Part shown: positions 1-64,000 of the stretch, in pieces
How the letters are laid out: each line of letters starts with the position of its first letter
How positions within the stretch are numbered: position 1 is the first letter of the stretch
DNA from: a virus
Reading direction: 5' to 3' (one strand)
IMG/VR virus record: IMGVR_UViG_3300010970_000136
Coordinates: 5,836 to 69,835 of that record
Length of the DNA: 64,000 nucleotides
Notes under the pieces: generated by a model
The model's input: the letters and a program-made list of their open reading frames with translations, nothing else
Databases searched by the model: none
Told to the model about the DNA's origin: nothing
Made by a program: the position numbers and the translations under genes

Positions 1-584
1 ACATCTAAGTCTAAAGCAGTTATGCTTGCAGAAACATTTTCAATTACAGTAGCCATTGCTTCATTTGCATTAGCTCTAGCAATTGATTCTGATGTAATTA
101 ATGCTGTAGCAGTTTGTATATCTGTAGTAAATGTTGCAGAAATAGTTTCAATTATACCAGCCACTGCTTCAAACTCATTAACTCTAGCAAATCTTTCTTC
201 ATTGATAAGTGCTTGAGATGAAAGATTATTGTCTGCAATCCTTTGTCCTTGTAAACCTATCTGTCCTTGTAAAAGACAAGAGTATTGTATAAGAGCTGCA
301 AGAACATCATTCAATACAAACTCTGTAGGAGCATTTTCGCTTCCAGGAGGATAATCTTGGCTTGCAGGAAGATACTCCTGCATTATAGAACATATACTTA
401 TACCAGAAAGATCTATTACAATACCTGTTCCAGTTCTTAAGTGATTAAATATTTTTTGTTCAACTACAGCTAAAGAGTCTCCTTTAACTATTCCAAGTTG
501 AGGAATATCTATTCCTGTATATTTTACACATTTATCTGATATTGTTTCAGCACAACCTTGATAGCAATTATCGCAATTAGACAT
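1..584 (-). CDS. Virion/tail-fibre-like protein, N-terminal part (runs off the window edge)
   Basis: Not in ORF track; ATG at 584 reads MSNCDNCYQGCAETISDKCVKYTGIDIPQLGIVKGDSL... open to position 1; Cys-rich N-terminus followed by an Ala/Thr-rich helical segment; lies in the structural operon. Confidence 0.6.
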   Translation of the reverse strand, partial: MSNCDNCYQGCAETISDKCVKYTGIDIPQLGIVKGDSLAVVEQKIFNHLRTGTGIVIDLSGISICSIMQEYLPASQDYPPGSENAPTEFVLNDVLAALIQYSCLLQGQIGLQGQRIADNNLSSQALINEERFARVNEFEAVAGIIETISATFTTDIQTATALITSESIARANANEAMATVIENVSASITALDLD

Positions 585-627
585 GTTGTTTTATTTTAAA
601 AAGTTTAATTTGTTGTTGTAGTAATAA

Positions 628-1197
628 TTAAGATGGACAATCACAAGTTGTAGAAATATTATTTCCATCAACTAATGTTGCCATATAATTAGGACCTGAT
701 AAACCTAACACATTGAATTTGTAAGTACCAGAACTAATCCAATCCCCAATACCTAAAACATTTAAGGATTTAATTACCACATTAGTACCAGTAATAGTGT
801 CGCAATTTGGACATTGATACTGATTAGCTACATAATAGAAATACGGAACTGTTGTAGTGGTTGTTGTAGTAGATGAACTTGACGTAGTAGTTGTTATTGG
901 ATCTATACAAGGTAGACAGTCTGGAAGTTTACATCCAGCAGTGATACGATTAACCTTACTAGCAATCATTGGTACCGTAAAGCATCCAGCATAATCTGGA
1001 TTACAATACTTAAATGTTAAGATTCTTCTATAGTTTAATAGATCAATAATTGCATTTCCTTGAACAGGTTGATTAAGCATGAATACAACATTGTTGTATA
1101 AATCATTAGCCATCTCTGCAAGTTTACAATCTATATGGTTTAATAAAACTGGTATAGTTGAACACTCAACACAATTTGTTAATCTAGGTGATAACAT
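628..1197 (-). CDS. Cys-rich structural-module protein with poly-Thr/Ser linker
   Basis: ORF 189 aa; TTTTSSSSTTTTTTT linker; structural operon. Confidence 0.6.
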   Translation of the reverse strand: MLSPRLTNCVECSTIPVLLNHIDCKLAEMANDLYNNVVFMLNQPVQGNAIIDLLNYRRILTFKYCNPDYAGCFTVPMIASKVNRITAGCKLPDCLPCIDPITTTTSSSSTTTTTTTVPYFYYVANQYQCPNCDTITGTNVVIKSLNVLGIGDWISSGTYKFNVLGLSGPNYMATLVDGNNISTTCDCPS

Positions 1198-1206
1198 AAT
1201 TTGATA

Positions 1207-1302
1207 TTATTTATTAGCTTTAGAAGCGCATGCTGCACATTGTCCATCTTTCAATTGACATCCACATCCCACATTAGCTCCGCATGAATTACAAGTTGCC
1301 AT
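1207..1302 (-). CDS. 31-aa Cys-rich mini-protein
   Basis: MATCNSCGANVGCGCQLKDGQCAACASKANK*; fills the gap between flanking genes exactly, start 1 nt after the upstream stop. Confidence 0.7.
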   Translation of the reverse strand: MATCNSCGANVGCGCQLKDGQCAACASKANK

Positions 1303-1303
1303 A

Positions 1304-1867
1304 TTAGTAAAAGTTTACTTGATAGTTGTTACCTGAACAACCACAATTGGTTTTTATAAAATTATTTAACATATTGTTTGCCTGAGTGTATAGCTTATTA
1401 GCTTCCACTTCAGCGCAGTTATTAGCTGCTGCTATTGCTCCTTGAATAAAGAAATAGACTGTATTAAGATCCACCTTAGCTTGTGTCTTAATAGCTCTGT
1501 CACATTCCATCATGTCAAGTTTCATAAAAGCTTCATCAAACTTCTCTTGTAGTTGATCTACACGAATAATTGTTTTCTCAACATAATTAACTGTTGCTGG
1601 TGCAATAGAATATCTCAAATGATATATTCCATCAGGCAATGGTTGATTTACACCCACTGCAGATATGCCTAAGTTTGATGATGTGAATATATTTAGTTCA
1701 CCAACATAAAAAGGTAGGCTTACCAATCCAAAGCCTGGTACATCTATATCTATAGTTGCACCTGAAACTAAAGGAGGGTCATCTGGATACACTGAAGCAT
1801 CCATTACCGCAAGGTTAAGAGTACTGTATGTTGGTACTACAATTATGTCTAGTTTTAAATCTGCCAT
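1304..1867 (-). CDS. Putative virion structural protein
   Basis: ORF 187 aa, beta-rich N-terminal half (LPDGIYHLRYSI); structural operon. Confidence 0.55.
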   Translation of the reverse strand: MADLKLDIIVVPTYSTLNLAVMDASVYPDDPPLVSGATIDIDVPGFGLVSLPFYVGELNIFTSSNLGISAVGVNQPLPDGIYHLRYSIAPATVNYVEKTIIRVDQLQEKFDEAFMKLDMMECDRAIKTQAKVDLNTVYFFIQGAIAAANNCAEVEANKLYTQANNMLNNFIKTNCGCSGNNYQVNFY

Positions 1868-1882
1868 GTTGTTATAAATAAA

Positions 1883-1923
1883 TATGCCAGAGGAATATGA
1901 GTTATCCTCTTTCCCCTGGCATA
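1883..1923 (-). terminator. Intergenic stem-loop (terminator or mRNA-stabilising hairpin)
   Basis: Minus strand TATGCCAGGGGAA...TTCCTCTGGCATA with a G-U pair, followed by TTTATTT. Confidence 0.55.
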
Positions 1924-1952
1924 GGTTATTATTAAAATCCTTTTACTAAATA

Positions 1953-3089
1953 TTAGTAGAAGTTAGTTGTTGTACTAGATGTTGTTTGGAAAAAACTAGT
2001 AGTAGTTGTAGTTGTAGAAGGAGCAGGGTTAGGAAGAACTCCTAAAGCAGCCTCTAATACAGTTTCAATTTCATTTCCAGCCATACTTCCAACAGGAACA
2101 GCAATGATTACAGTAGCATCTTCAGTGATATAATCACCCCATACGTAAGCACCTTTGTTGTACTCGTTAAATTTGATATAGAATGTATCATAAGCGATAC
2201 CAGCAGCTACATAAGACTCAAAGTTCTCATTGTAACCATTCATTCTATATAAATGCTTCAAGTAACCAGCTTGGTAGCTGTAGAAGTTTTTCTCCATTTG
2301 TGCAATCTCTGCAGACACACCTTTTGGATAAGAAGCTTCTTGAGTTACAACAGCCTCAGCAACAATGTTACAGTTGTCAGCAACAATGAAGTCAGCAGTT
2401 GTAGCAGGTCCAGCATATACGAAAGTACGGAAGTACATTCTGTCATATTCGTAAGGGAAAGCAGCTACATCACATGGTTGTCCATATGCAGTTAATGGTT
2501 TACCTGTAATACGTAAGATTGTTCCACCTACATTTTCGAATGTGTAGAATTTGCTTAATGAAATGTTGTCAGGGTTGATACCTGGAGCACCAGCTTCTAA
2601 TTTTGCAATTAAAGCATTGATTAACGCATTTACGTTAACACTAGCACATGGGTCACCACCACATTCTAAACATTCTGCAGCTACAGTTACTGAACGTGTA
2701 AATCCATTGAAATACAAAGTGTCTAAGTAGCTTGAGTGAGCACGTAAAGTCAAAGTGATATCTTCACCTGCTTGTACGTTAAAGTTTGATACATCTGTTA
2801 CTTGAACATTTGCTACAGTAGATCCTGATACTTTGTACCATTCAGTTACGTTAGAACCATTACTAGCAATTTTGTCAGATCTTTTAGATCCTTGCAAGTA
2901 AGTGTTAGCTCTACCTTGTGCAACGTAGAAATAAGGAGACATTGCAATAGTTCCTGCGTTAACAGTTGCATAGTTGCTGTTGAAGATACCTACTTGTCCT
3001 GCAGTAAGATCTTGTGTCGAACCAGAGCTAGGAAGAGAAGTCTGTCCTACTGGCACCACGAATAACGTGGTTAATGAAAAATCAGCCAT
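1953..3089 (-). CDS. Conserved crAss-like structural protein (auxiliary capsid/decoration-like) with Thr-rich tail
   Basis: 378 aa; third gene downstream of the major capsid gene as in the crAss-like capsid module; C-terminal STTTTTTSFFQTTSSTTT. Confidence 0.6.
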   Translation of the reverse strand: MADFSLTTLFVVPVGQTSLPSSGSTQDLTAGQVGIFNSNYATVNAGTIAMSPYFYVAQGRANTYLQGSKRSDKIASNGSNVTEWYKVSGSTVANVQVTDVSNFNVQAGEDITLTLRAHSSYLDTLYFNGFTRSVTVAAECLECGGDPCASVNVNALINALIAKLEAGAPGINPDNISLSKFYTFENVGGTILRITGKPLTAYGQPCDVAAFPYEYDRMYFRTFVYAGPATTADFIVADNCNIVAEAVVTQEASYPKGVSAEIAQMEKNFYSYQAGYLKHLYRMNGYNENFESYVAAGIAYDTFYIKFNEYNKGAYVWGDYITEDATVIIAVPVGSMAGNEIETVLEAALGVLPNPAPSTTTTTTSFFQTTSSTTTNFY

Positions 3090-3113
3090 TGTTTATTTAT
3101 TTAAATTAATAGT

Positions 3114-3845
3114 TTATTCGTTTGTTTGAATTCTATATGCTGCGTTTTGAACAGCAGATTGATTCTCTGTATACATTGCTAGGTTCTGTACTGTAAGATC
3201 TAATAACTCATCTTCTAGATACATCTCAAGTTCACAATCCTGATCAAAGGATGGTTCACCATCTAACATTACATATCCTGCTTTATTAATATATTGAGGA
3301 TATCGCATATACATTATTTGTATAGTTTTTGGAGTGAAGGTACCATCTGTAAAGACTGATACATCATCCGATGATATAAGATTGAATGTTTCTTGGTATT
3401 CAAAACTTGGTTTATAATGATCATTGTTTAAAATAAACTGTAGATCACCATGCTTTGCAAGATCTCTATTAATCCATATCTTTCTGTCTACACATCTTCC
3501 CTTATCAGCTAATATGTAACTATCTAAGTAGAACATATATTGTGGATCTAAATCATGTACATTAGCAGACCACTGGTTTAAATTAGCGTCCACTAGTGAA
3601 AGAACTAGGGGTTGATGGTTGTAGTTCATCACTAAGCTTTGTAGATCTTCGTAGCGCTTCTTAAAAGCGTCCATTCCCATTCCACTTACAATACTGATTC
3701 CATCTATCTTCTGCTTTATCAACTTAATCTGAGCCTCATTCAAAGCTAAGATTTTGTCTTCTAGTTGAATCTGTTGGTGCTCATTAGTTGATAGTTTATT
3801 TAGTTTCTGATCGATTTTGTATAATAAACTATCTACAGGTATCAT
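3114..3845 (-). CDS. crAss-like ring/head-tail connector protein
   Basis: 243 aa; LNEAQ N-terminal helix and Y.RYP/CEL C-terminal pattern; position in capsid module. Confidence 0.6.
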   Translation of the reverse strand: MIPVDSLLYKIDQKLNKLSTNEHQQIQLEDKILALNEAQIKLIKQKIDGISIVSGMGMDAFKKRYEDLQSLVMNYNHQPLVLSLVDANLNQWSANVHDLDPQYMFYLDSYILADKGRCVDRKIWINRDLAKHGDLQFILNNDHYKPSFEYQETFNLISSDDVSVFTDGTFTPKTIQIMYMRYPQYINKAGYVMLDGEPSFDQDCELEMYLEDELLDLTVQNLAMYTENQSAVQNAAYRIQTNE

Positions 3846-3873
3846 ATGCTTTTATATTTATAAAACTAGCTAC

Positions 3874-4842
3874 TTAAATAGCAGCTAGTTTTTTAGTTTT
3901 TAGTTTTCCTTCTAATACAAGTAACTCATCCTGATTATCATCATCAGCTAAGAACTTAACTAGATCTTCTTCATCTTTTGCAATTTCAAATTCACCTTCG
4001 TAAACTTTACCACTAGGCTTAACTCTATAAACTGAGTGTGCAATTGCTTGTTTAACTAAATCTTTAATATGTAGTAAATTTTCTTTCATGTCAGCAAATC
4101 TGTTGAACACTTCTATAGGATTCAATCCTTGGAAGTTACCAGTCTTGAATTCTGATTGTTTCAACATGTTATCTACTTGATTGTACACAATCTCTTCTCT
4201 CGTATCTTCTGTTACTGGAAGACCTAATAGTCTAGCAACTTTACGTTTTTTCTCGATTGTCATTGAATCAAATTTAACAACAGCTTTGTTGATCAATTGT
4301 TTCTTCTTAAAGATTACAGCACTTTCGATCTCATCATCTACAATGTAGAACTGAGTATCTGCTGGATAATCTCCTCTTTCCCAAGCTTGGAATGAAGAAG
4401 CAATTGTAGGATGTACTCTTAACCATGAAAAAGCAAGCTCTTGAAATGGAATTGTAAGATCGTAATAGTTATCACCATCTAACAACTTAACTGGTTGTAC
4501 GTGTGATTGATCTTCTGTAGATGTTGATAATCCATAGTTCCAAAACTTAGAACGTGGACCAAGATCAATGTCACCTAAATCAGCTTCAAGCTTAGCTCTT
4601 AGTGCAGTAACTCTTTCAATTTCTAACTCTCTTTCAGTTGGATCTGCAATTCGTCTGATGTAAGAAGCATCTGGATCTAATCCTGTTCTATACTTACCAT
4701 CTAATTCTTTGTAAGGATACTTAAAAACTCCTGTACCAGGTACTCTTGTTAATCCTTTCTGTGCCAACCCACTTTGCATTGTTTGCAATTGAGAAGTGGT
4801 ATACTCTCTTTTGATTGTAGAGATCTTTCCTAATTTACCCAT
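3874..4842 (-). CDS. Conserved crAss-like capsid-module protein
   Basis: 322 aa; first CDS downstream of the major capsid gene. Confidence 0.55.
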   Translation of the reverse strand: MGKLGKISTIKREYTTSQLQTMQSGLAQKGLTRVPGTGVFKYPYKELDGKYRTGLDPDASYIRRIADPTERELEIERVTALRAKLEADLGDIDLGPRSKFWNYGLSTSTEDQSHVQPVKLLDGDNYYDLTIPFQELAFSWLRVHPTIASSFQAWERGDYPADTQFYIVDDEIESAVIFKKKQLINKAVVKFDSMTIEKKRKVARLLGLPVTEDTREEIVYNQVDNMLKQSEFKTGNFQGLNPIEVFNRFADMKENLLHIKDLVKQAIAHSVYRVKPSGKVYEGEFEIAKDEEDLVKFLADDDNQDELLVLEGKLKTKKLAAI

Positions 4843-4878
4843 AATGTAGTTTAATTAATAATGTTTGGTTTATTTTAG

Positions 4879-4952
4879 TTGCGTGGGAAGGACTCGAACC
4901 TCCGACCTCTAGGTTATGAGCCTAGCAAGCTAACCAACTGCTCTACCACACG
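4879..4952 (-). tRNA. tRNA-Met(CAT), initiator-like
   Basis: CGTGTGG TA GAGC AGTTGGTTA GCTT G CTAGG CTCATAA CCTAG AGGTC GGAGG TTCGAGT CCTTC CCACGCA A; C1:A72 mismatch; CCA not encoded. Confidence 0.92.
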
Positions 4953-4958
4953 ATTTAG

Positions 4959-5111
4959 AAGATGGTTCCCATTGAAGGGAACAGCGACCAGGGATACCCT
5001 AATCCTCCATCTTTCACTTAGTTACATTTCCACGAAGGAAAGAGGCTTCACTAAGTCTGTATTTGAGATTGATCCCCTCTAGGAGGGAGTGGGGATGAGG
5101 GGATCTTTCTC
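4959..5111 (-). ncRNA. Structured GC-rich RNA element between major capsid gene and tRNA
   Basis: Three consecutive stems: GATCCCCTC/GAGGGGATC, ACTTAG/CTAAGT, AAGATGG/CCATCTT enclosing two sub-hairpins. Confidence 0.5.
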
Positions 5112-5125
5112 GGAATTCTTATTTA

Positions 5126-6679
5126 TTAGAATTGTGGGATTTCTTCGATCAACACAGTTCTTGATAAATCTTCAATGAATACATCACATCTGTCTTTCAT
5201 CCAGATTTCGTATCCTGGGAATTTATTAGCAGAACTCATACCTTGAGATTTAGCAAAACCTAAGTGGTGACGAGTACCATCAATATAACCCCAAGTCATA
5301 GAAGGAGCACCTTTCATTCTCACTTCACGGATGTTGTTTACCATTGAACCATCAGACATTGGAGAAACATCAAACACCATAAATACTGGAGTAGATTTTT
5401 TGTTTTGTCCAAACTCTAAGTTAGTTTGAGGTAAATCTAATTCTTTCAAGTGAATCAATTCAACACGTCCAGTCTCACGAGTTACCATTGCATCAAATGC
5501 AAAGTTGTAAGTGATGTGTTGTCCTTCTCCTTGCATGTATCTGTTTCCAGAATCAGCCATGAAAGTAAGACCTGAATTCAATGCATCATTTTTCAAAGCT
5601 TGTTGGAATACATCGAATCCAGCTTCGTTAGTGTACATTTTAACTCTACGGTCTTTAACATCCACTCTTCTGTAGAACAAATCTCCAAAAACTGAACGAA
5701 TCAAGTTAGCAGAAAATTCTCCACGGTTGTATTGTACCAAGTTTCCGTTATTTCTCATTCTGTGGTAAACACCAGCAGATGTACGTTTAACTTCTTGTTT
5801 AGAACCATTAGTTTTAACTGTACCTGGTTTAGCCCAGATCATACGTTTAACTTTCAATTCTAACATAGATTTACGCATCCAGAATTCGATGAACGGTTCC
5901 CATTTAACATCATTACGAGTTAAAGGTAATTGGTTACGTCTTTGTGGAGCATATACCAAGATGTCTAATGCTTTACCTGAAGCATCTCTCATCATTTTGT
6001 CATCAGCCCATTCAGTGATTTTGTGCTCATATCCATATGCAGAACCTAAAGATTCGAACATAGTGATTTGCTCACCTAAACGAGGAAGACCTAATAAGTC
6101 TTGATCGAACTCACCAATAGCAGCATCAACTAATTCTAACTCAATACCTACTTGTAAGAAAGTTGGAGTTACGAAGTCAACTGTTGGGTTGTCAGTTACT
6201 AATGTAAATGAATACAAGTAACCAGTGTTGTAAGGTACAGGATCTTTGATTACATAGAATCTAGGTCCGTACTGACGAGTACCTACAGATACGATTGCGT
6301 TTTTAGAAAACTCATTAGTATCAATTACTAATTGAAATTCTTGACCATCAATACCTGGTTTTAACAACTCAAGAGTTGAACTAGGGATGTCAATAATTTT
6401 TGGGAATTTGTAAGGAACTGCTACTTGCCATTTCCACGCATCACTGTTATTATCAATGTAATAAGGAGTGCTTTTGTTGATCATGTCCAAGAAGTCGTTA
6501 CTGTACAATGAGCTTTGTGTATACAGACTGATGATTTTTTTATCATAGTCAGCAGGCTCAGTAGAGTGAAAAGACTCTAAGTGATTCGAGTCAGTAAGTT
6601 TTCCTACTGCACGTTTGTCCATAGAGGCAACACGAGCGTAAGTAAAACCAGTTAACCCAGGGATAGTTTGAACTGCCAT
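5126..6679 (-). CDS. Major capsid protein (crAss-like)
   Basis: 517 aa; portal-scaffold-capsid order; size and sequence style of crAss-like capsid proteins. Confidence 0.85.
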   Translation of the reverse strand: MAVQTIPGLTGFTYARVASMDKRAVGKLTDSNHLESFHSTEPADYDKKIISLYTQSSLYSNDFLDMINKSTPYYIDNNSDAWKWQVAVPYKFPKIIDIPSSTLELLKPGIDGQEFQLVIDTNEFSKNAIVSVGTRQYGPRFYVIKDPVPYNTGYLYSFTLVTDNPTVDFVTPTFLQVGIELELVDAAIGEFDQDLLGLPRLGEQITMFESLGSAYGYEHKITEWADDKMMRDASGKALDILVYAPQRRNQLPLTRNDVKWEPFIEFWMRKSMLELKVKRMIWAKPGTVKTNGSKQEVKRTSAGVYHRMRNNGNLVQYNRGEFSANLIRSVFGDLFYRRVDVKDRRVKMYTNEAGFDVFQQALKNDALNSGLTFMADSGNRYMQGEGQHITYNFAFDAMVTRETGRVELIHLKELDLPQTNLEFGQNKKSTPVFMVFDVSPMSDGSMVNNIREVRMKGAPSMTWGYIDGTRHHLGFAKSQGMSSANKFPGYEIWMKDRCDVFIEDLSRTVLIEEIPQF

Positions 6680-6714
6680 TTTTATTCGAATTTGTTAATT
6701 ATTAATTATGTTTG

Positions 6715-7998
6715 TTATAAGAACCATGAATTAGGGTTAGCTTTTGAACCAGAACCTCCGCTACTCTTAGCTTTAGTTACTTGTCTAGCAACTTCTCCAA
6801 ATAACTGGTTAGACTTTTTAGTCACACCTGTTCTTTGTATGGTTGATAATGTAGGATCTTTTTCTAACAATTTTAAAAGAAGCCCCACTTTAACTTTCAT
6901 CTCGTGGTTCTCTGGTCTTTTCATATCCAGAATAGCACGATCGAAATCTGTAAGTGTTTCTCCTGATGGAGTTTTCCACTTATCAACTAATAAGAAGTCC
7001 TGTAGTTCGCCTGCTAATTTTGGATTGATAGGAATACCATCAAACTCTTTATTCTTCACTTTATCCTGTAGGATAGACTGAACGTTTGTAATGTACTGAT
7101 TTCTAACAGCTTGCTTTTGTTGTAACTCTTGCTCAGCTTTAGATTCCATTTGTTGCAACTTAGCTGCCTCTTTCTTAACTAACACCTTGTGATGTTTAGC
7201 TGCTACATTCTCTAGATCTCCGTAGTTTCTAAGTCTTTCAACTTCTGTTTCTACATCTTCAGGTTCAAACCCTTGATCTGTTAATGCTTGCTTGATGATC
7301 TTAACTTGGTTATTCTCATCTGAAAGATCCATCTCAGCAAAATCAACTACTTGATTGTAAGTACCGAAATACTCTTTAGGATTTACTCCTTTTACAAATA
7401 TGGCATCAAAAGCTTCTTGGTAGTCTTCTCCAAATTGTCCAATGAAATTTTGTACAATCTCAGAAGCACCTTTCTTCTTTTCAGCATTGAATCGTTCTAA
7501 GAACTCTTCTGCTGTAGAAACTGGTTCTTCATCTTCTCCATCTTCATTAGTAAATACACCTAGTTTAAGTAAGTCATTTGCTAAAGCAGAGAATTGAGTA
7601 CCTTCAGTAACTTCGTCTTCATCATTATCGTCATCATCACTTTCTTCTGCAGCAGTTTCTACTTTCTTAGTAGGTTTCACTGGTGCTGGTGGTGTATCAT
7701 CATCTTCGTCTTCATCATCACTTAGGAAGTCAGAGATTAAAGATTGTCCTTCTTGTTTTTCTTCATCTGTTTTACCATCAACATTTTTAGGAGGTACAAT
7801 ATCCTTTCCTTTTGGTACATCTGGTTTAGCAGGTGCTGCAGGAGGGTTTGCCTCATTAATGATAGGTTGAACATCATCAGGATTACTAGAAGCGGTCTCA
7901 GGTTCGAATAAGCCTTGAAGTAATTCTTGGTTACCCATACCCATTTCCATAGTATCTTGAATACTAAAGTTTCCCATAGTTTCTAAATTATCAGCCAT
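6715..7998 (-). CDS. Acidic scaffolding-like protein
   Basis: 427 aa; very acidic disordered N-half, coiled-coil C-half; between portal and capsid genes. Confidence 0.7.
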   Translation of the reverse strand: MADNLETMGNFSIQDTMEMGMGNQELLQGLFEPETASSNPDDVQPIINEANPPAAPAKPDVPKGKDIVPPKNVDGKTDEEKQEGQSLISDFLSDDEDEDDDTPPAPVKPTKKVETAAEESDDDDNDEDEVTEGTQFSALANDLLKLGVFTNEDGEDEEPVSTAEEFLERFNAEKKKGASEIVQNFIGQFGEDYQEAFDAIFVKGVNPKEYFGTYNQVVDFAEMDLSDENNQVKIIKQALTDQGFEPEDVETEVERLRNYGDLENVAAKHHKVLVKKEAAKLQQMESKAEQELQQKQAVRNQYITNVQSILQDKVKNKEFDGIPINPKLAGELQDFLLVDKWKTPSGETLTDFDRAILDMKRPENHEMKVKVGLLLKLLEKDPTLSTIQRTGVTKKSNQLFGEVARQVTKAKSSGGSGSKANPNSWFL

Positions 7999-8117
7999 AT
8001 GTAGTTGTTTTATTGTTTGGTTTATTACTGTAAAAGTATATGAATGTTATTTAATATCAAAGAGTTATCAGTGTTTGCAGCTGATTATTTTTGATAATAT
8101 AGCATTAATGTTATTTA

Positions 8118-8135
8118 TCCCCTCCGTAGAGGGGA
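8118..8135 (-). terminator. Hairpin with cUACGg tetraloop downstream of portal
   Basis: Minus strand TCCCCTC TACG GAGGGGA; weak U-tract. Confidence 0.5.
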
Positions 8136-8144
8136 ACTTTTTTA

Positions 8145-10727
8145 CTATTTTTTGTTATTTCTATTCTTTGCATTTAGTTTTGCGACCTCTAAATCATTCT
8201 GCATGTTCTCTCTAGCTATTTGATTCTTGTCTCGTTCTATCTGCAATTTCTGAGCAGCCAATACATTTTTAGAATTAACGTCAGCTATTTTAGCTTGGTA
8301 TTCTTTTTCTGCTTTAGATTGCTCTGCTGTAAGTCTTGACATTTCTAATGCATCAGCTGTTCCTGAATTATCTTCATCTGCCATAGCATTGTTATTTTTT
8401 CCGTATGCTGAAATAAGAGCAATCTCTTTCTTATTGATTCTATCAAGTTCATTTTGATAATCCTCATGTGCTTGATCAGCTTGTTTCATTTCAGTAGCTT
8501 GTTGCAACGTAGCTTCAGCTTGTGCTTGTTGTTGTTGCAATTGTTGTTGTTGTAATTGATTAGCTTGTTCTTGTTGAGCAATTTGTCTGTCTCTCATGTC
8601 TTTAAACACTTTCTTCATCTCTCTAATAGACTTAGTGCTATATAGTTCAATGATTTCATATAGTGTACCGCCATTCTGAATAACAGCTTGAGATAATTGT
8701 CTAAGTTCATTAAACATTTGATTATCCTCTGGTCTATTAGTTAAGAACACTTTAAGATCACGGAACTTAAGATCTGATCCATTCACTTGTACAAACGCTG
8801 ATTCTCCTTCTCCTGTAATATATGAAAGCGTGCTTTGTGGCTTAGCGCTTTCTAAATATAAAGCTGCATCAATGATTGCTTGGTATAATTGACCTAACAC
8901 ATACTCGTGTGCTACAAATAATGGCTCTGTTTGCGAATAACTTTGTTGTATAGCAGTATTTGTCCCTGTAGCACTTTCTGAAGCAGATACGCTTCCTAAA
9001 CGCTGTTTAGACAATCCTACAAGTTCCCAACATTCAGCTTTGATTTGTTGTGCTAATGTATATCTAGATTGTATCTCAGATGTACGTGTAAGATCAAGAG
9101 CTGTAAACTGGTTAAATGAACTAGGAGATTTCATGTTCTCTGGACTATCATCAACAAATACAACACCTCTGTTACGTGCTTCCATTTCCCAAATATCTAG
9201 AGCATCTTGAGCATCTCCATCTTTAGGAATAGGTACATGTCTCAATGACATAAGTTGAACCTTACCAACTTCTTTCTCTAGAAGTTTATATAATTGATTC
9301 ATACATACATTGTAAATCACTTGGAATGGTTTCATCATATCAACAAGAGATTTAGCTTCTGTATTCTTCACTTCGTAAGTTGTTCCTATAATAGGGCAAT
9401 AGTTAAGAAGGTTGAATGGTTTAATGTGGTAGATGTCTGGTCCAATCTTAGTTCCTTGGTACCATTGATTGATCCATCCCCATTCTAATGATTGTTGTGT
9501 AGGAATAGTTCCTGATTTGTAACTCTCATCAACTAATGTAGATTGTTCATTGCCCATCTCATCTAAATAGATAAGTTTACCTATCTTCTTTTTAGAGATC
9601 CAATATGATCTAACAACAACATACTTATATCCAAATGAACTAACATTATTAGTTAGTCCCAAGAAGTCTTTAAGTCCATCATTGTTTTCTTTCATTTCAC
9701 TCTCAATCAACATACGTGTTTGTAACACTAATGGATCAAATGTATCATACTGTACAGAGTCTTGCCCTGGTGTAGCTTCTGGATTACCTAAGTTAGATTC
9801 ACGTACGTTAATAAGTCCATAATCTTGAAGAGAAGAACGTAAGTGATCTATTTCCTCTTTTGTAAGGTCTGGTACGCTTTCAATAATCTCTGACAGTTCC
9901 ATAACCTGGACAGTCCCAGCAGCATAAGCTCCTTGTGCTCTTCCTGTGGGATCAGAGATCCATTTTCTGTCTGGGGTTGTAAGAAACCACGTGTTTTTTG
10001 GATTAGCAACTTCGATGTTGAATCCAAGCTTTGAGTTGTCTTCATATATGTGATAAAATTCTCTAGCAGAAATACAAAGATCTCTAAAGGCATCTTCGCT
10101 TTTCTCCTTAGTGTTAAAATCTGCTTTTTGACATGTTAATATATGGTTAGCCCATTTTTCTGCAACTGATGTGTAGTTATCTAACTGATCCTGAACCTGT
10201 TCCATAGTCATCTTCTCAACATCTTCATCAGAAAGTTCTACTCCTTCTAAAGCTGCTTTCTCATAGATCTTCTCTCTAGCTTGACTCATAACATACTTGT
10301 TAAGTACATCTGTCTTAAACTGAAGTTCTTCTGCTTGACTATCATCATCAAATGCTTTCACTTTGAATGCATCTGGACGTTTAGAAATTTCTCCTACTAA
10401 TTCATTAACAGGAGTGGTAATGATTGAATAGTGTTTTACATAAGCAGGAAGTTCTAGATCAGATGTTAATACATCTGTGAAGCTTCTTACCTCTGGTTCT
10501 TGATAGAAATCCTCCATACGCAAGATTCCTTTCATGAGATCATAGTTCTTTACGAACGTATCTCTATTCTTGATGTACTCAGCATATGCCTTATTGGAGA
10601 AATAGTCCATTGTATTCTTTACCCAACTCTCATCTTCTTTCTCCTTCTCAGTCTTGAACTGATCAGGGAAGATGTTTAAATAAGCATACCTAATGGTAGC
10701 ATCTTTTGTATATCTAATTATTGCCAT
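8145..10727 (-). CDS. Portal protein
   Basis: 860 aa directly after terminase; Gln-rich coiled-coil C-terminal barrel typical of podovirus-type portals. Confidence 0.88.
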   Translation of the reverse strand: MAIIRYTKDATIRYAYLNIFPDQFKTEKEKEDESWVKNTMDYFSNKAYAEYIKNRDTFVKNYDLMKGILRMEDFYQEPEVRSFTDVLTSDLELPAYVKHYSIITTPVNELVGEISKRPDAFKVKAFDDDSQAEELQFKTDVLNKYVMSQAREKIYEKAALEGVELSDEDVEKMTMEQVQDQLDNYTSVAEKWANHILTCQKADFNTKEKSEDAFRDLCISAREFYHIYEDNSKLGFNIEVANPKNTWFLTTPDRKWISDPTGRAQGAYAAGTVQVMELSEIIESVPDLTKEEIDHLRSSLQDYGLINVRESNLGNPEATPGQDSVQYDTFDPLVLQTRMLIESEMKENNDGLKDFLGLTNNVSSFGYKYVVVRSYWISKKKIGKLIYLDEMGNEQSTLVDESYKSGTIPTQQSLEWGWINQWYQGTKIGPDIYHIKPFNLLNYCPIIGTTYEVKNTEAKSLVDMMKPFQVIYNVCMNQLYKLLEKEVGKVQLMSLRHVPIPKDGDAQDALDIWEMEARNRGVVFVDDSPENMKSPSSFNQFTALDLTRTSEIQSRYTLAQQIKAECWELVGLSKQRLGSVSASESATGTNTAIQQSYSQTEPLFVAHEYVLGQLYQAIIDAALYLESAKPQSTLSYITGEGESAFVQVNGSDLKFRDLKVFLTNRPEDNQMFNELRQLSQAVIQNGGTLYEIIELYSTKSIREMKKVFKDMRDRQIAQQEQANQLQQQQLQQQQAQAEATLQQATEMKQADQAHEDYQNELDRINKKEIALISAYGKNNNAMADEDNSGTADALEMSRLTAEQSKAEKEYQAKIADVNSKNVLAAQKLQIERDKNQIARENMQNDLEVAKLNAKNRNNKK

Positions 10728-10728
10728 T

Positions 10729-12750
10729 TTATCTAAACAATTTACTTTTTGGTGTGTTAAACATTGATCTGCTTTCTGTAAACAGAGTATTTTTCTTGTT
10801 CTTAGTGAACATTGATTGCATTCTTACATCTTTCTCTCCCCCTATTTTACCCATGATTGGGTCTAATTTCATTGCCAAAGCTATTGCAAGCTCTGCAGCA
10901 ATGATACGGTCAAAGTTACCCTCTTCATTATATTGTATCATCTCCTCTAGTAAAACAGGATCAAATATCTTTGACATACCCTTTGTTTCTGAAATGATGT
11001 TTCCTTCATCATCTTTCTCTACATGCATCACTTCCTCTGTATACTTCTTCAGAGCTCCATGTAAGAAGTCTCTAATCTTCTCAGAAGATCTGTGTATTCC
11101 GTAATCCCTTCTAACTGTGGTGTTTGGAACAATTTCTTTCAACCAATCTGGCTGTCTCTCTAGATAATGATTATCTCCTTTAGATATCATGTAGTCTATA
11201 AAAGATATCTCGTCATTCTCACATAATGCTCTAGCATTGTAATACTTGATGAGGTAACGAGCTTGTTCTTCCCATGTTTCTTTCTTGTCTGGTCTAGCAC
11301 AATAACTAGCTACAAACATATCTTGATACTTCTCTCCAGATATAGCATGCATACGTTTATATATGTATACAGACCCTAATGAACTAGAATATGCAGACTT
11401 ACCTTGTCTATAAGGGTCAATTCCTGCTACATATAATCCATATGGAGGAGATTCTATAGGAAACTCATATATCACTACAGGAGCATCCTTCATATCTGTA
11501 TTCTTTAAAGGAAAGTTTGTAATAGGCATCTTATCTGTAAACTCATGTTTCACTCCTTGACCATCATCATACAATATAACAGGTGTTCCTGTTCTTTCTT
11601 GTTGGCCTAGTCTGAACTTCTGACGTTTAGCAGCTTCTATATCAAAGATGTTTGTGTCCTCATTTAAGAATATGTCATCCACCTCTTGTGGATAGTACAT
11701 CTTCTCCTTTAAATAAGCCACTCTATCTCCTGCTTTCTTTAATTTATCTAAGTTGTCGTTGGTTATTTTTGTAGCAAGTTCTTCGTTAGACACCATCATA
11801 GACACTTCGTGTAAGGAAGATCCTACAGGTGCATCAAGAAATGCTCCTAGAGTGGACTCTTCTTTAGCTTCCATTCTATATTTGTGTGAGATGAATAGGC
11901 CATGTACCTTCTTTTCATCTTTAGCACTTTGGTATTCTAAGAAGTTGAAGTTTTCTACATCGAACATTAAGCTCTTTGCATCCATAAACTTCTTCATATC
12001 TCCACCTGTACCTGTTAGGATTGGAGAACATCCCCAACCAAATGGTGTGGTGAAACCTGGTGTTGCTGCTTGAAGTCCTCTAAGGAAACTTCCTTTACCT
12101 ATCTCGTCAATAATAAGTCTACGAGGTTTGGTACCTGCAATAGCCTCTTCATTGTTACCTTCATCTAAGTTACGAATAAGGATCTGAGAAAAGGGGATTC
12201 TTTCCCCTGCTTTAGTCTTGATACCTAGTGTCACTTGGTTCTTCCAGTTATCTTCTACCCTCTGCCATCTCCATGCTTCTGGAATGAAGTTAAGTCCCTT
12301 ATCAATCTTATCTGTAATAAGTTTAATATCGGGAGCATTTAATCCTGCAATAATGTTCTGTGAGTTTTCATCAAATGTAGCACCATGTCCTATATATGAA
12401 GCCTCTAACACAGACTTAGCAAAACGTCTAATTCCTAAGATGACTAATCCTTTCTTTTCTTTCTGTGCCCTGTCTATTTCATTGGTAACTAGCCACTCAT
12501 TATCTCTCAATAATGGATTAGCATATTTCTGGTTTATTCTTCCATATTCATCTAGAATATCTACCTCTGTATGCCAGATGTTTAAATGCCAATATAGAAA
12601 TGGATTGATATATTGTCCATCCATCATAGCACCATTCATACATAGTTCTCTGTGGAAGTTAAAGAATTCTCTATACTCCTCAGATCCTTTGTCTGGAACT
12701 CTACCTTGATTGATAAACCAATCCTTATATTCTATATTATGTAGTTTCAT
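10729..12750 (-). CDS. terL: Terminase large subunit
   Basis: Walker A-like RRFAKS, Walker B IIDEIG, coupling motif GTGG, nuclease GIDPY and DRIIA. Confidence 0.92.
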   Translation of the reverse strand: MKLHNIEYKDWFINQGRVPDKGSEEYREFFNFHRELCMNGAMMDGQYINPFLYWHLNIWHTEVDILDEYGRINQKYANPLLRDNEWLVTNEIDRAQKEKKGLVILGIRRFAKSVLEASYIGHGATFDENSQNIIAGLNAPDIKLITDKIDKGLNFIPEAWRWQRVEDNWKNQVTLGIKTKAGERIPFSQILIRNLDEGNNEEAIAGTKPRRLIIDEIGKGSFLRGLQAATPGFTTPFGWGCSPILTGTGGDMKKFMDAKSLMFDVENFNFLEYQSAKDEKKVHGLFISHKYRMEAKEESTLGAFLDAPVGSSLHEVSMMVSNEELATKITNDNLDKLKKAGDRVAYLKEKMYYPQEVDDIFLNEDTNIFDIEAAKRQKFRLGQQERTGTPVILYDDGQGVKHEFTDKMPITNFPLKNTDMKDAPVVIYEFPIESPPYGLYVAGIDPYRQGKSAYSSSLGSVYIYKRMHAISGEKYQDMFVASYCARPDKKETWEEQARYLIKYYNARALCENDEISFIDYMISKGDNHYLERQPDWLKEIVPNTTVRRDYGIHRSSEKIRDFLHGALKKYTEEVMHVEKDDEGNIISETKGMSKIFDPVLLEEMIQYNEEGNFDRIIAAELAIALAMKLDPIMGKIGGEKDVRMQSMFTKNKKNTLFTESRSMFNTPKSKLFR

Positions 12751-13083
12751 CTATCGTCTTCCTTTTAAGAAATCTTCTGCCATAGCTCCTAGCTCAGCAC
12801 CACCTCTAACATCTACCTTCTTAGCTTCTTCTTTTTCACGAAGTTTCTCAACTTGCTCTAACAGAGCTAGATAGTTTTTCATTGTCTCTTGAACAAACTT
12901 ACCTTGAGCCTCAATAGATGCAATCACCATAGGCATTGCTCCACCAGCTTTGGTTTCTTTCCACTTGATTCTATCCTCTAACTCATGTAAAGGATTAGCG
13001 TCAACATATTGTTTCCATGAAATCAATTGTTGCTCTGCCCAGTCAAGCTCCGTATTAATGTATGTAGTTTTCTTTAATGCCAT
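12751..13083 (-). CDS. Hypothetical protein, possible terminase small subunit
   Basis: 110 aa helical protein abutting terL. Confidence 0.4.
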   Translation of the reverse strand: MALKKTTYINTELDWAEQQLISWKQYVDANPLHELEDRIKWKETKAGGAMPMVIASIEAQGKFVQETMKNYLALLEQVEKLREKEEAKKVDVRGGAELGAMAEDFLKGRR

Positions 13084-13086
13084 TGT

Positions 13087-13353
13087 TTAGTCCTCCTCTT
13101 CGTCTAGAATGTGTGTTAAATCTAGCCCTTGTTTAATTATATCGTCTACATCATCTTCATGTATAACATCTGAATCTAGTTCTGCTCTGTAATCCTTCAA
13201 CCTCTGTAAGAAGTCTTTGTCAGAGATGCTCCATATATCAGATCCATCCAATGCTGTAGAAATATGTCTACCTATATTATATGCTGGGTGATTCTTCTGC
13301 AGATCCTCTAGCACGTTTAGTATTTGTCTGTAATAGTTTGGTCTTCTACTCAT
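13087..13353 (-). CDS. Hypothetical protein
   Basis: 88 aa, tightly packed in operon. Confidence 0.6.
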   Translation of the reverse strand: MSRRPNYYRQILNVLEDLQKNHPAYNIGRHISTALDGSDIWSISDKDFLQRLKDYRAELDSDVIHEDDVDDIIKQGLDLTHILDEEED

Positions 13354-13359
13354 ACGAGT

Positions 13360-13623
13360 TTATATTAGGTCGTTAATATCGTTCTCAGATAACTTTGTAA
13401 CATCAATGCTAGACTCATTAATGTCTTTCTCTTCAGCCATGTAATCTGGTCTCACTGTAATCTTGATGAAATCTTGTGGTTGTTCACCTTCATCACTAGA
13501 TGTACCAGAGATGTCTATGTAATCAACACCATCTTCATATAGATCGTTGAGTATTTCAAGAAGTTCCATTAAAGGTATTTTACGTAGTTGCATATGATGT
13601 ATCATTTGGTTCGTCAACAGCAA
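13360..13623 (-). CDS. Hypothetical acidic protein (start probably MQLRKIP)
   Basis: ORF track; operon packing. Confidence 0.55.
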   Translation of the reverse strand: MLLTNQMIHHMQLRKIPLMELLEILNDLYEDGVDYIDISGTSSDEGEQPQDFIKITVRPDYMAEEKDINESSIDVTKLSENDINDLI

Positions 13624-13858
13624 GCCATTTCTTTAATGGACATTCGCACGATAGACATTTAGTTTTAGCAGACAATACACATCCACAATCTGTGCAATGA
13701 TTATCTGGTCGTAATGGTGTGTGATGATTTTTAGAATGTTTATCACATGCATTACATATGTCCATTCTCCCTTCACTAACATACTCAATGTATGCTTTTA
13801 GTCTTTCCTCTGGAAGCAGATGGTTTTTCCACCCCTCATATATCTGTTCTAGATTCAT
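13580..13858 (-). CDS. Zn-binding Cys-rich protein
   Basis: CNAC...CTDCGC...CLSCECPLKKW. Confidence 0.65.
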   Translation of the reverse strand: MNLEQIYEGWKNHLLPEERLKAYIEYVSEGRMDICNACDKHSKNHHTPLRPDNHCTDCGCVLSAKTKCLSCECPLKKWLAVDEPNDTSYATT

Positions 13859-14198
13859 CGATTTTTGGTTTTAATGTTTTAATACTGATTAACAGGTTGG
13901 CTAGTCTCACTTGAACATTAGCTCTTTTAACATCTGATGTAGTTGGATCCTCTAACACGGTTTCGTACATGTCCTTCTGAGATGAATACTTCTCCATGGT
14001 CTTGATAGCCTTCTTTTCATTGAAATAGAACTTACCAAATCCAGAGATCTCGACACTCTTGTGAACGTTCAATGCATCGTTAGCGCTATCAAACTGGTGT
14101 GTCACCACAGAATCAATCACCTTCTCCGAGATCACCATCTTGATTGCCATCTTCTTGATGATCCACTCCTTCACTGACATTGACATTGGCTTTTCCAT
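13836..14198 (-). CDS. HU/IHF-like DNA-binding protein
   Basis: VEISGFGKF HU/IHF signature; IHF-like genes upstream of terminase are typical of crAss-like phages. Confidence 0.75.
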   Translation of the reverse strand: MEKPMSMSVKEWIIKKMAIKMVISEKVIDSVVTHQFDSANDALNVHKSVEISGFGKFYFNEKKAIKTMEKYSSQKDMYETVLEDPTTSDVKRANVQVRLANLLISIKTLKPKIDESRTDI

Positions 14199-14544
14199 GT
14201 TCCAGCTTTATTTCTAACGTTAAATTCTTATTGAAATCTACAACGATGATTGGGTTGATCTTCACCTTCCCTGCTTCCTTGATAAACACTCCCATCTTCT
14301 TTAACTTACTGATGATGTTGTTTATCGTTGGACTTGTTGTATTGTACTTCTTGCAAAACTCCTCCCTTACATTGGCATATGTTATATTACCCTTTATAGC
14401 TGTAAATGCTACCAACTGGATTTCTCTCTGAGTTAGATGTAGATTGTTGATAGCTGATAGGATGGAATAATACTTCTCTGCTAGAATGTATTCATTCTCT
14501 GAATCATTCTTAAGTCTTTGAACTATAATCTTTCTCTCTTCCAT
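14113..14544 (-). CDS. Winged-helix DNA-binding protein
   Basis: LTQREIQL...TINNIISKLKKMGVF...VKINP. Confidence 0.55.
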   Translation of the reverse strand: MEERKIIVQRLKNDSENEYILAEKYYSILSAINNLHLTQREIQLVAFTAIKGNITYANVREEFCKKYNTTSPTINNIISKLKKMGVFIKEAGKVKINPIIVVDFNKNLTLEIKLEHGKANVNVSEGVDHQEDGNQDGDLGEGD

Positions 14545-14563
14545 AATTTAGTTAACTATAAGA

Positions 14564-14571
14564 CAAAGATA
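14564..14571 (-). promoter_or_regulatory. Bacteroidota -7 promoter element for the virion operon
   Basis: TATCTTTG on minus strand about 20 nt upstream of the ATG at 14544. Confidence 0.6.
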
Positions 14572-14756
14572 TACAAATAATATATACGTTGTATACAATA
14601 CATATATTTTTTAATACATATGCTATATTATGGACTAGATTCTTATACTAAGGAATGAATAATTGATCGTTATTCTGTACAAAGGACATAGATATGTGTT
14701 AAATAACAATCAATTTATAGAAAGGACTTAGTCATAGAACAAACCCACCCACCCAC

Positions 14757-14789
14757 CAAAGGTAATACAAAAAATATATACCAACCAAA
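14757..14789 (-). promoter_or_regulatory. Bacteroidota sigma-A promoter (-33/-7)
   Basis: Minus strand TTTG-N21-TACCTTTG. Confidence 0.6.
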
Positions 14790-14950
14790 ACTTTTGTAAA
14801 AGGATGTGGAAAAAAAATTTTAAAAATTTTAAAACCCATCGTGTATATGGGGGTGTAGACCACTCCATCCAGAGACCCCCAGTACGATTTGAGAGATTGG
14901 GGTTACCCCCCGACATAATAATTAACAATAATCATTTAAAAACAGAAAAC

Positions 14951-15352
14951 ATGAAAAATGTAAAAATCATCAGTGGTAATTTCACAGAAGCAGGAAACTA
15001 TTCAGCTTACGATAACAAAGGTACAAGATACTTTGTTAACAAAAGAGTAATGGAAAATAATGGTTGGTCAACTGATGCTGACGTAACACTACCATTCTTT
15101 GCTAATGTTGTTACTAAACCAATTGGACAACTTGATGCTAATGGAGAAGCATTAATTGATGCTACTAGTGGTGTTGCTGTAACAGTGCTACGTGACCAAA
15201 TCACTTGCATCTACAAAACTAAAGAGGATTTAATCCAAGATGCTATTGACGAAGTGTCATTAGAGATTGACATTCAATCAGCAATCCAAATTCACGCTAC
15301 AAGTGCAGGATTGTCTCAAACAAGAGTTAATGCATTGTTAGACGCAATCTAA
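14951..15352 (+). CDS. Hypothetical protein, first gene of the plus-strand arm
   Basis: A-rich context before ATG 14951 (MKNVKIISGNF...); followed by strong hairpin. Confidence 0.7.
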   Translation: MKNVKIISGNFTEAGNYSAYDNKGTRYFVNKRVMENNGWSTDADVTLPFFANVVTKPIGQLDANGEALIDATSGVAVTVLRDQITCIYKTKEDLIQDAIDEVSLEIDIQSAIQIHATSAGLSQTRVNALLDAI

Positions 15353-15359
15353 TAAAACA

Positions 15360-15391
15360 AAGAGAGTCTGCCTTAATTGGTAGACTCTCTT
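15360..15391 (+). terminator. Stem-loop terminator
   Basis: AAGAGAGTCTGCC-TTAATT-GGTAGACTCTCTT. Confidence 0.65.
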
Positions 15392-15483
15392 AATTAAAGA
15401 CTCTCGTAATAGAGCAACATACACTATTTATATATAAGGGTGGGAGTGCAAACGTTTGGTGTGGGACATAAAAAGTTCTTTTG

Positions 15484-15566
15484 TCCTATATATATATATA
15501 CAAAACTTTTCTCCTATATATATATATACATAAAAGTTTCTTTCTCCTATATATATAGAAAACTTT
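15484..15566. repeat. Three TCC(TA)n units each followed by AAAA-C/G-TTT
   Basis: Copies start at 15484, 15512, 15545. Confidence 0.8.
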
Positions 15567-15739
15567 GAAACTTTTGTGTGTGTATTAATAGAGCAGTGGA
15601 TACATAGGCATATATTTAACCCTTGATAACAGGTATAGCAATATCATGTATCAATTCAATACATATAGCATTAACTAAACATATATGTCTATATATACAT
15701 ATTCTTTATATATAGTATAGATATAAGTTTATATAACAT

Positions 15740-16016
15740 TATTACAGACTCTTTTACGCAAGACATCAATATTATGAAACTAGAAATACATAAAGATAAG
15801 AGGAATACAGGTAAATACTTCCATAGAGTTCCAAGTAATACACATTGTAAGCGTACTAAACAAATGGTACTTAAAGAGATTACTAAATATATAGAACTAC
15901 ATGATGATCTTGGTTGTCTTAACTATATATCATGTGAATCTAGAGTGACAACTAAACTAGATCCATATACTACATATGTATATGAAGATCTATATTAATA
16001 ACTATTACAGACTCTT
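15740..16016 (+). repeat. Direct repeat TATTACAGACTCTT (15740-15753 and 16003-16016)
   Basis: Exact 14-mer, both followed by (T/C)TACG; both intergenic. Confidence 0.75.
15774..15998 (+). CDS. Hypothetical early protein
   Basis: 74-aa ORF between the direct repeats. Confidence 0.5.
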   Translation: MKLEIHKDKRNTGKYFHRVPSNTHCKRTKQMVLKEITKYIELHDDLGCLNYISCESRVTTKLDPYTTYVYEDLY

Positions 16017-16053
16017 CTACGGTCTGATTAAACATTAGAAACAATATTATAAC

Positions 16054-16146
16054 AGTTATAGTAGTTTGGAATGATGCAAGCAAGTAGCTACAAAAACAGT
16101 AAATGGATACATCTATTCTTGAAATAGTTTACGTTCTACTATAACT
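16054..16146 (+). ncRNA. Candidate small structured RNA
   Basis: Perfect 11-bp closing stem AGTTATAGTAG/CTACTATAACT, inner CTATT-CTTGA-AATAG hairpin, trailing Ts. Confidence 0.4.
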
Positions 16147-16184
16147 TTTATATATACATTAATTCCTTAATAAACTTAAACATT

Positions 16185-18913
16185 ATGAAAGTATTTATAT
16201 TAGAATTCTTTGTTTCTTATTCATCATTTGAGCAAAGTGCAAGAATAGAAGGTGTATTCGCTACAGAAGAACTAGCTCTTGCTAGATTAGATGAGTTATA
16301 TCCTATATATATGGAAGAAGCTGAACAAATGGCAGCAGATATATCATCTAGAATAACACCATACACATTAATAACCTCTTAATAACACATATTATGAAAT
16401 CAACTAAAATCATGTTAGCTGTAATAGCTACGTTCATTATTACATGGATGAGTCTTGGACTTATTATATATGCTCTATCTGATATGACATATAAAGAATC
16501 ATTAACTAGTTCAGTAACTGGATCTATTATGTTATTTATAGGTTGGGTTCCAGCGCTTATTGTTGGAGCTGATGTTACTGATAATATATAGCATTATGAA
16601 GAATAATATTCCTTCTAGTGAGTGGGAACATCAAGATAGATGTCCTTCATGTGGTAGTCCTTGTAACATACATACAGATTTAGATGATAATGATGAATGT
16701 AATGAATGTAGAACTGTAGAATAATGGAACAGTGGACATCACCAGATTGTGGTACAATAAGAATATCCAATCCTAAAACATTACAAAGATGGATAGACTT
16801 AGGTTGGTACAAAGAACTTATCGATGAGGGGCATATATTTGCTCCTTATTGTGGTAGGTTTAAGACTGAAGTGTGTACATGTAGTGCATGTAGAAATCAA
16901 AGACCTAATAGAGAAGAATTAATAAACATCCTTAATAACATAAATCATGACAACATTAACTAAACAACAGACTAATCTTGATAGATTAGCAGAGATGACA
17001 TTGGTGCAATTTGAGACACCATTAGAGAGATGTACAATACAACAGATACAACAAGCTGTTGAATGTATTATAGCAGAGAACGCATTCTTTGAACAAGAAG
17101 ACTTAAGTGCTCTTGATAGTGAGAATGCATATTATGGACTATTACAATTTTAATCATGGAAAATAGACACCTTGACATTATGCAAGCAGCAGCTGTAATT
17201 GCTTTAATAGTTATATTAATTACAGGTTTCATTTATGATATGGACAATTATGCTGCACAATCTAAATGGACACAACAAAAGCCTATATCACTTCCAGAAG
17301 AGATATATATGGCTGAAGCAGGAGACACATTAGTAGTCAGCAAAGTTGCTGATAGTATTTACATTCAATTCAAATAAGATATGAAACTATTTAAAAAAAA
17401 TAATTGGTCAAAGTGGGAACATGTAATCTTCATAGAAGATTTTAGAGGTGGAATTCCAACCTTTGAGTTATTAAAAAGAAAAGATTTAGACACAGGACTA
17501 ACAGAATATAAACAAGTGCAAGTTTCAACATGTGTTCACAATTTAGAGTCAAAACTTACAGAACAACTTAAAAACAAATAAGATATGAAATATATCGTAA
17601 AAACAGTAGCTGGTATATTATATATACTAGCTAGATACTTGCTATTAGTCATATGTACTATTATTGCGTTCATGTGGGAACTAAACTTCAAGTTTATGGA
17701 AGAGTTATGGAAAGACCATAATGTATTCTATAAGAAGTTATATCTCAAGTCTGAAGATCTTGAATCTTATAGATATAACACTATATGGGACTATGTAACA
17801 GATAACAAAGACCATTCACACAAATCAGAACTACTTAAACCATAATCATTATGAAAACAACTATTTATTTAATACTAGCCATAGCTTGGCTTTTATACTT
17901 ATCAGAGCCAACAATATCATTTAAACCATTCTCTATTGAGTTTGGAAAACCATATGCACCATTTGCTTGGTCATTTCTTATGATTGCTATTGTATTATTT
18001 CAAATACAAAGTGACAAAACTGCATACAAAAGAGGTGTAGATGATACTATACAATTTGTTAAAGACATTAAAGCTGGAAAATATGAAAAATAGTATTATA
18101 GTATTCATATCATTACTTGTAATGTTTTATTTAATAGGATGTTTTATTGAAGTGTCCTTTAACATTGCAGAATGGACAGAAGGTGTAAGACTTGGTATAG
18201 CAGTACTTGGTACTTTTATGTCAGCAGTATTGACTGGAGCATTTGCTGAAGCAAGAAATAGCTAATGACAATGGAAGCAGTTAGAGACAGGATATCTGAG
18301 ATGGATGTCCTGTATTCTAAGCTTGATGCTGTTGAGCTTAGATATTCGATCAATCTATTATCACATGAACAATATGTGATGGAGAAAACAAAACTAGAAG
18401 AACAAATCAATAAACTATTTAATATAGCATTATGAAGAAAACAATATCAATACTAATATCATCATTAGTAACAATATTAATTATGATAGGTCCATTATGT
18501 CTTCCTGAAGAATGGATTTACATTAAACACAACGAGTCTGTATATCATCCAATTGCAGAAATGTTGTTTTCAATATCTCTATTTCTTATGAGGTTGTTTG
18601 CAGGACATGGAGTGTTTAGATTTTTTGAAAGTGTATTTAACGATTGATAACAAATAAAATGGGAGAAAAAGAACGAACTGTAGAAGAACTACAAGAAAGA
18701 ATTGAAACTCTTATCAAGAAGAGTAAACAAATCAGTGATCTAAAAGAATCTATCATTAAGATACAAGAAGATCTTATTGGAGCATTGCAAGAAAGAACAG
18801 AGATTCTTGAGAAGAGAGCACGTAATGCATTTTATGCAGGACTTTGGCTTGGAATGGTTGTAGGTACAGTGATATGTATCATTGCTAACATTATAATAGC
18901 TGCAATAAAATAA
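16185..18913 (+). other. Cluster of about 14 small early hypothetical genes, many membrane proteins
   Basis: ORFs 16185, 16394, 16596-16724 (not in track; CPSC/CNEC), 16724, 16947, 17156, 17381, 17585, 17851, 18041, 18265-18435 (not in track), 18432, 18644; coupled start/stop codons. Confidence 0.65.
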
Positions 18914-18940
18914 TAAATAACCAATTAAATCCTTAATAAC

Positions 18941-19429
18941 ATGAGTACAATGAATTTTAATCACAATGAAGACTCTTTTCATATAGCTATAGGCATAGAT
19001 GAAGAGCAACACACATTGTTAACAGAAACTCTTTCTGAAATATCATTAATGATGTACAAGAGAGACAAATTAGACAAACCAATGACTAAAAGTGAGGTGG
19101 CTGAACTATTAGCTAACACACTTAGTTATAAAGAACTTGTTTATGTTGCTACTAGTGGAATGTTTTCTAAAACTGAGAAAGCTGGTGATGCATATGAAAA
19201 GTTCAAGAGATTGGTTTCTGAAAGAGGTATTGATCCAGAGGATCATGAAGCAATCAAAGAACTTATTGAAGAAGTAGGTCAAGATGCAGATGTGTCTGTT
19301 AAAAGAATCGAGATTGATCCATCAGACATTGATGGTTCATTAGATAGAGCTGGTGTACCAGATGATCTTAGAGGTGAACTTAAACTTCGCATCTTGAAAG
19401 AACTTACAGATAAACTAAGAGGTCAATAG
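18941..19429 (+). CDS. Hypothetical protein (paralog of 19610-19870)
   Basis: Shared FNH..D.F..(A/S)IGID N-terminus. Confidence 0.65.
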   Translation: MSTMNFNHNEDSFHIAIGIDEEQHTLLTETLSEISLMMYKRDKLDKPMTKSEVAELLANTLSYKELVYVATSGMFSKTEKAGDAYEKFKRLVSERGIDPEDHEAIKELIEEVGQDADVSVKRIEIDPSDIDGSLDRAGVPDDLRGELKLRILKELTDKLRGQ

Positions 19430-19609
19430 TCATGAGACCTAGAATACTTAAAGGGACATTGGTAGCATCTACTGATGTCCGTAAGAGTATTGTATCCAAA
19501 AGACTTATTGTCAAAGTGGTATACTCAGCTCTTAGTTATAAAGTGCTATCACAAAAAGTTGGTGGCATTAGAACTTCATATGAACAATAACCCTTAATAA
19601 CATTAAATT

Positions 19610-19870
19610 ATGGTACCAGATTTTAAATTCAATCATGAATCTGATGATTTCAATGAATCAATTGGAATAGATGATCAGTTCCAAGATGAAGCAATTGGTA
19701 AAGTTAATCTATTAGTAAACGCATTAAACGAAGAAGATAAGTTAACTCAATCAAGAATACTTGAAGAACTTATTGCTATATGTTCTGATGAACAAATTGC
19801 ATTCTTAGCATTGTGTTTTATTAAAGATCAAATTGATCAACACCTAAAAAACCAAAAGAAGAAATCATGA
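19610..19870 (+). CDS. Hypothetical protein (paralog of 18941-19429)
   Basis: FKFNHESDDFNESIGIDD. Confidence 0.65.
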   Translation: MVPDFKFNHESDDFNESIGIDDQFQDEAIGKVNLLVNALNEEDKLTQSRILEELIAICSDEQIAFLALCFIKDQIDQHLKNQKKKS

Positions 19871-20070
19871 AACTAATACAAGAACTATTTAAGTTTCTTG
19901 ATATAGACCAACACAACGAAGAGATAAACAGAGCATTTACTATGTTTATTAAGGTGCTGGTAGTGATGATAATGCTAGTAGGAATACTAGCATTTTCACT
20001 ACTGGTATATAATCTTGTTGTACATGGTATATCAAAGAACACAACATTTGGTCTAATCGATTATGTCTAA
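19867..20070 (+). CDS. Single-pass membrane protein
   Basis: Hydrophobic segment; overlapping start/stop. Confidence 0.55.
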   Translation: MKLIQELFKFLDIDQHNEEINRAFTMFIKVLVVMIMLVGILAFSLLVYNLVVHGISKNTTFGLIDYV

Positions 20071-20551
20071 GTATAGATTTAAAACAGAACAAGAGTTTAA
20101 AGATGATTATCAATGGGATTATGATCCTAAACGTGATGCACCTATTAGTTGGGTCAGTACAATGATTGAACAGTTAGGACAACCTTTAGATGATTCTTAT
20201 AATAAGAAAATTGAAAGCTCTAAATGGTTTACACATAAAGGTGATGGATTTATATACTCAAGTAATGACGTAAAGCTTATGGAAAACAAAGAAGAACTAT
20301 TACCTATAGGAACTAAAGTTTATATTAAAGATAGCTCAGACTGGTCTAATCAAGGTTATCGTAATCATGGTAAAACAAAAATGATAGGTGAGATAGTTAA
20401 AATTAAACCACGTGATTATGATTATGCAGTCAAATGGGAAGATGGTCAAACATGGCTTTATCACGCATATGATTTAGAACCTATAGAAGTAAAAGAAGAA
20501 GAAATTAACAACGAATTAAAACAATTATTTAATCAAATCCTTAATAACTAG
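20063..20551 (+). CDS. SH3/KOW-like domain protein with C-terminal LKQLFNQI motif
   Basis: IGTKVYI...IGEIVKI...YAVKWEDG..W.Y pattern. Confidence 0.6.
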   Translation: MSKYRFKTEQEFKDDYQWDYDPKRDAPISWVSTMIEQLGQPLDDSYNKKIESSKWFTHKGDGFIYSSNDVKLMENKEELLPIGTKVYIKDSSDWSNQGYRNHGKTKMIGEIVKIKPRDYDYAVKWEDGQTWLYHAYDLEPIEVKEEEINNELKQLFNQILNN

Positions 20552-20556
20552 AAAAA

Positions 20557-21576
20557 ATGAACAACGAAGCACAAAGAACAATTGGAGAGAATTTTGTATT
20601 TATGAACAAAACCTTGTCTATCCTTAACATAGGACATACAACAGGTAAAAACATCGTTTTATATGGTCCAGGGGGTCATGGTAAATCAGAAATTACATTA
20701 GAATACTTCGCAGAGAAAGGAATCAGTCCTTATGTAATCACAATGGGTACAGGTATGACAACAGACAGATTGTTTGGTGGTCTTAACATACCAACATTTG
20801 AAGCATCAGGTAAGATTGAGTATCTTGTAGAGAATTCATTCATGAATCATGAGTATGTAATCTTCGAAGAGATGTTTGATGCACCAGATTTTATCTTAGA
20901 GCAATTGAAAGATATCTTATCATCAGGTGTGTTCAGAAACGGTACACAAATCTATCCTATCAAAACTAAGTTTATTGTATGTTGTACTAACAGAACTCGT
21001 GAAGAATTCTCTAAGAACATGTCATTGAAAGCATTAATGGAGCGTTTTCCATTAGAATTGAATGTTGTATGGGACAATTATAACGAGATTGCTTACAACA
21101 AGCTGTTAGAAACTAAGTTTGGTGAAGGAAACATTGATCCAATCATTCCATTCTTGTTACAAGAGTATGCTAAGAATGGTATTATCATTTCACCTCGTGT
21201 TGCTGTAATAGCATATCAAGTGTTTGATCAACATGGTCCTGAATCATTGACATTCATTGCTGAGTTTGCTAAGAAACCAGAGCTTATTGCTGATGCTATC
21301 AAGAAATATGAATCTACATTGAAATTCAGAGAGATGTCAGGTGAGATTTCTGAACTTATTGACAGATTAGAATCTAACACTATGTCATCTAATGATGATA
21401 ATAAAGCTTTTGCATCAGATGTTGATACATTGAAACAGAAGTTAGATGCTATCAAGAGACTTACAGTGAATGATGATATTGCACACATGCTTGCATCATT
21501 GAGTAAAGCTGTTGGTGAGAAGATCAAAGCGTTTGAGAAAAAGCAATCAGTTGCTAAAATCATGGTAGAACTATAA
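20557..21576 (+). CDS. MoxR-family AAA+ ATPase
   Basis: Walker A GPGGHGKS, Walker B VIFEE, sensor CTN, Arg finger ALMERF, ISPR. Confidence 0.85.
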   Translation: MNNEAQRTIGENFVFMNKTLSILNIGHTTGKNIVLYGPGGHGKSEITLEYFAEKGISPYVITMGTGMTTDRLFGGLNIPTFEASGKIEYLVENSFMNHEYVIFEEMFDAPDFILEQLKDILSSGVFRNGTQIYPIKTKFIVCCTNRTREEFSKNMSLKALMERFPLELNVVWDNYNEIAYNKLLETKFGEGNIDPIIPFLLQEYAKNGIIISPRVAVIAYQVFDQHGPESLTFIAEFAKKPELIADAIKKYESTLKFREMSGEISELIDRLESNTMSSNDDNKAFASDVDTLKQKLDAIKRLTVNDDIAHMLASLSKAVGEKIKAFEKKQSVAKIMVEL

Positions 21577-21579
21577 TCT

Positions 21580-22968
21580 ATGGCTAGTATTTTTGACATT
21601 GATGAAACCTATGGAGAGACTTACTCTCCATATGGTTACACTACTTCATATGGACGTGGTAAAACACGTTACACACCAAGAAAAACATCTTGGAGTAGAA
21701 GTAGTTGGTCAAGTTATTCTTTCGCAACAGCATTTGAAGACAATGATAATGATTTGATGGTTAAAGACCCAGTGTCTTATATAACACCAACAAAGCAAGA
21801 AATCAAGAAGAAAACAAATCTGTGGAAAGAAGATGCTTTTACTACTATCAAAGAACTAGCACGTATATGCTATTTCAAGATGATGGATGAAAAAGAATAT
21901 CTACGTGAAGACTTATCTGATTGGGATAAACTAGACGATGAAACAAGAGGTCAGTATGCCCAAAAGAAAGAACTATACGATAGTGTATTTGATATCTATG
22001 TACCAGGATTTACACCATTAGAACAAGCTATTGCTATATTTCGTCAGTTAGAGAAGAAAACTGTTGATGAATATGGTAATCGTCAAGAGGAAGAAGGTGA
22101 AATGGACATGACTAAATCATTAGGATTTGATAGAGAGCTTTACAATGATCCAACGATCAATGAACAACTTAACTACAATGAACTGAGTAAAGATAAGAAA
22201 ATGGATATCATGAATAAGATATCAATCATTGGAGATCTTGGTACACAGTTTAAAGTGGAGAAAGAAGTTGATGAAAAGATTGTACCAAACTCTGATCAGT
22301 ATTCTAAGATGATTATGCGTGACTATTCACAGTTTCACATGATTGATCTATATCAAAAGATGTTTCCTAACTTTAGAACTAAGTTCTTAACTAAAGACTT
22401 AACAGTTAATGTTCCTGTTGATAGAAAAGAACAAAAGCAAAAGATCATCATTATGTTAGACTTCTCAGGAAGTATGGATGAAGATGAGAAACAAATTTGG
22501 GTAAATGCTATTCTTATTGATAGATTTAGATATGTTATGAAAGGAGAAGCTGAAGTGTTCTTCAGTTACTTTATCCATGACAAGAAAGATCTTAAGTTTC
22601 AACACATCAAAGATAGAGAAGATGTAATCAAGTTTTGGCAAACATTCTCTAATGATCCAAATGGTGGTACAACAGCAATTGGTGAGTTAGTAGAATATGT
22701 AGCTAAGCAAGTAACTGAAGAAAAGAAGTTACATAACTTAGACATAGATCTATCTGAAGAAAGACCAGAAATCTTAATTATCAATGATGGTCAAGATAGA
22801 GTGCATAGTGACAAGTTTCCTTATAAAGTGAATGCAATATCATTAATTGAATTCAGTGATCAACTTAAAGACCTATGTGTAGCCACAAATGGTAAGCAAG
22901 TGAAAGTTGAATATGGTGATGTTGTAACAGCTTATTCTAAACAAGGAGAACAAATCATCTCTAAATAA
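21580..22968 (+). CDS. von Willebrand factor A domain protein (MoxR partner)
   Basis: MIDAS DFSGSM, GGTT, INDG; adjacent to AAA ATPase. Confidence 0.85.
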   Translation: MASIFDIDETYGETYSPYGYTTSYGRGKTRYTPRKTSWSRSSWSSYSFATAFEDNDNDLMVKDPVSYITPTKQEIKKKTNLWKEDAFTTIKELARICYFKMMDEKEYLREDLSDWDKLDDETRGQYAQKKELYDSVFDIYVPGFTPLEQAIAIFRQLEKKTVDEYGNRQEEEGEMDMTKSLGFDRELYNDPTINEQLNYNELSKDKKMDIMNKISIIGDLGTQFKVEKEVDEKIVPNSDQYSKMIMRDYSQFHMIDLYQKMFPNFRTKFLTKDLTVNVPVDRKEQKQKIIIMLDFSGSMDEDEKQIWVNAILIDRFRYVMKGEAEVFFSYFIHDKKDLKFQHIKDREDVIKFWQTFSNDPNGGTTAIGELVEYVAKQVTEEKKLHNLDIDLSEERPEILIINDGQDRVHSDKFPYKVNAISLIEFSDQLKDLCVATNGKQVKVEYGDVVTAYSKQGEQIISK

Positions 22969-22981
22969 CTTGTATAATTAG

Positions 22982-23006
22982 GCCCTGTGATATATATTTG
23001 CAGGGC
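22982..23006 (+). promoter_or_regulatory. -7 promoter element TATATTTG embedded in a hairpin
   Basis: GCCCTGTGA-TATATAT-TTGCAGGGC. Confidence 0.55.
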
Positions 23007-23269
23007 TAATTAAAATGATTAGTTTATGAAAAAGAAGTTAAGCATCTTTGGGTTGTTTATGTTCTTTCTATTATTGATGATAACAAAGGTTAGCTCATGA
23101 TAGATACATATAATGAACCACCAGAAGAGAAAGAAAGAGAGTGTGCTTTTTGTGGTGAGCCTTGTGACAAAGAATTCTGTAGCAAGGAATGCAAGAAAGC
23201 AAATGATGAAGATTAAAATAGGGAAGTTGAAAACTATATAGAGTAGACAAAGTTTAAAATTAAAATAAA

Positions 23270-23653
23270 ATGAGAGATTTTTTTAAAGGACTTGGAGTAT
23301 TTTTATTAATCTGTATTGTTTTTAGCGGTATAGGATTAGGTTTTAGAGCTTGTAGTAAAGCTGAAGAAGCTACACATCTAAAAGATGCTGTAATTGTTTA
23401 TGAAGAGTATCAGGAGATATACAATACATGTGTTAAGTTAAACACTGATTTATGTAACATGAAAGATTTACCTGATGATGATGTTATGTTTGAGCAGTTT
23501 AGTAAAGCTCAAAGAATTAACACAATTAAAACGAATCTTAATAGATGGGTTGAAACTTATAACGCTAAGTCTAAGATGTGGGGACGTAGCTTATGGAAAT
23601 CAAATGAATTACCATATCAATTAACTAATCAACAATTTAACTGCAACAATTAA
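23270..23653 (+). CDS. Membrane-anchored coiled-coil protein
   Basis: N-terminal TM helix; WVETYNAKS. Confidence 0.65.
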   Translation: MRDFFKGLGVFLLICIVFSGIGLGFRACSKAEEATHLKDAVIVYEEYQEIYNTCVKLNTDLCNMKDLPDDDVMFEQFSKAQRINTIKTNLNRWVETYNAKSKMWGRSLWKSNELPYQLTNQQFNCNN

Positions 23654-23664
23654 AAACAAATCAA

Positions 23665-24246
23665 ATGAAAAAATTATTATCAGTATTATTAGTAACCGTA
23701 TTATTAATTTCTTGCAAAGAACCTCACACAGAAAATCAAACTGCTGTTCAAGAGCAAGCTCATACAGAAGGGAATCAAAGCAGATTAAATCAAAATCAAC
23801 CACTTCCTGATATTACTTGGAGTATGGAAAGAGATAACTTGATTAAGCTTAAGAAATTACAGAACGATAGAACTGTAACATTCTTTATGTATGTGTTTAT
23901 AGAAGGTATTTCTGAACCTATTGGATATTATCAAGTAAATAAAGTTAGTTCTGTAAACTCTCAACTGAGTAATCCTGAGCAAATAATTTCTGGAAATTCA
24001 CCAGGAAATAATTTACCTGCTGGAACAGCTGTTTCAATCCCTTCTCCAAGCGAAGATGGTAGTTATGGAACAAACGGAGATGCTATATTTGGATTTACTC
24101 CAGAAGACATATGTATTCAAACTAATATGAAATATATTACAGCTACTGTTCCTTTGAAATTCAAATCACCTGTTAATAAATTAGCAGTAATTGATACAGA
24201 CCAAGCAAAACAATTGCTTGATGCTTCTAAAAAAGCAATGAAATAA
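23665..24246 (+). CDS. Lipoprotein
   Basis: Signal peptide II MKKLLSVLLVTVLLIS-C. Confidence 0.75.
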   Translation: MKKLLSVLLVTVLLISCKEPHTENQTAVQEQAHTEGNQSRLNQNQPLPDITWSMERDNLIKLKKLQNDRTVTFFMYVFIEGISEPIGYYQVNKVSSVNSQLSNPEQIISGNSPGNNLPAGTAVSIPSPSEDGSYGTNGDAIFGFTPEDICIQTNMKYITATVPLKFKSPVNKLAVIDTDQAKQLLDASKKAMK

Positions 24247-24255
24247 CAAAAAATA

Positions 24256-24488
24256 GCTAAGCTGTGTAAAGCGTCAGAACTGATAATCTGTTAGAAGCTA
24301 TAGCCTAAACATTGATGCTTTGTAAATTATGAATAAGACGCTACCTTGAAATACAGGATTAGAAATGGATGTGTAGGGGTAATTCAGCGTGCGCTTTAAG
24401 TGACATATGGTCTTAATATTCCTCTAATAGTTTACATAAAGATACTATCAGTAATGGTAGATGTGTTGGAGCCTTGAGAAAGCTTAGT
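24256..24488 (+). ncRNA. Unassigned structured RNA A
   Basis: Terminal stem GCTAAGCT/AGCTTAGT followed by T7; GNRA-capped CTATCA-GTAA-TGGTAG; T-loop-like TGAAA/TGAGA loops; no ORF. Confidence 0.55.
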
Positions 24489-24519
24489 ATTTTTTTACGA
24501 CTTATATAATACCGCCACA

Positions 24520-24666
24520 ACACAAATGAGTTCTCAGCAAGTAGTTAGTGAATCCATGCTTATTGATGGTGCTAAGTGGTAATTCTTATTCCTACTAATT
24601 ACGTGACCCTACTCTTATTATGACCTCTATTGCTATAAGTTAAGATGTAATAAGAAAGGGTGCTAG
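24520..24666 (+). ncRNA. Unassigned structured RNA B
   Basis: GTAGTTAGT/ACTAATTAC and ACCCT..TCTTATTA/TAATAAGA..AGGGT stems in tandem. Confidence 0.45.
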
Positions 24667-24708
24667 ATTTAAAAAAGTAATTGATAAGTGTCCTCACATG
24701 AGGAAACT

Positions 24709-25031
24709 GGGGGTGACTGGTTTTGACAGGTTACCAGTAGTTAATACAATCAGCCAGAGAGATAACTGTAAACTAAGGTGAATTTAATTAATTGGCAATC
24801 AAACAACTCGTGTAGTGGCTCTAGGAGCAAACGCACAAATCGAAGCTAACATGAACAAAGTATTCTCTCTATTGGGAGAAGAAGTTGCTGTAGCAGCCTA
24901 AATTGAATAAGGATTTCTCTGTTAGATTAAACAGAGTGGTGGATCGTTAAGCCTAGCTTGACCCTAAATAAGCTGTATAAATTGTATTAATAAAAGTAGT
25001 TTGGACGTGGGTTCGACTCCCACCACCTCCA
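24709..25031 (+). ncRNA. ssrA: tmRNA
   Basis: 5' GGGGGTGACTGGTTTTGAC, 3' GACGTGGGTTCGACTCCCACCACCTCCA; G3:U70 Ala identity; internal tag ORF 24794-24901 ending VAVAA*. Confidence 0.93.
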
Positions 25032-25040
25032 CTGAATTCT

Positions 25041-25178
25041 GAATTTGCACATCATGTTCCTTACAAACCTTGTAATGTTGGCCGTTGTTATGCTTATACC
25101 ACGTGCAAATTCGTGTTATTTTAGAACTTAAATTGAGTGGTGAATAACAACATAGGTGACTGATAGGAAAGACTATCA
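25041..25178 (+). ncRNA. Unassigned structured RNA C (spacer between tmRNA and tRNA-like RNA)
   Basis: GAATTTGCAC/GTGCAAATTC stem, crossing GTTGTTAT/ATAACAAC pairing, TGATAG-GAAAGA-CTATCA hairpin. Confidence 0.4.
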
Positions 25179-25181
25179 AAT

Positions 25182-25292
25182 GATTGAGTGGCGGAATTGG
25201 TAGACGCTAAGAATAATAGTTCGTAACTCACATACAGCTCTGTAGAGAGTATTCTAGGTAACACCATACAGGTTCGAATCCTGTCTCAATCA
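25182..25292 (+). tRNA. tRNA-like RNA (Leu-type D arm) with expanded, non-canonical anticodon arm
   Basis: Acceptor GATTGAG/CTCAATC+A, D arm GCGGAATTGGTAGACGC, T arm ACAGG-TTCGAAT-CCTGT; AGAATA/TATTCT encloses about 34 nt. Confidence 0.75.
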
Positions 25293-25294
25293 CA

Positions 25295-25521
25295 GCAGTT
25301 GCTTGATGTCAAATATGTACAGCAACAGACATTGGAGAAATTTGGCTTCTCATGAATGTTAAGTCCTTTCCACACAGAGAAGGAGTTGAGTACTTACAGA
25401 AGGATGTATAGAGTTCCAATCTCAACATTGTGGTATTACATCCACATTAAACTTGTAATCTATGGTCTCTTTGGAAAGGGAACGCTTGTGAGTTGCAGTG
25501 AATATTAAACTCTCAAACTGT
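25295..25521 (+). ncRNA. Unassigned structured RNA D
   Basis: CCTTTCCA/TGGAAAGG, GTTGAG/CTCAAC, GTTGCT/AGCAAC stems; no ORF; ends before a terminator. Confidence 0.55.
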
Positions 25522-25548
25522 TTAGGGTAGCAATATGCTAAACTTTAT

Positions 25549-25580
25549 AAAGCCTCTGTAACAAGAGGCTTTTTTATTTT
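25549..25580 (+). terminator. Intrinsic terminator closing the RNA cluster
   Basis: AAAGCCTCT-GTAACA-AGAGGCTTT followed by T-tract. Confidence 0.8.
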
Positions 25581-25607
25581 GTATTAATCCTTAATAACTA
25601 TAAAAAC

Positions 25608-25754
25608 ATGAAAACAATTAAATTAGAACCAACAGAGTTCTATCACTTCAGAAAATTAGCATTTGCAATGAGTATTGCATTTGTATGTTCAATTACACAT
25701 GGTGTGTACATTGTAGAAGCCAATATAAATCAACTTGAACAGTTGGGTTATTAA
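25608..25754 (+). CDS. Small hypothetical protein (not in ORF track)
   Basis: MKTIKLEPTEFYHFRKLAF...LEQLGY*; preceded by CCTTAATAAC motif. Confidence 0.55.
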   Translation: MKTIKLEPTEFYHFRKLAFAMSIAFVCSITHGVYIVEANINQLEQLGY

Positions 25755-25817
25755 GGAGGGGAATGATGGGCTCTGTAACAGGAGCCCTTATTCTTTAATC
25801 ATTAAAACACATAAATT

Positions 25818-26030
25818 ATGATGGGAGCTTTTTATTGTCCACATTGTGGTACAGCAAATGCATGTAATTGTAAAACTTGCAGCAAATATATAAAAGAGGG
25901 TGAGTATGTAAATACATATACTGAAGATGGAGAAGCTATGATTTGTGGCAAATGCGCTAAGATATATAGTCCAGATCAATCTTTAGATGAAGAAATGAGA
26001 CAACGTAAAAACAAACAAACTGATGAATAA
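25818..26030 (+). CDS. Zn-finger protein
   Basis: CPHC, CNCKTC, CGKC. Confidence 0.6.
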   Translation: MMGAFYCPHCGTANACNCKTCSKYIKEGEYVNTYTEDGEAMICGKCAKIYSPDQSLDEEMRQRKNKQTDE

Positions 26031-26146
26031 ATTTGTATGTAGTGAGTGTGGTACAAAGTACAGCTCACCAGAAACAACACCACCTCCAGGAATTAAATGG
26101 AGTGATGGTCATGTATGTACACCTAAACCTTTAAACAAATAATATT

Positions 26147-26884
26147 ATGGGAAAGACATTTGTTATGGGAGATATCCATGGAAATTATAGAGCTATGTTA
26201 CAATGCTTAGAAAGAAGTGGATTTGATAAACAAGAAGACACTCTTATACAACTAGGTGATGTAGCAGATGGTTGGAGTGAGACAGCAGAATGTGTCGATC
26301 TCTTATTGTCAATTAAGAATCTGATATCTCTTAGAGGTAATCATGATGTTTGGGTGAATGATTGGTTCCAAATGGGACAAACACCTATTCTATGGACAGA
26401 ACAAGGTGGTAAAGCCACTATGGCTTCTTATGTAAGAACAGGTAAGCTTGTAGATAGAGAACACAAAGACTTCTGGAATGATCAACAAGATTGGTATATA
26501 GATGATAAGAACAGATTGTTTATACATGCTGGTTGGGATTATCATCATCCAGGTACATGGGAACAACAAGCTAGTCTTAAAGTGAATGCAGGAAGCACAG
26601 CTAGAGAATGCCATTGGGATAGAAGTGTTATTATGGGTGCTAGATCAGCGTTTGGTAATAAGAACCTAAAGAATGGTAAGTTCAAAACTCTTGAGCAGTT
26701 TCATGAAATCTATATTGGTCATACAGCAGACAACACAGGACCTCATCAATATGGTAACTTATGGAACCTAGATAGTGGAGCTGGTTGGACTGGTAAGTTA
26801 ACTATTATGGACATAGACACTAAAGAGTATTGGCAAAGTGATTTCGCAACATTATTATACCCAGACGAAAATGGAAGAAGATAA
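26147..26884 (+). CDS. Calcineurin-like metallophosphoesterase (Ser/Thr phosphatase family)
   Basis: GDIHG, LGDVAD, GNHD, HAG, GHT motifs. Confidence 0.9.
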   Translation: MGKTFVMGDIHGNYRAMLQCLERSGFDKQEDTLIQLGDVADGWSETAECVDLLLSIKNLISLRGNHDVWVNDWFQMGQTPILWTEQGGKATMASYVRTGKLVDREHKDFWNDQQDWYIDDKNRLFIHAGWDYHHPGTWEQQASLKVNAGSTARECHWDRSVIMGARSAFGNKNLKNGKFKTLEQFHEIYIGHTADNTGPHQYGNLWNLDSGAGWTGKLTIMDIDTKEYWQSDFATLLYPDENGRR

Positions 26885-29341
26885 TGCTACAGGTTATTAT
26901 GACTGGATGAAAAGTTTAGAGGATGTTAGAAAACAATATATAAATCAACATGATAAATACACTTTAAAAAGTGTATTGAATTGGAGACAAACTCCACATG
27001 TAACTAGAGGTAATGGAGAAATTGATATTAATCCTTATGAAGCTACAGAAGAAGAAAAACCTATAGAAGTTAATATGGATGACTACATTCATAAAGATGA
27101 AATGGTACAGATACTATTAGATTCCAGACATGCTTTGTTCACTGATAAAATTCCTTCAGTATTAGAAGTAATAGAATGGATAGAAGAACGTAAAAAACAA
27201 AAGTTATGAAAAACATACACGTATTACCAAAGGACATTTTTAATCAATTAGGTGTTGACCATTATGGTAAAACTCCAACTCAAATTAAAATTGCCGAATT
27301 TTTAATCAATAAAAACATCTACATCACTTCTGATGAAGAACCAAAATACAAGGACTTCTATATAACGAATGGTAATAAAATTTATTTTTGTAATACGCTT
27401 AATCCAACAAGAAATAATCATTACAAAAAAATCATCCTAACAACAGACCAAGACTTAATTAAAGATGGTGTACAAGCTATTGATGATGAGTTTATTGAAT
27501 GGTTTGTGAAGAATCCAAGTTGTGAGAGGGTTGAGGTTGAAAGAGATAGTAGAGAAGTTGGCGGTCATAATGGTGGTTCAGTAATTGAATATGGATTATA
27601 TGAAATAATCATTCCAAAAGAAGAAGCTAAACAAGAAACCCTTAAAGAAGTTGAATTAGCTATTTTATTCCATAATACTTATGAAAAATTAGCACCAAGT
27701 TTTGGTTATGAAACAAGAGAAGATACAAAATCATTTGACATTACTACTCCAAATGGAAAGTTAATGATTGCTGTTTGTAAAGAAATAATTAAATGGCAAC
27801 AAGAAACACCTATTGACAAAGGAGAAGGAGAAGCCTATCGTCAAGAATTATTCAATTACCTTCATGATAATTTTGTAGTAATTGCATCAGAATCAGAAAT
27901 GCAAGAAATTGAAAGAATAGTTTTAAGTACGCAACAAGAAAGAATGTATAGTGAGATGGATATTGTTTTAATCTTAAGTAAATTTAGAGATATGAAAATG
28001 ATAGCTTTTAGTGAATGGTTTGAAAAATTTAGAAAGAAATAAGATATGACACCTCAAAAATTTTTAGACGAAATCTATGCAAAATCAGAGATTGATTATG
28101 GATTAGCACTACCTCCTACAACATCAAGAGACGCTTTAGAAGTATTAACAAATCATTTTCTTGGAGAAAATTGGTACACAACAATGTCAATGAGCGATGA
28201 GCAAGTTATTACAGAAATAGTAGTAAGTATACTTGAAAAAACTCAACCAAAGAATTTTCTTCAAAGACTATTTAATATTTAAAAAGAAATAAAATATGGT
28301 AGAATTACTTTGTAGCATTATCATTGCACTACCTATATGGTTAGTTGCATTAGAGTTAAGACAGATGAACAAATTTAAAAACAAATAATATGTTAGTAGG
28401 AATATTTGATTTAGTTTGGTTACTCATAGAATTAATCGCAAAATTACTAATAAAACTATTTAAACTATTTAAAAAGAAATAAGAATTATGTAGTATGAAA
28501 GCATACGATAGACAAAGAGAACTAGAAGTAAGAGCTATACAAATCATATACACCAAACTTTATAAGAATGCATATCCATCCACTGATTATGAATCATTGG
28601 TTAGAAATGCTACAATCAATAAAGAAGGGAAGAAAGTTATCAAGAGTGGAGCTTATACAATAACAGAGGACAAATTTAACAAGATTGTTGACAGAGAACT
28701 AGAATGGGGAAACTTCAGCAATCTATCAAAGCAAATTATTAAACAGACAATACTCGAAGGGTGTTGTCCTAAAATCTTAGAAACATGCAAATAGTAAACG
28801 GAAAGTGGGTGGACAACTTTGAAAACCCAGTAGATGATTTCAACTTCAATCAATTAAAAGAAGTTTCAGAGAATGTAACAGCGTTATATGGTGAGAAGAT
28901 TACATACGAGAGAATAAAGCTTGTAGGGTCATTAAAATCGTTAAACGGTAAGCAAGAAAGCATCATTGCTAATTTGTTACAAGATCATGAATTAATTTCT
29001 AAACTATCAGGATTATGAGTAGCTACTATATACTAAAGGATAAAACACCTGTCCAAGTGGCAGATGTTCGAGAATGGGCTACTAACTATGAAGGAAACCG
29101 TAATGTAGCAAGAGATACATTTGGTAAAGTGATAGTCTCCACTGTATTCTTAGGACTAGATCATAACTATGAAGGTAAAGGTGAACCAATATTGTTTGAA
29201 ACAATGATATTTGGTGGTAAACATGATCAATATCAAACTAGATGTTCAACTTGGGGTGAAGCTGTTATTCAACATGAAGAAGCTTGTAAACTTGTAAGAA
29301 ATAAATTTATATCATGGATAAGAAATTTTCTGAATATATAG
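26871..29341 (+). other. Run of small hypothetical genes
   Basis: ORFs 26838/26871, 27206, 28046, 28495, 28785, 29015 with coupled starts and stops. Confidence 0.6.
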
Positions 29342-29589
29342 GAAAAGAAATGTATGGTTTTAGATTTCAGAATGAGTCATACATTACTTACAATGCACTG
29401 TATATGGATAATTTTGTTGGTAAAGTTGGTAAGATTATAGATAGACTTTCTAATATGGTTGTTGTTAAGTTTGAAGGAAGTTCAGATGCATGGCATTATC
29501 CATTACATCTTGTAGATGATAACTTGCTTGAGAATGAACCACCTATAAATCTAGATGAATTGTTTAATCAAATCAGTAAGATATGTTAG
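29314..29589 (+). CDS. SH3-like family protein 1 with C-terminal tag
   Basis: GKEMYGFRF...VGKVGKI...VKF...WHYP...PINLDELFNQI. Confidence 0.7.
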   Translation: MDKKFSEYIGKEMYGFRFQNESYITYNALYMDNFVGKVGKIIDRLSNMVVVKFEGSSDAWHYPLHLVDDNLLENEPPINLDELFNQISKIC

Positions 29590-29846
29590 CAAAAGAAGAA
29601 TGTATAGGATTAACTGTAGAAGGATTTTACTTTGATCGTACTGAATACTGTTCCCATGTTCCTATTATGAATAAACACATAGGTAAGCCAGGTAAAATTA
29701 TGGGAATTGGTAGATCAGGAAAAACTTATAGAGTGAGATTTCCTTATGACTCAGAGTATAGTTATCCAGCTGATAAAGTTAATGAAATGTTTTTTAGTGA
29801 CTCTATAGATTTAACTCAATTATTTAACGACATACAAAAATTATGA
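29583..29846 (+). CDS. SH3-like family protein 2 with C-terminal tag
   Basis: GLTVEGFYF...IGKPGKI...VRF...YSYP...IDLTQLFNDI. Confidence 0.7.
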   Translation: MLAKEECIGLTVEGFYFDRTEYCSHVPIMNKHIGKPGKIMGIGRSGKTYRVRFPYDSEYSYPADKVNEMFFSDSIDLTQLFNDIQKL

Positions 29847-30339
29847 AAGCAGAAGATATAAAAAAAGGAATGGAAGTCCGTGGATTCAAATTTGATGGAG
29901 CAAATTCACCTTGTGGTTATGCAAAAAAATGGATAAATATGTAGGTGAAGTTGGTAAAATAACTAATGTTGACACAGATACATTTCAAATTACATTTAAA
30001 GATGGAGAACTTTGGAACTATCCAATTGCAGATTTTTTAGATCTACAACAAGATGTAGAAGACATGCAAGACTACGTAGGAAAAGAAATGATAGGGTTTA
30101 AGTTTGAAGATACACCTTATGTAGATTATGCAGATTACGAGCATGCTAAATATATTGGTGAAATTGGTACAATAGTAGAAGTGGACAAAGATAATGATGA
30201 TGGTGATTACTCTTGTAGAGTTGAATTTCCTGATGGTAATGATGAAGTGTGGTACCCAATGACTAATATAGACGATCACATAGTTAATCCAACTCCTATA
30301 GATTTAAATGAATTGTTCAATCTAATCAAACAAATATGA
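29843..30339 (+). CDS. Two-domain SH3-like family protein 3, interrupted by a frameshift at A7 (29923-29929)
   Basis: ATG 29843 gives MKAEDIKKGMEVRGFKF...; the paralog-like sequence continues in the -1 frame as MDKYVGEVGKI. Confidence 0.65.
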
Positions 30340-30611
30340 AAGATAAAGATATAGTAGGACAAGAATTCGAAGGTGTTGCATTTAGCAGTATACCTCGATT
30401 ACCTTTTGACTCTACATATAAGCCATTTATTGGTAAAACAGGTACAGTTATTAGATTACATGATGATCCAAAATATTGTTACGTAGAATTTGGTGGCAGT
30501 ATTGGTGTAAGAAAAGGTATACATTTTCCAACAGCAGTTGTAAAACAACAAATAGAAGACAGAGTACCAATTGATCTAGATGACTTATTTAATCAAATTA
30601 AATCCTTATAA
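30336..30611 (+). CDS. SH3-like family protein 4 with C-terminal tag
   Basis: GQEFEGVAF...IGKTGTV...VEF...HFP...PIDLDDLFNQI. Confidence 0.7.
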   Translation: MKDKDIVGQEFEGVAFSSIPRLPFDSTYKPFIGKTGTVIRLHDDPKYCYVEFGGSIGVRKGIHFPTAVVKQQIEDRVPIDLDDLFNQIKSL

Positions 30612-30614
30612 CCA

Positions 30615-31674
30615 ATGAAACAAGAAAAAACTAGCATATTCATTAACGATGTACATGAATATGATTATGTAAAAGATGTAAGTAATGGAATAACAAATCA
30701 TATGTTATTCTATTCTAACAATGATGTATGGAATGGGCAGCTTCATGAAACATTAGCTGCAAGTATAATAGATAACGGTAATGGTTATCAATTAGGTGGT
30801 AACGCAAAACCTAGTAAAAAAGGTGAGATAGATTATCACTATGCTCAACAGCTAGAACTATTATTAAGACTTGCAGATTTAGAAGTTACTAATAAGTATG
30901 AATTGTCTGTACAATCAAGAATAGAGTTCTAATGTTTTATCCTGCAGAACTTGCTTATAGAAACTACATGCCAGATGAATTAGAGTCTGGCATGTTGTTT
31001 ATGAAGATTCTTCATCAAGGAACTATTAAGGAATCTGTAGAAGTATGGACTCTTGATAGAGTGCCACAAGACAAGGATAGATTCCTATCTGAGAATGGTG
31101 CACCTATTGAACTATATGTTATGGATGAAGAAGGTGAAGTGTTAGCTGAACCAGATGAAATAGCTTGGTTTGATCTTGGAGAAGCATTTATGACATTAAC
31201 AGACATTAGTCTCAAAGAGATAAACATCATTCTTAATGAATATGATGGAATTGTTGAAATAGAGATTAGTGATGAAGACTATGAAGAAGGATGGGTTAGT
31301 CCTTCTTATCAAATGGATAAGGTTACACTTAGATTCCTTACAGAATATGATGAGGATGAAGATGATCTTAGTGATTGGAATGTTACTATTAACGATGGAC
31401 TAGAAGACTTATGACACTAAAAGAAAAGTTTTTACCTAGAATGTATTGTTTTATGGGTAGCGGTATGCTATCAAATACGTACGATAAAGATATAGCTGAG
31501 GATAATGCCTCTGAATGCGAAAAAATAGCAGATGATTATGCTATTGAGTTTTTTGAATTTCATATTGGACTATTAACTAAATACGTTAATGGAAAATGGT
31601 ATTTTGAATATGATACTAAATGGCTAACAACAAAACAACTATTAGAAATATTTAAAAAAGAAAAAGGATTATGA
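30615..31674 (+). other. Three hypothetical genes (30615, 30932, 31411)
   Basis: ORF track; coupled starts and stops. Confidence 0.6.
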
Positions 31675-32042
31675 AAATGTTAGAAGCAATAGAAGTACTA
31701 AGAAAAGATAATCGTAGTTATCTATGGAACCTACCTAAGAATAAATGGGAAGCAATAGACTATTACAATCTTAATAGAATCAAAGAAGGCCTACCTTATT
31801 CTAACAAGAAGAAGATGACTGATGACTATGTAGGACTATCTGAAAAAAGTGCTAAGATGCAAAGAGAACAACATCACAGAATGAAACCTATTAGACGTAA
31901 ATCTGATGGTAAAGTGTTTAGTGGTATGATTCAATTATGTAGAGAAACAGGAGCTAATCGTTCCTCATTATCACTAGCATTGAATGGTAAACCTAATGCA
32001 CCACAGAACTATATAGACGAGTATGAATTTGTAAATGATTAA
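31671..32042 (+). CDS. Protein with C-terminal NUMOD1/HTH-like DNA-binding domain
   Basis: KPIRRKSDGKVFSGMIQLCRETGANRSSLSLALNGK. Confidence 0.5.
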   Translation: MKMLEAIEVLRKDNRSYLWNLPKNKWEAIDYYNLNRIKEGLPYSNKKKMTDDYVGLSEKSAKMQREQHHRMKPIRRKSDGKVFSGMIQLCRETGANRSSLSLALNGKPNAPQNYIDEYEFVND

Positions 32043-32189
32043 TCATGAAATCAATAAATTATTTAATAATAGGACTAATCATATCTCTAATAGGAGTATG
32101 GTTATTAATTGATCTACAAGACTTACGTTGTTTAGTAGTGTGTGCACTTGGTGTAATTCTTATGCATATTGCATGTTTAAAAGTTAGAG

Positions 32190-32516
32190 ATGAATAGAAC
32201 CACTGAAATAACATTAGCTATGCAGCTCGTATTAGAGCTTATGGATGACATAGGACTAAAAGGTAGAACTAAACAACTTGGTAACATGTTTGTTAAAGAG
32301 TTAGAAAAGACTGTAGAGGATAATTACAATAGAATGTATCAGAATGATCCTCAAGCTGCAATCAATGTGATGAACTCAAAACACAGATTGATTAGTCAGA
32401 TATCAGAGATGAATGAACCAGATGCTATTATGCTATCTGATCTCATCAATAATTACGTAGAAAACATAGAAGAATTTAGAGAAAAGAAAGTTACATATTT
32501 TACAGAGCTCCTATAA
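32190..32516 (+). CDS. Hypothetical protein
   Basis: 108-aa ORF. Confidence 0.6.
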   Translation: MNRTTEITLAMQLVLELMDDIGLKGRTKQLGNMFVKELEKTVEDNYNRMYQNDPQAAINVMNSKHRLISQISEMNEPDAIMLSDLINNYVENIEEFREKKVTYFTELL

Positions 32517-32535
32517 TAACTTAAAACTAGAGAAA

Positions 32536-33081
32536 ATGGCTGAAAGAAAGACAACTTATGTTGATGCCCGTAATAAGAAACTTGTAAGAGAGTTCCTTAT
32601 TCAAAAGTTTCAATTTGAGACTATTGTTGGACTGGCTGGTCCAGACATCAATGACTATCTAGAATACTTACAAGCAAAAGGTTGTAAAGAATTCGAGATA
32701 TATGAAAACAACCCATTAGTAGTAACTGAACAATTAAGTAAGTTGAATACAGATGCAAAGGTGTCACTTATAGAAGGTGATATTTATGAAGCAGATCCAA
32801 ATAAACCTAATACGTTGTTTGATCTTGATTATTGTGCTTCTGTCAGATATCTTAAAGATCACATTGCTAAATTCAAAGACAATTTTATTATGACATTTAG
32901 TACTAGAATTGGTCTTAAGGAAACTGTTGATACATTCTTTGAAGCAAGACAAGAGAAAGTTATTCGAAGAGTGAATAAATCTTCTCCAATGCCTCATACA
33001 GTGTACACAACAAACAATGGACGTTATTTGTTTGTCAAATATCGTGATACATCAGCTATGTGTTGCTTTGCCAAAATTTAA
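32536..33081 (+). CDS. Divergent Rossmann/SAM-methyltransferase-like protein
   Basis: IVGLAGP, FEIYE, EGDI, DLDYC spacing. Confidence 0.4.
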   Translation: MAERKTTYVDARNKKLVREFLIQKFQFETIVGLAGPDINDYLEYLQAKGCKEFEIYENNPLVVTEQLSKLNTDAKVSLIEGDIYEADPNKPNTLFDLDYCASVRYLKDHIAKFKDNFIMTFSTRIGLKETVDTFFEARQEKVIRRVNKSSPMPHTVYTTNNGRYLFVKYRDTSAMCCFAKI

Positions 33082-33104
33082 TATTAACCCTTAAATAAAC
33101 AATT

Positions 33105-33572
33105 ATGAAACATTACACACCTAAAGAAGTAAATCAAATTAAGCAATTGATTAGAACAGGTATGCCTTTGCCTCTCATTGCTAATGAATTAGAAAAACAA
33201 TGGGGAAGACCATCAAGAGCTATCTACAGTAAAGTTAAAATTCTAGCTAAAAGAACAAAGAAGATCACTAATGAATGGAATGATTCTGTAAAAATATTAG
33301 TAGAATCAACACCAGAAGTTAAACCAGCTGTTGTTCAAGAAACAATAGACTTTACACCAGTAGAAAGAGAAGTGATCAAAGAAGTTTGTAATAACATCAT
33401 TGAAACATCTGCATTTGAAGATTCTCATGAGACTATAGAACAACTTCCTGCACAAATAGAAGTGGAAGGAATTGAAGTTCCAGCTAGTCACATTACATTT
33501 GTAGGAACACCTTCTAGAGTGGTGATATATAAAGATCACGTAAGATATTATTACAGTAACGAAAATAATTAG
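33105..33572 (+). CDS. HTH-containing hypothetical protein
   Basis: YTPKE...IANEL...GRPSRAIYSK (Myb/HTH-like). Confidence 0.5.
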   Translation: MKHYTPKEVNQIKQLIRTGMPLPLIANELEKQWGRPSRAIYSKVKILAKRTKKITNEWNDSVKILVESTPEVKPAVVQETIDFTPVEREVIKEVCNNIIETSAFEDSHETIEQLPAQIEVEGIEVPASHITFVGTPSRVVIYKDHVRYYYSNENN

Positions 33573-33611
33573 AGATGACTATTGTGTCTCTAATTTTTTA
33601 GATTATCTTTG
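33567..33611 (+). promoter_or_regulatory. Terminator hairpin followed by -7 promoter of the replication operon
   Basis: AATTAGAGA/TCTCTAATT + Ts, then TATCTTTG at 33604-33611. Confidence 0.6.
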
Positions 33612-33637
33612 TAGGTTCAAGAAAAAACACAAAACAA

Positions 33638-35602
33638 ATGGAAGAAGAAGTAATTATATATGACATTGAGACCATGCAAGAGCTCTTTCTTGTTGTTTGT
33701 ATGGTTCCAGGAAAGGTTGGTAAAAGCTTTCAAGTGTCTAAGTGGAAAAACGAATTGGATAAGTTTGTTAGATACACAGAAGCACATCCTGATGCTTATT
33801 GGGTAGGTTATAATAATCTACGTTTTGATAGCCAAGTTGTTGAGTGGATTCTTAGAAACTATGACAATTGGCATGAGTTAAGTAATTTAGAGATCACTGC
33901 TAAGATAGCACAGAAAGCTGCAGATGTTATACATGATGCAAACTTTGATGTGTTCCCTGAGTATAGAGAACATGAATTAACGCTCAAACAATTGGATCTG
34001 TTCAAAATACATCATTACGATAATAAGAACAGAAGAGTTAGCTTGAAAAGATTGGAATTTGAGATGGACTTAGAGAACATCGAAGAAATGCCTATACATC
34101 ACACCAAAACTAACATGACCAAGGAAGAGGTAGAACTCACAATTGATTATTGTTACAATGATGTGGAAGCTACTTATGAATTCTATAAAATAACCCTGGG
34201 TGATACTGATCATCCACTTTACAAAGGAGACAACCGAATAGAGCTGAGAAGAGATATTGAAGAGGAGTTCGGTATTCCATGTTTAAACTATTCAGATAGT
34301 AAGATAGGGGATGAAATGATCAAGAAGTATTATTGTCAAGAGAAAGGTATTGACTATAAAGAACTTCCTAGAAAAGGATATTTCAGAAAGAATATAGAAG
34401 TTAAGAAGTGTATAGCATCATACGTTAAGTTTGAGACAGTTCAACTAAAGGAATTCTTAAAAAAGATCAAACAGCTAAATCTTGGTCTTCAAGATGACTT
34501 CAAAGAGCACATCCATTTCTATGGTAATGTGTACTCATTCATGAAGGGTGGTCTCCATACAGAGAACAGTCCTAAAGTGTTTGAAGCAGATGAAGACTAT
34601 GAGATAATCGATTGGGATGTTAGTTCTTACTACCCAGCAATCATTATTAATAACGGTAAATATCCTGCACACCTGGGTAAAGAGTTCTTATTGGGATACA
34701 AACAGATGTTTGAGAAACGATTAGAGCTTAAACCTATGGCTAAGAAGGATAAACGTATTAAAGGGATTGTTGGAGCACTTAAGCTTGCAGTTAACTCTGT
34801 ATATGGTAAGTCATCTGATATGCAAAACTGGATTTATGATAGGCAGTTAACTATGTTCACCACAATTACAGGTGAGCTTAGTCTAATGATGCTTATTGAA
34901 CAATACGAGTTGAATGGCATACAGGTGATCTCTGCAAATACAGATGGTGTAACTATAAGAATTAAGAAAGATCTTATTCCACTTATGCACAGACTAAATG
35001 ATTGGTGGTCTGAGTTAACTCAATATGAGTTAGAGCGTACGGATTACAGCAAGATTACATTTAGTACAGTTAATGACTATTTAGCAATTATGACCAATGG
35101 AGACATTAAAAAGAAAGGGGATTTCCTCACAGATTTTGAGCTTCATAAGAACAAATCAGCTAGGATTGTTCCTATTGCTCTTGAGCGTTATTTTGTTGAT
35201 GGTGTGCCTGTGGAGGATACGATATGTTCTCATGATAATCTATATGATTTTTGTATAAGACAAAAAGCATCTAGAGATTTCCATTATGAAGGCATAAATA
35301 GATCTACAGGAGACACAATTGTATTTGATAAACTAATACGTTACTATGTATCTGATGAAGGAGTGAAGCTGCTTAAAATCAAGAACGAGAGCTGTCAGAC
35401 TAAAGCTGCAAAGATTAGTCAAGTGGAAGCTGGTGAATGGTTAGCAACAGTGTGTAACTTCCTACCAAGGAATACAAAAGTAGAAGGTGTAAACTATAAG
35501 TATTACATCGAAAAAGCCAATAGAATCATTCATAAGATTGAAACTGAAGGTAAGAAACGTATGGTTGTTGTAGACCCGAATCAATTAAATTTATTTGGAT
35601 AA
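33638..35602 (+). CDS. polB: Family B DNA polymerase
   Basis: Exo I YDIET, Exo II GYNNLRFD, Exo III YCYND; pol motifs DVSSYYP, KLAVNSVYGK, NTDG. Confidence 0.92.
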   Translation: MEEEVIIYDIETMQELFLVVCMVPGKVGKSFQVSKWKNELDKFVRYTEAHPDAYWVGYNNLRFDSQVVEWILRNYDNWHELSNLEITAKIAQKAADVIHDANFDVFPEYREHELTLKQLDLFKIHHYDNKNRRVSLKRLEFEMDLENIEEMPIHHTKTNMTKEEVELTIDYCYNDVEATYEFYKITLGDTDHPLYKGDNRIELRRDIEEEFGIPCLNYSDSKIGDEMIKKYYCQEKGIDYKELPRKGYFRKNIEVKKCIASYVKFETVQLKEFLKKIKQLNLGLQDDFKEHIHFYGNVYSFMKGGLHTENSPKVFEADEDYEIIDWDVSSYYPAIIINNGKYPAHLGKEFLLGYKQMFEKRLELKPMAKKDKRIKGIVGALKLAVNSVYGKSSDMQNWIYDRQLTMFTTITGELSLMMLIEQYELNGIQVISANTDGVTIRIKKDLIPLMHRLNDWWSELTQYELERTDYSKITFSTVNDYLAIMTNGDIKKKGDFLTDFELHKNKSARIVPIALERYFVDGVPVEDTICSHDNLYDFCIRQKASRDFHYEGINRSTGDTIVFDKLIRYYVSDEGVKLLKIKNESCQTKAAKISQVEAGEWLATVCNFLPRNTKVEGVNYKYYIEKANRIIHKIETEGKKRMVVVDPNQLNLFG

Positions 35603-36356
35603 TATGGAAAAGAGAAAAACAATTAATCGTCAAAACATTACTGATCATTTAATAGAATATCAATTGAAGATGATTGGTAAAACTATTGATGAGATCACTA
35701 CTGATGAGAAATGGTATTTCAATAACACCATGTCTCCAGAACAACATGAGGAATTCAAAGCATATGCTATTCCTCTATTAAAAAAAGTATTTAAGTTTAA
35801 CAAAGCGAAGGCAGTACAAACATTCAGTTGGTTTGATTTGTCCTATGGTCTTCGCATTAATCCTAATTAACATGCAAACATCAGAAATTTTATTCATTGC
35901 TGTTATAGTTATTGCTATAATAGCAGCAGTTAAGTTCTTCTTCTCTATAAAACAAGATCAAGAGTACACAATTACATTAAGTATTCAACCAGACGACTTA
36001 ACTCCTGTGGTTCCAGAACCAGTAGCAAAACCTAAAAGACGTTATAAAAGACGTAAGAAGAAAGTTGTTGCTTCCCCAGTGAGTTCCCCAGTAACTCCCC
36101 CAGTAGCTGAAGTGACTCCTGCAGTTAAGAAAGCAGTGGGAAGACCTAAAAAGACTGTATAATGGATTGGTTGCTTCAAGATTGGGAGCATGAAGCTTCC
36201 AAGGATGAAATCTATGCTATGGAAAGACAGCATCAGATGGATTTAGAATGGCAACAATGGGAAGAAGAGCAGGCATACAAACGTAGGAAGCCTGCATTAA
36301 TCAAAGTTTTAACACCAAAGAAAGATGAAGTTACACATAACACCTCAACAGTTTGA
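35595..36356 (+). other. Three small hypothetical genes (35595, 35833/35872, 36162)
   Basis: ORF track; second has a TM helix and basic Pro-rich tail. Confidence 0.55.
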
Positions 36357-36954
36357 GGAACTCATCAAAAGAAGTTATAACCTAGATATCATTTACTTAT
36401 TGAAACTGATAGAAGAACAATATGACATCACTCCTTTGTATAAGGACAGTATGAAAATTGCTTCTCTCTATCAGTCTTTGATAAGGAAAGGATTGATCAC
36501 TGATACAGATGAAAAACTTACAGTGTTAGGTAAAGATCTTTTGGAGTTTGTAGGAGCACAAGGTGGTAAGAAGATCATTAAAAGAAAACCTGCTACAACA
36601 GATTTCGAAGAGTGGTACAAGTCTTATCCAGGAACTGATTCTTTTGAGTATAAAGGTAAAACTTTCAAGGGCACTAGAGCTATTAGAAAAGGTAAGGACG
36701 AGTGTAGATTGAAGTTTGATAAAATACTATTAGAAGGAGACTATACAGCTGAACAGCTTATATCTGCTTTGAAATATGAAGTGCTACAGAAGAAGGAGTC
36801 TTCAGTAGAAACTAATAGCAATAGACTAACGTTTATGCAGAATAGTGTAACTTATCTAAATCAAAGATCATTCGAAGCTTACATAGAATTAATTAACGAA
36901 GGTAACCAAGTTGAAGTGGCACCAGATAAACCAGAGGGAGGTACAGATATATGA
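36325..36954 (+). CDS. Replication initiator/replisome organiser-like protein
   Basis: FEEWYKSYP...TYLNQRSFE C-terminal domain; directly upstream of DnaB. Confidence 0.55.
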   Translation: MKLHITPQQFEELIKRSYNLDIIYLLKLIEEQYDITPLYKDSMKIASLYQSLIRKGLITDTDEKLTVLGKDLLEFVGAQGGKKIIKRKPATTDFEEWYKSYPGTDSFEYKGKTFKGTRAIRKGKDECRLKFDKILLEGDYTAEQLISALKYEVLQKKESSVETNSNRLTFMQNSVTYLNQRSFEAYIELINEGNQVEVAPDKPEGGTDI

Positions 36955-38015
36955 GTTTTGACTTATTAAAAGCAGAAGTAGACAAAGGTCTTGCTGATAA
37001 GAATGGTGGTATACCAATGGGTTTTGACAGGCTTAATCGCTATGTTGGAATCAGAAAAGGTATGTACTATCTTATTGGTGGTAATACTGGTTCTGGTAAA
37101 ACATCATTCATTGATGATGCATTTGTACTTAATCCTATTGATTGGGCTATGTCTCAAGCAGGAAAAGAATCTGGTATCAGTGTCAAAATCTGGTATAGAT
37201 CTATGGAAAGAAGTAGAACCTACAAGATGGCTAAGTGGGTAACCAGAAAGATATTTATTGACCAGGGAATCATTATCCCTGTAGGTACACTTCTTGGTTG
37301 GACACAGAAAATGACCAAAGATGAACATGACTTATTCTTGTATTATGAAGGATATATGAGAGAGCTAGAAGAATGTGTCACATTAATTGATGGTCCAGAG
37401 AACCCTGTAGGTATAGCTAAAGAACTAAAGGCTTATGCAGAAGAAAGAGGAACTATCGAAAAGATAGACAAATACAATAGTATATATGTTCCTAACAATC
37501 CTAATGAAATAACATTAGTAGTTGTAGATCACATTGGTCTTCTAAAGACCACTAAAGATCAACCAACAAAGAAGGAAGCTATTGATAAGATGTCTGATGA
37601 ATTACGATATGCCAGAGACTTTTATGGATATAGTCCTGTAGTGGTGAGTCAGTTTAACAGATCTATTTCTAATCCTTCTAGGATTAAGAATGGTGATGTT
37701 GAGCCTCAATTAGAAGACTTTGCAGAATCATCAAGTACACAAAATGATGCTGATGTTGTAATGGCTTTATTTGATCCTATGAGATACAAGGTACCAGATC
37801 CTTCTGGATACAACCTTGATAAACTTAAGGATGAATATGGAGCTAAGTATTTCAGAAGTGTCAGAGTTATTAAGAATTCTTATGGTGAAGATGATCTTAG
37901 AATAGGACTTGGTTTCTTAGGCCAGGTAGGTATGTTCAAAGAGCTTCCTAGAAGAAAAGAGATGACAGATGAAGATTATGCAGCAGTTATTAACAAATCA
38001 TATTTCCTTAGATAA
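36951..38015 (+). CDS. dnaB: DnaB-like replicative helicase
   Basis: GNTGSGKT, SMER, VVDHIG, SQFNR, DADVV. Confidence 0.88.
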   Translation: MSFDLLKAEVDKGLADKNGGIPMGFDRLNRYVGIRKGMYYLIGGNTGSGKTSFIDDAFVLNPIDWAMSQAGKESGISVKIWYRSMERSRTYKMAKWVTRKIFIDQGIIIPVGTLLGWTQKMTKDEHDLFLYYEGYMRELEECVTLIDGPENPVGIAKELKAYAEERGTIEKIDKYNSIYVPNNPNEITLVVVDHIGLLKTTKDQPTKKEAIDKMSDELRYARDFYGYSPVVVSQFNRSISNPSRIKNGDVEPQLEDFAESSSTQNDADVVMALFDPMRYKVPDPSGYNLDKLKDEYGAKYFRSVRVIKNSYGEDDLRIGLGFLGQVGMFKELPRRKEMTDEDYAAVINKSYFLR

Positions 38016-38311
38016 TGAACCAAGAAAACGAAAATAAAGTACCAAGTGCAGAAGTTTTTTACACAAGATTTCTTATGAAACATAAATCAGATGGTAAAAC
38101 TCTCGATTTAATGACTGAATTTGCAAAATTACATGTACAAGCAGCTTTAGAAGCTGCTAGTAACAATGCTATTTTAGCAAGCTATGATAATAAAAATAAT
38201 AAACCAGGTTTATCTATTTTTAAATCAATTACGTCAAATGATATTGAATGGAGGCCTTGTTCAGAAAGTATTTTAAATGCTTATCCATTAGAAAATGTAA
38301 AATTAACATGA
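38015..38311 (+). CDS. Hypothetical protein
   Basis: 98-aa ORF with coupled start/stop. Confidence 0.6.
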   Translation: MNQENENKVPSAEVFYTRFLMKHKSDGKTLDLMTEFAKLHVQAALEAASNNAILASYDNKNNKPGLSIFKSITSNDIEWRPCSESILNAYPLENVKLT

Positions 38312-39384
38312 CATTAAGAGATAAACGACAGAAAGAGTTTGCTACTACATGGCTTAAACATGGAATGTTTGGTATACTAAATCTATGTCCAAGGTTTGGA
38401 AAGATTAGAACCAGTATCATAGCTTTAGAAAAGCTTAAACCAGAATCTGTATTAATTGCTTATCCAGATAACAAGATTAAAGACTCTTGGCAAGAAGATT
38501 TCAAAGAACTAGGATTTGATGACAGTATTGTTACATACACTACACATCTATCCCTGAAGAAACTTGTTAATCAAAGTTTTGATGTTGTTATTATTGATGA
38601 GATACATCTATTGAGCGAGGCTCAGATAGAAGTGTGTAAGGACCTGTTCGATGTTAATGGACAGATACTTGGTCTAACTGGAACATTATCCAGTTGGACA
38701 GAACGAACCCTAGAGGAAGAACTTGATCTTCATGTAATAGCCCACTATCCAATTGAAAAAGCCATTGAAGAAGGAGTGATTGTGGATTATGAAATACATG
38801 TTGTCAGAGTGCCTCTAGATAACACTACGCTGCAACAGTTTAAAACAAAGCAAAAGACTGAAAAGAAACAGTTTGATGCTCTCACATGGGTGATTAACAA
38901 ACTGCAGAATAGTGGAAGTGATACAATGTTTATGAGACTTGCAAGAATGCGAATCATTCAATCCTCTTTAGCCAAACGACTTGCTACAAAAGCATTGCTT
39001 GCTAAGCATAAAGATGAAAGAGTGCTAGTGTTCTGTGGTACCACAAAAGTTGCAGATGATCTTGGTATTCCATCCTATCATAGTAAATCAAGCAAGAAAC
39101 AAATGTTTGAAGACTTTGCTTCAGGAGAAGGAAATCATTTAGCTGTAGTGAAGATTGGTAACACAGGTGTAACTTATAAACCTCTAAACAAAGTGATTAT
39201 TAACTATTTTGATAGTAATGCAGAAAACTTAGCTCAGAAAATAAACAGATGTATGGCTATGGAGTATAACACTCCAGATAAGAAAGCACATATTTATATA
39301 GTGAGTAGCAGTGAACCTGTAGAGCTTAAATGGTTAAATAAAGCACTAGAATTCTTTGACAAAGACAAGATAAAATATGTATAA
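38308..39384 (+). CDS. Superfamily 2 helicase
   Basis: PRFGK, DEIH, LTGT, QKINR; likely start ATG 38308. Confidence 0.85.
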   Translation: MTLRDKRQKEFATTWLKHGMFGILNLCPRFGKIRTSIIALEKLKPESVLIAYPDNKIKDSWQEDFKELGFDDSIVTYTTHLSLKKLVNQSFDVVIIDEIHLLSEAQIEVCKDLFDVNGQILGLTGTLSSWTERTLEEELDLHVIAHYPIEKAIEEGVIVDYEIHVVRVPLDNTTLQQFKTKQKTEKKQFDALTWVINKLQNSGSDTMFMRLARMRIIQSSLAKRLATKALLAKHKDERVLVFCGTTKVADDLGIPSYHSKSSKKQMFEDFASGEGNHLAVVKIGNTGVTYKPLNKVIINYFDSNAENLAQKINRCMAMEYNTPDKKAHIYIVSSSEPVELKWLNKALEFFDKDKIKYV

Positions 39385-39451
39385 TTAAAAAAATTATTCG
39401 TATCTTTATACAACAAAAATCAATAATTAATTAAATTAAAGCAAGTAAACA

Positions 39452-40123
39452 ATGGCAAGCAAATTAGTAGGGATTGTAGGTGCTACAGGTACAGGTAAGT
39501 CAACCAGTATCAAGCATTTGAACCCAGAAGAAACGTACATCATTAACGTTGCAAAGAAAGAACTTCCTTTCAAAGGATCTGAGAAGCTTTACAACACAGA
39601 AAAGAAGAATTACAAAGAAGTAGATGATGCAAATGAAATCACAAGATTATTACGTGTGATCTCAGAGAAAGCTCCACATGTTAAGAACATTGTAATAGAA
39701 GATTCTAATTACATCATGGGATTCAATATGGTGGCTAAAGCTACAGAAGTAGGATATACTAAATTTAGTGTTATGGCTAAAGACATGGTAGATCTATTTA
39801 GAACAGCTAGGATGTTACGTGATGACATTACAGTGTTCTATCTCACTCACCCAGAAACTGTTGAAGATGGTGGAGAGATTATTGGATACAAGATTAAAAC
39901 AGCAGGTAAGCTGATCGATAATCAAGTGTTATTAGAAGGACTTCTAACTGTGTGTCTTTACACTAATGTAGAAGAGAACAAAGATGGATCTGCATCATAT
40001 GGTTTCATTACCAATAGATATAGAAAGTATCCAGCAAAGAGTCCTGATGGAATGTTTGAGGATTTGAAAATACCAAATGATTTGCAATTTGTTGCAGATA
40101 GTCTAACAGAATATTATAACTAA
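39452..40123 (+). CDS. AAA_24-type P-loop ATPase (Sak4-like)
   Basis: GATGTGKST, VIEDS, AKSPDGMF. Confidence 0.8.
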   Translation: MASKLVGIVGATGTGKSTSIKHLNPEETYIINVAKKELPFKGSEKLYNTEKKNYKEVDDANEITRLLRVISEKAPHVKNIVIEDSNYIMGFNMVAKATEVGYTKFSVMAKDMVDLFRTARMLRDDITVFYLTHPETVEDGGEIIGYKIKTAGKLIDNQVLLEGLLTVCLYTNVEENKDGSASYGFITNRYRKYPAKSPDGMFEDLKIPNDLQFVADSLTEYYN

Positions 40124-40135
40124 AAACCAAAAATT

Positions 40136-40414
40136 ATGAATGAAGAAACTGCAACACAGCCACAAGGACTTGCAATGAATGCTATGATGCGTCAAGTAGA
40201 TTCAGCAAAAGAATACAGACCATCCAATAAAGACGTACTTAGAGATCATCCAGTCCAAATTGAATTTCTATCAATAGGATGTCTTATTAGAGTGGGATGT
40301 AAATCAATTCCATTTTCTACAGTGGAAGAAGGAATGAAAGCATTGAATGATTATGTATCTAATGCACATGAAACTAGAAAACTGTGGGTAGAAAGACTTG
40401 ACAAAGAATTATAA
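40136..40414 (+). CDS. Hypothetical protein
   Basis: 92-aa ORF. Confidence 0.6.
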   Translation: MNEETATQPQGLAMNAMMRQVDSAKEYRPSNKDVLRDHPVQIEFLSIGCLIRVGCKSIPFSTVEEGMKALNDYVSNAHETRKLWVERLDKEL

Positions 40415-40440
40415 TAACTAAACTAAATTAAATTAAAGCT

Positions 40441-41316
40441 ATGAGTAGTATCGGAGGAACAAGAAGAGAGTCAACAGGTGGAGAAGGTAATTTTTCAAAG
40501 AAAGTTGGCTTATTTGAAGCAAATGTGATTGCAATTAACCCTACAATCGAGGAGTTTAAAGATGTAATTGGTATGGAACTTAAAGAAGACAGCAAAGCTG
40601 CTGAGTATTTAGGTGATACTAAAGAAGGAAACACATATTTACGTGTTGATGTATGGTTGGAAGAAGTTAAGAGCAAAGAGAAGTTCAAAACTACATTCTT
40701 CTTGGAGGATAAAGAACGTGAGAACAAAGATGGTACTAAGAAACAATATATCAATTCTGTTGGTATGTGTTCTTGGGCTGCAGATGAGAATGATCTTGCT
40801 GAGTGGTTTACTAAAGGGAGAGACTATCGTGTAGCTTATACAGGTGAAGAAGATCTTTACAATTTCTTACGTGTATGGTTAGGTGGATTAGACTATCGTA
40901 GTGCTGAAACTGTTCTTCAATTAGAATGGAAGAAGCTTATGCGTGGTCAAGTGAAAGACTTGAAAGACCAAATCAATGGTGAGTGGTGTAACACAGTTGC
41001 AGCTATGGCTACTGTTATCACTAAAGAAAGAGATGGTGAGTCTAAAGAATACCAAGGGGTGTTTAATAAAGCTTTCATTGGTGGATATGCTATGAAGCAA
41101 TTCCGTAATATTGACTACAACAACAAGAAAACACAAGCTGATCTTAAGAACAAGAAACCACGTGACTTAAAAGGACATGAGAAATTTGTTCTTAGTGTTG
41201 CTGGGGAGTATGGTTGTAAAGATTATTACATCTTCTCAGATATTCAAGAATATAATGCTGATGACAACTTAGTTGCTTCTGATGATTATATTTCTGATGA
41301 TGGATCAGACTACTAG
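40441..41316 (+). CDS. Putative ssDNA-binding protein
   Basis: Acidic C-terminal tail DDYISDDGSDY; between ATPase and primase. Confidence 0.5.
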   Translation: MSSIGGTRRESTGGEGNFSKKVGLFEANVIAINPTIEEFKDVIGMELKEDSKAAEYLGDTKEGNTYLRVDVWLEEVKSKEKFKTTFFLEDKERENKDGTKKQYINSVGMCSWAADENDLAEWFTKGRDYRVAYTGEEDLYNFLRVWLGGLDYRSAETVLQLEWKKLMRGQVKDLKDQINGEWCNTVAAMATVITKERDGESKEYQGVFNKAFIGGYAMKQFRNIDYNNKKTQADLKNKKPRDLKGHEKFVLSVAGEYGCKDYYIFSDIQEYNADDNLVASDDYISDDGSDY

Positions 41317-41337
41317 TCTAGTATAAATAGATAGAAC

Positions 41338-41367
41338 AGAGCCCTTGCAGAAATGTGAGGGCTTTTT
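41338..41367 (+). terminator. Intrinsic terminator
   Basis: AGAGCCCTTGCA-GAAA-TGTGAGGGCTTTTT. Confidence 0.75.
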
Positions 41368-41386
41368 CATCTAAAATATTAAAGCT

Positions 41387-42391
41387 ATGATAAAAGGAGT
41401 AAAGAGAGAAAGATTAACAGCAGAGGCTATACTTAATAAGATTTCTGATTATGATATATTTCGCTTCTACATGCCAAATAAAACTTGGAAGATTAATGCT
41501 GTTACAAACTCTCCATTTAGGAAAGATAGTAACCCTTCATTCCTAATAGGATATAAGTCCAAGCATTTATCATTTATAGATTTTGGTGACAGTAGTGTAA
41601 AAGGTGATTGCTTCAAGTTTGTACAACTATTGTATAGACTTCCTAGTTTTCATGATGCGTTAATAATGATTGACAGAGATTTTGATCTTGGTATATCAAG
41701 TGGGACATCTACACAGAATTATGTAAGAATAATTTCTGATTATGCTCAACCAACAGCAACAATGAAGCGTGAGTATTTCATTCAAGTGAAAGCTAGAAAG
41801 TTTACACACGAAGAACTTGCATATTGGAATGAATATTATCAAGACATAGATGATCTTAGAGCTAATAATGTATACTCATTGGATACAGTTTACCTTAACA
41901 AGAAGAAGTTTCCTCTAAAGGACACAGAATTAAGATTTGGGTATCTATATGAAGGACATTGGAAGATTTATAGACCGTTTGCTGACAAGAAAGAAAAATG
42001 GATGCCAAATAATGTTCCTATTACTATGATGGATGGACTAGAAGATATCAGAGATTGTGATGTTGCGTTTATCAATAAGAGTAAGAAGGATTACATGGTG
42101 ATGAAAAAGATCTATCCTTGTTGTTGTGCTGTTCAGAATGAAGGTATGGGATGTTTCTCTGAAGAGAATGTAGACTATCTCAAAGAAAATTCTGAAAGAC
42201 AAATCTTAAGCTTTGACTCTGATGAAACTGGTGTAAAGAATTCTCAACAAATAACTGACAAGTTTGGGTTTGAGTATTGCAATGTTCCCAGAATTTATTT
42301 AGGAGAAGGTATTAAGGATTGGGCAGATCTAGCAAGAGTACATGGATTAAAAACAATAGAAAAATATTTAACAGAGAAACAAATAATATGA
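41387..42391 (+). CDS. DnaG-like primase
   Basis: SPFRKD.NPSF...FIDFG..GDCF N-terminal domain; TOPRIM FDSDETG; KDWAD. Confidence 0.85.
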   Translation: MIKGVKRERLTAEAILNKISDYDIFRFYMPNKTWKINAVTNSPFRKDSNPSFLIGYKSKHLSFIDFGDSSVKGDCFKFVQLLYRLPSFHDALIMIDRDFDLGISSGTSTQNYVRIISDYAQPTATMKREYFIQVKARKFTHEELAYWNEYYQDIDDLRANNVYSLDTVYLNKKKFPLKDTELRFGYLYEGHWKIYRPFADKKEKWMPNNVPITMMDGLEDIRDCDVAFINKSKKDYMVMKKIYPCCCAVQNEGMGCFSEENVDYLKENSERQILSFDSDETGVKNSQQITDKFGFEYCNVPRIYLGEGIKDWADLARVHGLKTIEKYLTEKQII

Positions 42392-42803
42392 TACTAGAAA
42401 TTAATGATGACAATATTTACTTCTTAGAAGAAACTATCAAAGAGAATGTAGAGTGGTTATACACAACAGAAGACGATGAAGTGGAGTGTATAGGTGTAGA
42501 AAACTTAGAGGTTATTCTTAGTAAATTCTTAGGTAAACAAGTAACCCTTCAACAACGATAATTATGGATAGAGGATTAGACAGACAAGTTAGAGATGCTG
42601 TGTCAACACTTGATGAATTGGTTTCATTAGTTGAATCGTTAGAATCAGAAGTTGAAACTGTTCAAGCTCAGAATGAACTATTAGAAGATCAAAATGAAGA
42701 GTTAGAAAAACGTGTAGCTGATTTAGAAGCTGAGGTGGAGAAACTTGAAAAAGCATTAGAAACACTAGATATTAAACCATTTACAAACAGTTTACAATTA
42801 TGA
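42388..42803 (+). other. Two small genes (acidic protein; coiled-coil protein 42564-42803)
   Basis: ORF track. Confidence 0.55.
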
Positions 42804-43519
42804 TTTGGGAAAAATTTAAACCAATGTTTCACCCTAGTTGGCATGCAAAGATGCGTCCATTCATAGAGAGTGAAGAGTGTGATAAGATTTATGCATTTCT
42901 AAAGGCAGAGAGTAAGAGGGGTAAACAAATTGCCCCTCAATCAATGCACCTTTGGAGATGTTTTAAAGAAACATCACTAGATGACCTTAAAGTGGTAATG
43001 GTAGGTATGGCTCCATATCACACATTCAAGAATGACCTTCCGATAGCAGATGGATTACTTATGGGATGTTCTGTAACAAATCAGTTACAACCATCATTAC
43101 AACAGTTTTATGATGCTATTGAAAGAGAGTTGTATAATGGACTAAACCTTAGTTACCTAGCTAATCCAGATGTAAGCTATTTAGCTAACCAGGGAGTGTT
43201 AATGCTTAACGCATCTCTTTCTGTAGAACTAAACAAAGCTGGTAGTCATCTTGATATATGGGAACCATTTATGAAATACTTATTTGAAGAGATCTTGAAC
43301 ATTACAGGAGTGCCAATCATCTTTCTAGGTAAAGATGCAGCTAAGTACAAGAAGTATACAGGAATCTTTTCACACAATTTTGTTATCAGTCATCCAGCAA
43401 GTGCTGCTTATAAAGGAACAGATTGGGATACAGAAGGAGTGTTTAGTAAAGTGGATGTATTATTAGAAGAAAGTAACGGATTTGGTGTTCAATGGTTAGA
43501 CATGGACGTACCATTTTAA
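42800..43519 (+). CDS. ung: Uracil-DNA glycosylase family 1-like protein with altered catalytic motif
   Basis: KVVMVGMAPYH (canonical GQDPYH), QGVLMLN, GSH, HPAS. Confidence 0.75.
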   Translation: MIWEKFKPMFHPSWHAKMRPFIESEECDKIYAFLKAESKRGKQIAPQSMHLWRCFKETSLDDLKVVMVGMAPYHTFKNDLPIADGLLMGCSVTNQLQPSLQQFYDAIERELYNGLNLSYLANPDVSYLANQGVLMLNASLSVELNKAGSHLDIWEPFMKYLFEEILNITGVPIIFLGKDAAKYKKYTGIFSHNFVISHPASAAYKGTDWDTEGVFSKVDVLLEESNGFGVQWLDMDVPF

Positions 43520-43530
43520 AAATTAAGACT

Positions 43531-43863
43531 ATGGAAAATACAATAATAAAATTAGAAGATCTTAGAGTAGGAGATGAAATATTGATTGCATGTCAATCAC
43601 ACATGAAGTATTTAAAAGTGTTAGATCAACCAAGACTCAGTGCTACAAAGAAACACTGGAGCACTGGATTACCATTGTATAAATCAGTAAGATGTTCTAC
43701 CAGACAAGATGTAGTGGCAACAACTTATCATACATGGAATGGAGCACCTTATACAAGAAATCATAAAGAGTGGAAGTTGACACCAGAAGATCATAACATG
43801 AAGATATCACAAGATCTTAGCGGTAGAACAATATGGTTAGTAAGAAGAGAAAACAACGATTAA
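43531..43863 (+). CDS. Hypothetical protein
   Basis: MENTIIKLEDLRVGDEIL... Confidence 0.6.
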   Translation: MENTIIKLEDLRVGDEILIACQSHMKYLKVLDQPRLSATKKHWSTGLPLYKSVRCSTRQDVVATTYHTWNGAPYTRNHKEWKLTPEDHNMKISQDLSGRTIWLVRRENND

Positions 43864-43874
43864 ATTAAAGCAAG

Positions 43875-46199
43875 ATGATTTTAGAAAAACAAACAGAGAG
43901 TACAATTATTGAAGAAGGAACATCACAAGAAAGTATAGGGATGTCACTAGACTTAGATTCTGCACAGATATTGATGCAGATGTTAAGTAAGAATTTATAT
44001 TCTGATGACATAGGTTCGACTGTCAGAGAGTGTGCAAGTAATGCATTAGATAGTCATAGAAGAGCTGGAGTGCACATGCCTATCATTGTATCCTTCAAAG
44101 CTGCATCAAGTGGAAACTATGAATTCACTGTAGAAGATTTTGGTGTAGGACTAGATGCTGATGATGTAAAGAACATTATTAGTAAGTATGGTAAGAGTAC
44201 CAAACGTGATTCTGCTAATGAATTAGGCATGATGGGTCTTGGATTCAAAGCTCCTCTTGCATATTCATCTAGTTTCTATTTTATATGTAGAAAAGATGGT
44301 GTAGAGAGAAAGTATATGATGTATGAAGGAGAAGATGTAAATACAATCGATCTATTATATGAAGAACCAACATCTGAAGGTAATGGTGTAAAAGTTATCA
44401 TCCCTGTGAAGTATGGTGATAATTATCAATTCAAGAAAAAGATTAAAGAACAACTGTGCTATTTCGAAAGTGTATACTTTGATGTACCAGAAGACTCTTC
44501 TATCACTAATGGATTTGTAATTGCTAGACATGAACATTTTCAATTCTCAGAACTATCTGATGATCCATATTTACATGTATGTTTAGATAATGTTTATTAT
44601 CCATTAGACTTTGGTAAACTTGGCATAAGTGATATTAGATTTCCTATAGCTCTTAGATTTTCATTGAGTGATGGTATTTATCCAACACCAAACAGAGAGT
44701 CTTTGAGATACACTAAGGAAGCTAAAGAGATTATTCTTGAGAAACTTAAAACTGTAGCTAACTATTATGTAGAAAAATACAATAGTCAAATAGATGCAGG
44801 TACAGACATCAAGAGTGTAATTAATTATTTCCAAAGTACATGTAGATATGTACAACTTGGTAATGGGACCAATAGAGATATTTCTCCTTTCACCAAATAT
44901 GCTACAACACCACTAGCTGGTCCTAAAATTGAAGGTCTTGAGTTGTATGACATTATAGAATTACATAAGAATACCAATAATTATTGGTTATCTGAATATT
45001 CTGCTAAGTTTATGCTTAGAAATGACAGAATGTTTAATGCTGATAAAGGATATAATTATGAATTCTCATTGAATCATATTGCTCAAGGTAGAACAACTGT
45101 CTATGTATATACAGAAAAGCTTTCTCAAATGAAGAAAGACTATATTAAGTCTTTGCATAAATCTAATGACTATGTAGCACTTGTTAAGTATGAAAGCCCA
45201 TTAAAATTAGGTAAAGCTGCTAAGTTTGATTCACATAGTTACATGCATATTCTTGGATTGAATAAATATCCAAAATCTGAATGGAGAACTAGAATCAAAG
45301 ACTATCAACATGTAATAGGACTAGTAACAGAGAACTTTATTGATCTTGATGCTATTGAGGTACCAGAAGTATTTATTCAAGCTAAACAAGCTGCAAGAAT
45401 CAAATCTTCTGTAACTTCTACCACTTCTCATAAACGTCTTAAGATTAAAGGAGAGATTGTAGGTAAGAAAGCTGTAGCTTTACAAAGATATGTAGAGGGT
45501 AAAAACTGTAAGTTTGATAGTCAATTGTATAAACTAGAAGATCTTGAGAGTGCTAAACACTTAAAAATATATTCTAAACATGCAGATGCTATGAAACTAG
45601 ATGGTCTTTATGAAGCTAAGAATAAGCAAAGAATTGAGTTGATTACATTTTCAGACAGAGAGTTGAAAATAGTAGACTCATTAACAGAAGTTCATAATAT
45701 AATGTCAATGGAAGAATTCATGGAAGGTAAAAATGCACCATTTAAGAGAATAATAACGTCTTATATTATTCACAAGTTTGTACAAAAATATGCACATGTG
45801 TTTAATAAGAGGGACATTATAGGTTTTGTATCATCAGATTTACGTAAGAGAATGGAAACTTTAGCAGAATACAGATCTAAAAACTATAGTGGTAACACTT
45901 ATCCTAAAGGTTCAGAGTTAGAATTGTATGAAGCTATGTTAGAAGTGGCTGCAGAGAATAAGTTGTTTGACATGAACGTCTATCCAGAACTACTGGAATT
46001 AGAACAAATATTTGACAGACTTCCTTTCTTAAGTCCTATATGTAGAAGTATGGGTTATTTTGGTGCTGAAGATCCAATGGTGAATGTGTTATCTGATTTA
46101 TTCAAGTATCACAAATACAAAGTGAACCTGAATCTTTACAACATTAGATTGAATGAAGAAGTGTTAACTGAAGAACAAGTAGAAGAATTATTAGATTAA
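43875..46199 (+). CDS. rIIA: rIIA-like protein (GHKL ATPase N-terminus)
   Basis: LYSD..STVRECASNALDSH, DFGVG, STKRDS..GMMGLGFK, PNRESL. Confidence 0.85.
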   Translation: MILEKQTESTIIEEGTSQESIGMSLDLDSAQILMQMLSKNLYSDDIGSTVRECASNALDSHRRAGVHMPIIVSFKAASSGNYEFTVEDFGVGLDADDVKNIISKYGKSTKRDSANELGMMGLGFKAPLAYSSSFYFICRKDGVERKYMMYEGEDVNTIDLLYEEPTSEGNGVKVIIPVKYGDNYQFKKKIKEQLCYFESVYFDVPEDSSITNGFVIARHEHFQFSELSDDPYLHVCLDNVYYPLDFGKLGISDIRFPIALRFSLSDGIYPTPNRESLRYTKEAKEIILEKLKTVANYYVEKYNSQIDAGTDIKSVINYFQSTCRYVQLGNGTNRDISPFTKYATTPLAGPKIEGLELYDIIELHKNTNNYWLSEYSAKFMLRNDRMFNADKGYNYEFSLNHIAQGRTTVYVYTEKLSQMKKDYIKSLHKSNDYVALVKYESPLKLGKAAKFDSHSYMHILGLNKYPKSEWRTRIKDYQHVIGLVTENFIDLDAIEVPEVFIQAKQAARIKSSVTSTTSHKRLKIKGEIVGKKAVALQRYVEGKNCKFDSQLYKLEDLESAKHLKIYSKHADAMKLDGLYEAKNKQRIELITFSDRELKIVDSLTEVHNIMSMEEFMEGKNAPFKRIITSYIIHKFVQKYAHVFNKRDIIGFVSSDLRKRMETLAEYRSKNYSGNTYPKGSELELYEAMLEVAAENKLFDMNVYPELLELEQIFDRLPFLSPICRSMGYFGAEDPMVNVLSDLFKYHKYKVNLNLYNIRLNEEVLTEEQVEELLD

Positions 46200-46205
46200 T
46201 CCAAT

Positions 46206-46229
46206 AGGGGGGAGAAATCCCCCTTTTTT
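46206..46229 (+). terminator. Intrinsic terminator-like hairpin
   Basis: GGGGGA-GAAA-TCCCCC-TTTTTT. Confidence 0.7.
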
Positions 46230-46250
46230 AACAATTAAAAACAAAGAACA

Positions 46251-47762
46251 ATGAGCAAATTTTTAAGTCTTGACTGGTTCAAGAGCAAAGTGGAAACTAC
46301 AATTGAGAAAGTTGTAACAAGTAAATTAGAATCTCTTATGGAACAAGAGGTTGATGAAGCACCTAAAGAAAAGTTAGTCAAGAACATTAAATTAGTTAAT
46401 GACACTCTAACTGTAGTGTTGAATGATGGGACTGTAATAGGTAAACCTGGTGCTGATTATGATGATTACAATGCTGTGTTGAATGCCAGAAATGTAGAAA
46501 TCATTTATGCAATCATGTCTTCTTCAGAAGTTAGACAAGAGAAAGAAGAAAGACAAGCTGAATGTGAAAGAATGGAAGCTTTACAAGAAGGAATTCAGTT
46601 ACTAGATGGAATTAATGATTTTGAAATAGATGGTAATTCAGTTAGATTGAAAGGTACATCTAGAACTATGCCTCAATTGCTAGTAGAAAGATTTATTGAG
46701 ATTGTACATAGAGTGGGACAACAGTTTGCAGATGACAGAAGTTTTGAAGAAGCTCTTAATGATGATGATGAATATACAGCTCACAAAAATTTCTTTATGT
46801 GGTGTTGTTTGAACCCAAGAGCTGAAGTGGCAGATGAATTGTATAGATTCTTAACTGAGAACAGTTTCAGAATTACTAAACAAGGATTCTTTGTAGCTCT
46901 TAGAAATGTTGTAACTCTTCACGGAAGTCCAGAGCTTGTACACTTCGTAAGTAATGCTTACAATAAAGTGAAAGCTGTATGGAAAAAGAATCCTGATAAT
47001 TATACAGTGTTCTTACAACCAGATGCTACATACAAGTTAGTACATGATTCTAATTTATTCACAACAGAAACTCACACATCTACAGACTGTCAAGAATGTA
47101 ATGGTTCAGGTGGTTGGTATGATATTGATGATGAATGGGAAGATTGTGATGTATGTGATGGATCAGGAGAAGTAGAAGAGTATTCATACACTGTAGAAGT
47201 TCCTGTTAATCATGGTGAGAAGATTGGTAAATTAACTGAGTTGTATTTAGATCTTCCTAATAGAGAAGAGAATAGATTTACAGATGACTGGACCAAAACA
47301 TTTGACATCCGTATTGGTCAATTAACTAGTATGCCACAAGAAGAATGTGATTGGAGTACACAAGATTGTGCTGCTGCAGGTTTACACTTTACAGCTGATC
47401 AAATTCACTATGTTGGATGTGGTGATCAATCTGTTCTTGTACTTATCAATCCTATGAAGGTTGTAGGTATTGGACAACATAAAGGTAGATGTTTTGAATA
47501 TCTTCCAATTATGACTGTACCAAGAGAAGAAGCTACAAGAATTCTACACGATGGACAATTTGATACATTGCAACTTGATGAGCAATATGCTGTTAGTGAA
47601 CTAGAATCTTTAGCAGAAAAAGCCAAAGAGGGGTTCGCAACAGAAGCTAAGAAATATCAGTTCAACATGCCTACTATTTCATCAACAGAAATAGAACAGA
47701 TTGTATTGAGCCTTAGTGAGATGAAGGAGAAAATTAGTAGTCGTATATCTACGATTGACTAA
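46251..47762 (+). CDS. rIIB: rIIB-like protein
   Basis: LNPR..V...LYRFL....F.IT..GFFVALR, DCAAAGLH, INPMKVV, KGRCFEY; follows rIIA. Confidence 0.85.
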   Translation: MSKFLSLDWFKSKVETTIEKVVTSKLESLMEQEVDEAPKEKLVKNIKLVNDTLTVVLNDGTVIGKPGADYDDYNAVLNARNVEIIYAIMSSSEVRQEKEERQAECERMEALQEGIQLLDGINDFEIDGNSVRLKGTSRTMPQLLVERFIEIVHRVGQQFADDRSFEEALNDDDEYTAHKNFFMWCCLNPRAEVADELYRFLTENSFRITKQGFFVALRNVVTLHGSPELVHFVSNAYNKVKAVWKKNPDNYTVFLQPDATYKLVHDSNLFTTETHTSTDCQECNGSGGWYDIDDEWEDCDVCDGSGEVEEYSYTVEVPVNHGEKIGKLTELYLDLPNREENRFTDDWTKTFDIRIGQLTSMPQEECDWSTQDCAAAGLHFTADQIHYVGCGDQSVLVLINPMKVVGIGQHKGRCFEYLPIMTVPREEATRILHDGQFDTLQLDEQYAVSELESLAEKAKEGFATEAKKYQFNMPTISSTEIEQIVLSLSEMKEKISSRISTID

Positions 47763-47776
47763 GAGTTAATAATTAT

Positions 47777-48312
47777 AGTTGTGTCACAAATATTTACTTG
47801 ATTATTTAACATAAATTTAACATGCTTTTGTCGCAATTTGTCACAAAAGTATGTTATTTTTATTGTTTAAAATATATCATTATGAAAAAAGTATGTAGTA
47901 AATGTAAAGAAGAAAAACAGTTGACTGATTTTCATAAAAATAAAGTTGGTAAACATGGAGTTCATCATTACTGTAAGTCTTGTAACAGTGTTCAGAAAAA
48001 AAGTTCCTATGATTATGTCAAAAGTAGAAATAGAGGAATACTGAATAAATATAATTTAACTTTAGAAGAAGTAGAAAACTTATATATTACTCAAGACAAG
48101 AAATGTAAGATATGTAATATTGAATATTTATCAGTATCAAAACATGGTGGATTATATATTGACCACTGTCATACTACTGGAAAAGTTAGAGGTTTGTTGT
48201 GTAGCAAGTGTAACATGTTACTAGGTGCTTCTAATGATAATATTTCAATATTAAAATCAGCAATCAATTACATAGTCGATTCACAAATTTAGATTAAATT
48301 TGTGACATAACT
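47777..48312. repeat. 15-bp inverted repeat flanking the endonuclease gene
   Basis: AGTTGTGTCACAAAT (47777-47791) / ATTTGTGACATAACT (48298-48312), one G-U pair. Confidence 0.7.
47882..48292 (+). mobile_element. Endonuclease VII-family homing endonuclease
   Basis: CSKC...CKSC N-terminus; KYNLT..QDKKCKIC...IDHCHTTGKVRGLLCSKCNMLLG. Confidence 0.85.
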
Positions 48313-48326
48313 TAATTTATAAGAAT

Positions 48327-48716
48327 ATGGCAAAGAGAGTATTAGTCCCAAAGACAAGATGTAATGGAACAATGAGTGAGGCAGCCTTTTGGAGCTTCAT
48401 AAGAAGTGCTTTGAGACAAAAGAGCAGATGGTGGAAGCCTATTTCAGTATGTAAAGAGAATGCAAAACGTCCTTATAAAGGAGCAAACAAACGTCAGAAA
48501 TATGAATATCAATGTAAGAAGTGTAAGAAGTGGTATCCAGATAAACAAATCAATATAGATCACATACATCCTGCAGGTAGCTTAAATACAGCACAAGACT
48601 TACCAGGATTTGTAGAAAGACTATTTTGTGAAGTGGACAACCTTCAAGTGTTATGCACTACTTGCCACGATAAGAAAACACTGGCTGAAAAACAATCAAA
48701 AAAGAAAACAATATGA
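48327..48716 (+). CDS. HNH endonuclease
   Basis: CKKC..IDHIHPAG...NLQVLCTTCHDKKT. Confidence 0.85.
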   Translation: MAKRVLVPKTRCNGTMSEAAFWSFIRSALRQKSRWWKPISVCKENAKRPYKGANKRQKYEYQCKKCKKWYPDKQINIDHIHPAGSLNTAQDLPGFVERLFCEVDNLQVLCTTCHDKKTLAEKQSKKKTI

Positions 48717-49792
48717 GTGGAGGACATTGGGACTACTTACAGTATAGACTTACTGATGTAGTAGAAGACATAGATAGATTGGTTGAAAAGAATGGTCAAC
48801 CTAAAACTGAAGAAGAACTTAAAGAAGAAAACTGGTGCGATGATGAGTGGTATGAAAAATACCCTGATGAGAAGTTTCATCACAAGTATTCTGATGAAGT
48901 AATAAAGCAATTTAAACTTGGTTCAGCAATGGTTGCTACAGCTCAAATCTATATGCAAAGAATGGATTGGTTACTCTCAGGTGATGATGGGTCAGAATCT
49001 TTTTTACGCAGATTGAATGAAGAATTAATTGAATTAGCAGATAAATTAAACAAGAAATCAGATGATAAAGTGGATAATAAGTAGATGCACAATGGTTAAA
49101 CTTGGTCAATCCTTTTGGGATAGTGTAGAACATAAGCCTGTATACTACTGGAGAGATTGTTACTTTGATAGATACATGGCTTCTTCAAGATGGGGATTCA
49201 GAGTTAAATTAGATGGTTTATGAGTAGAACTATTAAGAAAAAGAAGACTGGAGCTAAAGCTGTAAGTCATCATTGTAGAAACAATGGAACATGTCCATGG
49301 TGTTTTAGAGATAGAATGTATAAACATTTAAAACGATTATTTAAGTATGGGACAGATAACGATTAATAAGACACCTTCATTTAATGAAGTGTGGTATGAA
49401 GGAAACATTGAACATATGGGGAAACAGCATTTCTTCTGGCTTATTCATCCACAAGGATTGGATACTAAAGGAGAGAGTTATGAACTTGAGGTGAGATGGT
49501 TCTTCAGTAACGTACCAAGAGAGGTGAGAGCATTGTATCCACAGATTATTGAAGCATTTAAACAGACATTATGAAAACTATAATTCACGTAAATCAACAT
49601 GTGATTAAGAGTAATAGAAAGAATGGTGTCAATGATCCTGTTTTAACTGTTAAGACTTATAAAGAGAATAGATATGCTCACGAAGTTGAGATAAATGGTC
49701 CTAGTAAGATAGTCTATGCTGCAGACAAACCACTAAGTTGTGGAGCACATGTTTGGATAGAAACACAATCAGAAGTAACAATTATTAAATAA
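48713..49792 (+). other. Small hypothetical genes (48713, 49062-49223, 49220-49366, 49347, 49571)
   Basis: ORF track plus two short ORFs read manually with overlapping ATGA junctions. Confidence 0.55.
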
Positions 49793-49796
49793 CATT

Positions 49797-50156
49797 ATGA
49801 CAAATAAAAACGTACAGGTTCCTTTATATCACCAATATATTCAAATTATAATATGTGATGATGTAGAAAAAGAAATAGATCAAATAAATAAGAAGTATCC
49901 TGCAAACATTAATAACCTTGATTTTTCAGGTCATGCAGAAGGAAATGATAAGTTTAATTTAATAGTTCTCAACAAGAAATATTTAACTGATGAAGCATTT
50001 GCTATAAGTACGATAGCACATGAAGCATTTCATGTTTCATCTTTTATAATGAAACGTGTAGGTATTAATCCAGATGTTAATAATGATGAAGCTCAAGCAT
50101 ATTTATTATCTTGGATAATAGAACAAGTATATACAGAATATAAAAAAAGTAAATAA
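49797..50156 (+). CDS. Small zincin-like metallopeptidase
   Basis: TIAHEAFH...DEAQAY. Confidence 0.65.
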   Translation: MTNKNVQVPLYHQYIQIIICDDVEKEIDQINKKYPANINNLDFSGHAEGNDKFNLIVLNKKYLTDEAFAISTIAHEAFHVSSFIMKRVGINPDVNNDEAQAYLLSWIIEQVYTEYKKSK

Positions 50157-51208
50157 TGATACAGGGAGTAGCAAAAACAGAAGCAGAGTACAGAGCTGTA
50201 CTAATGGACTCATCGAGTTCATTAAAAGAATTTTCACAAGACAGAAGAAAGTATTACAAGAAATATGTTCTTGGTGAGAAGGTGGAAGAAAAAGAGAATC
50301 TTGCTGCCAATATGGGTAGAATTGTAGAAACTATACTAATGGAACCAGAAACATTTGATGATAAATTCTTTATGTCATCATGTACATCTACACCAACAGG
50401 GTTAATGCTTGAATTTGTAGAAGCATTGTATCGTGTAACAAGAGATTGTACAGATGAATTTGGTGTAGTGACAAGAGTTTTTACAGATTTATTACAAGAG
50501 GCTTATACACTTTCAGGATTTAAGATTAAATACGAGGCTGTATTAAACAAATTTATTGGATCTGATGCTGAAGTTTATTACAATGAAATACGCACTGTAC
50601 GAAGCAAGAATCTAACAGTAGTGAATACAACAGAAGTATCTATTGCTGAGAAGATTGTTGAACAGTTGAAAACTAATAGTACCACAGCTCCAATTGTAAA
50701 CTTGGTAAACAGTTCTAGATACACTGTAATGGATCAGTTACAAGTGGAAGGATTTTTAATTGATGACTATCCATTTAAATCTATGCTTGATAAAGTGATA
50801 GTTGATCATGATGAAAAAGTTATCAGACCATATGATCTTAAGTGTACATGGAGTGTTGAAAACTTCTATGAAGAGTATTACTTGTACAGAAGAGCGTACA
50901 TACAAGCATACTTATACTATCATGCTATGTTAAAACTAGCAGATAATCCAGATAGTGAATACTATGGATATAGAGTGGACTATTTGAAGTTCGTTGTATG
51001 TGACTCTAGTAATTACTATGCACCACTAGTATATACCTTAGATATTGATGATATGGAAGATGCTTATCATGGATTCACACATAAAGGAAGAAACTATCCA
51101 GGAGTGGGTGAATTGATCAAAGGTCTTCATTGGGCTATCAATACAGGAGTGTGGAATATTAGTGAGAAAAACTTTGCAAGCAATGGTGTTATAAACATCA
51201 AGGGATAA
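50156..51208 (+). CDS. PD-(D/E)XK exonuclease (RecE/DUF3799-like)
   Basis: SSSSLK, MGRIVE, KSMLDKVIVD...DLK, YIQAYLY. Confidence 0.8.
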   Translation: MIQGVAKTEAEYRAVLMDSSSSLKEFSQDRRKYYKKYVLGEKVEEKENLAANMGRIVETILMEPETFDDKFFMSSCTSTPTGLMLEFVEALYRVTRDCTDEFGVVTRVFTDLLQEAYTLSGFKIKYEAVLNKFIGSDAEVYYNEIRTVRSKNLTVVNTTEVSIAEKIVEQLKTNSTTAPIVNLVNSSRYTVMDQLQVEGFLIDDYPFKSMLDKVIVDHDEKVIRPYDLKCTWSVENFYEEYYLYRRAYIQAYLYYHAMLKLADNPDSEYYGYRVDYLKFVVCDSSNYYAPLVYTLDIDDMEDAYHGFTHKGRNYPGVGELIKGLHWAINTGVWNISEKNFASNGVINIKG

Positions 51209-51211
51209 AAT

Positions 51212-53163
51212 ATGGAGATAAAGAAAACAATTACAAGTATTTTTATGGTGCCTACACTAAAGGTACCTAAAGATGCTTTAAGAGCAAATGGATTTGTGAA
51301 CGCTTATATTCGAGATGATGAAAGAGATGATCACTACGATGGATGTGTCTATTTACTGTTTAAACCAGAAAATGTAGATAAGTTCAGAGAGTTTCTTGAT
51401 TCAGAATATGAAAGGACCAAAGACATTATTGAAGATTATGATTATGAAGGAGGATTTGTAGTTGTCGTGTATAAACTAAATGATGAATATACAGATGATT
51501 TCAAGCTTGTGAAGAATGGTAAATATTCTAGAACATCAAAAGAGTTTCAATTAATGTTTCCAAAGGTGGTTAAATTAGTTAAACAAGGATTACGTAGAGA
51601 TGAAATATCTCTGCAGTATAGAATATTTAACAGAACACAAGACTTGATTGATTTCTGGGAAGAGAAATTAGGAATACGATTTGATGATGATCAAGAAGTG
51701 TGGGATGGATTTGATGAAGAAAAAGAAATACTAAACATTAAAACAATTAAAGAACATGTATAACGAAGAAATATATCAAAAGTTATCAGCAGAGTTTGGT
51801 GAAAGTAGAATGGCAACAGTTACAGATGTAATATCTATGTTGTATGATATAAAATACCAAGCAGCTAAGAATACAGATGCTCTTAATGAATTTGATTATG
51901 AGCGTGACTGGTGGATGGAAAAACATAAAGAACTAATTAATAAAATAGAAACAACATGTCAGGACTAGAATTATTAGAAAAGTATCCCTTAACTTCAAAA
52001 GTTATTAATGATTGGGTAATGAGTCAAATGTTAGAATCTTTTAAAGATGATTCTGTACCACAAGAGTTTAAAGATTATATGCTATCACAAGGAGTGGAGA
52101 ATGATAAGTTAGCAGTGATGATTGATTCACAACCTAGATTCTTATTTGATGTATTTGATTTCAACAACATCATTATTGAAACTATTGTGTTCCCAGATAA
52201 CACGTTCTCTTGTAAAATAGGTAGACAAGCTACCACTCTTTCCTGGAAGACTAGAAAAGAAGCTGAGAAGTTTGGTATAGAGGCAGCTTTTGAGTTGCTA
52301 GAAGAAGGTCTGCAAGAAGATAGAATGAACATAATAGCTCAGAATGGTAACACAGGAGAGCACTATGATGAAAATTAATTAGGAATAATCAGGGAGATGA
52401 ATTATATTTGTCTCCCTACAACATTTAAACGTATGAGAACCAATAAAGAATTTAATGATAAGTATGCTGCTTATTTAGAGAAAGACCACGCAGGCATGTC
52501 AATAGGAATACCTTCAGTGTTATCTTATGTTGACGTAGTATTCCAAGATCTTATAAAGATAGAAGGATTTAAATACCAACAAGTTAAAGCTAAGTTTGGA
52601 TTAGCTAGAGTGTACACAAATCTAGATGAACTTCTTCCTTTTGTTGGGAGAATTATTCAGCAGGAATTAGAAGAAAAGATTAACTTCATATTCAAAGTGG
52701 AGTATGAAATTGAACATAGATTAGCAAGCCTTAATTTAGATAAAGATGGAAAGAGTATACAACCAGTTTAAAGGAATAGAAATAGTTCACAAGAACTATA
52801 AAGGAATTTTGTGTGGGTATAACGATGAACATTTCATTCTTGCTGTAGAGGGTAATCCTAATTTATCATTTAGAAAGCTTCCTAGAACATCAGTGATTGA
52901 ACTAGAGCAATATAAGGATGTTAAATATAGATACATCTATGAGAACGAGAGTGAGCTAATTAAGCAAGCTAATGAACAAAAAGGGAACTCTTAGAAAAAC
53001 TTTATCTCTAAGGACTAAGTTATTGATCTATGAGTATAAAGAAAAGTTTCCACAAATGTCACCAGATGAAGTGTGTATGGCATTCTGCATAGAGGATAAA
53101 ACTGTAAAACGTTTATTCGATCAAGAATTCCTAATCATACCTTCTAAAATGAATAGAAAATGA
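51212..53163 (+). other. Hypothetical genes (51212, 51756, 51956, 52397/52433, 52746, 52972)
   Basis: ORF track; coupled starts and stops. Confidence 0.6.
52391..52417 (+). promoter_or_regulatory. -7 promoter element TATATTTG embedded in a hairpin
   Basis: AGGGAGATGAAT-TAT-ATTTGTCTCCCT. Confidence 0.55.
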
Positions 53164-53342
53164 GTAAAAAAGAGTATATATTAGGTGTAGATTACACAAT
53201 AGAAGAAGGGCGAGTTGTTTGGTCAGGCGAATATCTTGCCAAAAAAGGAACTTGTTGTGGTAACGCATGTGATAATTGCCCTTATACAAGACCATTTAAA
53301 GGAAACACCAAGTTAAGAAAAAAGTATAAAAGTATTGAATAA
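53160..53342 (+). CDS. DUF5522-like Cys-rich protein
   Basis: YLAKKGTCCGNACDNCPY. Confidence 0.7.
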   Translation: MSKKEYILGVDYTIEEGRVVWSGEYLAKKGTCCGNACDNCPYTRPFKGNTKLRKKYKSIE

Positions 53343-53374
53343 TTTCTGTTTTTTCTGTTTTTAATTGTTGGAAT

Positions 53375-53443
53375 AGCCTCTAAGAAATTAGGGGCTTTTT
53401 CGACTAAAACACTAGGAAAAACGGAGGAAATTCAGTATATTTG
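53375..53443 (+). promoter_or_regulatory. Terminator then -7 promoter upstream of recA
   Basis: AGCCTCTAA-GAAA-TTAGGGGCTTTTT; TATATTTG at 53436-53443. Confidence 0.65.
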
Positions 53444-53467
53444 AAAGACAATTAAAACAATTAAACA

Positions 53468-54523
53468 ATGGCAAAGAAAGCAGTAACAAAAGAAACTAAC
53501 AGTAAGTTTCAAGAAACAATCGACAACCTAAATAAGAAATATGGTGTTGGTTCAGTATTAGCATTAGATTCTAATTCAACAGAAAAGTATGATGTAATCA
53601 GTACAGGAAGTATTGGTTTTGATCATATTACTCTTGGTGTAGGAGGATTTGTAAAAGGTAAGTTATATGAGCTTATGGGATGGGAAGGTACAGGTAAATC
53701 TACAATTTGTGGACATGCTGCTGCAGAGTGTCAGAAAGCTGGAGGTACTGTATTGTATATCGATGGTGAGCATGCTGTTGATAAGAACTACTTCAAACAA
53801 TTAGGAGTGGATACAACTAAGATGTTGATTGCTCAACCATCATGTGGTGAAGAAGGATTTAACATTGCTATGGATATGATTAACACTGGAGAGATTGATC
53901 TTGTAATCATTGATTCAGATAGCTCACTTATCCCTAAGAAGATGTTAGATGGTGATGTAGGTGATTCTACTATTGGTAGAAAAGCTTTATTGAACAGTAA
54001 TGCATATCCAAAACTTAAAGGAGCTCTATCAAAACACAATGTATGTGTGATTGTAATCTCTCAGTATCGTGAGAAGATTGGTGTTATGTTTGGTAATCCT
54101 ACAACAACACAAGGTGGTCATGCTCTTAAGTTCTATTCAGATGTTCGTATAGAAGTGTCTAGAACCTTAGCTAAAGATGGTGATGTAAACTATGGTAATA
54201 TTACTAAGTTGAAAGCTATCAAGAATAAGATGTCTCCTCCATATAGAAAATCAGAGTTTGAGATTGTATATGGTAAAGGTATTGATATCCTTGATGAGAT
54301 GATGAGTCTTCTTAACGAGTTTGAATTAGGACGTAAGTATGGTAAGACTATGACTGTTGATGGAACTAAATATGATTTAGAAGAATTCAAACAATTAGTA
54401 GTTGATAATCCAGAGTTCTATGATGAATTGAGAGATAAGATTATTGCTAAGATTAATGAAGTAGATCTTCCTGTTGAAGAAGTGGAAGTAGAAGAAGATA
54501 ATGATACACCAGAAGAGTTATGA
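53468..54523 (+). CDS. recA: RecA recombinase
   Basis: STGS, GWEGTGKST, IDGEHA, QYREKIGVMFGNPTTTQGGHALKFYSDVR, KNK. Confidence 0.95.
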   Translation: MAKKAVTKETNSKFQETIDNLNKKYGVGSVLALDSNSTEKYDVISTGSIGFDHITLGVGGFVKGKLYELMGWEGTGKSTICGHAAAECQKAGGTVLYIDGEHAVDKNYFKQLGVDTTKMLIAQPSCGEEGFNIAMDMINTGEIDLVIIDSDSSLIPKKMLDGDVGDSTIGRKALLNSNAYPKLKGALSKHNVCVIVISQYREKIGVMFGNPTTTQGGHALKFYSDVRIEVSRTLAKDGDVNYGNITKLKAIKNKMSPPYRKSEFEIVYGKGIDILDEMMSLLNEFELGRKYGKTMTVDGTKYDLEEFKQLVVDNPEFYDELRDKIIAKINEVDLPVEEVEVEEDNDTPEEL

Positions 54524-55239
54524 TAATAGGTATTAATGGAAAGATAGGTTCTGGAAAGGACACTGTTGGAAGTATTATACAATATCTTACAGCAGAAGAC
54601 ACTGGACAATTTTGTTTAGGCAGAATAGAATCAGGCAAGTCAATAGAAGGACATCACAATAGTACATTTGAAATTAAGAAGTTTGCAGGGAAGCTAAAAA
54701 CAATGGCTTCTCTTCTTACTGGGATTCCTGTAGAGAAGTTTGAAGATCAAGAGTTCAAGAAAACATATCTAAGTGAAGAGTGGAACTCTCCTTACAATAT
54801 TCCTTTCTCTGGTCCAGACTTTGTAGAGCACGATGGAAGAATGACTGTAAGAGAACTTCTTCAGAAGCTTGGTACAGATGCTATGCGTGATAATTTACAT
54901 GAGAATGTATGGGTGAATGCTTTGTTTGCTGATTACAAAGGTATTGTAACAGAACCTGCTAAGTTTGGTGGCACTGCTATTGGAGAGTATCCTAACTGGG
55001 TCATTACAGACATGAGATTTCCTAATGAAATGGATGCTGTTTATAAAAGAGAAGGATTTACTATTAGAGTGGTAAGAGATTATGCTTTACGAGGTGGTCC
55101 TGAAGATCCTAAAAATCAACATCCATCAGAAACAGCTCTTGATGATTCACATTTTGATTATGAAATCATCAATGATGGAACAATAGAAGATCTTATAGAA
55201 AAAGTTAGAGAGATACTAATCAAAGAAGATGTAATATGA
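54520..55239 (+). CDS. Deoxynucleoside monophosphate kinase
   Basis: GKIGSGKDT, FAGKLK, RELLQKLGT, ITDMRFPNE, HPSE. Confidence 0.9.
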   Translation: MIIGINGKIGSGKDTVGSIIQYLTAEDTGQFCLGRIESGKSIEGHHNSTFEIKKFAGKLKTMASLLTGIPVEKFEDQEFKKTYLSEEWNSPYNIPFSGPDFVEHDGRMTVRELLQKLGTDAMRDNLHENVWVNALFADYKGIVTEPAKFGGTAIGEYPNWVITDMRFPNEMDAVYKREGFTIRVVRDYALRGGPEDPKNQHPSETALDDSHFDYEIINDGTIEDLIEKVREILIKEDVI

Positions 55240-55610
55240 ATCCAAGATTTGAACCAAAGCATATATTAGCAATAGATTTTGATCTAACTATATGTATGAG
55301 TGATTATCCACACCTTGGTCCCATTAGAGATGGGGCTAAGGAGGTAATTACTAAATTGTACAATGAAGGATTTGGTATTGTAATTAATACATGTAGAGAA
55401 GGACATCCTTTATCTGATGCTATGCATTGGTTAAAAGAAAATGACATTCCTTATCACTATATTAATTGTAACTTTCCACATCTAATTGAGCATTACAAAG
55501 CTGATTGTCGTAAGATATCTGCAGACATGTACATTGATGACAAAGGAGTGGAACCTCTTCCATCATGGGAAACTATTTATGAAATAATAAACAACAAATT
55601 TAATTTATGA
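55236..55610 (+). CDS. HAD-superfamily hydrolase (BT0820-like)
   Basis: AIDFDLTI, TCR, KISADMYIDDK. Confidence 0.8.
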   Translation: MNPRFEPKHILAIDFDLTICMSDYPHLGPIRDGAKEVITKLYNEGFGIVINTCREGHPLSDAMHWLKENDIPYHYINCNFPHLIEHYKADCRKISADMYIDDKGVEPLPSWETIYEIINNKFNL

Positions 55611-55912
55611 AATATCAAGAATTAGAAGCTCTTGTAATAGCTTGGGCAGCACAAAAAGGAATATTAGAAAATGGTACACCAAGAGCACAAGCTATGAAGA
55701 CTTGGGAAGAAACAGATGAATTGATTCAAGCTATTGAAAAAGACGATAGAGCAGAGGTTATTGATGCTCTGGGAGATATTCTAGTAACAATCATTATCCA
55801 AGCTGAGATGCAAGGATTAAGTCTTACAGAGTGTTTAGAAAGTGCATACAATGTGATCTCTAAACGTACAGGTAAAATGGTTGATGGACAATTTGTGAAA
55901 GATCATGAGTAG
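55607..55912 (+). CDS. MazG-like nucleotide pyrophosphohydrolase
   Basis: KTWEETDEL...DALGD...CLESAYNVISKRTGKMVDGQFVK. Confidence 0.85.
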   Translation: MKYQELEALVIAWAAQKGILENGTPRAQAMKTWEETDELIQAIEKDDRAEVIDALGDILVTIIIQAEMQGLSLTECLESAYNVISKRTGKMVDGQFVKDHE

Positions 55913-56174
55913 TTTTGATTTCCCTCAGATATGTACCAAATGTCAGGGATATGTAACTATACCTTACACTTGGAGCAGTACAGCTGTGTATATGTTGTGC
56001 AGTTGTCCAAAAGTTTCTCTATCATGGGAATGTCACAGATGTAGAAAGATTAATGCTCCATGGAAAGGAAGTTGTGATTGCACACCTTCTCAATTGAACA
56101 GTCCTGTTACATCTGGTACAGTACCGTATGCAGATGGTACAACTAATCTTACCATTACCAAAAATGAAATGTAA
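55905..56174 (+). CDS. Zn-ribbon protein
   Basis: CTKC, WECHRCRKINAPW..CDC. Confidence 0.55.
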   Translation: MSSFDFPQICTKCQGYVTIPYTWSSTAVYMLCSCPKVSLSWECHRCRKINAPWKGSCDCTPSQLNSPVTSGTVPYADGTTNLTITKNEM

Positions 56175-56559
56175 AACCTGTGGGAAGAACTCTGACAGTG
56201 AGTATTGTTTCCAACATAAACCTAGAAAACAACTACAACAACGTGGGATAAAACCATCATTAACTACCAAAAAGAAGGTTAATGATGGAAAATCCCATCA
56301 AATGAGAGAGATGTTTCTTAGCGTATGGAAAAAAAGAAAACACCATTCAGAAGTGAGTGGTGCCTATCTTGGTAGTGAGCCTATGTCTACATACTTCCAT
56401 CATATACTAGCTAAAGAAAAATATCCTGAAGCTTGTCTGGATGAGGAAAATATCATACTTTTGACCCTAGAGGAGCATTCTAACGTAGAAAATGATATGT
56501 ATAGGTATGAGGAGGTTAACAGAAGACGTGAACAATTAAAAGTTAAATACAAATTATGA
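56164..56559 (+). CDS. HNH-like nuclease
   Basis: FHHILAKEKYP...NIILLTLEEH; likely start ATG 56164. Confidence 0.6.
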   Translation: MKCKTCGKNSDSEYCFQHKPRKQLQQRGIKPSLTTKKKVNDGKSHQMREMFLSVWKKRKHHSEVSGAYLGSEPMSTYFHHILAKEKYPEACLDEENIILLTLEEHSNVENDMYRYEEVNRRREQLKVKYKL

Positions 56560-56816
56560 ACATAGAAGTGCTTAAATTTAGCGCTACCTGGTGTGGACCA
56601 TGTAGAGTGTTAGCTCAAAACTTAACAGGAGTTGAGGGAATCACAAGTATTGACATTGATAAAGATATGGAAACAGCTAGATCTTACAATGTTAGGAATG
56701 TACCATTGTTAGTCTTTAAAAAGAACGGTAAAGAAGTGCACAGACAAACTGGAGCTATTTCTAAAGATCAATATCTTGCTATTCTTACAGAGATTAATGA
56801 TGCAAAAGAAATATAA
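56556..56816 (+). CDS. Thioredoxin
   Basis: FSATWCGPC. Confidence 0.9.
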   Translation: MNIEVLKFSATWCGPCRVLAQNLTGVEGITSIDIDKDMETARSYNVRNVPLLVFKKNGKEVHRQTGAISKDQYLAILTEINDAKEI

Positions 56817-56831
56817 TTAAAAACAACCAAT

Positions 56832-57110
56832 ATGAAAAACCAATTTTTTTACACAGTGACGATGAATGAGAAGCAATATAAAGCTTCTTTGAACATCAAC
56901 AAAGTTATTCGATCATTAGCTAATGACGAAGGAGGACTTATTGTTATTCTAGATGATTTCAATGAGAGAGTGTCTAAACAACCAGACATTGATCTTAAGA
57001 CTAACAAAATGAAAGGATTCAAGACTGTACGTGAAACTGTACAATCAGAAATTGAATTGACTCCAGAGGACGCACAAAGATTTATTGAAATAACTGAATA
57101 TAAAGGATAA
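56832..57110 (+). CDS. Hypothetical protein
   Basis: 92-aa ORF. Confidence 0.6.
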   Translation: MKNQFFYTVTMNEKQYKASLNINKVIRSLANDEGGLIVILDDFNERVSKQPDIDLKTNKMKGFKTVRETVQSEIELTPEDAQRFIEITEYKG

Positions 57111-57349
57111 TGGAAGAAGAAAAAGTATTGTCTTTTGGACAAAAATTAGTAGGATTAACATTTAATCCTTCAGGAGATGAAAAAGTACAACGAGCAAAAG
57201 AGCTTTGTGCTGAATTAGCTGATTTATTATTTCAGAATACACAGCCTGAACATCCTGCATCATTAAATCAATTGTTAATAAATAAAGCAATTGGAGACAT
57301 ATTAGATGCTCAAATGAATGTAGTAAAAGTGTTAACATTTAAATATTAA
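57110..57349 (+). CDS. Acb2/Tad1-like helical-hairpin protein (candidate signal sponge)
   Basis: FGQKLVGLTFNPSGD..V..K...A.L.D...AI..I..AQM.VVK.LT. Confidence 0.55.
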   Translation: MEEEKVLSFGQKLVGLTFNPSGDEKVQRAKELCAELADLLFQNTQPEHPASLNQLLINKAIGDILDAQMNVVKVLTFKY

Positions 57350-57353
57350 AATC

Positions 57354-57635
57354 ATGCCAAGACTATTGGGAAATCGTATCTACTTAGAGATACCAAAGAA
57401 AGAAGAAAGTAAGCTTATTGTAGATGAAAATACAAAAGAAGCTTTAGAAAAAGAAATGATTAAGAAAATGTCAAGATTGACTGTACATAGTATAGGAGAA
57501 CTTGTAACAAACGTTAAAGTTGGAGAAGAGGTGCTAGTTGATCCAGAAGCTTTGTCAAGAGCTAAAGTGATTCCTTTTTCAGAAGAAGAAGATGTGCTTC
57601 TAATATCACCATTTGATGTAATTCATGTGTGGTAA
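57354..57635 (+). CDS. GroES-like co-chaperonin
   Basis: LLGNRIYL, SKLIV mobile loop, VHSIG...VKVGEEVLV. Confidence 0.65.
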   Translation: MPRLLGNRIYLEIPKKEESKLIVDENTKEALEKEMIKKMSRLTVHSIGELVTNVKVGEEVLVDPEALSRAKVIPFSEEEDVLLISPFDVIHVW

Positions 57636-58291
57636 TGAAAGCACTTATATTTACATGTTCGTATAATAGACCTTATATGTTGAGACAATGCATGTTGAAT
57701 GCAAAGAATCAATCATATCAGAACATTATACATGCAGTGAATATTGTATCAGATGGAGGGAAGGATCAAAACTTCCTTCCTCTATACAATGATCTTTTAG
57801 ATGATAAGCTTATTGTAAACAAAGGGAATAACAACTTTATACATTTCAATAATATGATTGCTATAAAGAGTGTTCCTGATTACGAACAGTATGATGTGTT
57901 CATCAAAATGGATGATGATGACATATACAAAAAAGACTATGTTAAGAACATCATAGACGTGTTCAAATCTAATCCAGATGTAGATATTGTATCTACAAGA
58001 ATTAATCATCAATTGAATGGGATACAAATGGTATCAGGTAACTATGATAACTTAGGAGGTAATCCAAACAATAGCACATATCATATGCCTATGACATTTG
58101 CATTTAATAAGAAAGCATTTGATTGCATAGCCAACACTCCTCCTAATGAGGTTAATTGGAATGATGATCTTATGTGGAGATACAAATGGGAAGATGCTGG
58201 TTTAAAACACATGTCTGTAGATAACCGAGAAGAGGTTATATGGCATATACATGGTAAGAACATTTCTACTGGTAGTTTCTTAAGACAATAA
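57629..58291 (+). CDS. GT2-family glycosyltransferase
   Basis: SYNRP, NQSY, KMDDDDIY, DDL. Confidence 0.8.
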   Translation: MVMKALIFTCSYNRPYMLRQCMLNAKNQSYQNIIHAVNIVSDGGKDQNFLPLYNDLLDDKLIVNKGNNNFIHFNNMIAIKSVPDYEQYDVFIKMDDDDIYKKDYVKNIIDVFKSNPDVDIVSTRINHQLNGIQMVSGNYDNLGGNPNNSTYHMPMTFAFNKKAFDCIANTPPNEVNWNDDLMWRYKWEDAGLKHMSVDNREEVIWHIHGKNISTGSFLRQ

Positions 58292-58320
58292 AAAAAGCCT
58301 CTTTAATTAGAGGCTTTATT
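58290..58320. terminator. Terminator at the convergence of the two gene arms
   Basis: A7-GCCTCT-TTAATT-AGAGGC-TTTATT. Confidence 0.7.
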
Positions 58321-58926
58321 ATTTATAAAAAGACAGTCATATTGACTTGTCCATGCATCATACTTACTTAATAGTGTAAATCCTTTAGATTCCATAAACT
58401 GTACAATCTCATCATGTACCTTTTGACCTTCCCATGATGCCCATTGCTCAGTTTCTATCTGTAGAGCTTTAATGTTCTGAAGCTTGTCTCCAAATCCATC
58501 TAATACTTCTTGTGTAAATCCTTCTACATCTATCTTAATAAGATCTACTCCTAACAAACCTATTTCACCTAAGAAGTTTGATATAGTGTTTGTTGGTACA
58601 GTTATTTTTTCATAAGGTAGGTCACCTCTGTTCAATACAGATGATGTACCAATTGTATTTTGATTATGGTATAATGGTACAGCGTTAAACTGTATTGTCC
58701 CCACCTCATTAGAAGCAGCAAATCCAAATGTTTTAAACTGTGGATATTGTGCTTTGATTCTATCACATAGAGCTGGATAAGCTTCTATTATATAACAATT
58801 ACTAGGAACCAGCTTCCAATAATCAGCCACTGCTTTAGTATCATGTCCATCTCTACTACCTATTTCCATAAAGGTGACAGGAGTAAAAGGAAGTTCTGTA
58901 GTTAGTTGGTTTATTTCATTTCTCAT
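58303..58926 (-). CDS. FkbM-family methyltransferase
   Basis: EIGSRDG, IEA, IKIDVEG. Confidence 0.85.
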   Translation of the reverse strand: MRNEINQLTTELPFTPVTFMEIGSRDGHDTKAVADYWKLVPSNCYIIEAYPALCDRIKAQYPQFKTFGFAASNEVGTIQFNAVPLYHNQNTIGTSSVLNRGDLPYEKITVPTNTISNFLGEIGLLGVDLIKIDVEGFTQEVLDGFGDKLQNIKALQIETEQWASWEGQKVHDEIVQFMESKGFTLLSKYDAWTSQYDCLFINNKASN

Positions 58927-59699
58927 TTTAAATCGAGTTTTGCAAATCCTCTATGAATTACATGTATTGGGTTATTAGTTTCGTTGGTATTTATTGCTTT
59001 ATATCGTTTATCTAATTCAATAAACTTATTGTATTCTGTAAAATCAGGAACAATGTTGAATACACCATTCACAACACGTAAAGATTCACGTTGCATCTTA
59101 GCAATGTATTGAAGTTCTTCTTCACTAGTACCTATACTTAAATGGTAATTTATATTTCCAAAATTGTACACACAATCTAATTGGTCAAAGTTTTCAAACT
59201 GAAGAACATTAGGCATCTTTTCTAAAAACTCTCTATCTTCTCCAAGATTACCATCTTTAAAACATCCTCCAACATCAAACCATGCTTGTCTTTTATAAGA
59301 AATGAAGTTCATTCCAGAATCAACACCAGCTCTTTCAAATACATTCCCATACACTCTATAACTAGCAGTGTTTCTGTAAAGGTTTATTTCAGGACGATCT
59401 TGATGCATTTTAACATGATTAGATATTCTCTCTGGTAGAAAGACATCATCATCATCTATGTGCATGTATAGATCGTAATACCCTAACTGTGTAGCAAGAT
59501 TTCTCTTTTGTCCTACCAGTATTTTCTTATCAATGTTAATACATGTTACATTATCTATGTCACATGCTATTTTAACATTCTTGTCATCATTGATAATAAC
59601 TAATTCTTTATCATCATATGTCTGACTTAAAAAGCTTGCTACCAATCTCCCTAAAAACGGTAGCCTCCCAAATGTAGGAGTTATTACTAACACCTTCAT
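58923..59699 (-). CDS. GT2-family glycosyltransferase
   Basis: TPTFGR, SQTY, IINDD, KRN, IDDDD, GED. Confidence 0.85.
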   Translation of the reverse strand: MKVLVITPTFGRLPFLGRLVASFLSQTYDDKELVIINDDKNVKIACDIDNVTCINIDKKILVGQKRNLATQLGYYDLYMHIDDDDVFLPERISNHVKMHQDRPEINLYRNTASYRVYGNVFERAGVDSGMNFISYKRQAWFDVGGCFKDGNLGEDREFLEKMPNVLQFENFDQLDCVYNFGNINYHLSIGTSEEELQYIAKMQRESLRVVNGVFNIVPDFTEYNKFIELDKRYKAINTNETNNPIHVIHRGFAKLDLK

Positions 59700-59839
59700 T
59701 ATTTAGATAGCCTCTTCTGTTTCATTGGAGCCATAGGACTCTTTAATCTACTAGGTGTATCAGCCTCTTTCATGAAGTTTGGCTTCTTAGGATTAGGTGC
59801 TTTCACCTTTGGTGCTTTTCTAGGCTTTCCTGATTTCAT
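59699..59839 (-). CDS. 46-aa Lys/Pro-rich protein (not in ORF track)
   Basis: MKSGKPRKAPKVKAPNPKKPNFMKEADTPSRLKSPMAPMKQKRLSK*; TAATG coupling to the next gene. Confidence 0.65.
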   Translation of the reverse strand: MKSGKPRKAPKVKAPNPKKPNFMKEADTPSRLKSPMAPMKQKRLSK

Positions 59840-60470
59840 CTATTAATTTTTTAATTATTTCATCTAGATACACATTATGTGAATCTTCTATAAATTCCAA
59901 ACCATTACTATAGGATGCACGCAAAGCTACGAATTTTAAATTATCAAATTCTGCAATACCATGATTTAATTCACCTACTGAATGATGTACAAATATAAGA
60001 TTAAAATTAGTAACATGTTTGTTTAAGAACTTAACAAACTCCAATCCCTCTGATAAACCATTTTGAACATTATCCTTTGGATAATTTCTACAAAAATATA
60101 TAAATATCTTCTGTTCATCAGAAGCTATTAACTTTCTAAATCTATCAACACATCTTGCAAAATATGCATAATCGTTTTCATCTTGAGCAAGATCATGATG
60201 CATAAATACACCTCCAGGGACATTCTCATTTGTAAAATCTACTACCTCTGAATAATAACTGTGCCCACACACTTTATGTGTATAGGCACTAGTTGGAATA
60301 AATGTGTATTGTGATTTATCTAAGAAACATTTGAAGTCATCTTCTATACAATGCTTTACCATTTCAGAATTAGATAGTATCCAATCAAATGGATAAGACT
60401 CTTCTTTTAATCCTAGTCGTTGTAACAACTTAGAACTCTGACAAAAAGATCCTATAGAACAAATCTTCAT
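59820..60470 (-). CDS. DUF1796-like (putative papain-like) protein
   Basis: SIGSFC...ESYPFDW...HH...RCVDRF. Confidence 0.75.
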   Translation of the reverse strand: MKICSIGSFCQSSKLLQRLGLKEESYPFDWILSNSEMVKHCIEDDFKCFLDKSQYTFIPTSAYTHKVCGHSYYSEVVDFTNENVPGGVFMHHDLAQDENDYAYFARCVDRFRKLIASDEQKIFIYFCRNYPKDNVQNGLSEGLEFVKFLNKHVTNFNLIFVHHSVGELNHGIAEFDNLKFVALRASYSNGLEFIEDSHNVYLDEIIKKLIDEIRKA

Positions 60471-60748
60471 TATTCTTTATTAATGAACTGTACGTGGATA
60501 CTATCATTGATCTTTGTGATCACCATAGTATCACCTACTTTGCGCCATTGAATCTCATCAGGTAACTTTACATTTGAATGATTGTTAAGATCAGGTCTAA
60601 ACACTACATAAATAGTTGTTATGAACCCTATCATTATACCAAACTTTAAAATAATAGTGATTGAATCATTATATCTTGTATGGAAATCTTTTAATGCTTG
60701 TATGATGTTTTTCATATGTTTATTTTTTCTTAGACATTTTAGTACCAC
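60470..60748 (-). CDS. Membrane protein, paralog of 17156-17377
   Basis: LPDEI...GDTMVITKINDSIHVQF. Confidence 0.6.
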   Translation of the reverse strand: MVLKCLRKNKHMKNIIQALKDFHTRYNDSITIILKFGIMIGFITTIYVVFRPDLNNHSNVKLPDEIQWRKVGDTMVITKINDSIHVQFINKE

Positions 60749-61115
60749 ATTTAGCTTTCTTTACAGAACCACCTTTTTTCATAGTACCAATAGATTTACT
60801 AGCAGCATTTTCAGAAGCTTTTCTGCTCTCTAAGAAATCTTTATTAGTTTTTCTACGAGCTTCAGTGTCAGCTTTCTCTTTTTTATATTTCTGAGCAAGC
60901 TTTTCAGCACCAGAAGTACCAAGTCTTTCTTGACCTAACACTTTACCTTTACCATCAATCATTCTTACAGATTTAGCTACACCACCAACAGTGTCTAATT
61001 TCTTTTCATAAGCTCCAGTTTTCATTGGAGAAGTTGATACATTGTATCCTTTAGGATTACCTTTTACAGATTTACCATCTTGCGCTTTCTTAGCGATTTT
61101 TTTAACGATTGCCAT
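60720..61115 (-). CDS. Lys-rich small protein
   Basis: MAIVKK...KAQDG...MKKGG...KAKCG. Confidence 0.7.
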   Translation of the reverse strand: MAIVKKIAKKAQDGKSVKGNPKGYNVSTSPMKTGAYEKKLDTVGGVAKSVRMIDGKGKVLGQERLGTSGAEKLAQKYKKEKADTEARRKTNKDFLESRKASENAASKSIGTMKKGGSVKKAKCGTKMSKKK

Positions 61116-61215
61116 TTTATTTATTGTTTTCAATTAAACATTTAGGACACATGTTCTCATCATTCTTTTCTACAAGATGTATTGGGCACGTGTTATACAT
61201 TATTTCTTATTCTTT

Positions 61216-61746
61216 TTAGCTATAGCTTTGAATGTTTTTATATTTATTAAGATATTCTAGTAGTCTTTCTGCTGTATTTACATCATCGTCAATTTGTCCA
61301 AGAAATCTATTACAGTTTCCACATAATAGTCCTCTTACTTTTCCAGTTGTATGACAATGATCAACAGCTAATGATCTATCTAGTTTATCTTCATGTGTAT
61401 GACAAATGTAACATTTGTGATTTTGCTCAGATAACATTTGATTGTATTCATCAGAAGTAATTCCATACTTCTTATTAAGAAGATATTCTCTTTGTTTAAA
61501 TAAATCATATCTACTTCTAGTTCTTAGAGCATAGCAACTTTTACAATACCAACCATTCTTAGGTCTTTCTGAAATATTTTTCCAAGTATCGCAGCTTGTA
61601 CATAAGAAATTATTATCTTTAATTAAATTATAAGTATCTGCTTCAATTTGAAGTAACTCTTCAACAGATACACCTTTTCTTTTAGCTCTTCTAGCTATTT
61701 CATAAGGATGTTGACTTCTTATAGAGCCTTTTTTAATCATGCTCAT
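61216..61746 (-). mobile_element. Endonuclease VII-family homing endonuclease
   Basis: KYGIT..QNHKCYIC...AVDHCHTTGKVRGLLCGNCN. Confidence 0.85.
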
Positions 61747-61958
61747 TTTTTCTTACTTATCTTACGAAAAGTTTTAGCAAGAGCTTTTGCTTTACCTGTA
61801 CATCCTGGTTTAGTAATAGGAGTACATTTACCTGCAGTACCACGTTTCTTAATAGAAGCAGCAGCTTTCTGCATCCACTTACCATCTTTAGCTTTAACAG
61901 GAAGAGAACCTCTCATTCTTGGAGCATCTTGAATAAGTTTCTTAAGAGTAGTAGCCAT
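61743..61958 (-). CDS. Lys-rich small protein
   Basis: KAKDGKWMQKA...KALAKTFRKI. Confidence 0.7.
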   Translation of the reverse strand: MATTLKKLIQDAPRMRGSLPVKAKDGKWMQKAAASIKKRGTAGKCTPITKPGCTGKAKALAKTFRKISKKK

Positions 61959-62101
61959 TATTTTTTAGATTTAATTTTCTTTTCTTGTTTTAACATAGCA
62001 GCTGTAGGTTTCTTTCCAGATCCTTTATTAGCTCTAATGTTATCCCATAAACCACGTTGTGATGTAGAACCATCTTTACGTTTAATCATTTGCTTTGCCA
62101 T
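61958..62101 (-). CDS. Lys-rich small protein
   Basis: MAKQMIKR...GLWDNIRANKGSGKKPT. Confidence 0.65.
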   Translation of the reverse strand: MAKQMIKRKDGSTSQRGLWDNIRANKGSGKKPTAAMLKQEKKIKSKK

Positions 62102-62102
62102 A

Positions 62103-62369
62103 TTAACAATTCCATTTACGAAGAGCAAGAGCTTTTCTTGTAGGTTTACCATCTTTTTTCATTGGACCTTTTACACCAGACATTCTAGCACAAAAAGATT
62201 TACGTCTATTAGCTGGTTTACTTCCAGGTTTCAATTTAGAAGGTTTAGTTGTAACAGCCATTTTAAGTTTACTTCCAGGGTTTTCTTTTCTATAAGATGC
62301 TACCCCTTTGCGGTTAAGACCCCCTTTAGGATCTTTACCTTCTTTGCGTGTCCATGCTGCAGTAGCCAT
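62103..62369 (-). CDS. DUF6321-like basic protein
   Basis: AWTRKEGKDPKGGLNRKG...RRKSFCARM...ALRKWNC. Confidence 0.7.
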   Translation of the reverse strand: MATAAWTRKEGKDPKGGLNRKGVASYRKENPGSKLKMAVTTKPSKLKPGSKPANRRKSFCARMSGVKGPMKKDGKPTRKALALRKWNC

Positions 62370-62755
62370 TACTTTTTCTTTTTAGGCATACAAGTTCCAC
62401 ATTTAGCCATCTTTGTAGCACCAAGTTGTTTATCTTTAGTAAGAGAAGCTTTTCCTTTAGCACCAGCTAATGCTTTCTTTTGAACTTTAGTGTATGCTCC
62501 TTTAGGATCTACAGAACCAGCTCTTTTCTTAGAAGCTTTAAGACCAGATAAAGAACCACCGTTCTTCAATTTCTTTTTAGGATAGTATTTGTTAGTCTTG
62601 GGATCTAGCATTTTTTTGTATCTAGGAATACTTTTTAAATGCTGAAAATCTTGAGGATGTGTCATTACATCTTTATCAGAAATTTTTACACCACTCATTT
62701 CTCCAGGTTTTGAACCTTTAGCTAGTCCGTTTTGAGCTTTTTTAATTGTTGCCAT
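62369..62755 (-). CDS. Lys-rich small protein
   Basis: KAQNG, KLKNGG, KMAKCG. Confidence 0.7.
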   Translation of the reverse strand: MATIKKAQNGLAKGSKPGEMSGVKISDKDVMTHPQDFQHLKSIPRYKKMLDPKTNKYYPKKKLKNGGSLSGLKASKKRAGSVDPKGAYTKVQKKALAGAKGKASLTKDKQLGATKMAKCGTCMPKKKK

Positions 62756-63576
62756 TGCGTTTAAATGTTATATTAGGTTTGACAATAATGTCTTTGTGAG
62801 TGTATTGCCACATCTCACCAGATGAATTAATAATAATTGTATAGATAGTGTCTGTTTCATGACCATAATCAGTCACTAACCATATCACTCCATCCCCCCT
62901 TGGTGTTGTAACATCTATCCGATTCTTTGGTTCAAATATTCTCATAGAGAAGAGCTTTTGTTTGGGTGTTATTCGTCTCCCAACACCATGTTAATTATTC
63001 TACAACTTGCATTGTAGGTTGTGGTTCTTCAACCTCTTTAACAATGTCAGCTTCTACAGCTCTAGCCATCACTTTTTCAATTGCATCATTTGATTGAACC
63101 ATCAATTGAAATCTTGCAGCTTCTTCTGAAGCTAAATAAGCTCTAACAGTGTTAAGAATTAAGCCAAACTCAGCTCCAGACAATGTAAATGTGTCTTCAG
63201 GAGTCCAAGTGTAACGTTTGTTTGCATCATACTGTGCCATAATGTAATGTTTTTAATTGGTTTGAGTGACAAATATATGTTATAATTGTCACACTTACAA
63301 ATCTATTTCAAATGTTATTACACTAGTAGTTTTGATTGACTTACTTATATCTAGCTTGATCTTGAATAAGTTACAAAACTTCAGTATTTCTTCCAGTAGC
63401 ATTTCATTATACTTAGGTAAGCTAGCTGCTATTCTAAATCTATAACTATGTGCGTTCTTTGTTATTTCAAGACTACACAATTCATCTACTGATGATATCA
63501 CCCCTTCTAAATGCGCAAGGAACACTTCATCATTGTCTTGCATAACTTTGGGAAAATGTTTCTTGCTTATCTCCAT
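62742..63576 (-). other. Three hypothetical genes (62742, 62995, 63295)
   Basis: ORF track. Confidence 0.6.
63266..63292 (-). promoter_or_regulatory. -7 promoter element embedded in an inverted repeat
   Basis: GTGACAA...TTGTCAC; TATATTTG on minus strand at 63270-63277. Confidence 0.5.
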
Positions 63577-63992
63577 TATGACAATGTTAATAAATATTTA
63601 GTTTTAGCTGCCTCTCCTGATAATGAATCTGCTAAGTTACAAACATCGTGGTAAGAGTTTTTCTCACCATATGCTTTTAACTCTGAAGCAAAACTCATAA
63701 GATTATCTACAACAGTTGTTGCAGGTGATCCTCCAAGAGCTTCAATCTTATAAGCTCCAGGCCTTTTACCTGTGTAACCCATAAGCTTTTCAATTACACC
63801 ATCTTTAAAATCATGTACATAATCGTACAATCCTCCTAGAGCTTGATGTTCTGCATAACTTGTAGTCTGCCAGTGCAACAAATGTAGTTGCTCATGAAAG
63901 TAAGTAAGCTTAGCAGCGATACTCTCCAAAGAAAGTTCGCTACTAGCTCCTTTACTAATCATATCCTCTGGGAATAATGATTTTAATGCCAT
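63576..63992 (-). CDS. Ferritin/Dps-like four-helix protein (DUF5856-like)
   Basis: HLLHWQTTSYAEHQALG..Y....D..IE...G...KTKYLLTL. Confidence 0.75.
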   Translation of the reverse strand: MALKSLFPEDMISKGASSELSLESIAAKLTYFHEQLHLLHWQTTSYAEHQALGGLYDYVHDFKDGVIEKLMGYTGKRPGAYKIEALGGSPATTVVDNLMSFASELKAYGEKNSYHDVCNLADSLSGEAAKTKYLLTLS

Positions 63993-64000
63993 TATATTGT

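What the first reader, a model, noticed from the sequence alone, without database searches (positions are those of the whole stretch)
24250..25580. 1.3-kb RNA-only operon: tmRNA, anticodon-less tRNA-like RNA and four unassigned structured RNAs
In a genome otherwise packed with ORFs, this span has no credible CDS yet is tiled with helices: RNA A (24256-24488), RNA B (24520-24666), tmRNA, RNA C (25041-25178), tRNA-like RNA (25182-25292), RNA D (25295-25521), then a terminator. The two tRNA-shaped elements could be cut by RNase P and 3' trimming, releasing the others. Inference: an undescribed phage ncRNA system acting on translation or as decoys for host defence.
Basis: partly seen in the sequence, partly recalled or inferred. 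Interest (0 to 1): 0.8.

Follow-up and report, generated by a model that had tools for sequence, protein, structure and literature searches.

The report
Phage island of structured RNA genes
This gene-free 1.35-kb stretch of an uncultured crAss-like phage is a string of RNA genes: a ribosome-rescue tmRNA, a leucine-tRNA look-alike with no anticodon, and a roughly 360-base knotted RNA that recurs in about a hundred other phages, matches no catalogued RNA family and has no known job.

Summary

- **No coding sequence.** Window 24247-25607 has no credible CDS under table 11, table 4 or TAG=Q.
- **Known elements.** It holds a genuine tmRNA (24709-25034), a tRNA-shaped RNA (25182-25292) and one terminator (25549-25578).
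- **"RNA A" plus "RNA B" is one RNA.** It spans 24305-24666, behind a separate 49-nt mini-hairpin element (24253-24301). It has seven helices and a loop-to-junction pseudoknot. Its 18-31-nt core is nearly invariant.
- **That RNA is a phage family.** I found it in about 100 IMG/VR phage contigs. Covariation is strong: 96% of cells paired against 31-52% when partners are slid, and 19 of 23 pairs show compensatory change.
  - It occurs in 2 stretches among 185,579 prokaryote species genomes.
  - Phi14:2 is the only one of 50,697 deposited phage records that has it.
  - It matches no Rfam 15 family.
  - A phi14:2 paper reports two highly transcribed, stable "long non-coding RNAs" of unknown function. 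They are probably this RNA and the tmRNA.
- **The tRNA-like RNA belongs to a larger family.** At least 139 complete elements share a Leu-type scaffold with A73. Their middle parts are hypervariable, 54-182 nt overall.
- **"RNA D" is two modules.** They occur separately in other phages.
- **"RNA C" has no support.**

Function is untested. The same scan flagged look-alike stretches in 46 other genomes.

The parts
24253..24301 (+). Leader element 'elem0'. It is a 49-nt Y-shaped mini RNA: closing stem ATAGCT/AGCTAT and an inner hairpin CAGA-ACTGATAA-TCTG.
   Evidence: It is 85-96% identical in 5 of 88 related loci, always just upstream of the large RNA. In Flavobacterium elemo phages it sits directly in front of a tRNA-Ala, behind a TATATTTG box. 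Read by eye, the inner stem changes CAGA/TCTG to TCAA/TTGA. MFE z-score is -0.7.
24305..24666 (+).
- 5' block CTAAACATTGA... at 24305-24327
- P1 24318-24326 / 24431-24441
- P2 24445-24450 / 24455-24460 with a GUAA loop
- P3 24462-24468 / 24518-24524
- P4 24469-24472 / 24482-24485 with loop CUUGAGAAA
- pseudoknot 24475-24480 / 24531-24536
- nearly invariant core 24517-24547
- P5 24541-24547 / 24596-24602
- P6 24606-24610 / 24657-24661
- P7 24613-24618 / 24650-24655
   Evidence: - The 31-mer core is exact in 42 IMG/VR stretches. A 3'-domain 17-mer occurs in 79 stretches.
- The covariance model of the 5' domain scores 112.8 bits on the window and gives 104 matches in 100 sources.
- Pair counts support the helices.
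- The 5' block is present in 68 of 82 copies that have enough upstream sequence.
- There is no Rfam match at E<=10.
24669..24708 (+). Conserved 40-nt spacer in front of the tmRNA, with a small hairpin CCTC-ACAT-GAGG.
   Evidence: GATAAGTG(Y)CCTCACATGAGG is also seen directly 5' of the tmRNA in L009, L029, L041 and L043, in the alignment printed. Not analysed further.
24709..25034 (+). tmRNA, with tag ANAQIEANMNKVFSLLGEEVAVAA*.
   Evidence: ARAGORN. Rfam RF00023 scores 87.2 bits, E 1.9e-32, full length 1-374. The acceptor stem carries G3-U70, read.
25035..25181 (+). 'RNA C', a spacer of unproven status.
   Evidence: No homologue in 88 loci except one 22-nt match to its last hairpin. MFE z is -1.2 on the plus strand and -1.6 on the minus strand. 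A relative with the same gene order (L098) has only about 15 nt here.
25182..25292 (+). tRNA-Leu-like scaffold RNA.
- 7-bp acceptor stem GATTGAG/CTCAATC, with A73
- Leu-type D arm
- T arm ACAGG-TTCGAAT-CCTGT
- short variable stem GGT-AAC-ACC
- a 6-bp stem AGAATA/TATTCT around a 34-nt loop where the anticodon loop should be
   Evidence: Rfam tRNA 37.4 bits with a 43-nt insert; no ARAGORN call.
25293..25427 (+). Module D1.
   Evidence: 78-83% identical in 5 of 88 loci, each time following the tmRNA or tRNA-like RNA. Compensatory change CCTTT/AAGGA to CCTAT/ATAGG was seen by eye. MFE z is -0.2.
25428..25520 (+). Module D2: a hairpin and pseudoknot (GTGG/CCAC with ATTACA/TGTAAT), then two hairpins.
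   Evidence: Found in 6 of 88 loci, there upstream of the large RNA. Pair count on 7 sequences: 89.0% paired against 33-53% when slid, with 3 pairs changed on both sides.
25521..25578 (+). Terminal hairpin (25521-25545) and intrinsic terminator (stem 25549-25572 plus T run).
   Evidence: Terminator scan: 9-bp stem, loop of 6, tail TTTATTTTGT. Terminator-type Rfam partial hits lie here only.

Best explanation
The span is the RNA-gene island of the rightward (replication/early) gene block of a crAss-like phage that probably infects Bacteroidota.

It is most likely read as one transcript, continuing from the upstream genes and ending at the terminator at 25549-25578. Host tRNA-processing enzymes (RNase P at 5' ends, RNase Z or trimming at 3' ends) would then cut it at the two tRNA-shaped bodies, the tmRNA and the Leu-type scaffold RNA. 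The products would be several stable RNAs:
- elem0
- the ~360-nt pseudoknotted 'AB RNA'
- the tmRNA
- the tRNA-like RNA
- modules D1 and D2

The AB RNA is a free-standing, trans-acting structured RNA of a phage-restricted family. Its core is almost invariant, its helices covary and its peripheral inserts are freely variable. That is the pattern of an RNA whose core contacts a conserved partner (a protein, the ribosome or a tRNA) or is catalytic.

The tRNA-like RNA keeps exactly the parts of a tRNA-Leu that processing enzymes, the CCA-adding enzyme and LeuRS read. These are the acceptor stem, A73 and the D/T elbow. It has lost the decoding part.

Shown: the genes, their structures, their conservation and their modular order. 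Inferred: co-transcription, processing, stability and any effect on the host.
For: RNA genes rather than CDS:
-.

AB RNA structure:
- On 20 whole-length sequences, 93.1% of cells pair against 37-51% with slid partners. 14 of 41 pairs change on both sides, and 0 of 500 shuffles reach this.
- On 104 model-aligned 5' domains (97 distinct), 96.0% pair against 31-52%. 19 of 23 pairs change on both sides in 333 cells, 0 of 500 shuffles reach this, and all 7 pairs of P3 covary.
- In P5 only wobble-preserving changes occur opposite the invariant strand, which fixes the RNA to the plus strand.

Free-standing and phage-restricted:
- No adjacent plus-strand ORF in 26 of the 42 loci where the script found the RNA's 3' end; the downstream ORFs in the other 16 were not compared.
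- No protein family consistently near it. The largest cluster is in 12 of 44 loci at scattered offsets.
- 2 stretches in 185,579 species genomes, against 42 and 79 stretches in IMG/VR.
- No hit in control loci L001 and L003.

Co-orientation:
- 101 ARAGORN tRNA/tmRNA genes lie on the same strand as the AB RNA and 14 on the opposite strand, in 88 loci.
- A tmRNA homologue lies 160-330 nt behind the core in most of the 17 of 88 loci that have one.

Punctuation:
- D1 abuts discriminator A plus CAG of either the tRNA-like RNA or the tmRNA.

Expression in a relative:
- The phi14:2 paper states that two long intergenic regions are transcribed rightward above most protein genes, from the earliest time point, without later decline, with function undetermined (bioRxiv 10.1101/2020.03.07.982082, section 4 read).
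- The AB RNA and tmRNA homologues of phi14:2 lie in two long gaps covered only by tiny ORFs in the GenBank annotation.
Against: - No read-level evidence for transcription, ends or processing of the window's RNAs. No RNA run was listed for phi14:2 (told under Tried and rejected).
- The mapping of the paper's 'g004-g005' and 'g005-g006' junctions to the AB RNA and tmRNA rests on gene order only. The numbering table is a supplement I could not open.
- Single-sequence folding energies are not better than shuffles.
- No promoter-like TAnnTTTG box lies within 160 nt upstream of 24250, so the start of the transcript is unknown.
- RNA C has no comparative support.
- The A5 alignment was fitted to the model's structure, which inflates pairing. 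The MAFFT-based A2 count is the independent one.
- The loci were fished with exact conserved words, so the 'invariance' of those words is partly by selection. The 17-mer scan still showed GTTCTCAGCAAGTAGTTA unchanged in most of 58 new loci while P3 varied.
Confidence: 0.6

Rival explanations
1. The tRNA-like scaffold RNA is a substrate of host LeuRS. A leucylated but non-decoding tRNA body would then do one of three things: titrate LeuRS or EF-Tu, donate leucine to a non-ribosomal transferase, or feed false signals to tRNA-charging sensors. The variable middle would be irrelevant filler.
For: What is conserved is the set that, by established knowledge of bacterial tRNA-Leu identity (recalled, not tested here), LeuRS reads:
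- Discriminator A in 22 of 23 family members.
- A Leu-type D arm and the elbow.
- 77% mean pairwise identity in the first 16 nt and 84% in the last 25 nt.

The middle ranges from 23 to 126 nt with no similarity. The window and L098 share an identical 111-nt frame with unrelated middles.
Against: - No aminoacylation data.
- Some members carry 20-30-nt inserts in the D loop (L006, L022, L037), which may disturb the elbow.
- Common descent from one tRNA-Leu explains A73 and the D arm without selection for charging.
- No phage-encoded transferase was seen among the 20 window proteins scanned.
Confidence: 0.15
2. The tRNA-shaped RNAs and mini-hairpins are decoys or sponges for host tRNA-directed defence nucleases or tRNA-binding sensors. 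The AB RNA is an RNA inhibitor of another host defence or host factor.
For: - The scaffold family is very widespread and multi-copy.
- Middles are hypervariable on a fixed frame, as expected under an arms race.
- Tandem second copies of the AB RNA occur in several contigs (L067, L077, L099, L049, L050, L052, L072, L074, L090, L102).
- The phi14:2 RNAs are reported present from the earliest time point.
Against: - Anticodon nucleases read anticodon loops, and most members lack one. ARAGORN finds a tRNA in only 30 of 140, with scattered anticodons.
- No defence or anti-defence gene is linked.
- An almost invariant core does not look like a fast arms-race surface.
Confidence: 0.12
3. The AB RNA is a cis-acting leader, such as a riboswitch or processing/antitermination element, for whatever lies downstream, here the tmRNA.
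For: In 16 of the 42 loci where the script found the RNA's 3' end, a plus-strand ORF starts 15-192 nt behind the 3' block GGGTGCTAA. In 17 of 88 loci a tmRNA follows.
Against: - The downstream element differs from locus to locus: tmRNA, tRNA-like RNA, ORFs of varied length (50-372 aa) whose similarity was not compared, or nothing for 200 nt or more in 26 of 42.
- No expression platform or terminator follows the 3' block in the window.
- The phi14:2 paper describes abundant stable RNAs, not leaders.
Confidence: 0.05
4. The conserved sequences act as DNA (attachment, packaging or replication sites, or mobile repeats), or the core encodes a short peptide (ATG AGT TCT CAG CAA GTA GTT...).
For: - The 31-mer contains an ATG, and the frame stays open for 15-26 codons in the window, L013, L024 and L046 (my reading of the sequences printed).
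- The scaffold's 3' end resembles the tRNA 3' halves used as phage attachment sites (recalled knowledge).
Against: - Changes opposite the invariant strand are only those that keep G-U pairs on the plus strand.
- 19 of 23 pairs covary.
- The core shows no third-position variation, yet the ATG is replaced by ACG, ATA, TTG or nothing in L058, L094, L049, L056 and L070. Single-base indels shift the frame in L076 and L084, and 30-odd-nt inserts split it in L060 and L105.
- Complete 5' and 3' acceptor strands are present, not only 3' halves.
- It is almost absent from bacterial genomes.
Confidence: 0.03

Closest known systems
The two 'long non-coding RNAs' of Cellulophaga phage phi14:2 (Drobysheva et al., bioRxiv 10.1101/2020.03.07.982082; section 4 and found passages read)
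   Same: Phi14:2 carries a homologue of the AB RNA. The model scores 96.3 bits at L002 2486-2597, and the whole RNA is about KC821624 2915-3359. It also carries a tmRNA at about 4031-4500. Both lie in the rightward early block. The paper reports two long intergenic regions that are highly and stably transcribed rightward, with function unknown.
   Different: The paper gives no sequence family, structure or distribution, and does not call either RNA a tmRNA in the text I read. Phi14:2 lacks elem0, the tRNA-like RNA, D1 and D2 at this place. The identity of 'g004-g005/g005-g006' with these RNAs is my inference.
Stable RNAs of phage tRNA regions: T4 RNAC and RNAD
   Same: These are small phage RNAs of unknown role transcribed from a tRNA gene region. 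[quoted passage not shown] That they are released by tRNA processing is recalled, not checked.
   Different: The T4 RNAs are not known as a family spread over a hundred unrelated phages. The host phylum differs.
GOLLD and ROOL large ornate RNAs (Rfam)
   Same: They are large, intricately folded RNAs of unknown function that often sit beside tRNA genes in phages and prophages (recalled).
   Different: No match to either model, or to any of the 4227 Rfam 15 families, over the AB RNA. This holds at E<=10 in the window and at E<=0.1 in 20 further loci totalling 57,265 bases. The AB RNA is also smaller, about 180-440 nt.
tmRNA (RF00023), including phage-borne copies
   Same: The window's tmRNA is a full member. 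Related copies are annotated or detectable in Cellulophaga phages Calle_1 and phi38:1, and the window's tmRNA 5' part matches FpV4-like Flavobacterium phages.
   Different: Nothing unusual, apart from its place in an RNA-only array directly behind the AB RNA.
Bacterial Y RNA-like YrlA, and engineered 'tRNA scaffold' RNAs
   Same: In both, a tRNA-like body (acceptor, D and T arms) is joined to a non-tRNA module in place of the anticodon arm. For YrlA I saw only the search listing and abstract of PMC4201824. The engineered scaffold is recalled.
   Different: In YrlA the RNA ends lie at the far end of the other module (recalled). Here the ends form the acceptor stem as in a real tRNA. No Rfam Y-RNA match. 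No Ro60/Rsr or RtcB gene among the 20 window proteins scanned.

Membership tests
tmRNA (RF00023) | Full-length match above the curated score. | tested here: met
   87.2 bits against gathering 47, model positions 1-374.
tmRNA (RF00023) | tRNA-like domain with a G3-U70 acceptor pair and a T arm, and an internal tag reading frame ending in a stop. | tested here: met
   The acceptor GGGGGTG / CACCTCC gives G3-U70, read. The T arm is GGGTTCGACTCCC. ARAGORN gives the tag ANAQIEANMNKVFSLLGEEVAVAA*.
tRNA (RF00005), decoding tRNA | 7-bp acceptor stem, D arm, T arm with T loop, and discriminator base. | tested here: met
   GATTGAG/CTCAATC, GCGG..ACGC, ACAGG-TTCGAAT-CCTGT and A73. 37.4 bits against gathering 29.
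tRNA (RF00005), decoding tRNA | Anticodon arm: a 5-bp stem with a 7-nt loop, U33 and an anticodon. | tested here: not met
   The model spans 43 nt where 17 are expected. The sequence gives a 6-bp stem around a 34-nt loop. ARAGORN makes no call. In the wider family ARAGORN of 140, with scattered or 2- and 4-letter anticodons.
tRNA-Leu (aminoacylation identity) | Charged by LeuRS. | not testable with these tools
   Only A73 (22 of 23) and the Leu-type D arm are seen.
Any Rfam 15 family, for the AB RNA, elem0, C, D1 and D2 | Covariance-model match. | tested here: not met
   Nothing reaches a gathering score. The sub-threshold rows are terminator-type hits at 25493-25617 and chance rows. In 20 more loci only tRNA and tmRNA families match, plus one antisense-to-tRNA row.
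Riboswitch or cis-regulatory leader | Constant position upstream of one gene family, with an expression platform. | tested here: not met
   What lies downstream differs from locus to locus or is absent (26 of 42 loci have no adjacent ORF; the ORFs in the other 16 were not compared). No terminator follows the 3' block.
T4 RNAC/RNAD-type stable RNAs | Sequence or structure similarity to RNAC or RNAD. | not tested
   No T4 RNAC or RNAD sequence was fetched. The comparison is by kind only.

The most novel reading that the evidence does not exclude
Two undescribed RNA classes are at work.

1. The AB RNA could be a new ribozyme, or a ribosome- or tRNA-binding RNA, that Bacteroidota phages of many lineages express at high level from the first minutes of infection to reprogram host translation or tRNA metabolism. 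This would explain why it sits beside phage tmRNAs.
2. The Leu-type bodies could be a natural 'tRNA scaffold' system. It would display hypervariable RNA cassettes as guides, aptamers or decoys. Alternatively it would deliver leucine without decoding.
Probability: 0.2. Interest if true: 0.9.

Novelty: new variant of a known kind. Interest (0 to 1): 0.72.

Why it matters
Phage genomes are annotated almost only for proteins. In the phi14:2 GenBank record these RNAs are covered by seven spurious 33-42-aa ORFs.

This span shows a large, strongly covarying RNA family with an almost invariant core, present in about a hundred uncultured phages. One culturable crAss-like model phage also has it, and there a published transcriptome already points to very high, stable expression. 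That makes a new structured RNA class directly testable by deletion, pull-down, probing and cryo-EM.

The companion family of anticodon-less Leu-type tRNA bodies has at least 139 complete copies and often occurs in arrays. It raises a separate question: what does a tRNA do when only its acceptor, elbow and discriminator are kept? The answer bears on tRNA processing, aminoacylation and phage-host conflict.

Tried and rejected
1. **Known RNA family.** Rfam 15 was run at gathering scores on the whole window, at E<=10 on 24000-25800 and at E<=0.1 on 20 related loci. Only tmRNA and tRNA matched.
2. **Hidden CDS or recoding.** Tables 11 and 4 and TAG=Q give nothing above 85 aa.
3. **Peptide in the core.** Rejected; see the fourth rival.
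4. **Riboswitch or leader.** Rejected on the varying or absent downstream element and on neighbour clustering.
5. **Host-derived sequence or attachment site.** The 21-mer core occurs in only 2 stretches of the genome collection, both MAG contigs.
6. **Folding energy as evidence.** z-scores are not significant.
7. **RNA ligase link.** Other first readers suggested it. None turned up among the 20 window proteins scanned with Pfam, and the protein clusters near the RNA were not scanned against Pfam.
8. **Obligate link between the AB RNA and the tRNA-like scaffold.** Only 7 model matches (4 of them strong) in 100 scaffold-selected loci of 886,542 bases.
9. **Expression.** The look-up of sequencing runs on the phi14:2 copy (L032:1650-3450, kind rna) listed no RNA holder. 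None was listed, which is no evidence either way.
10. **Whole-RNA covariance model.** The 3' domain (P5-P7) rests on the 20-sequence MAFFT alignment only.
11. **Literature.** Seven answered searches found no description of this RNA family or of the Leu-type scaffold family. Fremin et al. 2023 (PMC10690425; found passages read) list 10,006 candidate structured RNAs from IMG/VR, including tRNA-like ones. Their tables are supplements I could not see, and they may contain these RNAs.
12. **Promoter.** No TAnnTTTG box lies just upstream. The sigma-70 scan gave no more sites than shuffles: 11 against 12.5.
Full report
**What the window is.** It is 64,000 bases of a 69,835-base IMG/VR virus record that CheckV rates 61% complete.
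- Its minus-strand block encodes a portal protein. The best relatives in 50,697 phage records are crAss-like phages, at about 26% identity over 90-96% of the protein.
- Its plus-strand block encodes MoxR/vWA proteins, a metallophosphatase, DnaB- and SF2-type helicases, a primase and RecA.
- The flagged span therefore lies in the rightward replication block. This is the layout described for the crAss-like Cellulophaga phage phi14:2.

**Checking the observation.** Between CDS 23665-24246 and CDS 25608-25754 there are only ORFs of 32-71 aa, four of six on the minus strand. Reading TGA as Trp or TAG as Gln opens nothing longer than 85 aa.
- ARAGORN and Rfam agree on a full-length tmRNA at 24709-25034.
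- With permissive filters Rfam's tRNA model matches 25182-25292 at 37.4 bits, above its gathering score of 29. It has to skip 43 nt where the anticodon arm belongs, and ARAGORN does not call it.
- One intrinsic terminator closes the span.
- G+C rises from about 0.29-0.33 to 0.34-0.40.
- The claim that the span is 'tiled with helices' is not supported by energy alone. z-scores against dinucleotide shuffles are -0.2 to -1.6, and the reverse strands are no worse.

**RNA A and RNA B are one RNA.** Phi14:2 has a colinear homologue.
- A 31-mer at window 24517-24547 occurs letter-perfect in 42 IMG/VR stretches, from contigs of 10-306 kb.
- Alignment shows conserved blocks separated by three freely variable inserts.
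- The blocks pair as follows:
  - P2, capped by a GNRA-type loop (GUAA, GUGA or GAAA)
  - P4, with loop CUUGAGAAA
  - P5, P6 and P7
  - UGAGAA of the P4 loop can pair with UUCUCA of the core, forming a pseudoknot
- On a plain MAFFT alignment of 20 whole RNAs, 93.1% of cells pair against 37-51% when the partners are slid. 14 of 41 pairs change on both sides, and 0 of 500 shuffles reach this. P5 shows only G-C to G-U or U-A to U-G changes opposite the invariant strand.

**A wider set of copies.** A second scan with a 3'-domain word returned 79 stretches, 58 of them new loci. In these P3 is rewritten (for example ACGTGAG/CTCACGT, AATGG/CCATT, CATAG/CTATG), while GTTCTCAGCAAGTAGTTA stays fixed in most.
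- A covariance model of the 5' domain (113 positions) found 104 matches at E<=0.001 in 100 sources of 932,562 bases. There were none in the two control loci without the RNA, and second copies in ten contigs.
- On that alignment, which is fitted to the model, 96.0% of cells pair against 31-52% when slid. 19 of 23 pairs covary, including all seven of P3.
- The pseudoknot is 98% paired but has only three cells changed on both sides.

**The 5' end of the RNA.** A 5' block (C/T)TAAACATTGA...CCTTTGTAAAT is present in 68 of 82 copies with enough upstream sequence. Its second half pairs with ATTTACATAAAG in front of P2 (helix P1), with compensatory variants seen by eye. In the window the RNA therefore runs from 24305 to 24666.

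**What the AB RNA is not.**
- It matches no Rfam 15 family.
- It is not a leader: no ORF follows in 26 of the 42 loci examined, and the downstream ORFs in the rest were not compared. No protein family is consistently near it.
- It is not host-derived: 2 stretches in one genome each of 185,579 species, both MAG contigs.
- Among deposited phage records only phi14:2 has it.
- A peptide reading of the core fails, because the ATG is lost, the frame is shifted, or the frame is split by inserts in several members.

[quoted passage not shown] The AB RNA and tmRNA homologues occupy two long gaps of that region, which GenBank fills with 33-42-aa ORFs on both strands. I take these to be the two RNAs, but I could not see the numbering table.

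**The tRNA-like RNA.** Its acceptor stem, Leu-type D arm, T arm, short variable stem and A73 are intact. In place of the anticodon loop a 6-bp stem encloses 34 nt.
- In the AB-RNA loci I found 23 bodies with the same T arm, in 18 of 89 loci counting the window. They are 74-183 nt long. 22 have discriminator A, and 16 have acceptor stem AGTCAGG or GATTGAG.
- Locus L098 has the window's order (tmRNA, a 111-nt GATTGAG body, D1) with an unrelated middle.
- Of 164 elements, 139 have both acceptor strands. They are 54-182 nt long (median 102), and 93 exceed 90 nt.
- ARAGORN of 140, with scattered anticodons. One locus holds six copies in 3.4 kb.
- The family is wider than the AB RNA: only 7 model matches in 100 scaffold-selected loci.

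**The other modules.**
- elem0 (24253-24301) recurs in 5 of 88 loci in front of the AB RNA. In Flavobacterium elemo phages it lies in front of a tRNA-Ala.
- D1 recurs in 5 of 88 loci, always after a tmRNA or tRNA-like 3' end and, in relatives, before a terminator.
- D2 recurs in 6 of 88 loci, there upstream of the AB RNA. Pair support is modest.
- RNA C has no support.

All tRNA-type genes near the AB RNA are strongly co-oriented, 101 against 14.

**Reading.** The span is a modular RNA-gene island, most likely cut from a longer transcript at its tRNA-shaped bodies. The kind is old: T4's RNAC and RNAD are still of unknown role (passage in PMC3014915), and GOLLD and ROOL are comparable by recall. 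The AB RNA and the Leu-type scaffold family are not in Rfam 15. I did not find them in print with seven searches. The supplement tables of PMC10690425, which I could not open, may list them.

Other first readers of this scan flagged look-alike stretches in 59 windows of 46 genomes. None of those was followed up.

Noticed in passing
L126 (IMG/VR contig of 62,369 bases), about 280-3380: Six exact copies of the AGTCAGG-type scaffold 3' end lie within 3.4 kb. The five complete bodies printed are 85-116 nt long with unrelated middles, forming an array of anticodon-less tRNA-Leu bodies.
   Followed up: partly
L067, L077, L099 (two copies about 350 nt apart); L049, L050, L052, L072, L074, L090, L102: These contigs carry two diverged copies of the AB RNA 5' domain. 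One is often of a second subtype with P3 AATGG/CCATT or CATAG/CTATG and a P4 loop that contains TGAGAT.
   Followed up: partly
window 24669-24708; also L009, L029, L041, L043: A conserved spacer, GATAAGTG(Y)CCTCACATGAGG, lies immediately 5' of the phage tmRNA. It could be a processing or promoter element.
   Followed up: no
L002 = KC821624 3106-3431 and 3912-4519: The GenBank record of phi14:2 annotates seven hypothetical proteins of 33-42 aa on both strands, over the AB RNA and the tmRNA. RefSeq has removed features there.
   Followed up: partly
P5 insert of the AB RNA in L009, L029, L031, L033 (alignment): The variable insert enclosed by P5 often contains a T-arm-like hairpin (for example GTGG-TTCAAAT-CCAC). 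The window's insert does not.
   Followed up: no
L036, offset +99 from the core; window 24275-24290: A 66-nt compact tRNA-like gene in L036 carries the same loop word ACTGATAA as the inner hairpin of elem0. This hints that elem0 derives from a tRNA-Ile(GAU)-type anticodon arm.
   Followed up: no
L047 (100,089-base contig) and L048: The only two genome-collection hits for the AB RNA core are MAG contigs labelled Clostridium sp. Both score 70-80 bits with the model. They look like phage contigs binned into MAGs, but this was not checked.
   Followed up: no
window 24490-24496: A T7 run behind the P4 hairpin lies inside the AB RNA, in a variable insert. Homologues lack it, and the terminator scan does not call it.
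   Followed up: yes

Follow-up and report, generated by a model that had tools for sequence, protein, structure and literature searches.

The tags encoded by tmRNA are usually viewed as short degrons in which the last few residues alone matter. In the passages on the E. coli ssrA tag in two published sources, ClpX recognizes the LAA at the C-terminus, and SspB binds upstream residues and speeds delivery (PMC9382460, PMC3983244). Mollicutes have tags far longer than that of E. coli, and the extra length goes with Lon recognition in the portion of the same literature that treats them (PMC9382460). Several phages carry tmRNAs of other lineages and for other hosts than the one examined here, namely those of mycobacteriophage cluster C, Bacillus phage G, and the two-piece Melnitz-like/pelagiphage group; these rely on host SmpB, and the sections of the reports that deal with them describe no conserved long tag (PMC4131195, PMC9004378). 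A tRNA-like fragment of mycobacteriophage DS6A is presented as an SmpB decoy in the relevant excerpts of two reports (PMC4131195, PMC11915505). The literature on phage Calle, in the extract that mentions the gene, gives a bare count of "one tmRNA gene" (PMC8776804).

The tmRNA that we describe here, from an uncultured freshwater phage, shares with the SsrA of Flavobacteriales (RF00023) the G3:U acceptor stem, the T arm, helix 2, and a GGC resume codon that sits about 11 nt past the pseudoknot-1 region in similarly A/T-rich surroundings. Both tags also close with Ala-Ala behind a hydrophobic residue. However, the RNA of these likely hosts is 391-397 nt long and its tag has 9 residues (GENNYALAA, GE[ST]NYALAA), whereas the phage RNA is 323 nt long with a tag of 35 residues, about four times as many. 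Nucleotide similarity between the host and phage genes is found at the two ends only, and the pseudoknot-1 sequence, near-invariant within the phage clade, is unlike that of the host. Cultured Flavobacteriia phages (Cellulophaga phages phi38:1 and phi40:1, Calle, crAss-like phi14:2, and FpV4-like phages of Flavobacterium psychrophilum) belong to the same clade, with the same signature and a homologous tag (GNTNNSVVSLEDNAQVEANMNMAFSLIREDVAVAA in FpV4 and GNNTNAVNAQIEANMEAVNAILNLEVAVGV in phi40:1), but their tmRNAs have longer pseudoknot domains and measure 359-469 nt. The phage studied here is only distant kin of these cultured phages, its major head protein being 20.7% identical to that of FpV4. 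The Mollicutes tags resemble the phage tags in being naturally much longer than the E. coli tag; in contrast to them, they are bacterial, end in NYAFA, and bear no likeness to the phage core, while the phage tags keep a ClpX-type [VLIM]AA ending. The upstream element of the E. coli tag is a short extended peptide, whereas that of the phage tag is a predicted helix of roughly 19 residues, and the SspB adaptor of E. coli (PF04386) was not found in any of 12 genomes of the phage's host families.

The tmRNA gene and its phage context

We analyzed a 64,000-nt stretch, referred to as the window, of a 69,835-nt virus record from IMG/VR. The window carries genes for terminase, portal, major head protein, DNA polymerase, and RIIA/B, in keeping with the initial annotation of the RNA as a phage tmRNA. 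ARAGORN called a tmRNA at 24709-25032 on the plus strand, and RF00023 of Rfam was matched end to end (24709-25034, model positions 1-374) with 87.2 bits and an E value of 1.9e-32, against a gathering score of 47. The locus at 24709-25031 (+) is a genuine one-piece tmRNA gene of 323 nt up to the discriminator A, the length that had been claimed for it. The gene encodes no more of the 3' CCA than its first C, since the sequence continues with C-T-G. We estimate the probability that this is a functional tmRNA with a 35-residue tag at about 80%, a figure that excludes the role of the helix discussed below.

SmpB (PF01668) was absent from the whole 69,835-nt record, which is an estimated 61% complete, and from all 9 phage records searched (this record, the complete genomes of 3 isolates, and 5 complete relatives of 113-124 kb), which extends the earlier statement that the window holds no smpB. 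Host SmpB would therefore have to serve.

Contigs from RNA libraries of three studies fell within the gene (24717-25029, 24750-25024, and 24818-25022), which is a weak hint of expression. One RNA-library contig, from run X5, extended past both gene ends and may reflect DNA carry-over or a longer precursor. A joint from 25210 to 25259 in run X5 was considered as a splice and rejected, its shorter side being only 23 letters; it most likely derives from the tRNA-Leu of another organism. A scan for sigma-70-type promoters and terminators, the coverage of which does not extend to Bacteroidota promoters, placed its only promoter-like site within the gene and yielded no terminator, fewer than in shuffled sequences. 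The 462 nt upstream (24247-24708) were free of open reading frames, had no Rfam match at E values up to 1, and gave a fold z-score of +0.72.

Architecture of the RNA

Pairing was assessed by RNAalifold on 26 short-form relatives. The acceptor stem has 7 pairs between GGGGGTG (24709-24715) and CACCTCC (25024-25030), which is followed by the discriminator A at 25031. The third pair, G3:U here, was G:U in 26 of 26 relatives, and pairs 4-6 were changed on both sides; a G3:U pair is a mark of alanine identity. Helix 2 is formed by 24727-24754 and 24972-25003 and showed many two-sided changes. The T arm, GTGGG-TTCGACT-CCCAC at 25007-25023, has 5 pairs, 3 of them with two-sided changes.

The pseudoknot-1 region (24755-24782) consists of the clade signature CAGAGAGATAACTG-N4-CTAAGGTGAA, a nearly invariant 28-nt motif that lies in the expected place just upstream of the resume codon. 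It contains a short CAG/CTG stem (24755-24757 with 24766-24768) of 3-4 bp, which is lengthened by a G:C pair in phi40:1, by A:T in FpV4, and by C:G in two other relatives (L047 and L081). No second stem was found for pseudoknot 1, by eye or in the Rfam alignment: the stem that this alignment proposes at the site has mismatches without compensating change, and a recurrent G-to-A variant within CTAAGGTGAA is likewise uncompensated. An 11-nt spacer ending in TAATT (24783-24793) leads to the tag frame (24794-24898, 35 codons from GGC), which is closed by a TAA at 24899-24901 and followed by a second in-frame TAA at 24908-24910.

Behind the tag, helix 5 is a hairpin at 24913-24940 with 10 pairs, of which 99% of alignment cells were paired, and with two-sided changes, among them A:U in place of G:C at columns 233:244, which 9 of the 26 sequences show. 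A single hairpin at 24947-24961 (4 pairs, 3 with two-sided changes), bordered by an invariant GTGGTGG and by ACC, stands in place of pk2-pk4. These pseudoknots are not present between helix 5 and helix 2, where 31 nt hold one hairpin of 4-6 bp. The distance from the stop codon to the 3' strand of helix 2 is 68 nt here versus 206-208 nt in Flavobacteriales hosts. The host figure comes from 5 of the 6 genes, among 10, in which the motif used was found; the sixth (L135, 107 nt) was excluded because the motif matched an internal copy. The pseudoknot domain behind the tag is thus trimmed to helix 5 and one hairpin, and the view that little room remains for pk2-pk4 was upheld. Nameki and co-workers reportedly replaced pk2-pk4 of E. 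coli with tagging kept, and given this replaceability, the missing pk2-pk4 do not exclude membership among the tmRNAs. The lengths behind the tag, graded from 218 down to 64 nt, amount to a natural experiment on how much pseudoknot a tmRNA requires.

A phage clade with long tags

We defined the clade by three features, all of which the window has: the signature CAGAGAGATAACTG-N(2-14)-CTAAGGTGAA, a resume codon of the G/D type, and the core Q-x-x-A-N-M-x-x-V in the tag. The exact signature motif occurred in at least 119 IMG/VR viral stretches; on the bacterial side it was found in 1 of 185,579 species genomes, on one contig. The clade is almost exclusively located on viral contigs. Among cultured phages it is present in Flavobacterium FpV4-like phages and in Cellulophaga phages phi38:1, phi40:1, and phi14:2, and it is carried by at least three cultured lineages (FpV4-like, Callevirus, and crAss-like) in addition to many uncultured ones. 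Its 88 unique tags are 24-45 residues long with a mode of 35, versus 9 in hosts, so that the length first noticed as unusual in this one RNA is the rule in the clade. The core is retained in 87 of the 88 tags, which end in VAA (47), LAA (12), IAA (11), or MAA (5) in most cases.

To look for a partner gene beside the tmRNA, we clustered open frames in flanks of 300-600 nt; the largest cluster covered 16 of 99 loci, and with flanks of this size a partner may lie farther off. These clusters come in equal-size pairs, strand not having been considered, and may be conserved DNA and not genes.

Start of the tag frame

The frame from GGC at 24794 to GCC at 24898 encodes GNQTTRVVALGANAQIEANMNKVFSLLGEEVAVAA, a tag of 35 residues; frame and tag were reproduced from the sequence as initially annotated. 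ARAGORN, in contrast, starts the tag at GCA 24827, which is 11 codons later in the same frame and would give 24 residues. Comparison with relatives, the check that had been proposed along with ARAGORN, favored GGC 24794 against that start. The likeness of TAATT-GGC to the Bacteroidota pattern was borne out, since GGC precedes E-[NST]-N-Y-A-L-A-A in 10 of 10 host-family ssrA genes; its context there is TAAAT or TAATT in 5 of 10 and related A/T-rich pentamers in the rest. Translation is placed at GGC 24794 by comparison only, and the alternative is that it resumes further downstream, for example at GCA 24827, with a tag of 24 residues or less and the upstream frame serving as an untranslated spacer.

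Besides the ARAGORN placement, such a later start would agree with a pN/pS of 0.98 in the first 11 codons, a value to be expected of untranslated sequence and of a free linker alike, and with a shuffling estimate of about 0.55 for the chance that any one N-terminal part is open. However, ARAGORN starts lie at 12 different offsets among the 56 homologues called, so that the position is not homologous, and the model resume codon in the Rfam alignment falls on 24794. All 74 unique relatives have GGC, GGA, or GAC in frame, preceded by TAAAT, TAAAC, or TAATT and 10-12 nt behind the signature motif, while the distance from this codon to the conserved Met varies from 7 to 19 codons; in the pooled set, 87 of 88 unique tags keep the rule of G/D codon, context, and spacing. 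From resume codon to stop, frame 0 is free of stops in 74 of 74 relatives and both other frames contain them in 74 of 74. The N-terminal parts have 0 stops in 445 codons versus 50 and 15 in the other frames. The product of the chances of an open N-terminal frame was about 0.009 over 12 sequence clusters, which makes openness by chance only moderately improbable. We consider the later start improbable, and a 24-residue tag would still contain the whole conserved helix.

The tag peptide and the selection acting on it

The tag can be divided into a variable linker (residues 1-9), which is probably unstructured, a predicted helix (residues 10-28), and the C-terminal EEVAVAA (residues 29-35), which by analogy is taken to be a degron of the kind read by ClpXP-type proteases. 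The ClpX-type AA ending noted at the outset is present, the tag of the window ending in VAA. Residues Q15, A18, N19, M20, and V23 are invariant and make up the Q-x-x-A-N-M-x-x-V core. Over the 13-codon core, pN/pS was 0.38 (53 unique sequences) versus 0.82 and 1.33 in the shifted frames, and it was 0.35 over codons 12-35 of the 35-residue class. The invariant Q, A, N, and V are encoded by 2, 4, 2, and 3 codons, respectively. Judged from this pattern of substitution, the invariant core is selected as a peptide.

Part of the conservation of the tag frame may be due to RNA structure. In-frame hairpins at 24818-24828, 24845-24848 with 24891-24894, and 24864-24882 keep their pairing through two-sided changes (7 pairs, 96.1% of cells paired, 0 of 500 shuffles, with the structure derived from the same alignment), and the single-sequence fold repeats them. 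A reading in which RNA structure accounts for all of it, the long frame being a structured open spacer of which only the last residues matter, is nevertheless very unlikely: the fold z-score was only -1.28, synonymous far exceeds non-synonymous change in frame (0.38, against 0.82 and 1.33 in the shifted frames), invariant residues withstand two- or three-base changes of codon (Ser TCN to and from AGC, Leu TTR to and from CTN), and subfamilies with VVHNILNG for VFSLL, in other nucleotide sequence, retain Q-x-x-A-N-M-x-x-V. The invariance of Met-20 could also mark a small gene that starts at the internal ATG 24851 and yields a free 16-residue peptide. This is the least credible of the alternatives considered, as Q15, A18, and N19 lie upstream of the ATG and are invariant while their codons vary, so that a ribosome must read them, and a profile search returned frames of 28-94 residues ending with the tag but no separate gene family. 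Finally, the RNA might not tag at all and might instead be a decoy, titrating SmpB of the host and so blocking its trans-translation, or a leftover attachment site. The lack of a phage smpB, the reduced pseudoknot domain, and the DS6A precedent, as far as the excerpts of those reports go (PMC4131195, PMC11915505), would be compatible with this. We regard it as extremely unlikely because a complete tag frame with its stop is under purifying selection in 88 unique variants; moreover, the gene is full-length, with blastn against host ssrA aligning 1-21 and 291-323 only, which argues against a captured attachment fragment, and there was no integrase among the 62 window proteins scanned.

For the translated tag, AlphaFold2 on 63 tags predicted the helix at residues 10-28 with block pLDDT values of 87 and 84. 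An amphipathic character was considered and rejected, the hydrophobic moment of 0.21 being reached by 35% of shuffles. Searches of PHROGs and Pfam at E values up to 1 returned 0 families for 3 of 3 tags, and the best scores in a protein atlas look-up of the tag were 0.86-0.88, below a meaningful level.

Possible function of the tag

We infer that the phage tmRNA works but relies on host factors. Host alanyl-tRNA synthetase would charge the RNA with alanine, for which the G3:U pair is present, and host SmpB and EF-Tu would deliver it to ribosomes that have stalled on mRNAs that are broken or lack a stop codon. Resumption at GGC 24794 and translation of 35 codons to the TAA at 24899 would release the ribosome and leave an unfinished protein bearing an Ala and the 35-residue tag. 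For the phage, the gain would be ribosome recycling and a supply of amino acids at a time when mRNAs of both host and phage are being cut during infection.

The C-terminus of the tag would then hand tagged proteins to a host AAA+ protease. ClpX with an N-terminal zinc domain was present in 3 of 3 host-family genomes; the record of the window had no Lon, and no ClpP scored over the cut-off in it or in the 5 complete relatives. An invariant helical core in a large phage-only family suggests that marking unfinished proteins for destruction is probably not the sole task of the tag, and given the selection on them as peptide, it is plausible that the extra residues redirect tagged proteins or alter their degradation. 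We think, by analogy, that the tag works like the two-part E. coli ssrA/SspB tag: the helix would offer a conserved host protein, be it a protease domain or an adaptor, a second element to recognize, playing the part that falls to the SspB-binding portion in the E. coli tag, in hosts in which SspB was not found. The combination of a C-terminus for the AAA+ protease with a helix as second element, clearing proteins faster or by another route than the 9-residue host tag, has in our judgment somewhat less than an even chance of being correct.

A stronger version, which we hold to be doubtful, would make the tag a self-contained phage "super-degron" that docks on a host AAA+ protease or other conserved protein through the helix and, in the subfamily of the window, through an R-V-V stretch that precedes the helix. 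We take this stretch to resemble LRVVK, the tether with which SspB holds on to the N-domain of ClpX. Every protein set free from a stalled ribosome during infection would then be routed by the rule of the phage and not that of the host, toward faster destruction, another protease, or sequestration; if true, tmRNA tags would be a phage means to reprogram host proteostasis, and a peptide module would have come, by shuffling, to be spread over phage families that are unrelated. Complex prediction of the tag with the host-family ClpX N-domain dimer and zinc, run without controls, gave a score of 0.02, which speaks neither for nor against such docking.

A whole phage clade holds a tag three to five times longer than usual, with an internal helix conserved as peptide across phages that otherwise share almost nothing. 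These data point to a second reader for such tags and to a use of ribosome rescue that is specific to phages, which is directly testable in cultured phage-host pairs such as Cellulophaga baltica with phi38:1 or phi40:1.

Annotation of the clade

We found no description of this tag family in the published literature. Annotation of the clade tmRNAs is inconsistent: ARAGORN misses 19 of 75 of the genes and varies in where it sets the tag start, and gene callers lay false "proteins" of 28-94 residues on top of them, which form 69 clusters in a public protein collection. The annotated FpV4-like records listed have no feature under the tmRNA match, and other records are without annotation. In the phi40:1 record, a "hypothetical protein" is annotated over the tmRNA.

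The tmRNA gene and its phage

ARAGORN, run on the whole window, found a single tmRNA at 24709-25032 (+), and the Rfam model RF00023 aligned over its full length to 24709-25034 with 87.2 bits (E 1.9e-32; gathering score 47); both bore out the tmRNA that the initial annotation had placed at 24709..25031. The acceptor stem is formed by GGGGGTG (24709-15, +) and CACCTCC (25024-30, +), with G:U as the third pair, and the discriminator A lies at 25031 (+). The bases that follow it are C-T-G, so the gene encodes just the first C of CCA. The tag frame runs from GGC at 24794 to GCC at 24898 (+), reads GNQTTRVVALGANAQIEANMNKVFSLLGEEVAVAA, and is closed by TAA at 24899 (+), with a further in-frame TAA at 24908. 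The feature is a genuine tmRNA of a phage and belongs to a known kind; its new traits are a pseudoknot domain of minimal size, a 35-residue tag whose phage-specific predicted helix is conserved at the peptide level, and probable reliance on host SmpB.

The source record is 69,835 nt long and estimated in IMG/VR to be 61% complete; the window is its bases 5836-69835. Encoded proteins include a terminase, portal, major head protein, DNA polymerase, helicases, RIIA/RIIB, and a UvsX-like recombinase, and the window therefore belongs to a phage. Among cultured phages, BLASTN matched the first 194 nt of the tmRNA, including the whole tag frame, to 29 FpV4-like Flavobacterium psychrophilum phage records at 76% identity, with shorter matches to 9 Cellulophaga phage records. 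Rfam identified tmRNAs of 415 nt in FpV4 (58.2 bits), 362 nt in phi40:1 (87.6 bits), and 472 nt in the crAss-like phi14:2 (46 bits, slightly below the cut-off). The tmRNA genes of these cultured phages are mostly without annotation in their records. The window phage is not close kin of them: it shares 20.7% identity with FpV4 in the major head protein.

Phage tmRNAs were listed for mycobacteriophages and Bacillus phage G in a 2014 survey (PMC4131195) and counted in 402 of 18,146 phage genomes in 2022 (PMC9004378), and Calle and Panino are each reported to have one (PMC8776804, PMC11590407). A 2025 tmRNA database paper names 10 aa as the most frequent tag length and takes up 2-aa tags but not long ones; one of its supplementary files contained no match for these phages (PMC11915505). 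Mollicutes are known to have long tags that Lon reads, and the two-part tag of E. coli, which works with SspB, is well established (PMC9382460, PMC3983244). No description of this tag family was found in the literature searched, which does not prove its absence.

Distribution of the clade

The clade signature, CAGAGAGATAACTG-N(2-14)-CTAAGGTGAA, was found by exact scan in at least 119 IMG/VR stretches and only once among 185,579 bacterial and archaeal species (one genome per species). The single match comes from a Flavobacteriales MAG, in a contig of 4.9 kb whose tmRNA is the sole true one found in that MAG. A further IMG/VR scan, which used the peptide ANMxxV[FHY][SN][LI][LI] as its seed, returned 242 stretches; 90 of them were confirmed, and the 80 that were kept included 10 tmRNAs with one-base signature variants and 2 stretches that were not tmRNA. 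Eight loci (L161, L162, L164, L168, L179, L196, L197, and L222) carry CTAAGATGAA instead of CTAAGGTGAA, a one-base difference, with no compensating change nearby. Base pairing does not so far account for the near-invariance of the signature across otherwise divergent tmRNAs. The signature scan, the isolates, and the window together gave a full-length set of 99 genes (75 unique, 301-474 nt), and 24 further loci were left out as incomplete or failing the end-finding rule.

Start of the tag

The initial annotation had read a 35-aa frame with its stop at 24794-24901, behind a TAATT-GGC context said to match the Bacteroidota pattern. The frame was confirmed on the sequence, and the resume codon of the Rfam model falls on 24794. 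ARAGORN, which had been proposed as a check, recovered the tmRNA and the same frame but started the tag at 24827, giving 24 aa. However, ARAGORN called 56 of the 75 unique genes with 12 different start offsets and chose the Gly/Asp codon described below in just 8; the start that it gives is therefore not homologous from gene to gene.

Ordinary ssrA genes (391-397 nt, 110-145 bits) were present in 10 of 12 genomes of the MAG's family, used as stand-in hosts, with ARAGORN tags GENNYALAA (4), GETNYALAA (1), GESNYALAA (2), and ESNYALAA (3). The codon ahead of Glu, about 11 nt past pseudoknot 1, was GGC in all 10, and the pentamer before it was TAAAT or TAATT in 5 and TAATA, TATCT, TAACT, or TAACA in the rest, in agreement with the proposed context. 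The host tags are thus short, whereas that of the window phage reads 35 aa; the GGC resume codon is common to both.

In the phage clade the frame was set by the conserved Asn-Met and the terminal stop, and L036, the one unique gene without Asn-Met, was left out (n = 74). The codon 10-12 nt past the signature, an in-frame position fixed by construction, was GGC (38), GGA (23), or GAC (13) in all 74, always immediately preceded by TAAAT, TAAAC, or TAATT, while the number of codons from it to the Met took eight values from 7 to 19. From this codon to the stop, frame 0 was open and each other frame held at least one stop in 74/74. The 43 unique N-terminal parts contained no stops in 445 codons in frame, whereas the other two frames had 50 and 15; the chance of such openness, as a product over 12 sequence clusters, was about 0.009. 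In a pooled set (199 loci, 196 parsed, 88 unique tags), Gly or Asp was the first residue in 87 of 88. Counting against the long reading, pN/pS was 0.98 over codons 1-11 of the 35-aa class, and these codons are either a free linker or untranslated. Judged from sequence, the tag is probably 35 aa with its resume codon at 24794, a reading to which we assign a probability of roughly 85%.

Conservation of the tag peptide

The 88 unique tags were 24-45 aa long (mode 35, 31/88) and ended in VAA (47), LAA (12), IAA (11), MAA (5), MVA (4), AAA (3), or others (6). Q15, A18, N19, M20, and V23 were invariant in an alignment of 63 unique tags (duplicates collapsed, three isolate loci left out), in which Asn-Met was imposed by the selection rule whereas Gln, Ala, and Val were free to vary. 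Q-x-x-A-N-M-x-x-V occurred in 87/88, the exception being FpV4 with Ala for Val. Over 13 core codons in 53 unique sequences, pN was 0.26 and pS 0.67 (ratio 0.38), compared to 0.82 and 1.33 in the shifted frames. Both CAA and CAG were used at the conserved Gln, four codons at Ala, AAC (30) and AAT (23) at Asn, and three at Val; Ser codons alternated between TCN and AGC and Leu codons between TTR and CTN. The low pN/pS and the synonymous switches at conserved residues show selection on the amino acids of the core.

AlphaFold2, given the 63-tag alignment, predicted that residues 10-28 form a helix (block pLDDT 87 and 84) and that the ends are unstructured. Testing the hydrophobic moment of this helix gave no evidence of amphipathicity. 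What the conserved helix does is the point of interest. Several combinations of N-terminal module, core type (VFSLL or VVHNILNG), and C-terminal spacer were observed, which suggests that tag modules are shuffled.

A tag-profile search of 1.84 billion representative proteins gave 69 matches at E up to 0.001, all 28-94 aa and nearly all reaching the protein's C-terminus, and no longer protein bearing the motif. Of 17 inspected, 16 ended with the tag (the match P0018 extends 15 residues past it) and several matches began within the tmRNA 5' end; the matches are therefore mis-called ORFs and were rejected as genuine proteins.

RNA structure

RNAalifold on the 26 of 75 unique genes no longer than 335 nt gave the acceptor stem, T arm, helix 2, the CAG/CTG stem of the signature, helix 5, and one hairpin after helix 5, with 30 of 70 pairs held through changes on both sides. 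No second stem of pseudoknot 1 was found. For helix 5 and the hairpin, 95.3% of cells were paired and 6 pairs had double changes, which 0/500 shuffles matched (slid controls, 33-51%). The window has 68 nt from the stop codon to the helix 2 3' strand; 25 of 74 unique relatives have 64-71 nt and others up to 218 nt, compared to 206-208 nt in hosts (the five genes where the marker worked). The suspicion that little room remained for pk2-pk4 proved correct, with only helix 5 and one hairpin present. This gradation amounts to a stepwise loss of pk2-pk4 in the clade, with the minimal form in the window.

Three hairpins within the tag frame (24818-24828; 24845-24848 with 24891-24894; 24864-24882; all +) had 96.1% of cells paired, 7 pairs with double changes, and no equal in 500 shuffles, in a test biased toward hairpins by deriving the structure from the same alignment. 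Synonymous Ser/Leu codon changes, for example, match opposite Gly-to-Asn and Glu-to-Asp changes. If these hairpins are real, the tag frame is under a double constraint of peptide and RNA, and it may stay folded until opened by the ribosome.

Partners and expression

The initial annotation had noted no smpB in the window, and this extended further: SmpB (PF01668) was absent from the window's whole record and from 8 other phage records, namely the complete genomes of FpV4, phi40:1, and phi14:2 and five complete uncultured relatives (113-124 kb, four with terminal repeats). Neither ClpP over the cut-off nor Lon was found in the window's record, and ClpP over the cut-off was found in 0/5 complete relatives, one having a sub-threshold 18-bit match. 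No flanking open frame was common to more than 16 of 99 loci. The tmRNA gene therefore travels alone, and host proteins are its most likely partners. ClpX with a zinc N-domain was present in 3/3 host-family genomes, and SspB in 0/12.

Of the 24 public runs that contained part of 24400-25400, 8 were RNA libraries; four RNA runs, each from a different study, were aligned to the window. Contigs of 324 nt (X24, on 24717-25029), 276 nt (X23, 24750-25024), and 205 nt (X21, 24818-25022, identical to the window) were recovered, as was a 920-nt contig of a relative spanning the gene (X5, 24596-25397). Since contigs tell neither ends nor strand and RNA libraries may contain DNA, these contigs hint only weakly at a naturally occurring, discrete RNA close to the gene in size.

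Neighboring genes

The tmRNA lies within a run of small rightward genes, with MoxR-type ATPase and vWA genes upstream and metallophosphoesterase and Tad8-like anti-Thoeris genes downstream. The MoxR-type AAA ATPase (PF20030, 47.2 bits) and a 462-aa protein whose vWA match is weak and under the cut-off (E 0.0012) occupy 20557-22965 (+) in the phage early region. Just upstream of the tmRNA, 24247-24708 (+) is a 462-nt stretch without an ORF of at least 50 aa, an Rfam match, or a thermodynamic signal (fold z +0.72); pieces at 24430-24640 are covered by RNA-library contigs from three studies, and its sequence is common to the flanks of up to 16 relatives.

A tRNA-like gene at 25182-25293 (+), 150 nt after the tmRNA (Rfam tRNA, 37.4 bits), has 43 nt in place of the 17-nt anticodon arm. 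ARAGORN called it only when introns were allowed, reading a tRNA-Leu (anticodon taa) that has 29 nt inserted at position 38. The flanks of three relatives (loci L010, L068, and L119) have the same D arm with different, odd middle parts; the gene may encode a tRNA that is interrupted, or else an RNA of tRNA shape that lacks a normal anticodon arm. The first sizeable gene after these two (26147-26881, +) encodes a calcineurin-like metallophosphoesterase that matches a NinI-like phosphatase PHROG at 2e-50 and partly an RNA-ligase PHROG, and its position may hint at RNA repair. The 78-aa protein at 28046-28279 (+), 3 kb downstream of the tmRNA, scores 57.9 bits (cut-off 27) against Pfam Tad8, the Type II Thoeris inhibitor. 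Among the replication genes lie two genes for endonuclease VII-like proteins and two for HNH endonucleases (47822-48713; 56128-56556, +; 61216-61743, -), which may be homing endonucleases.
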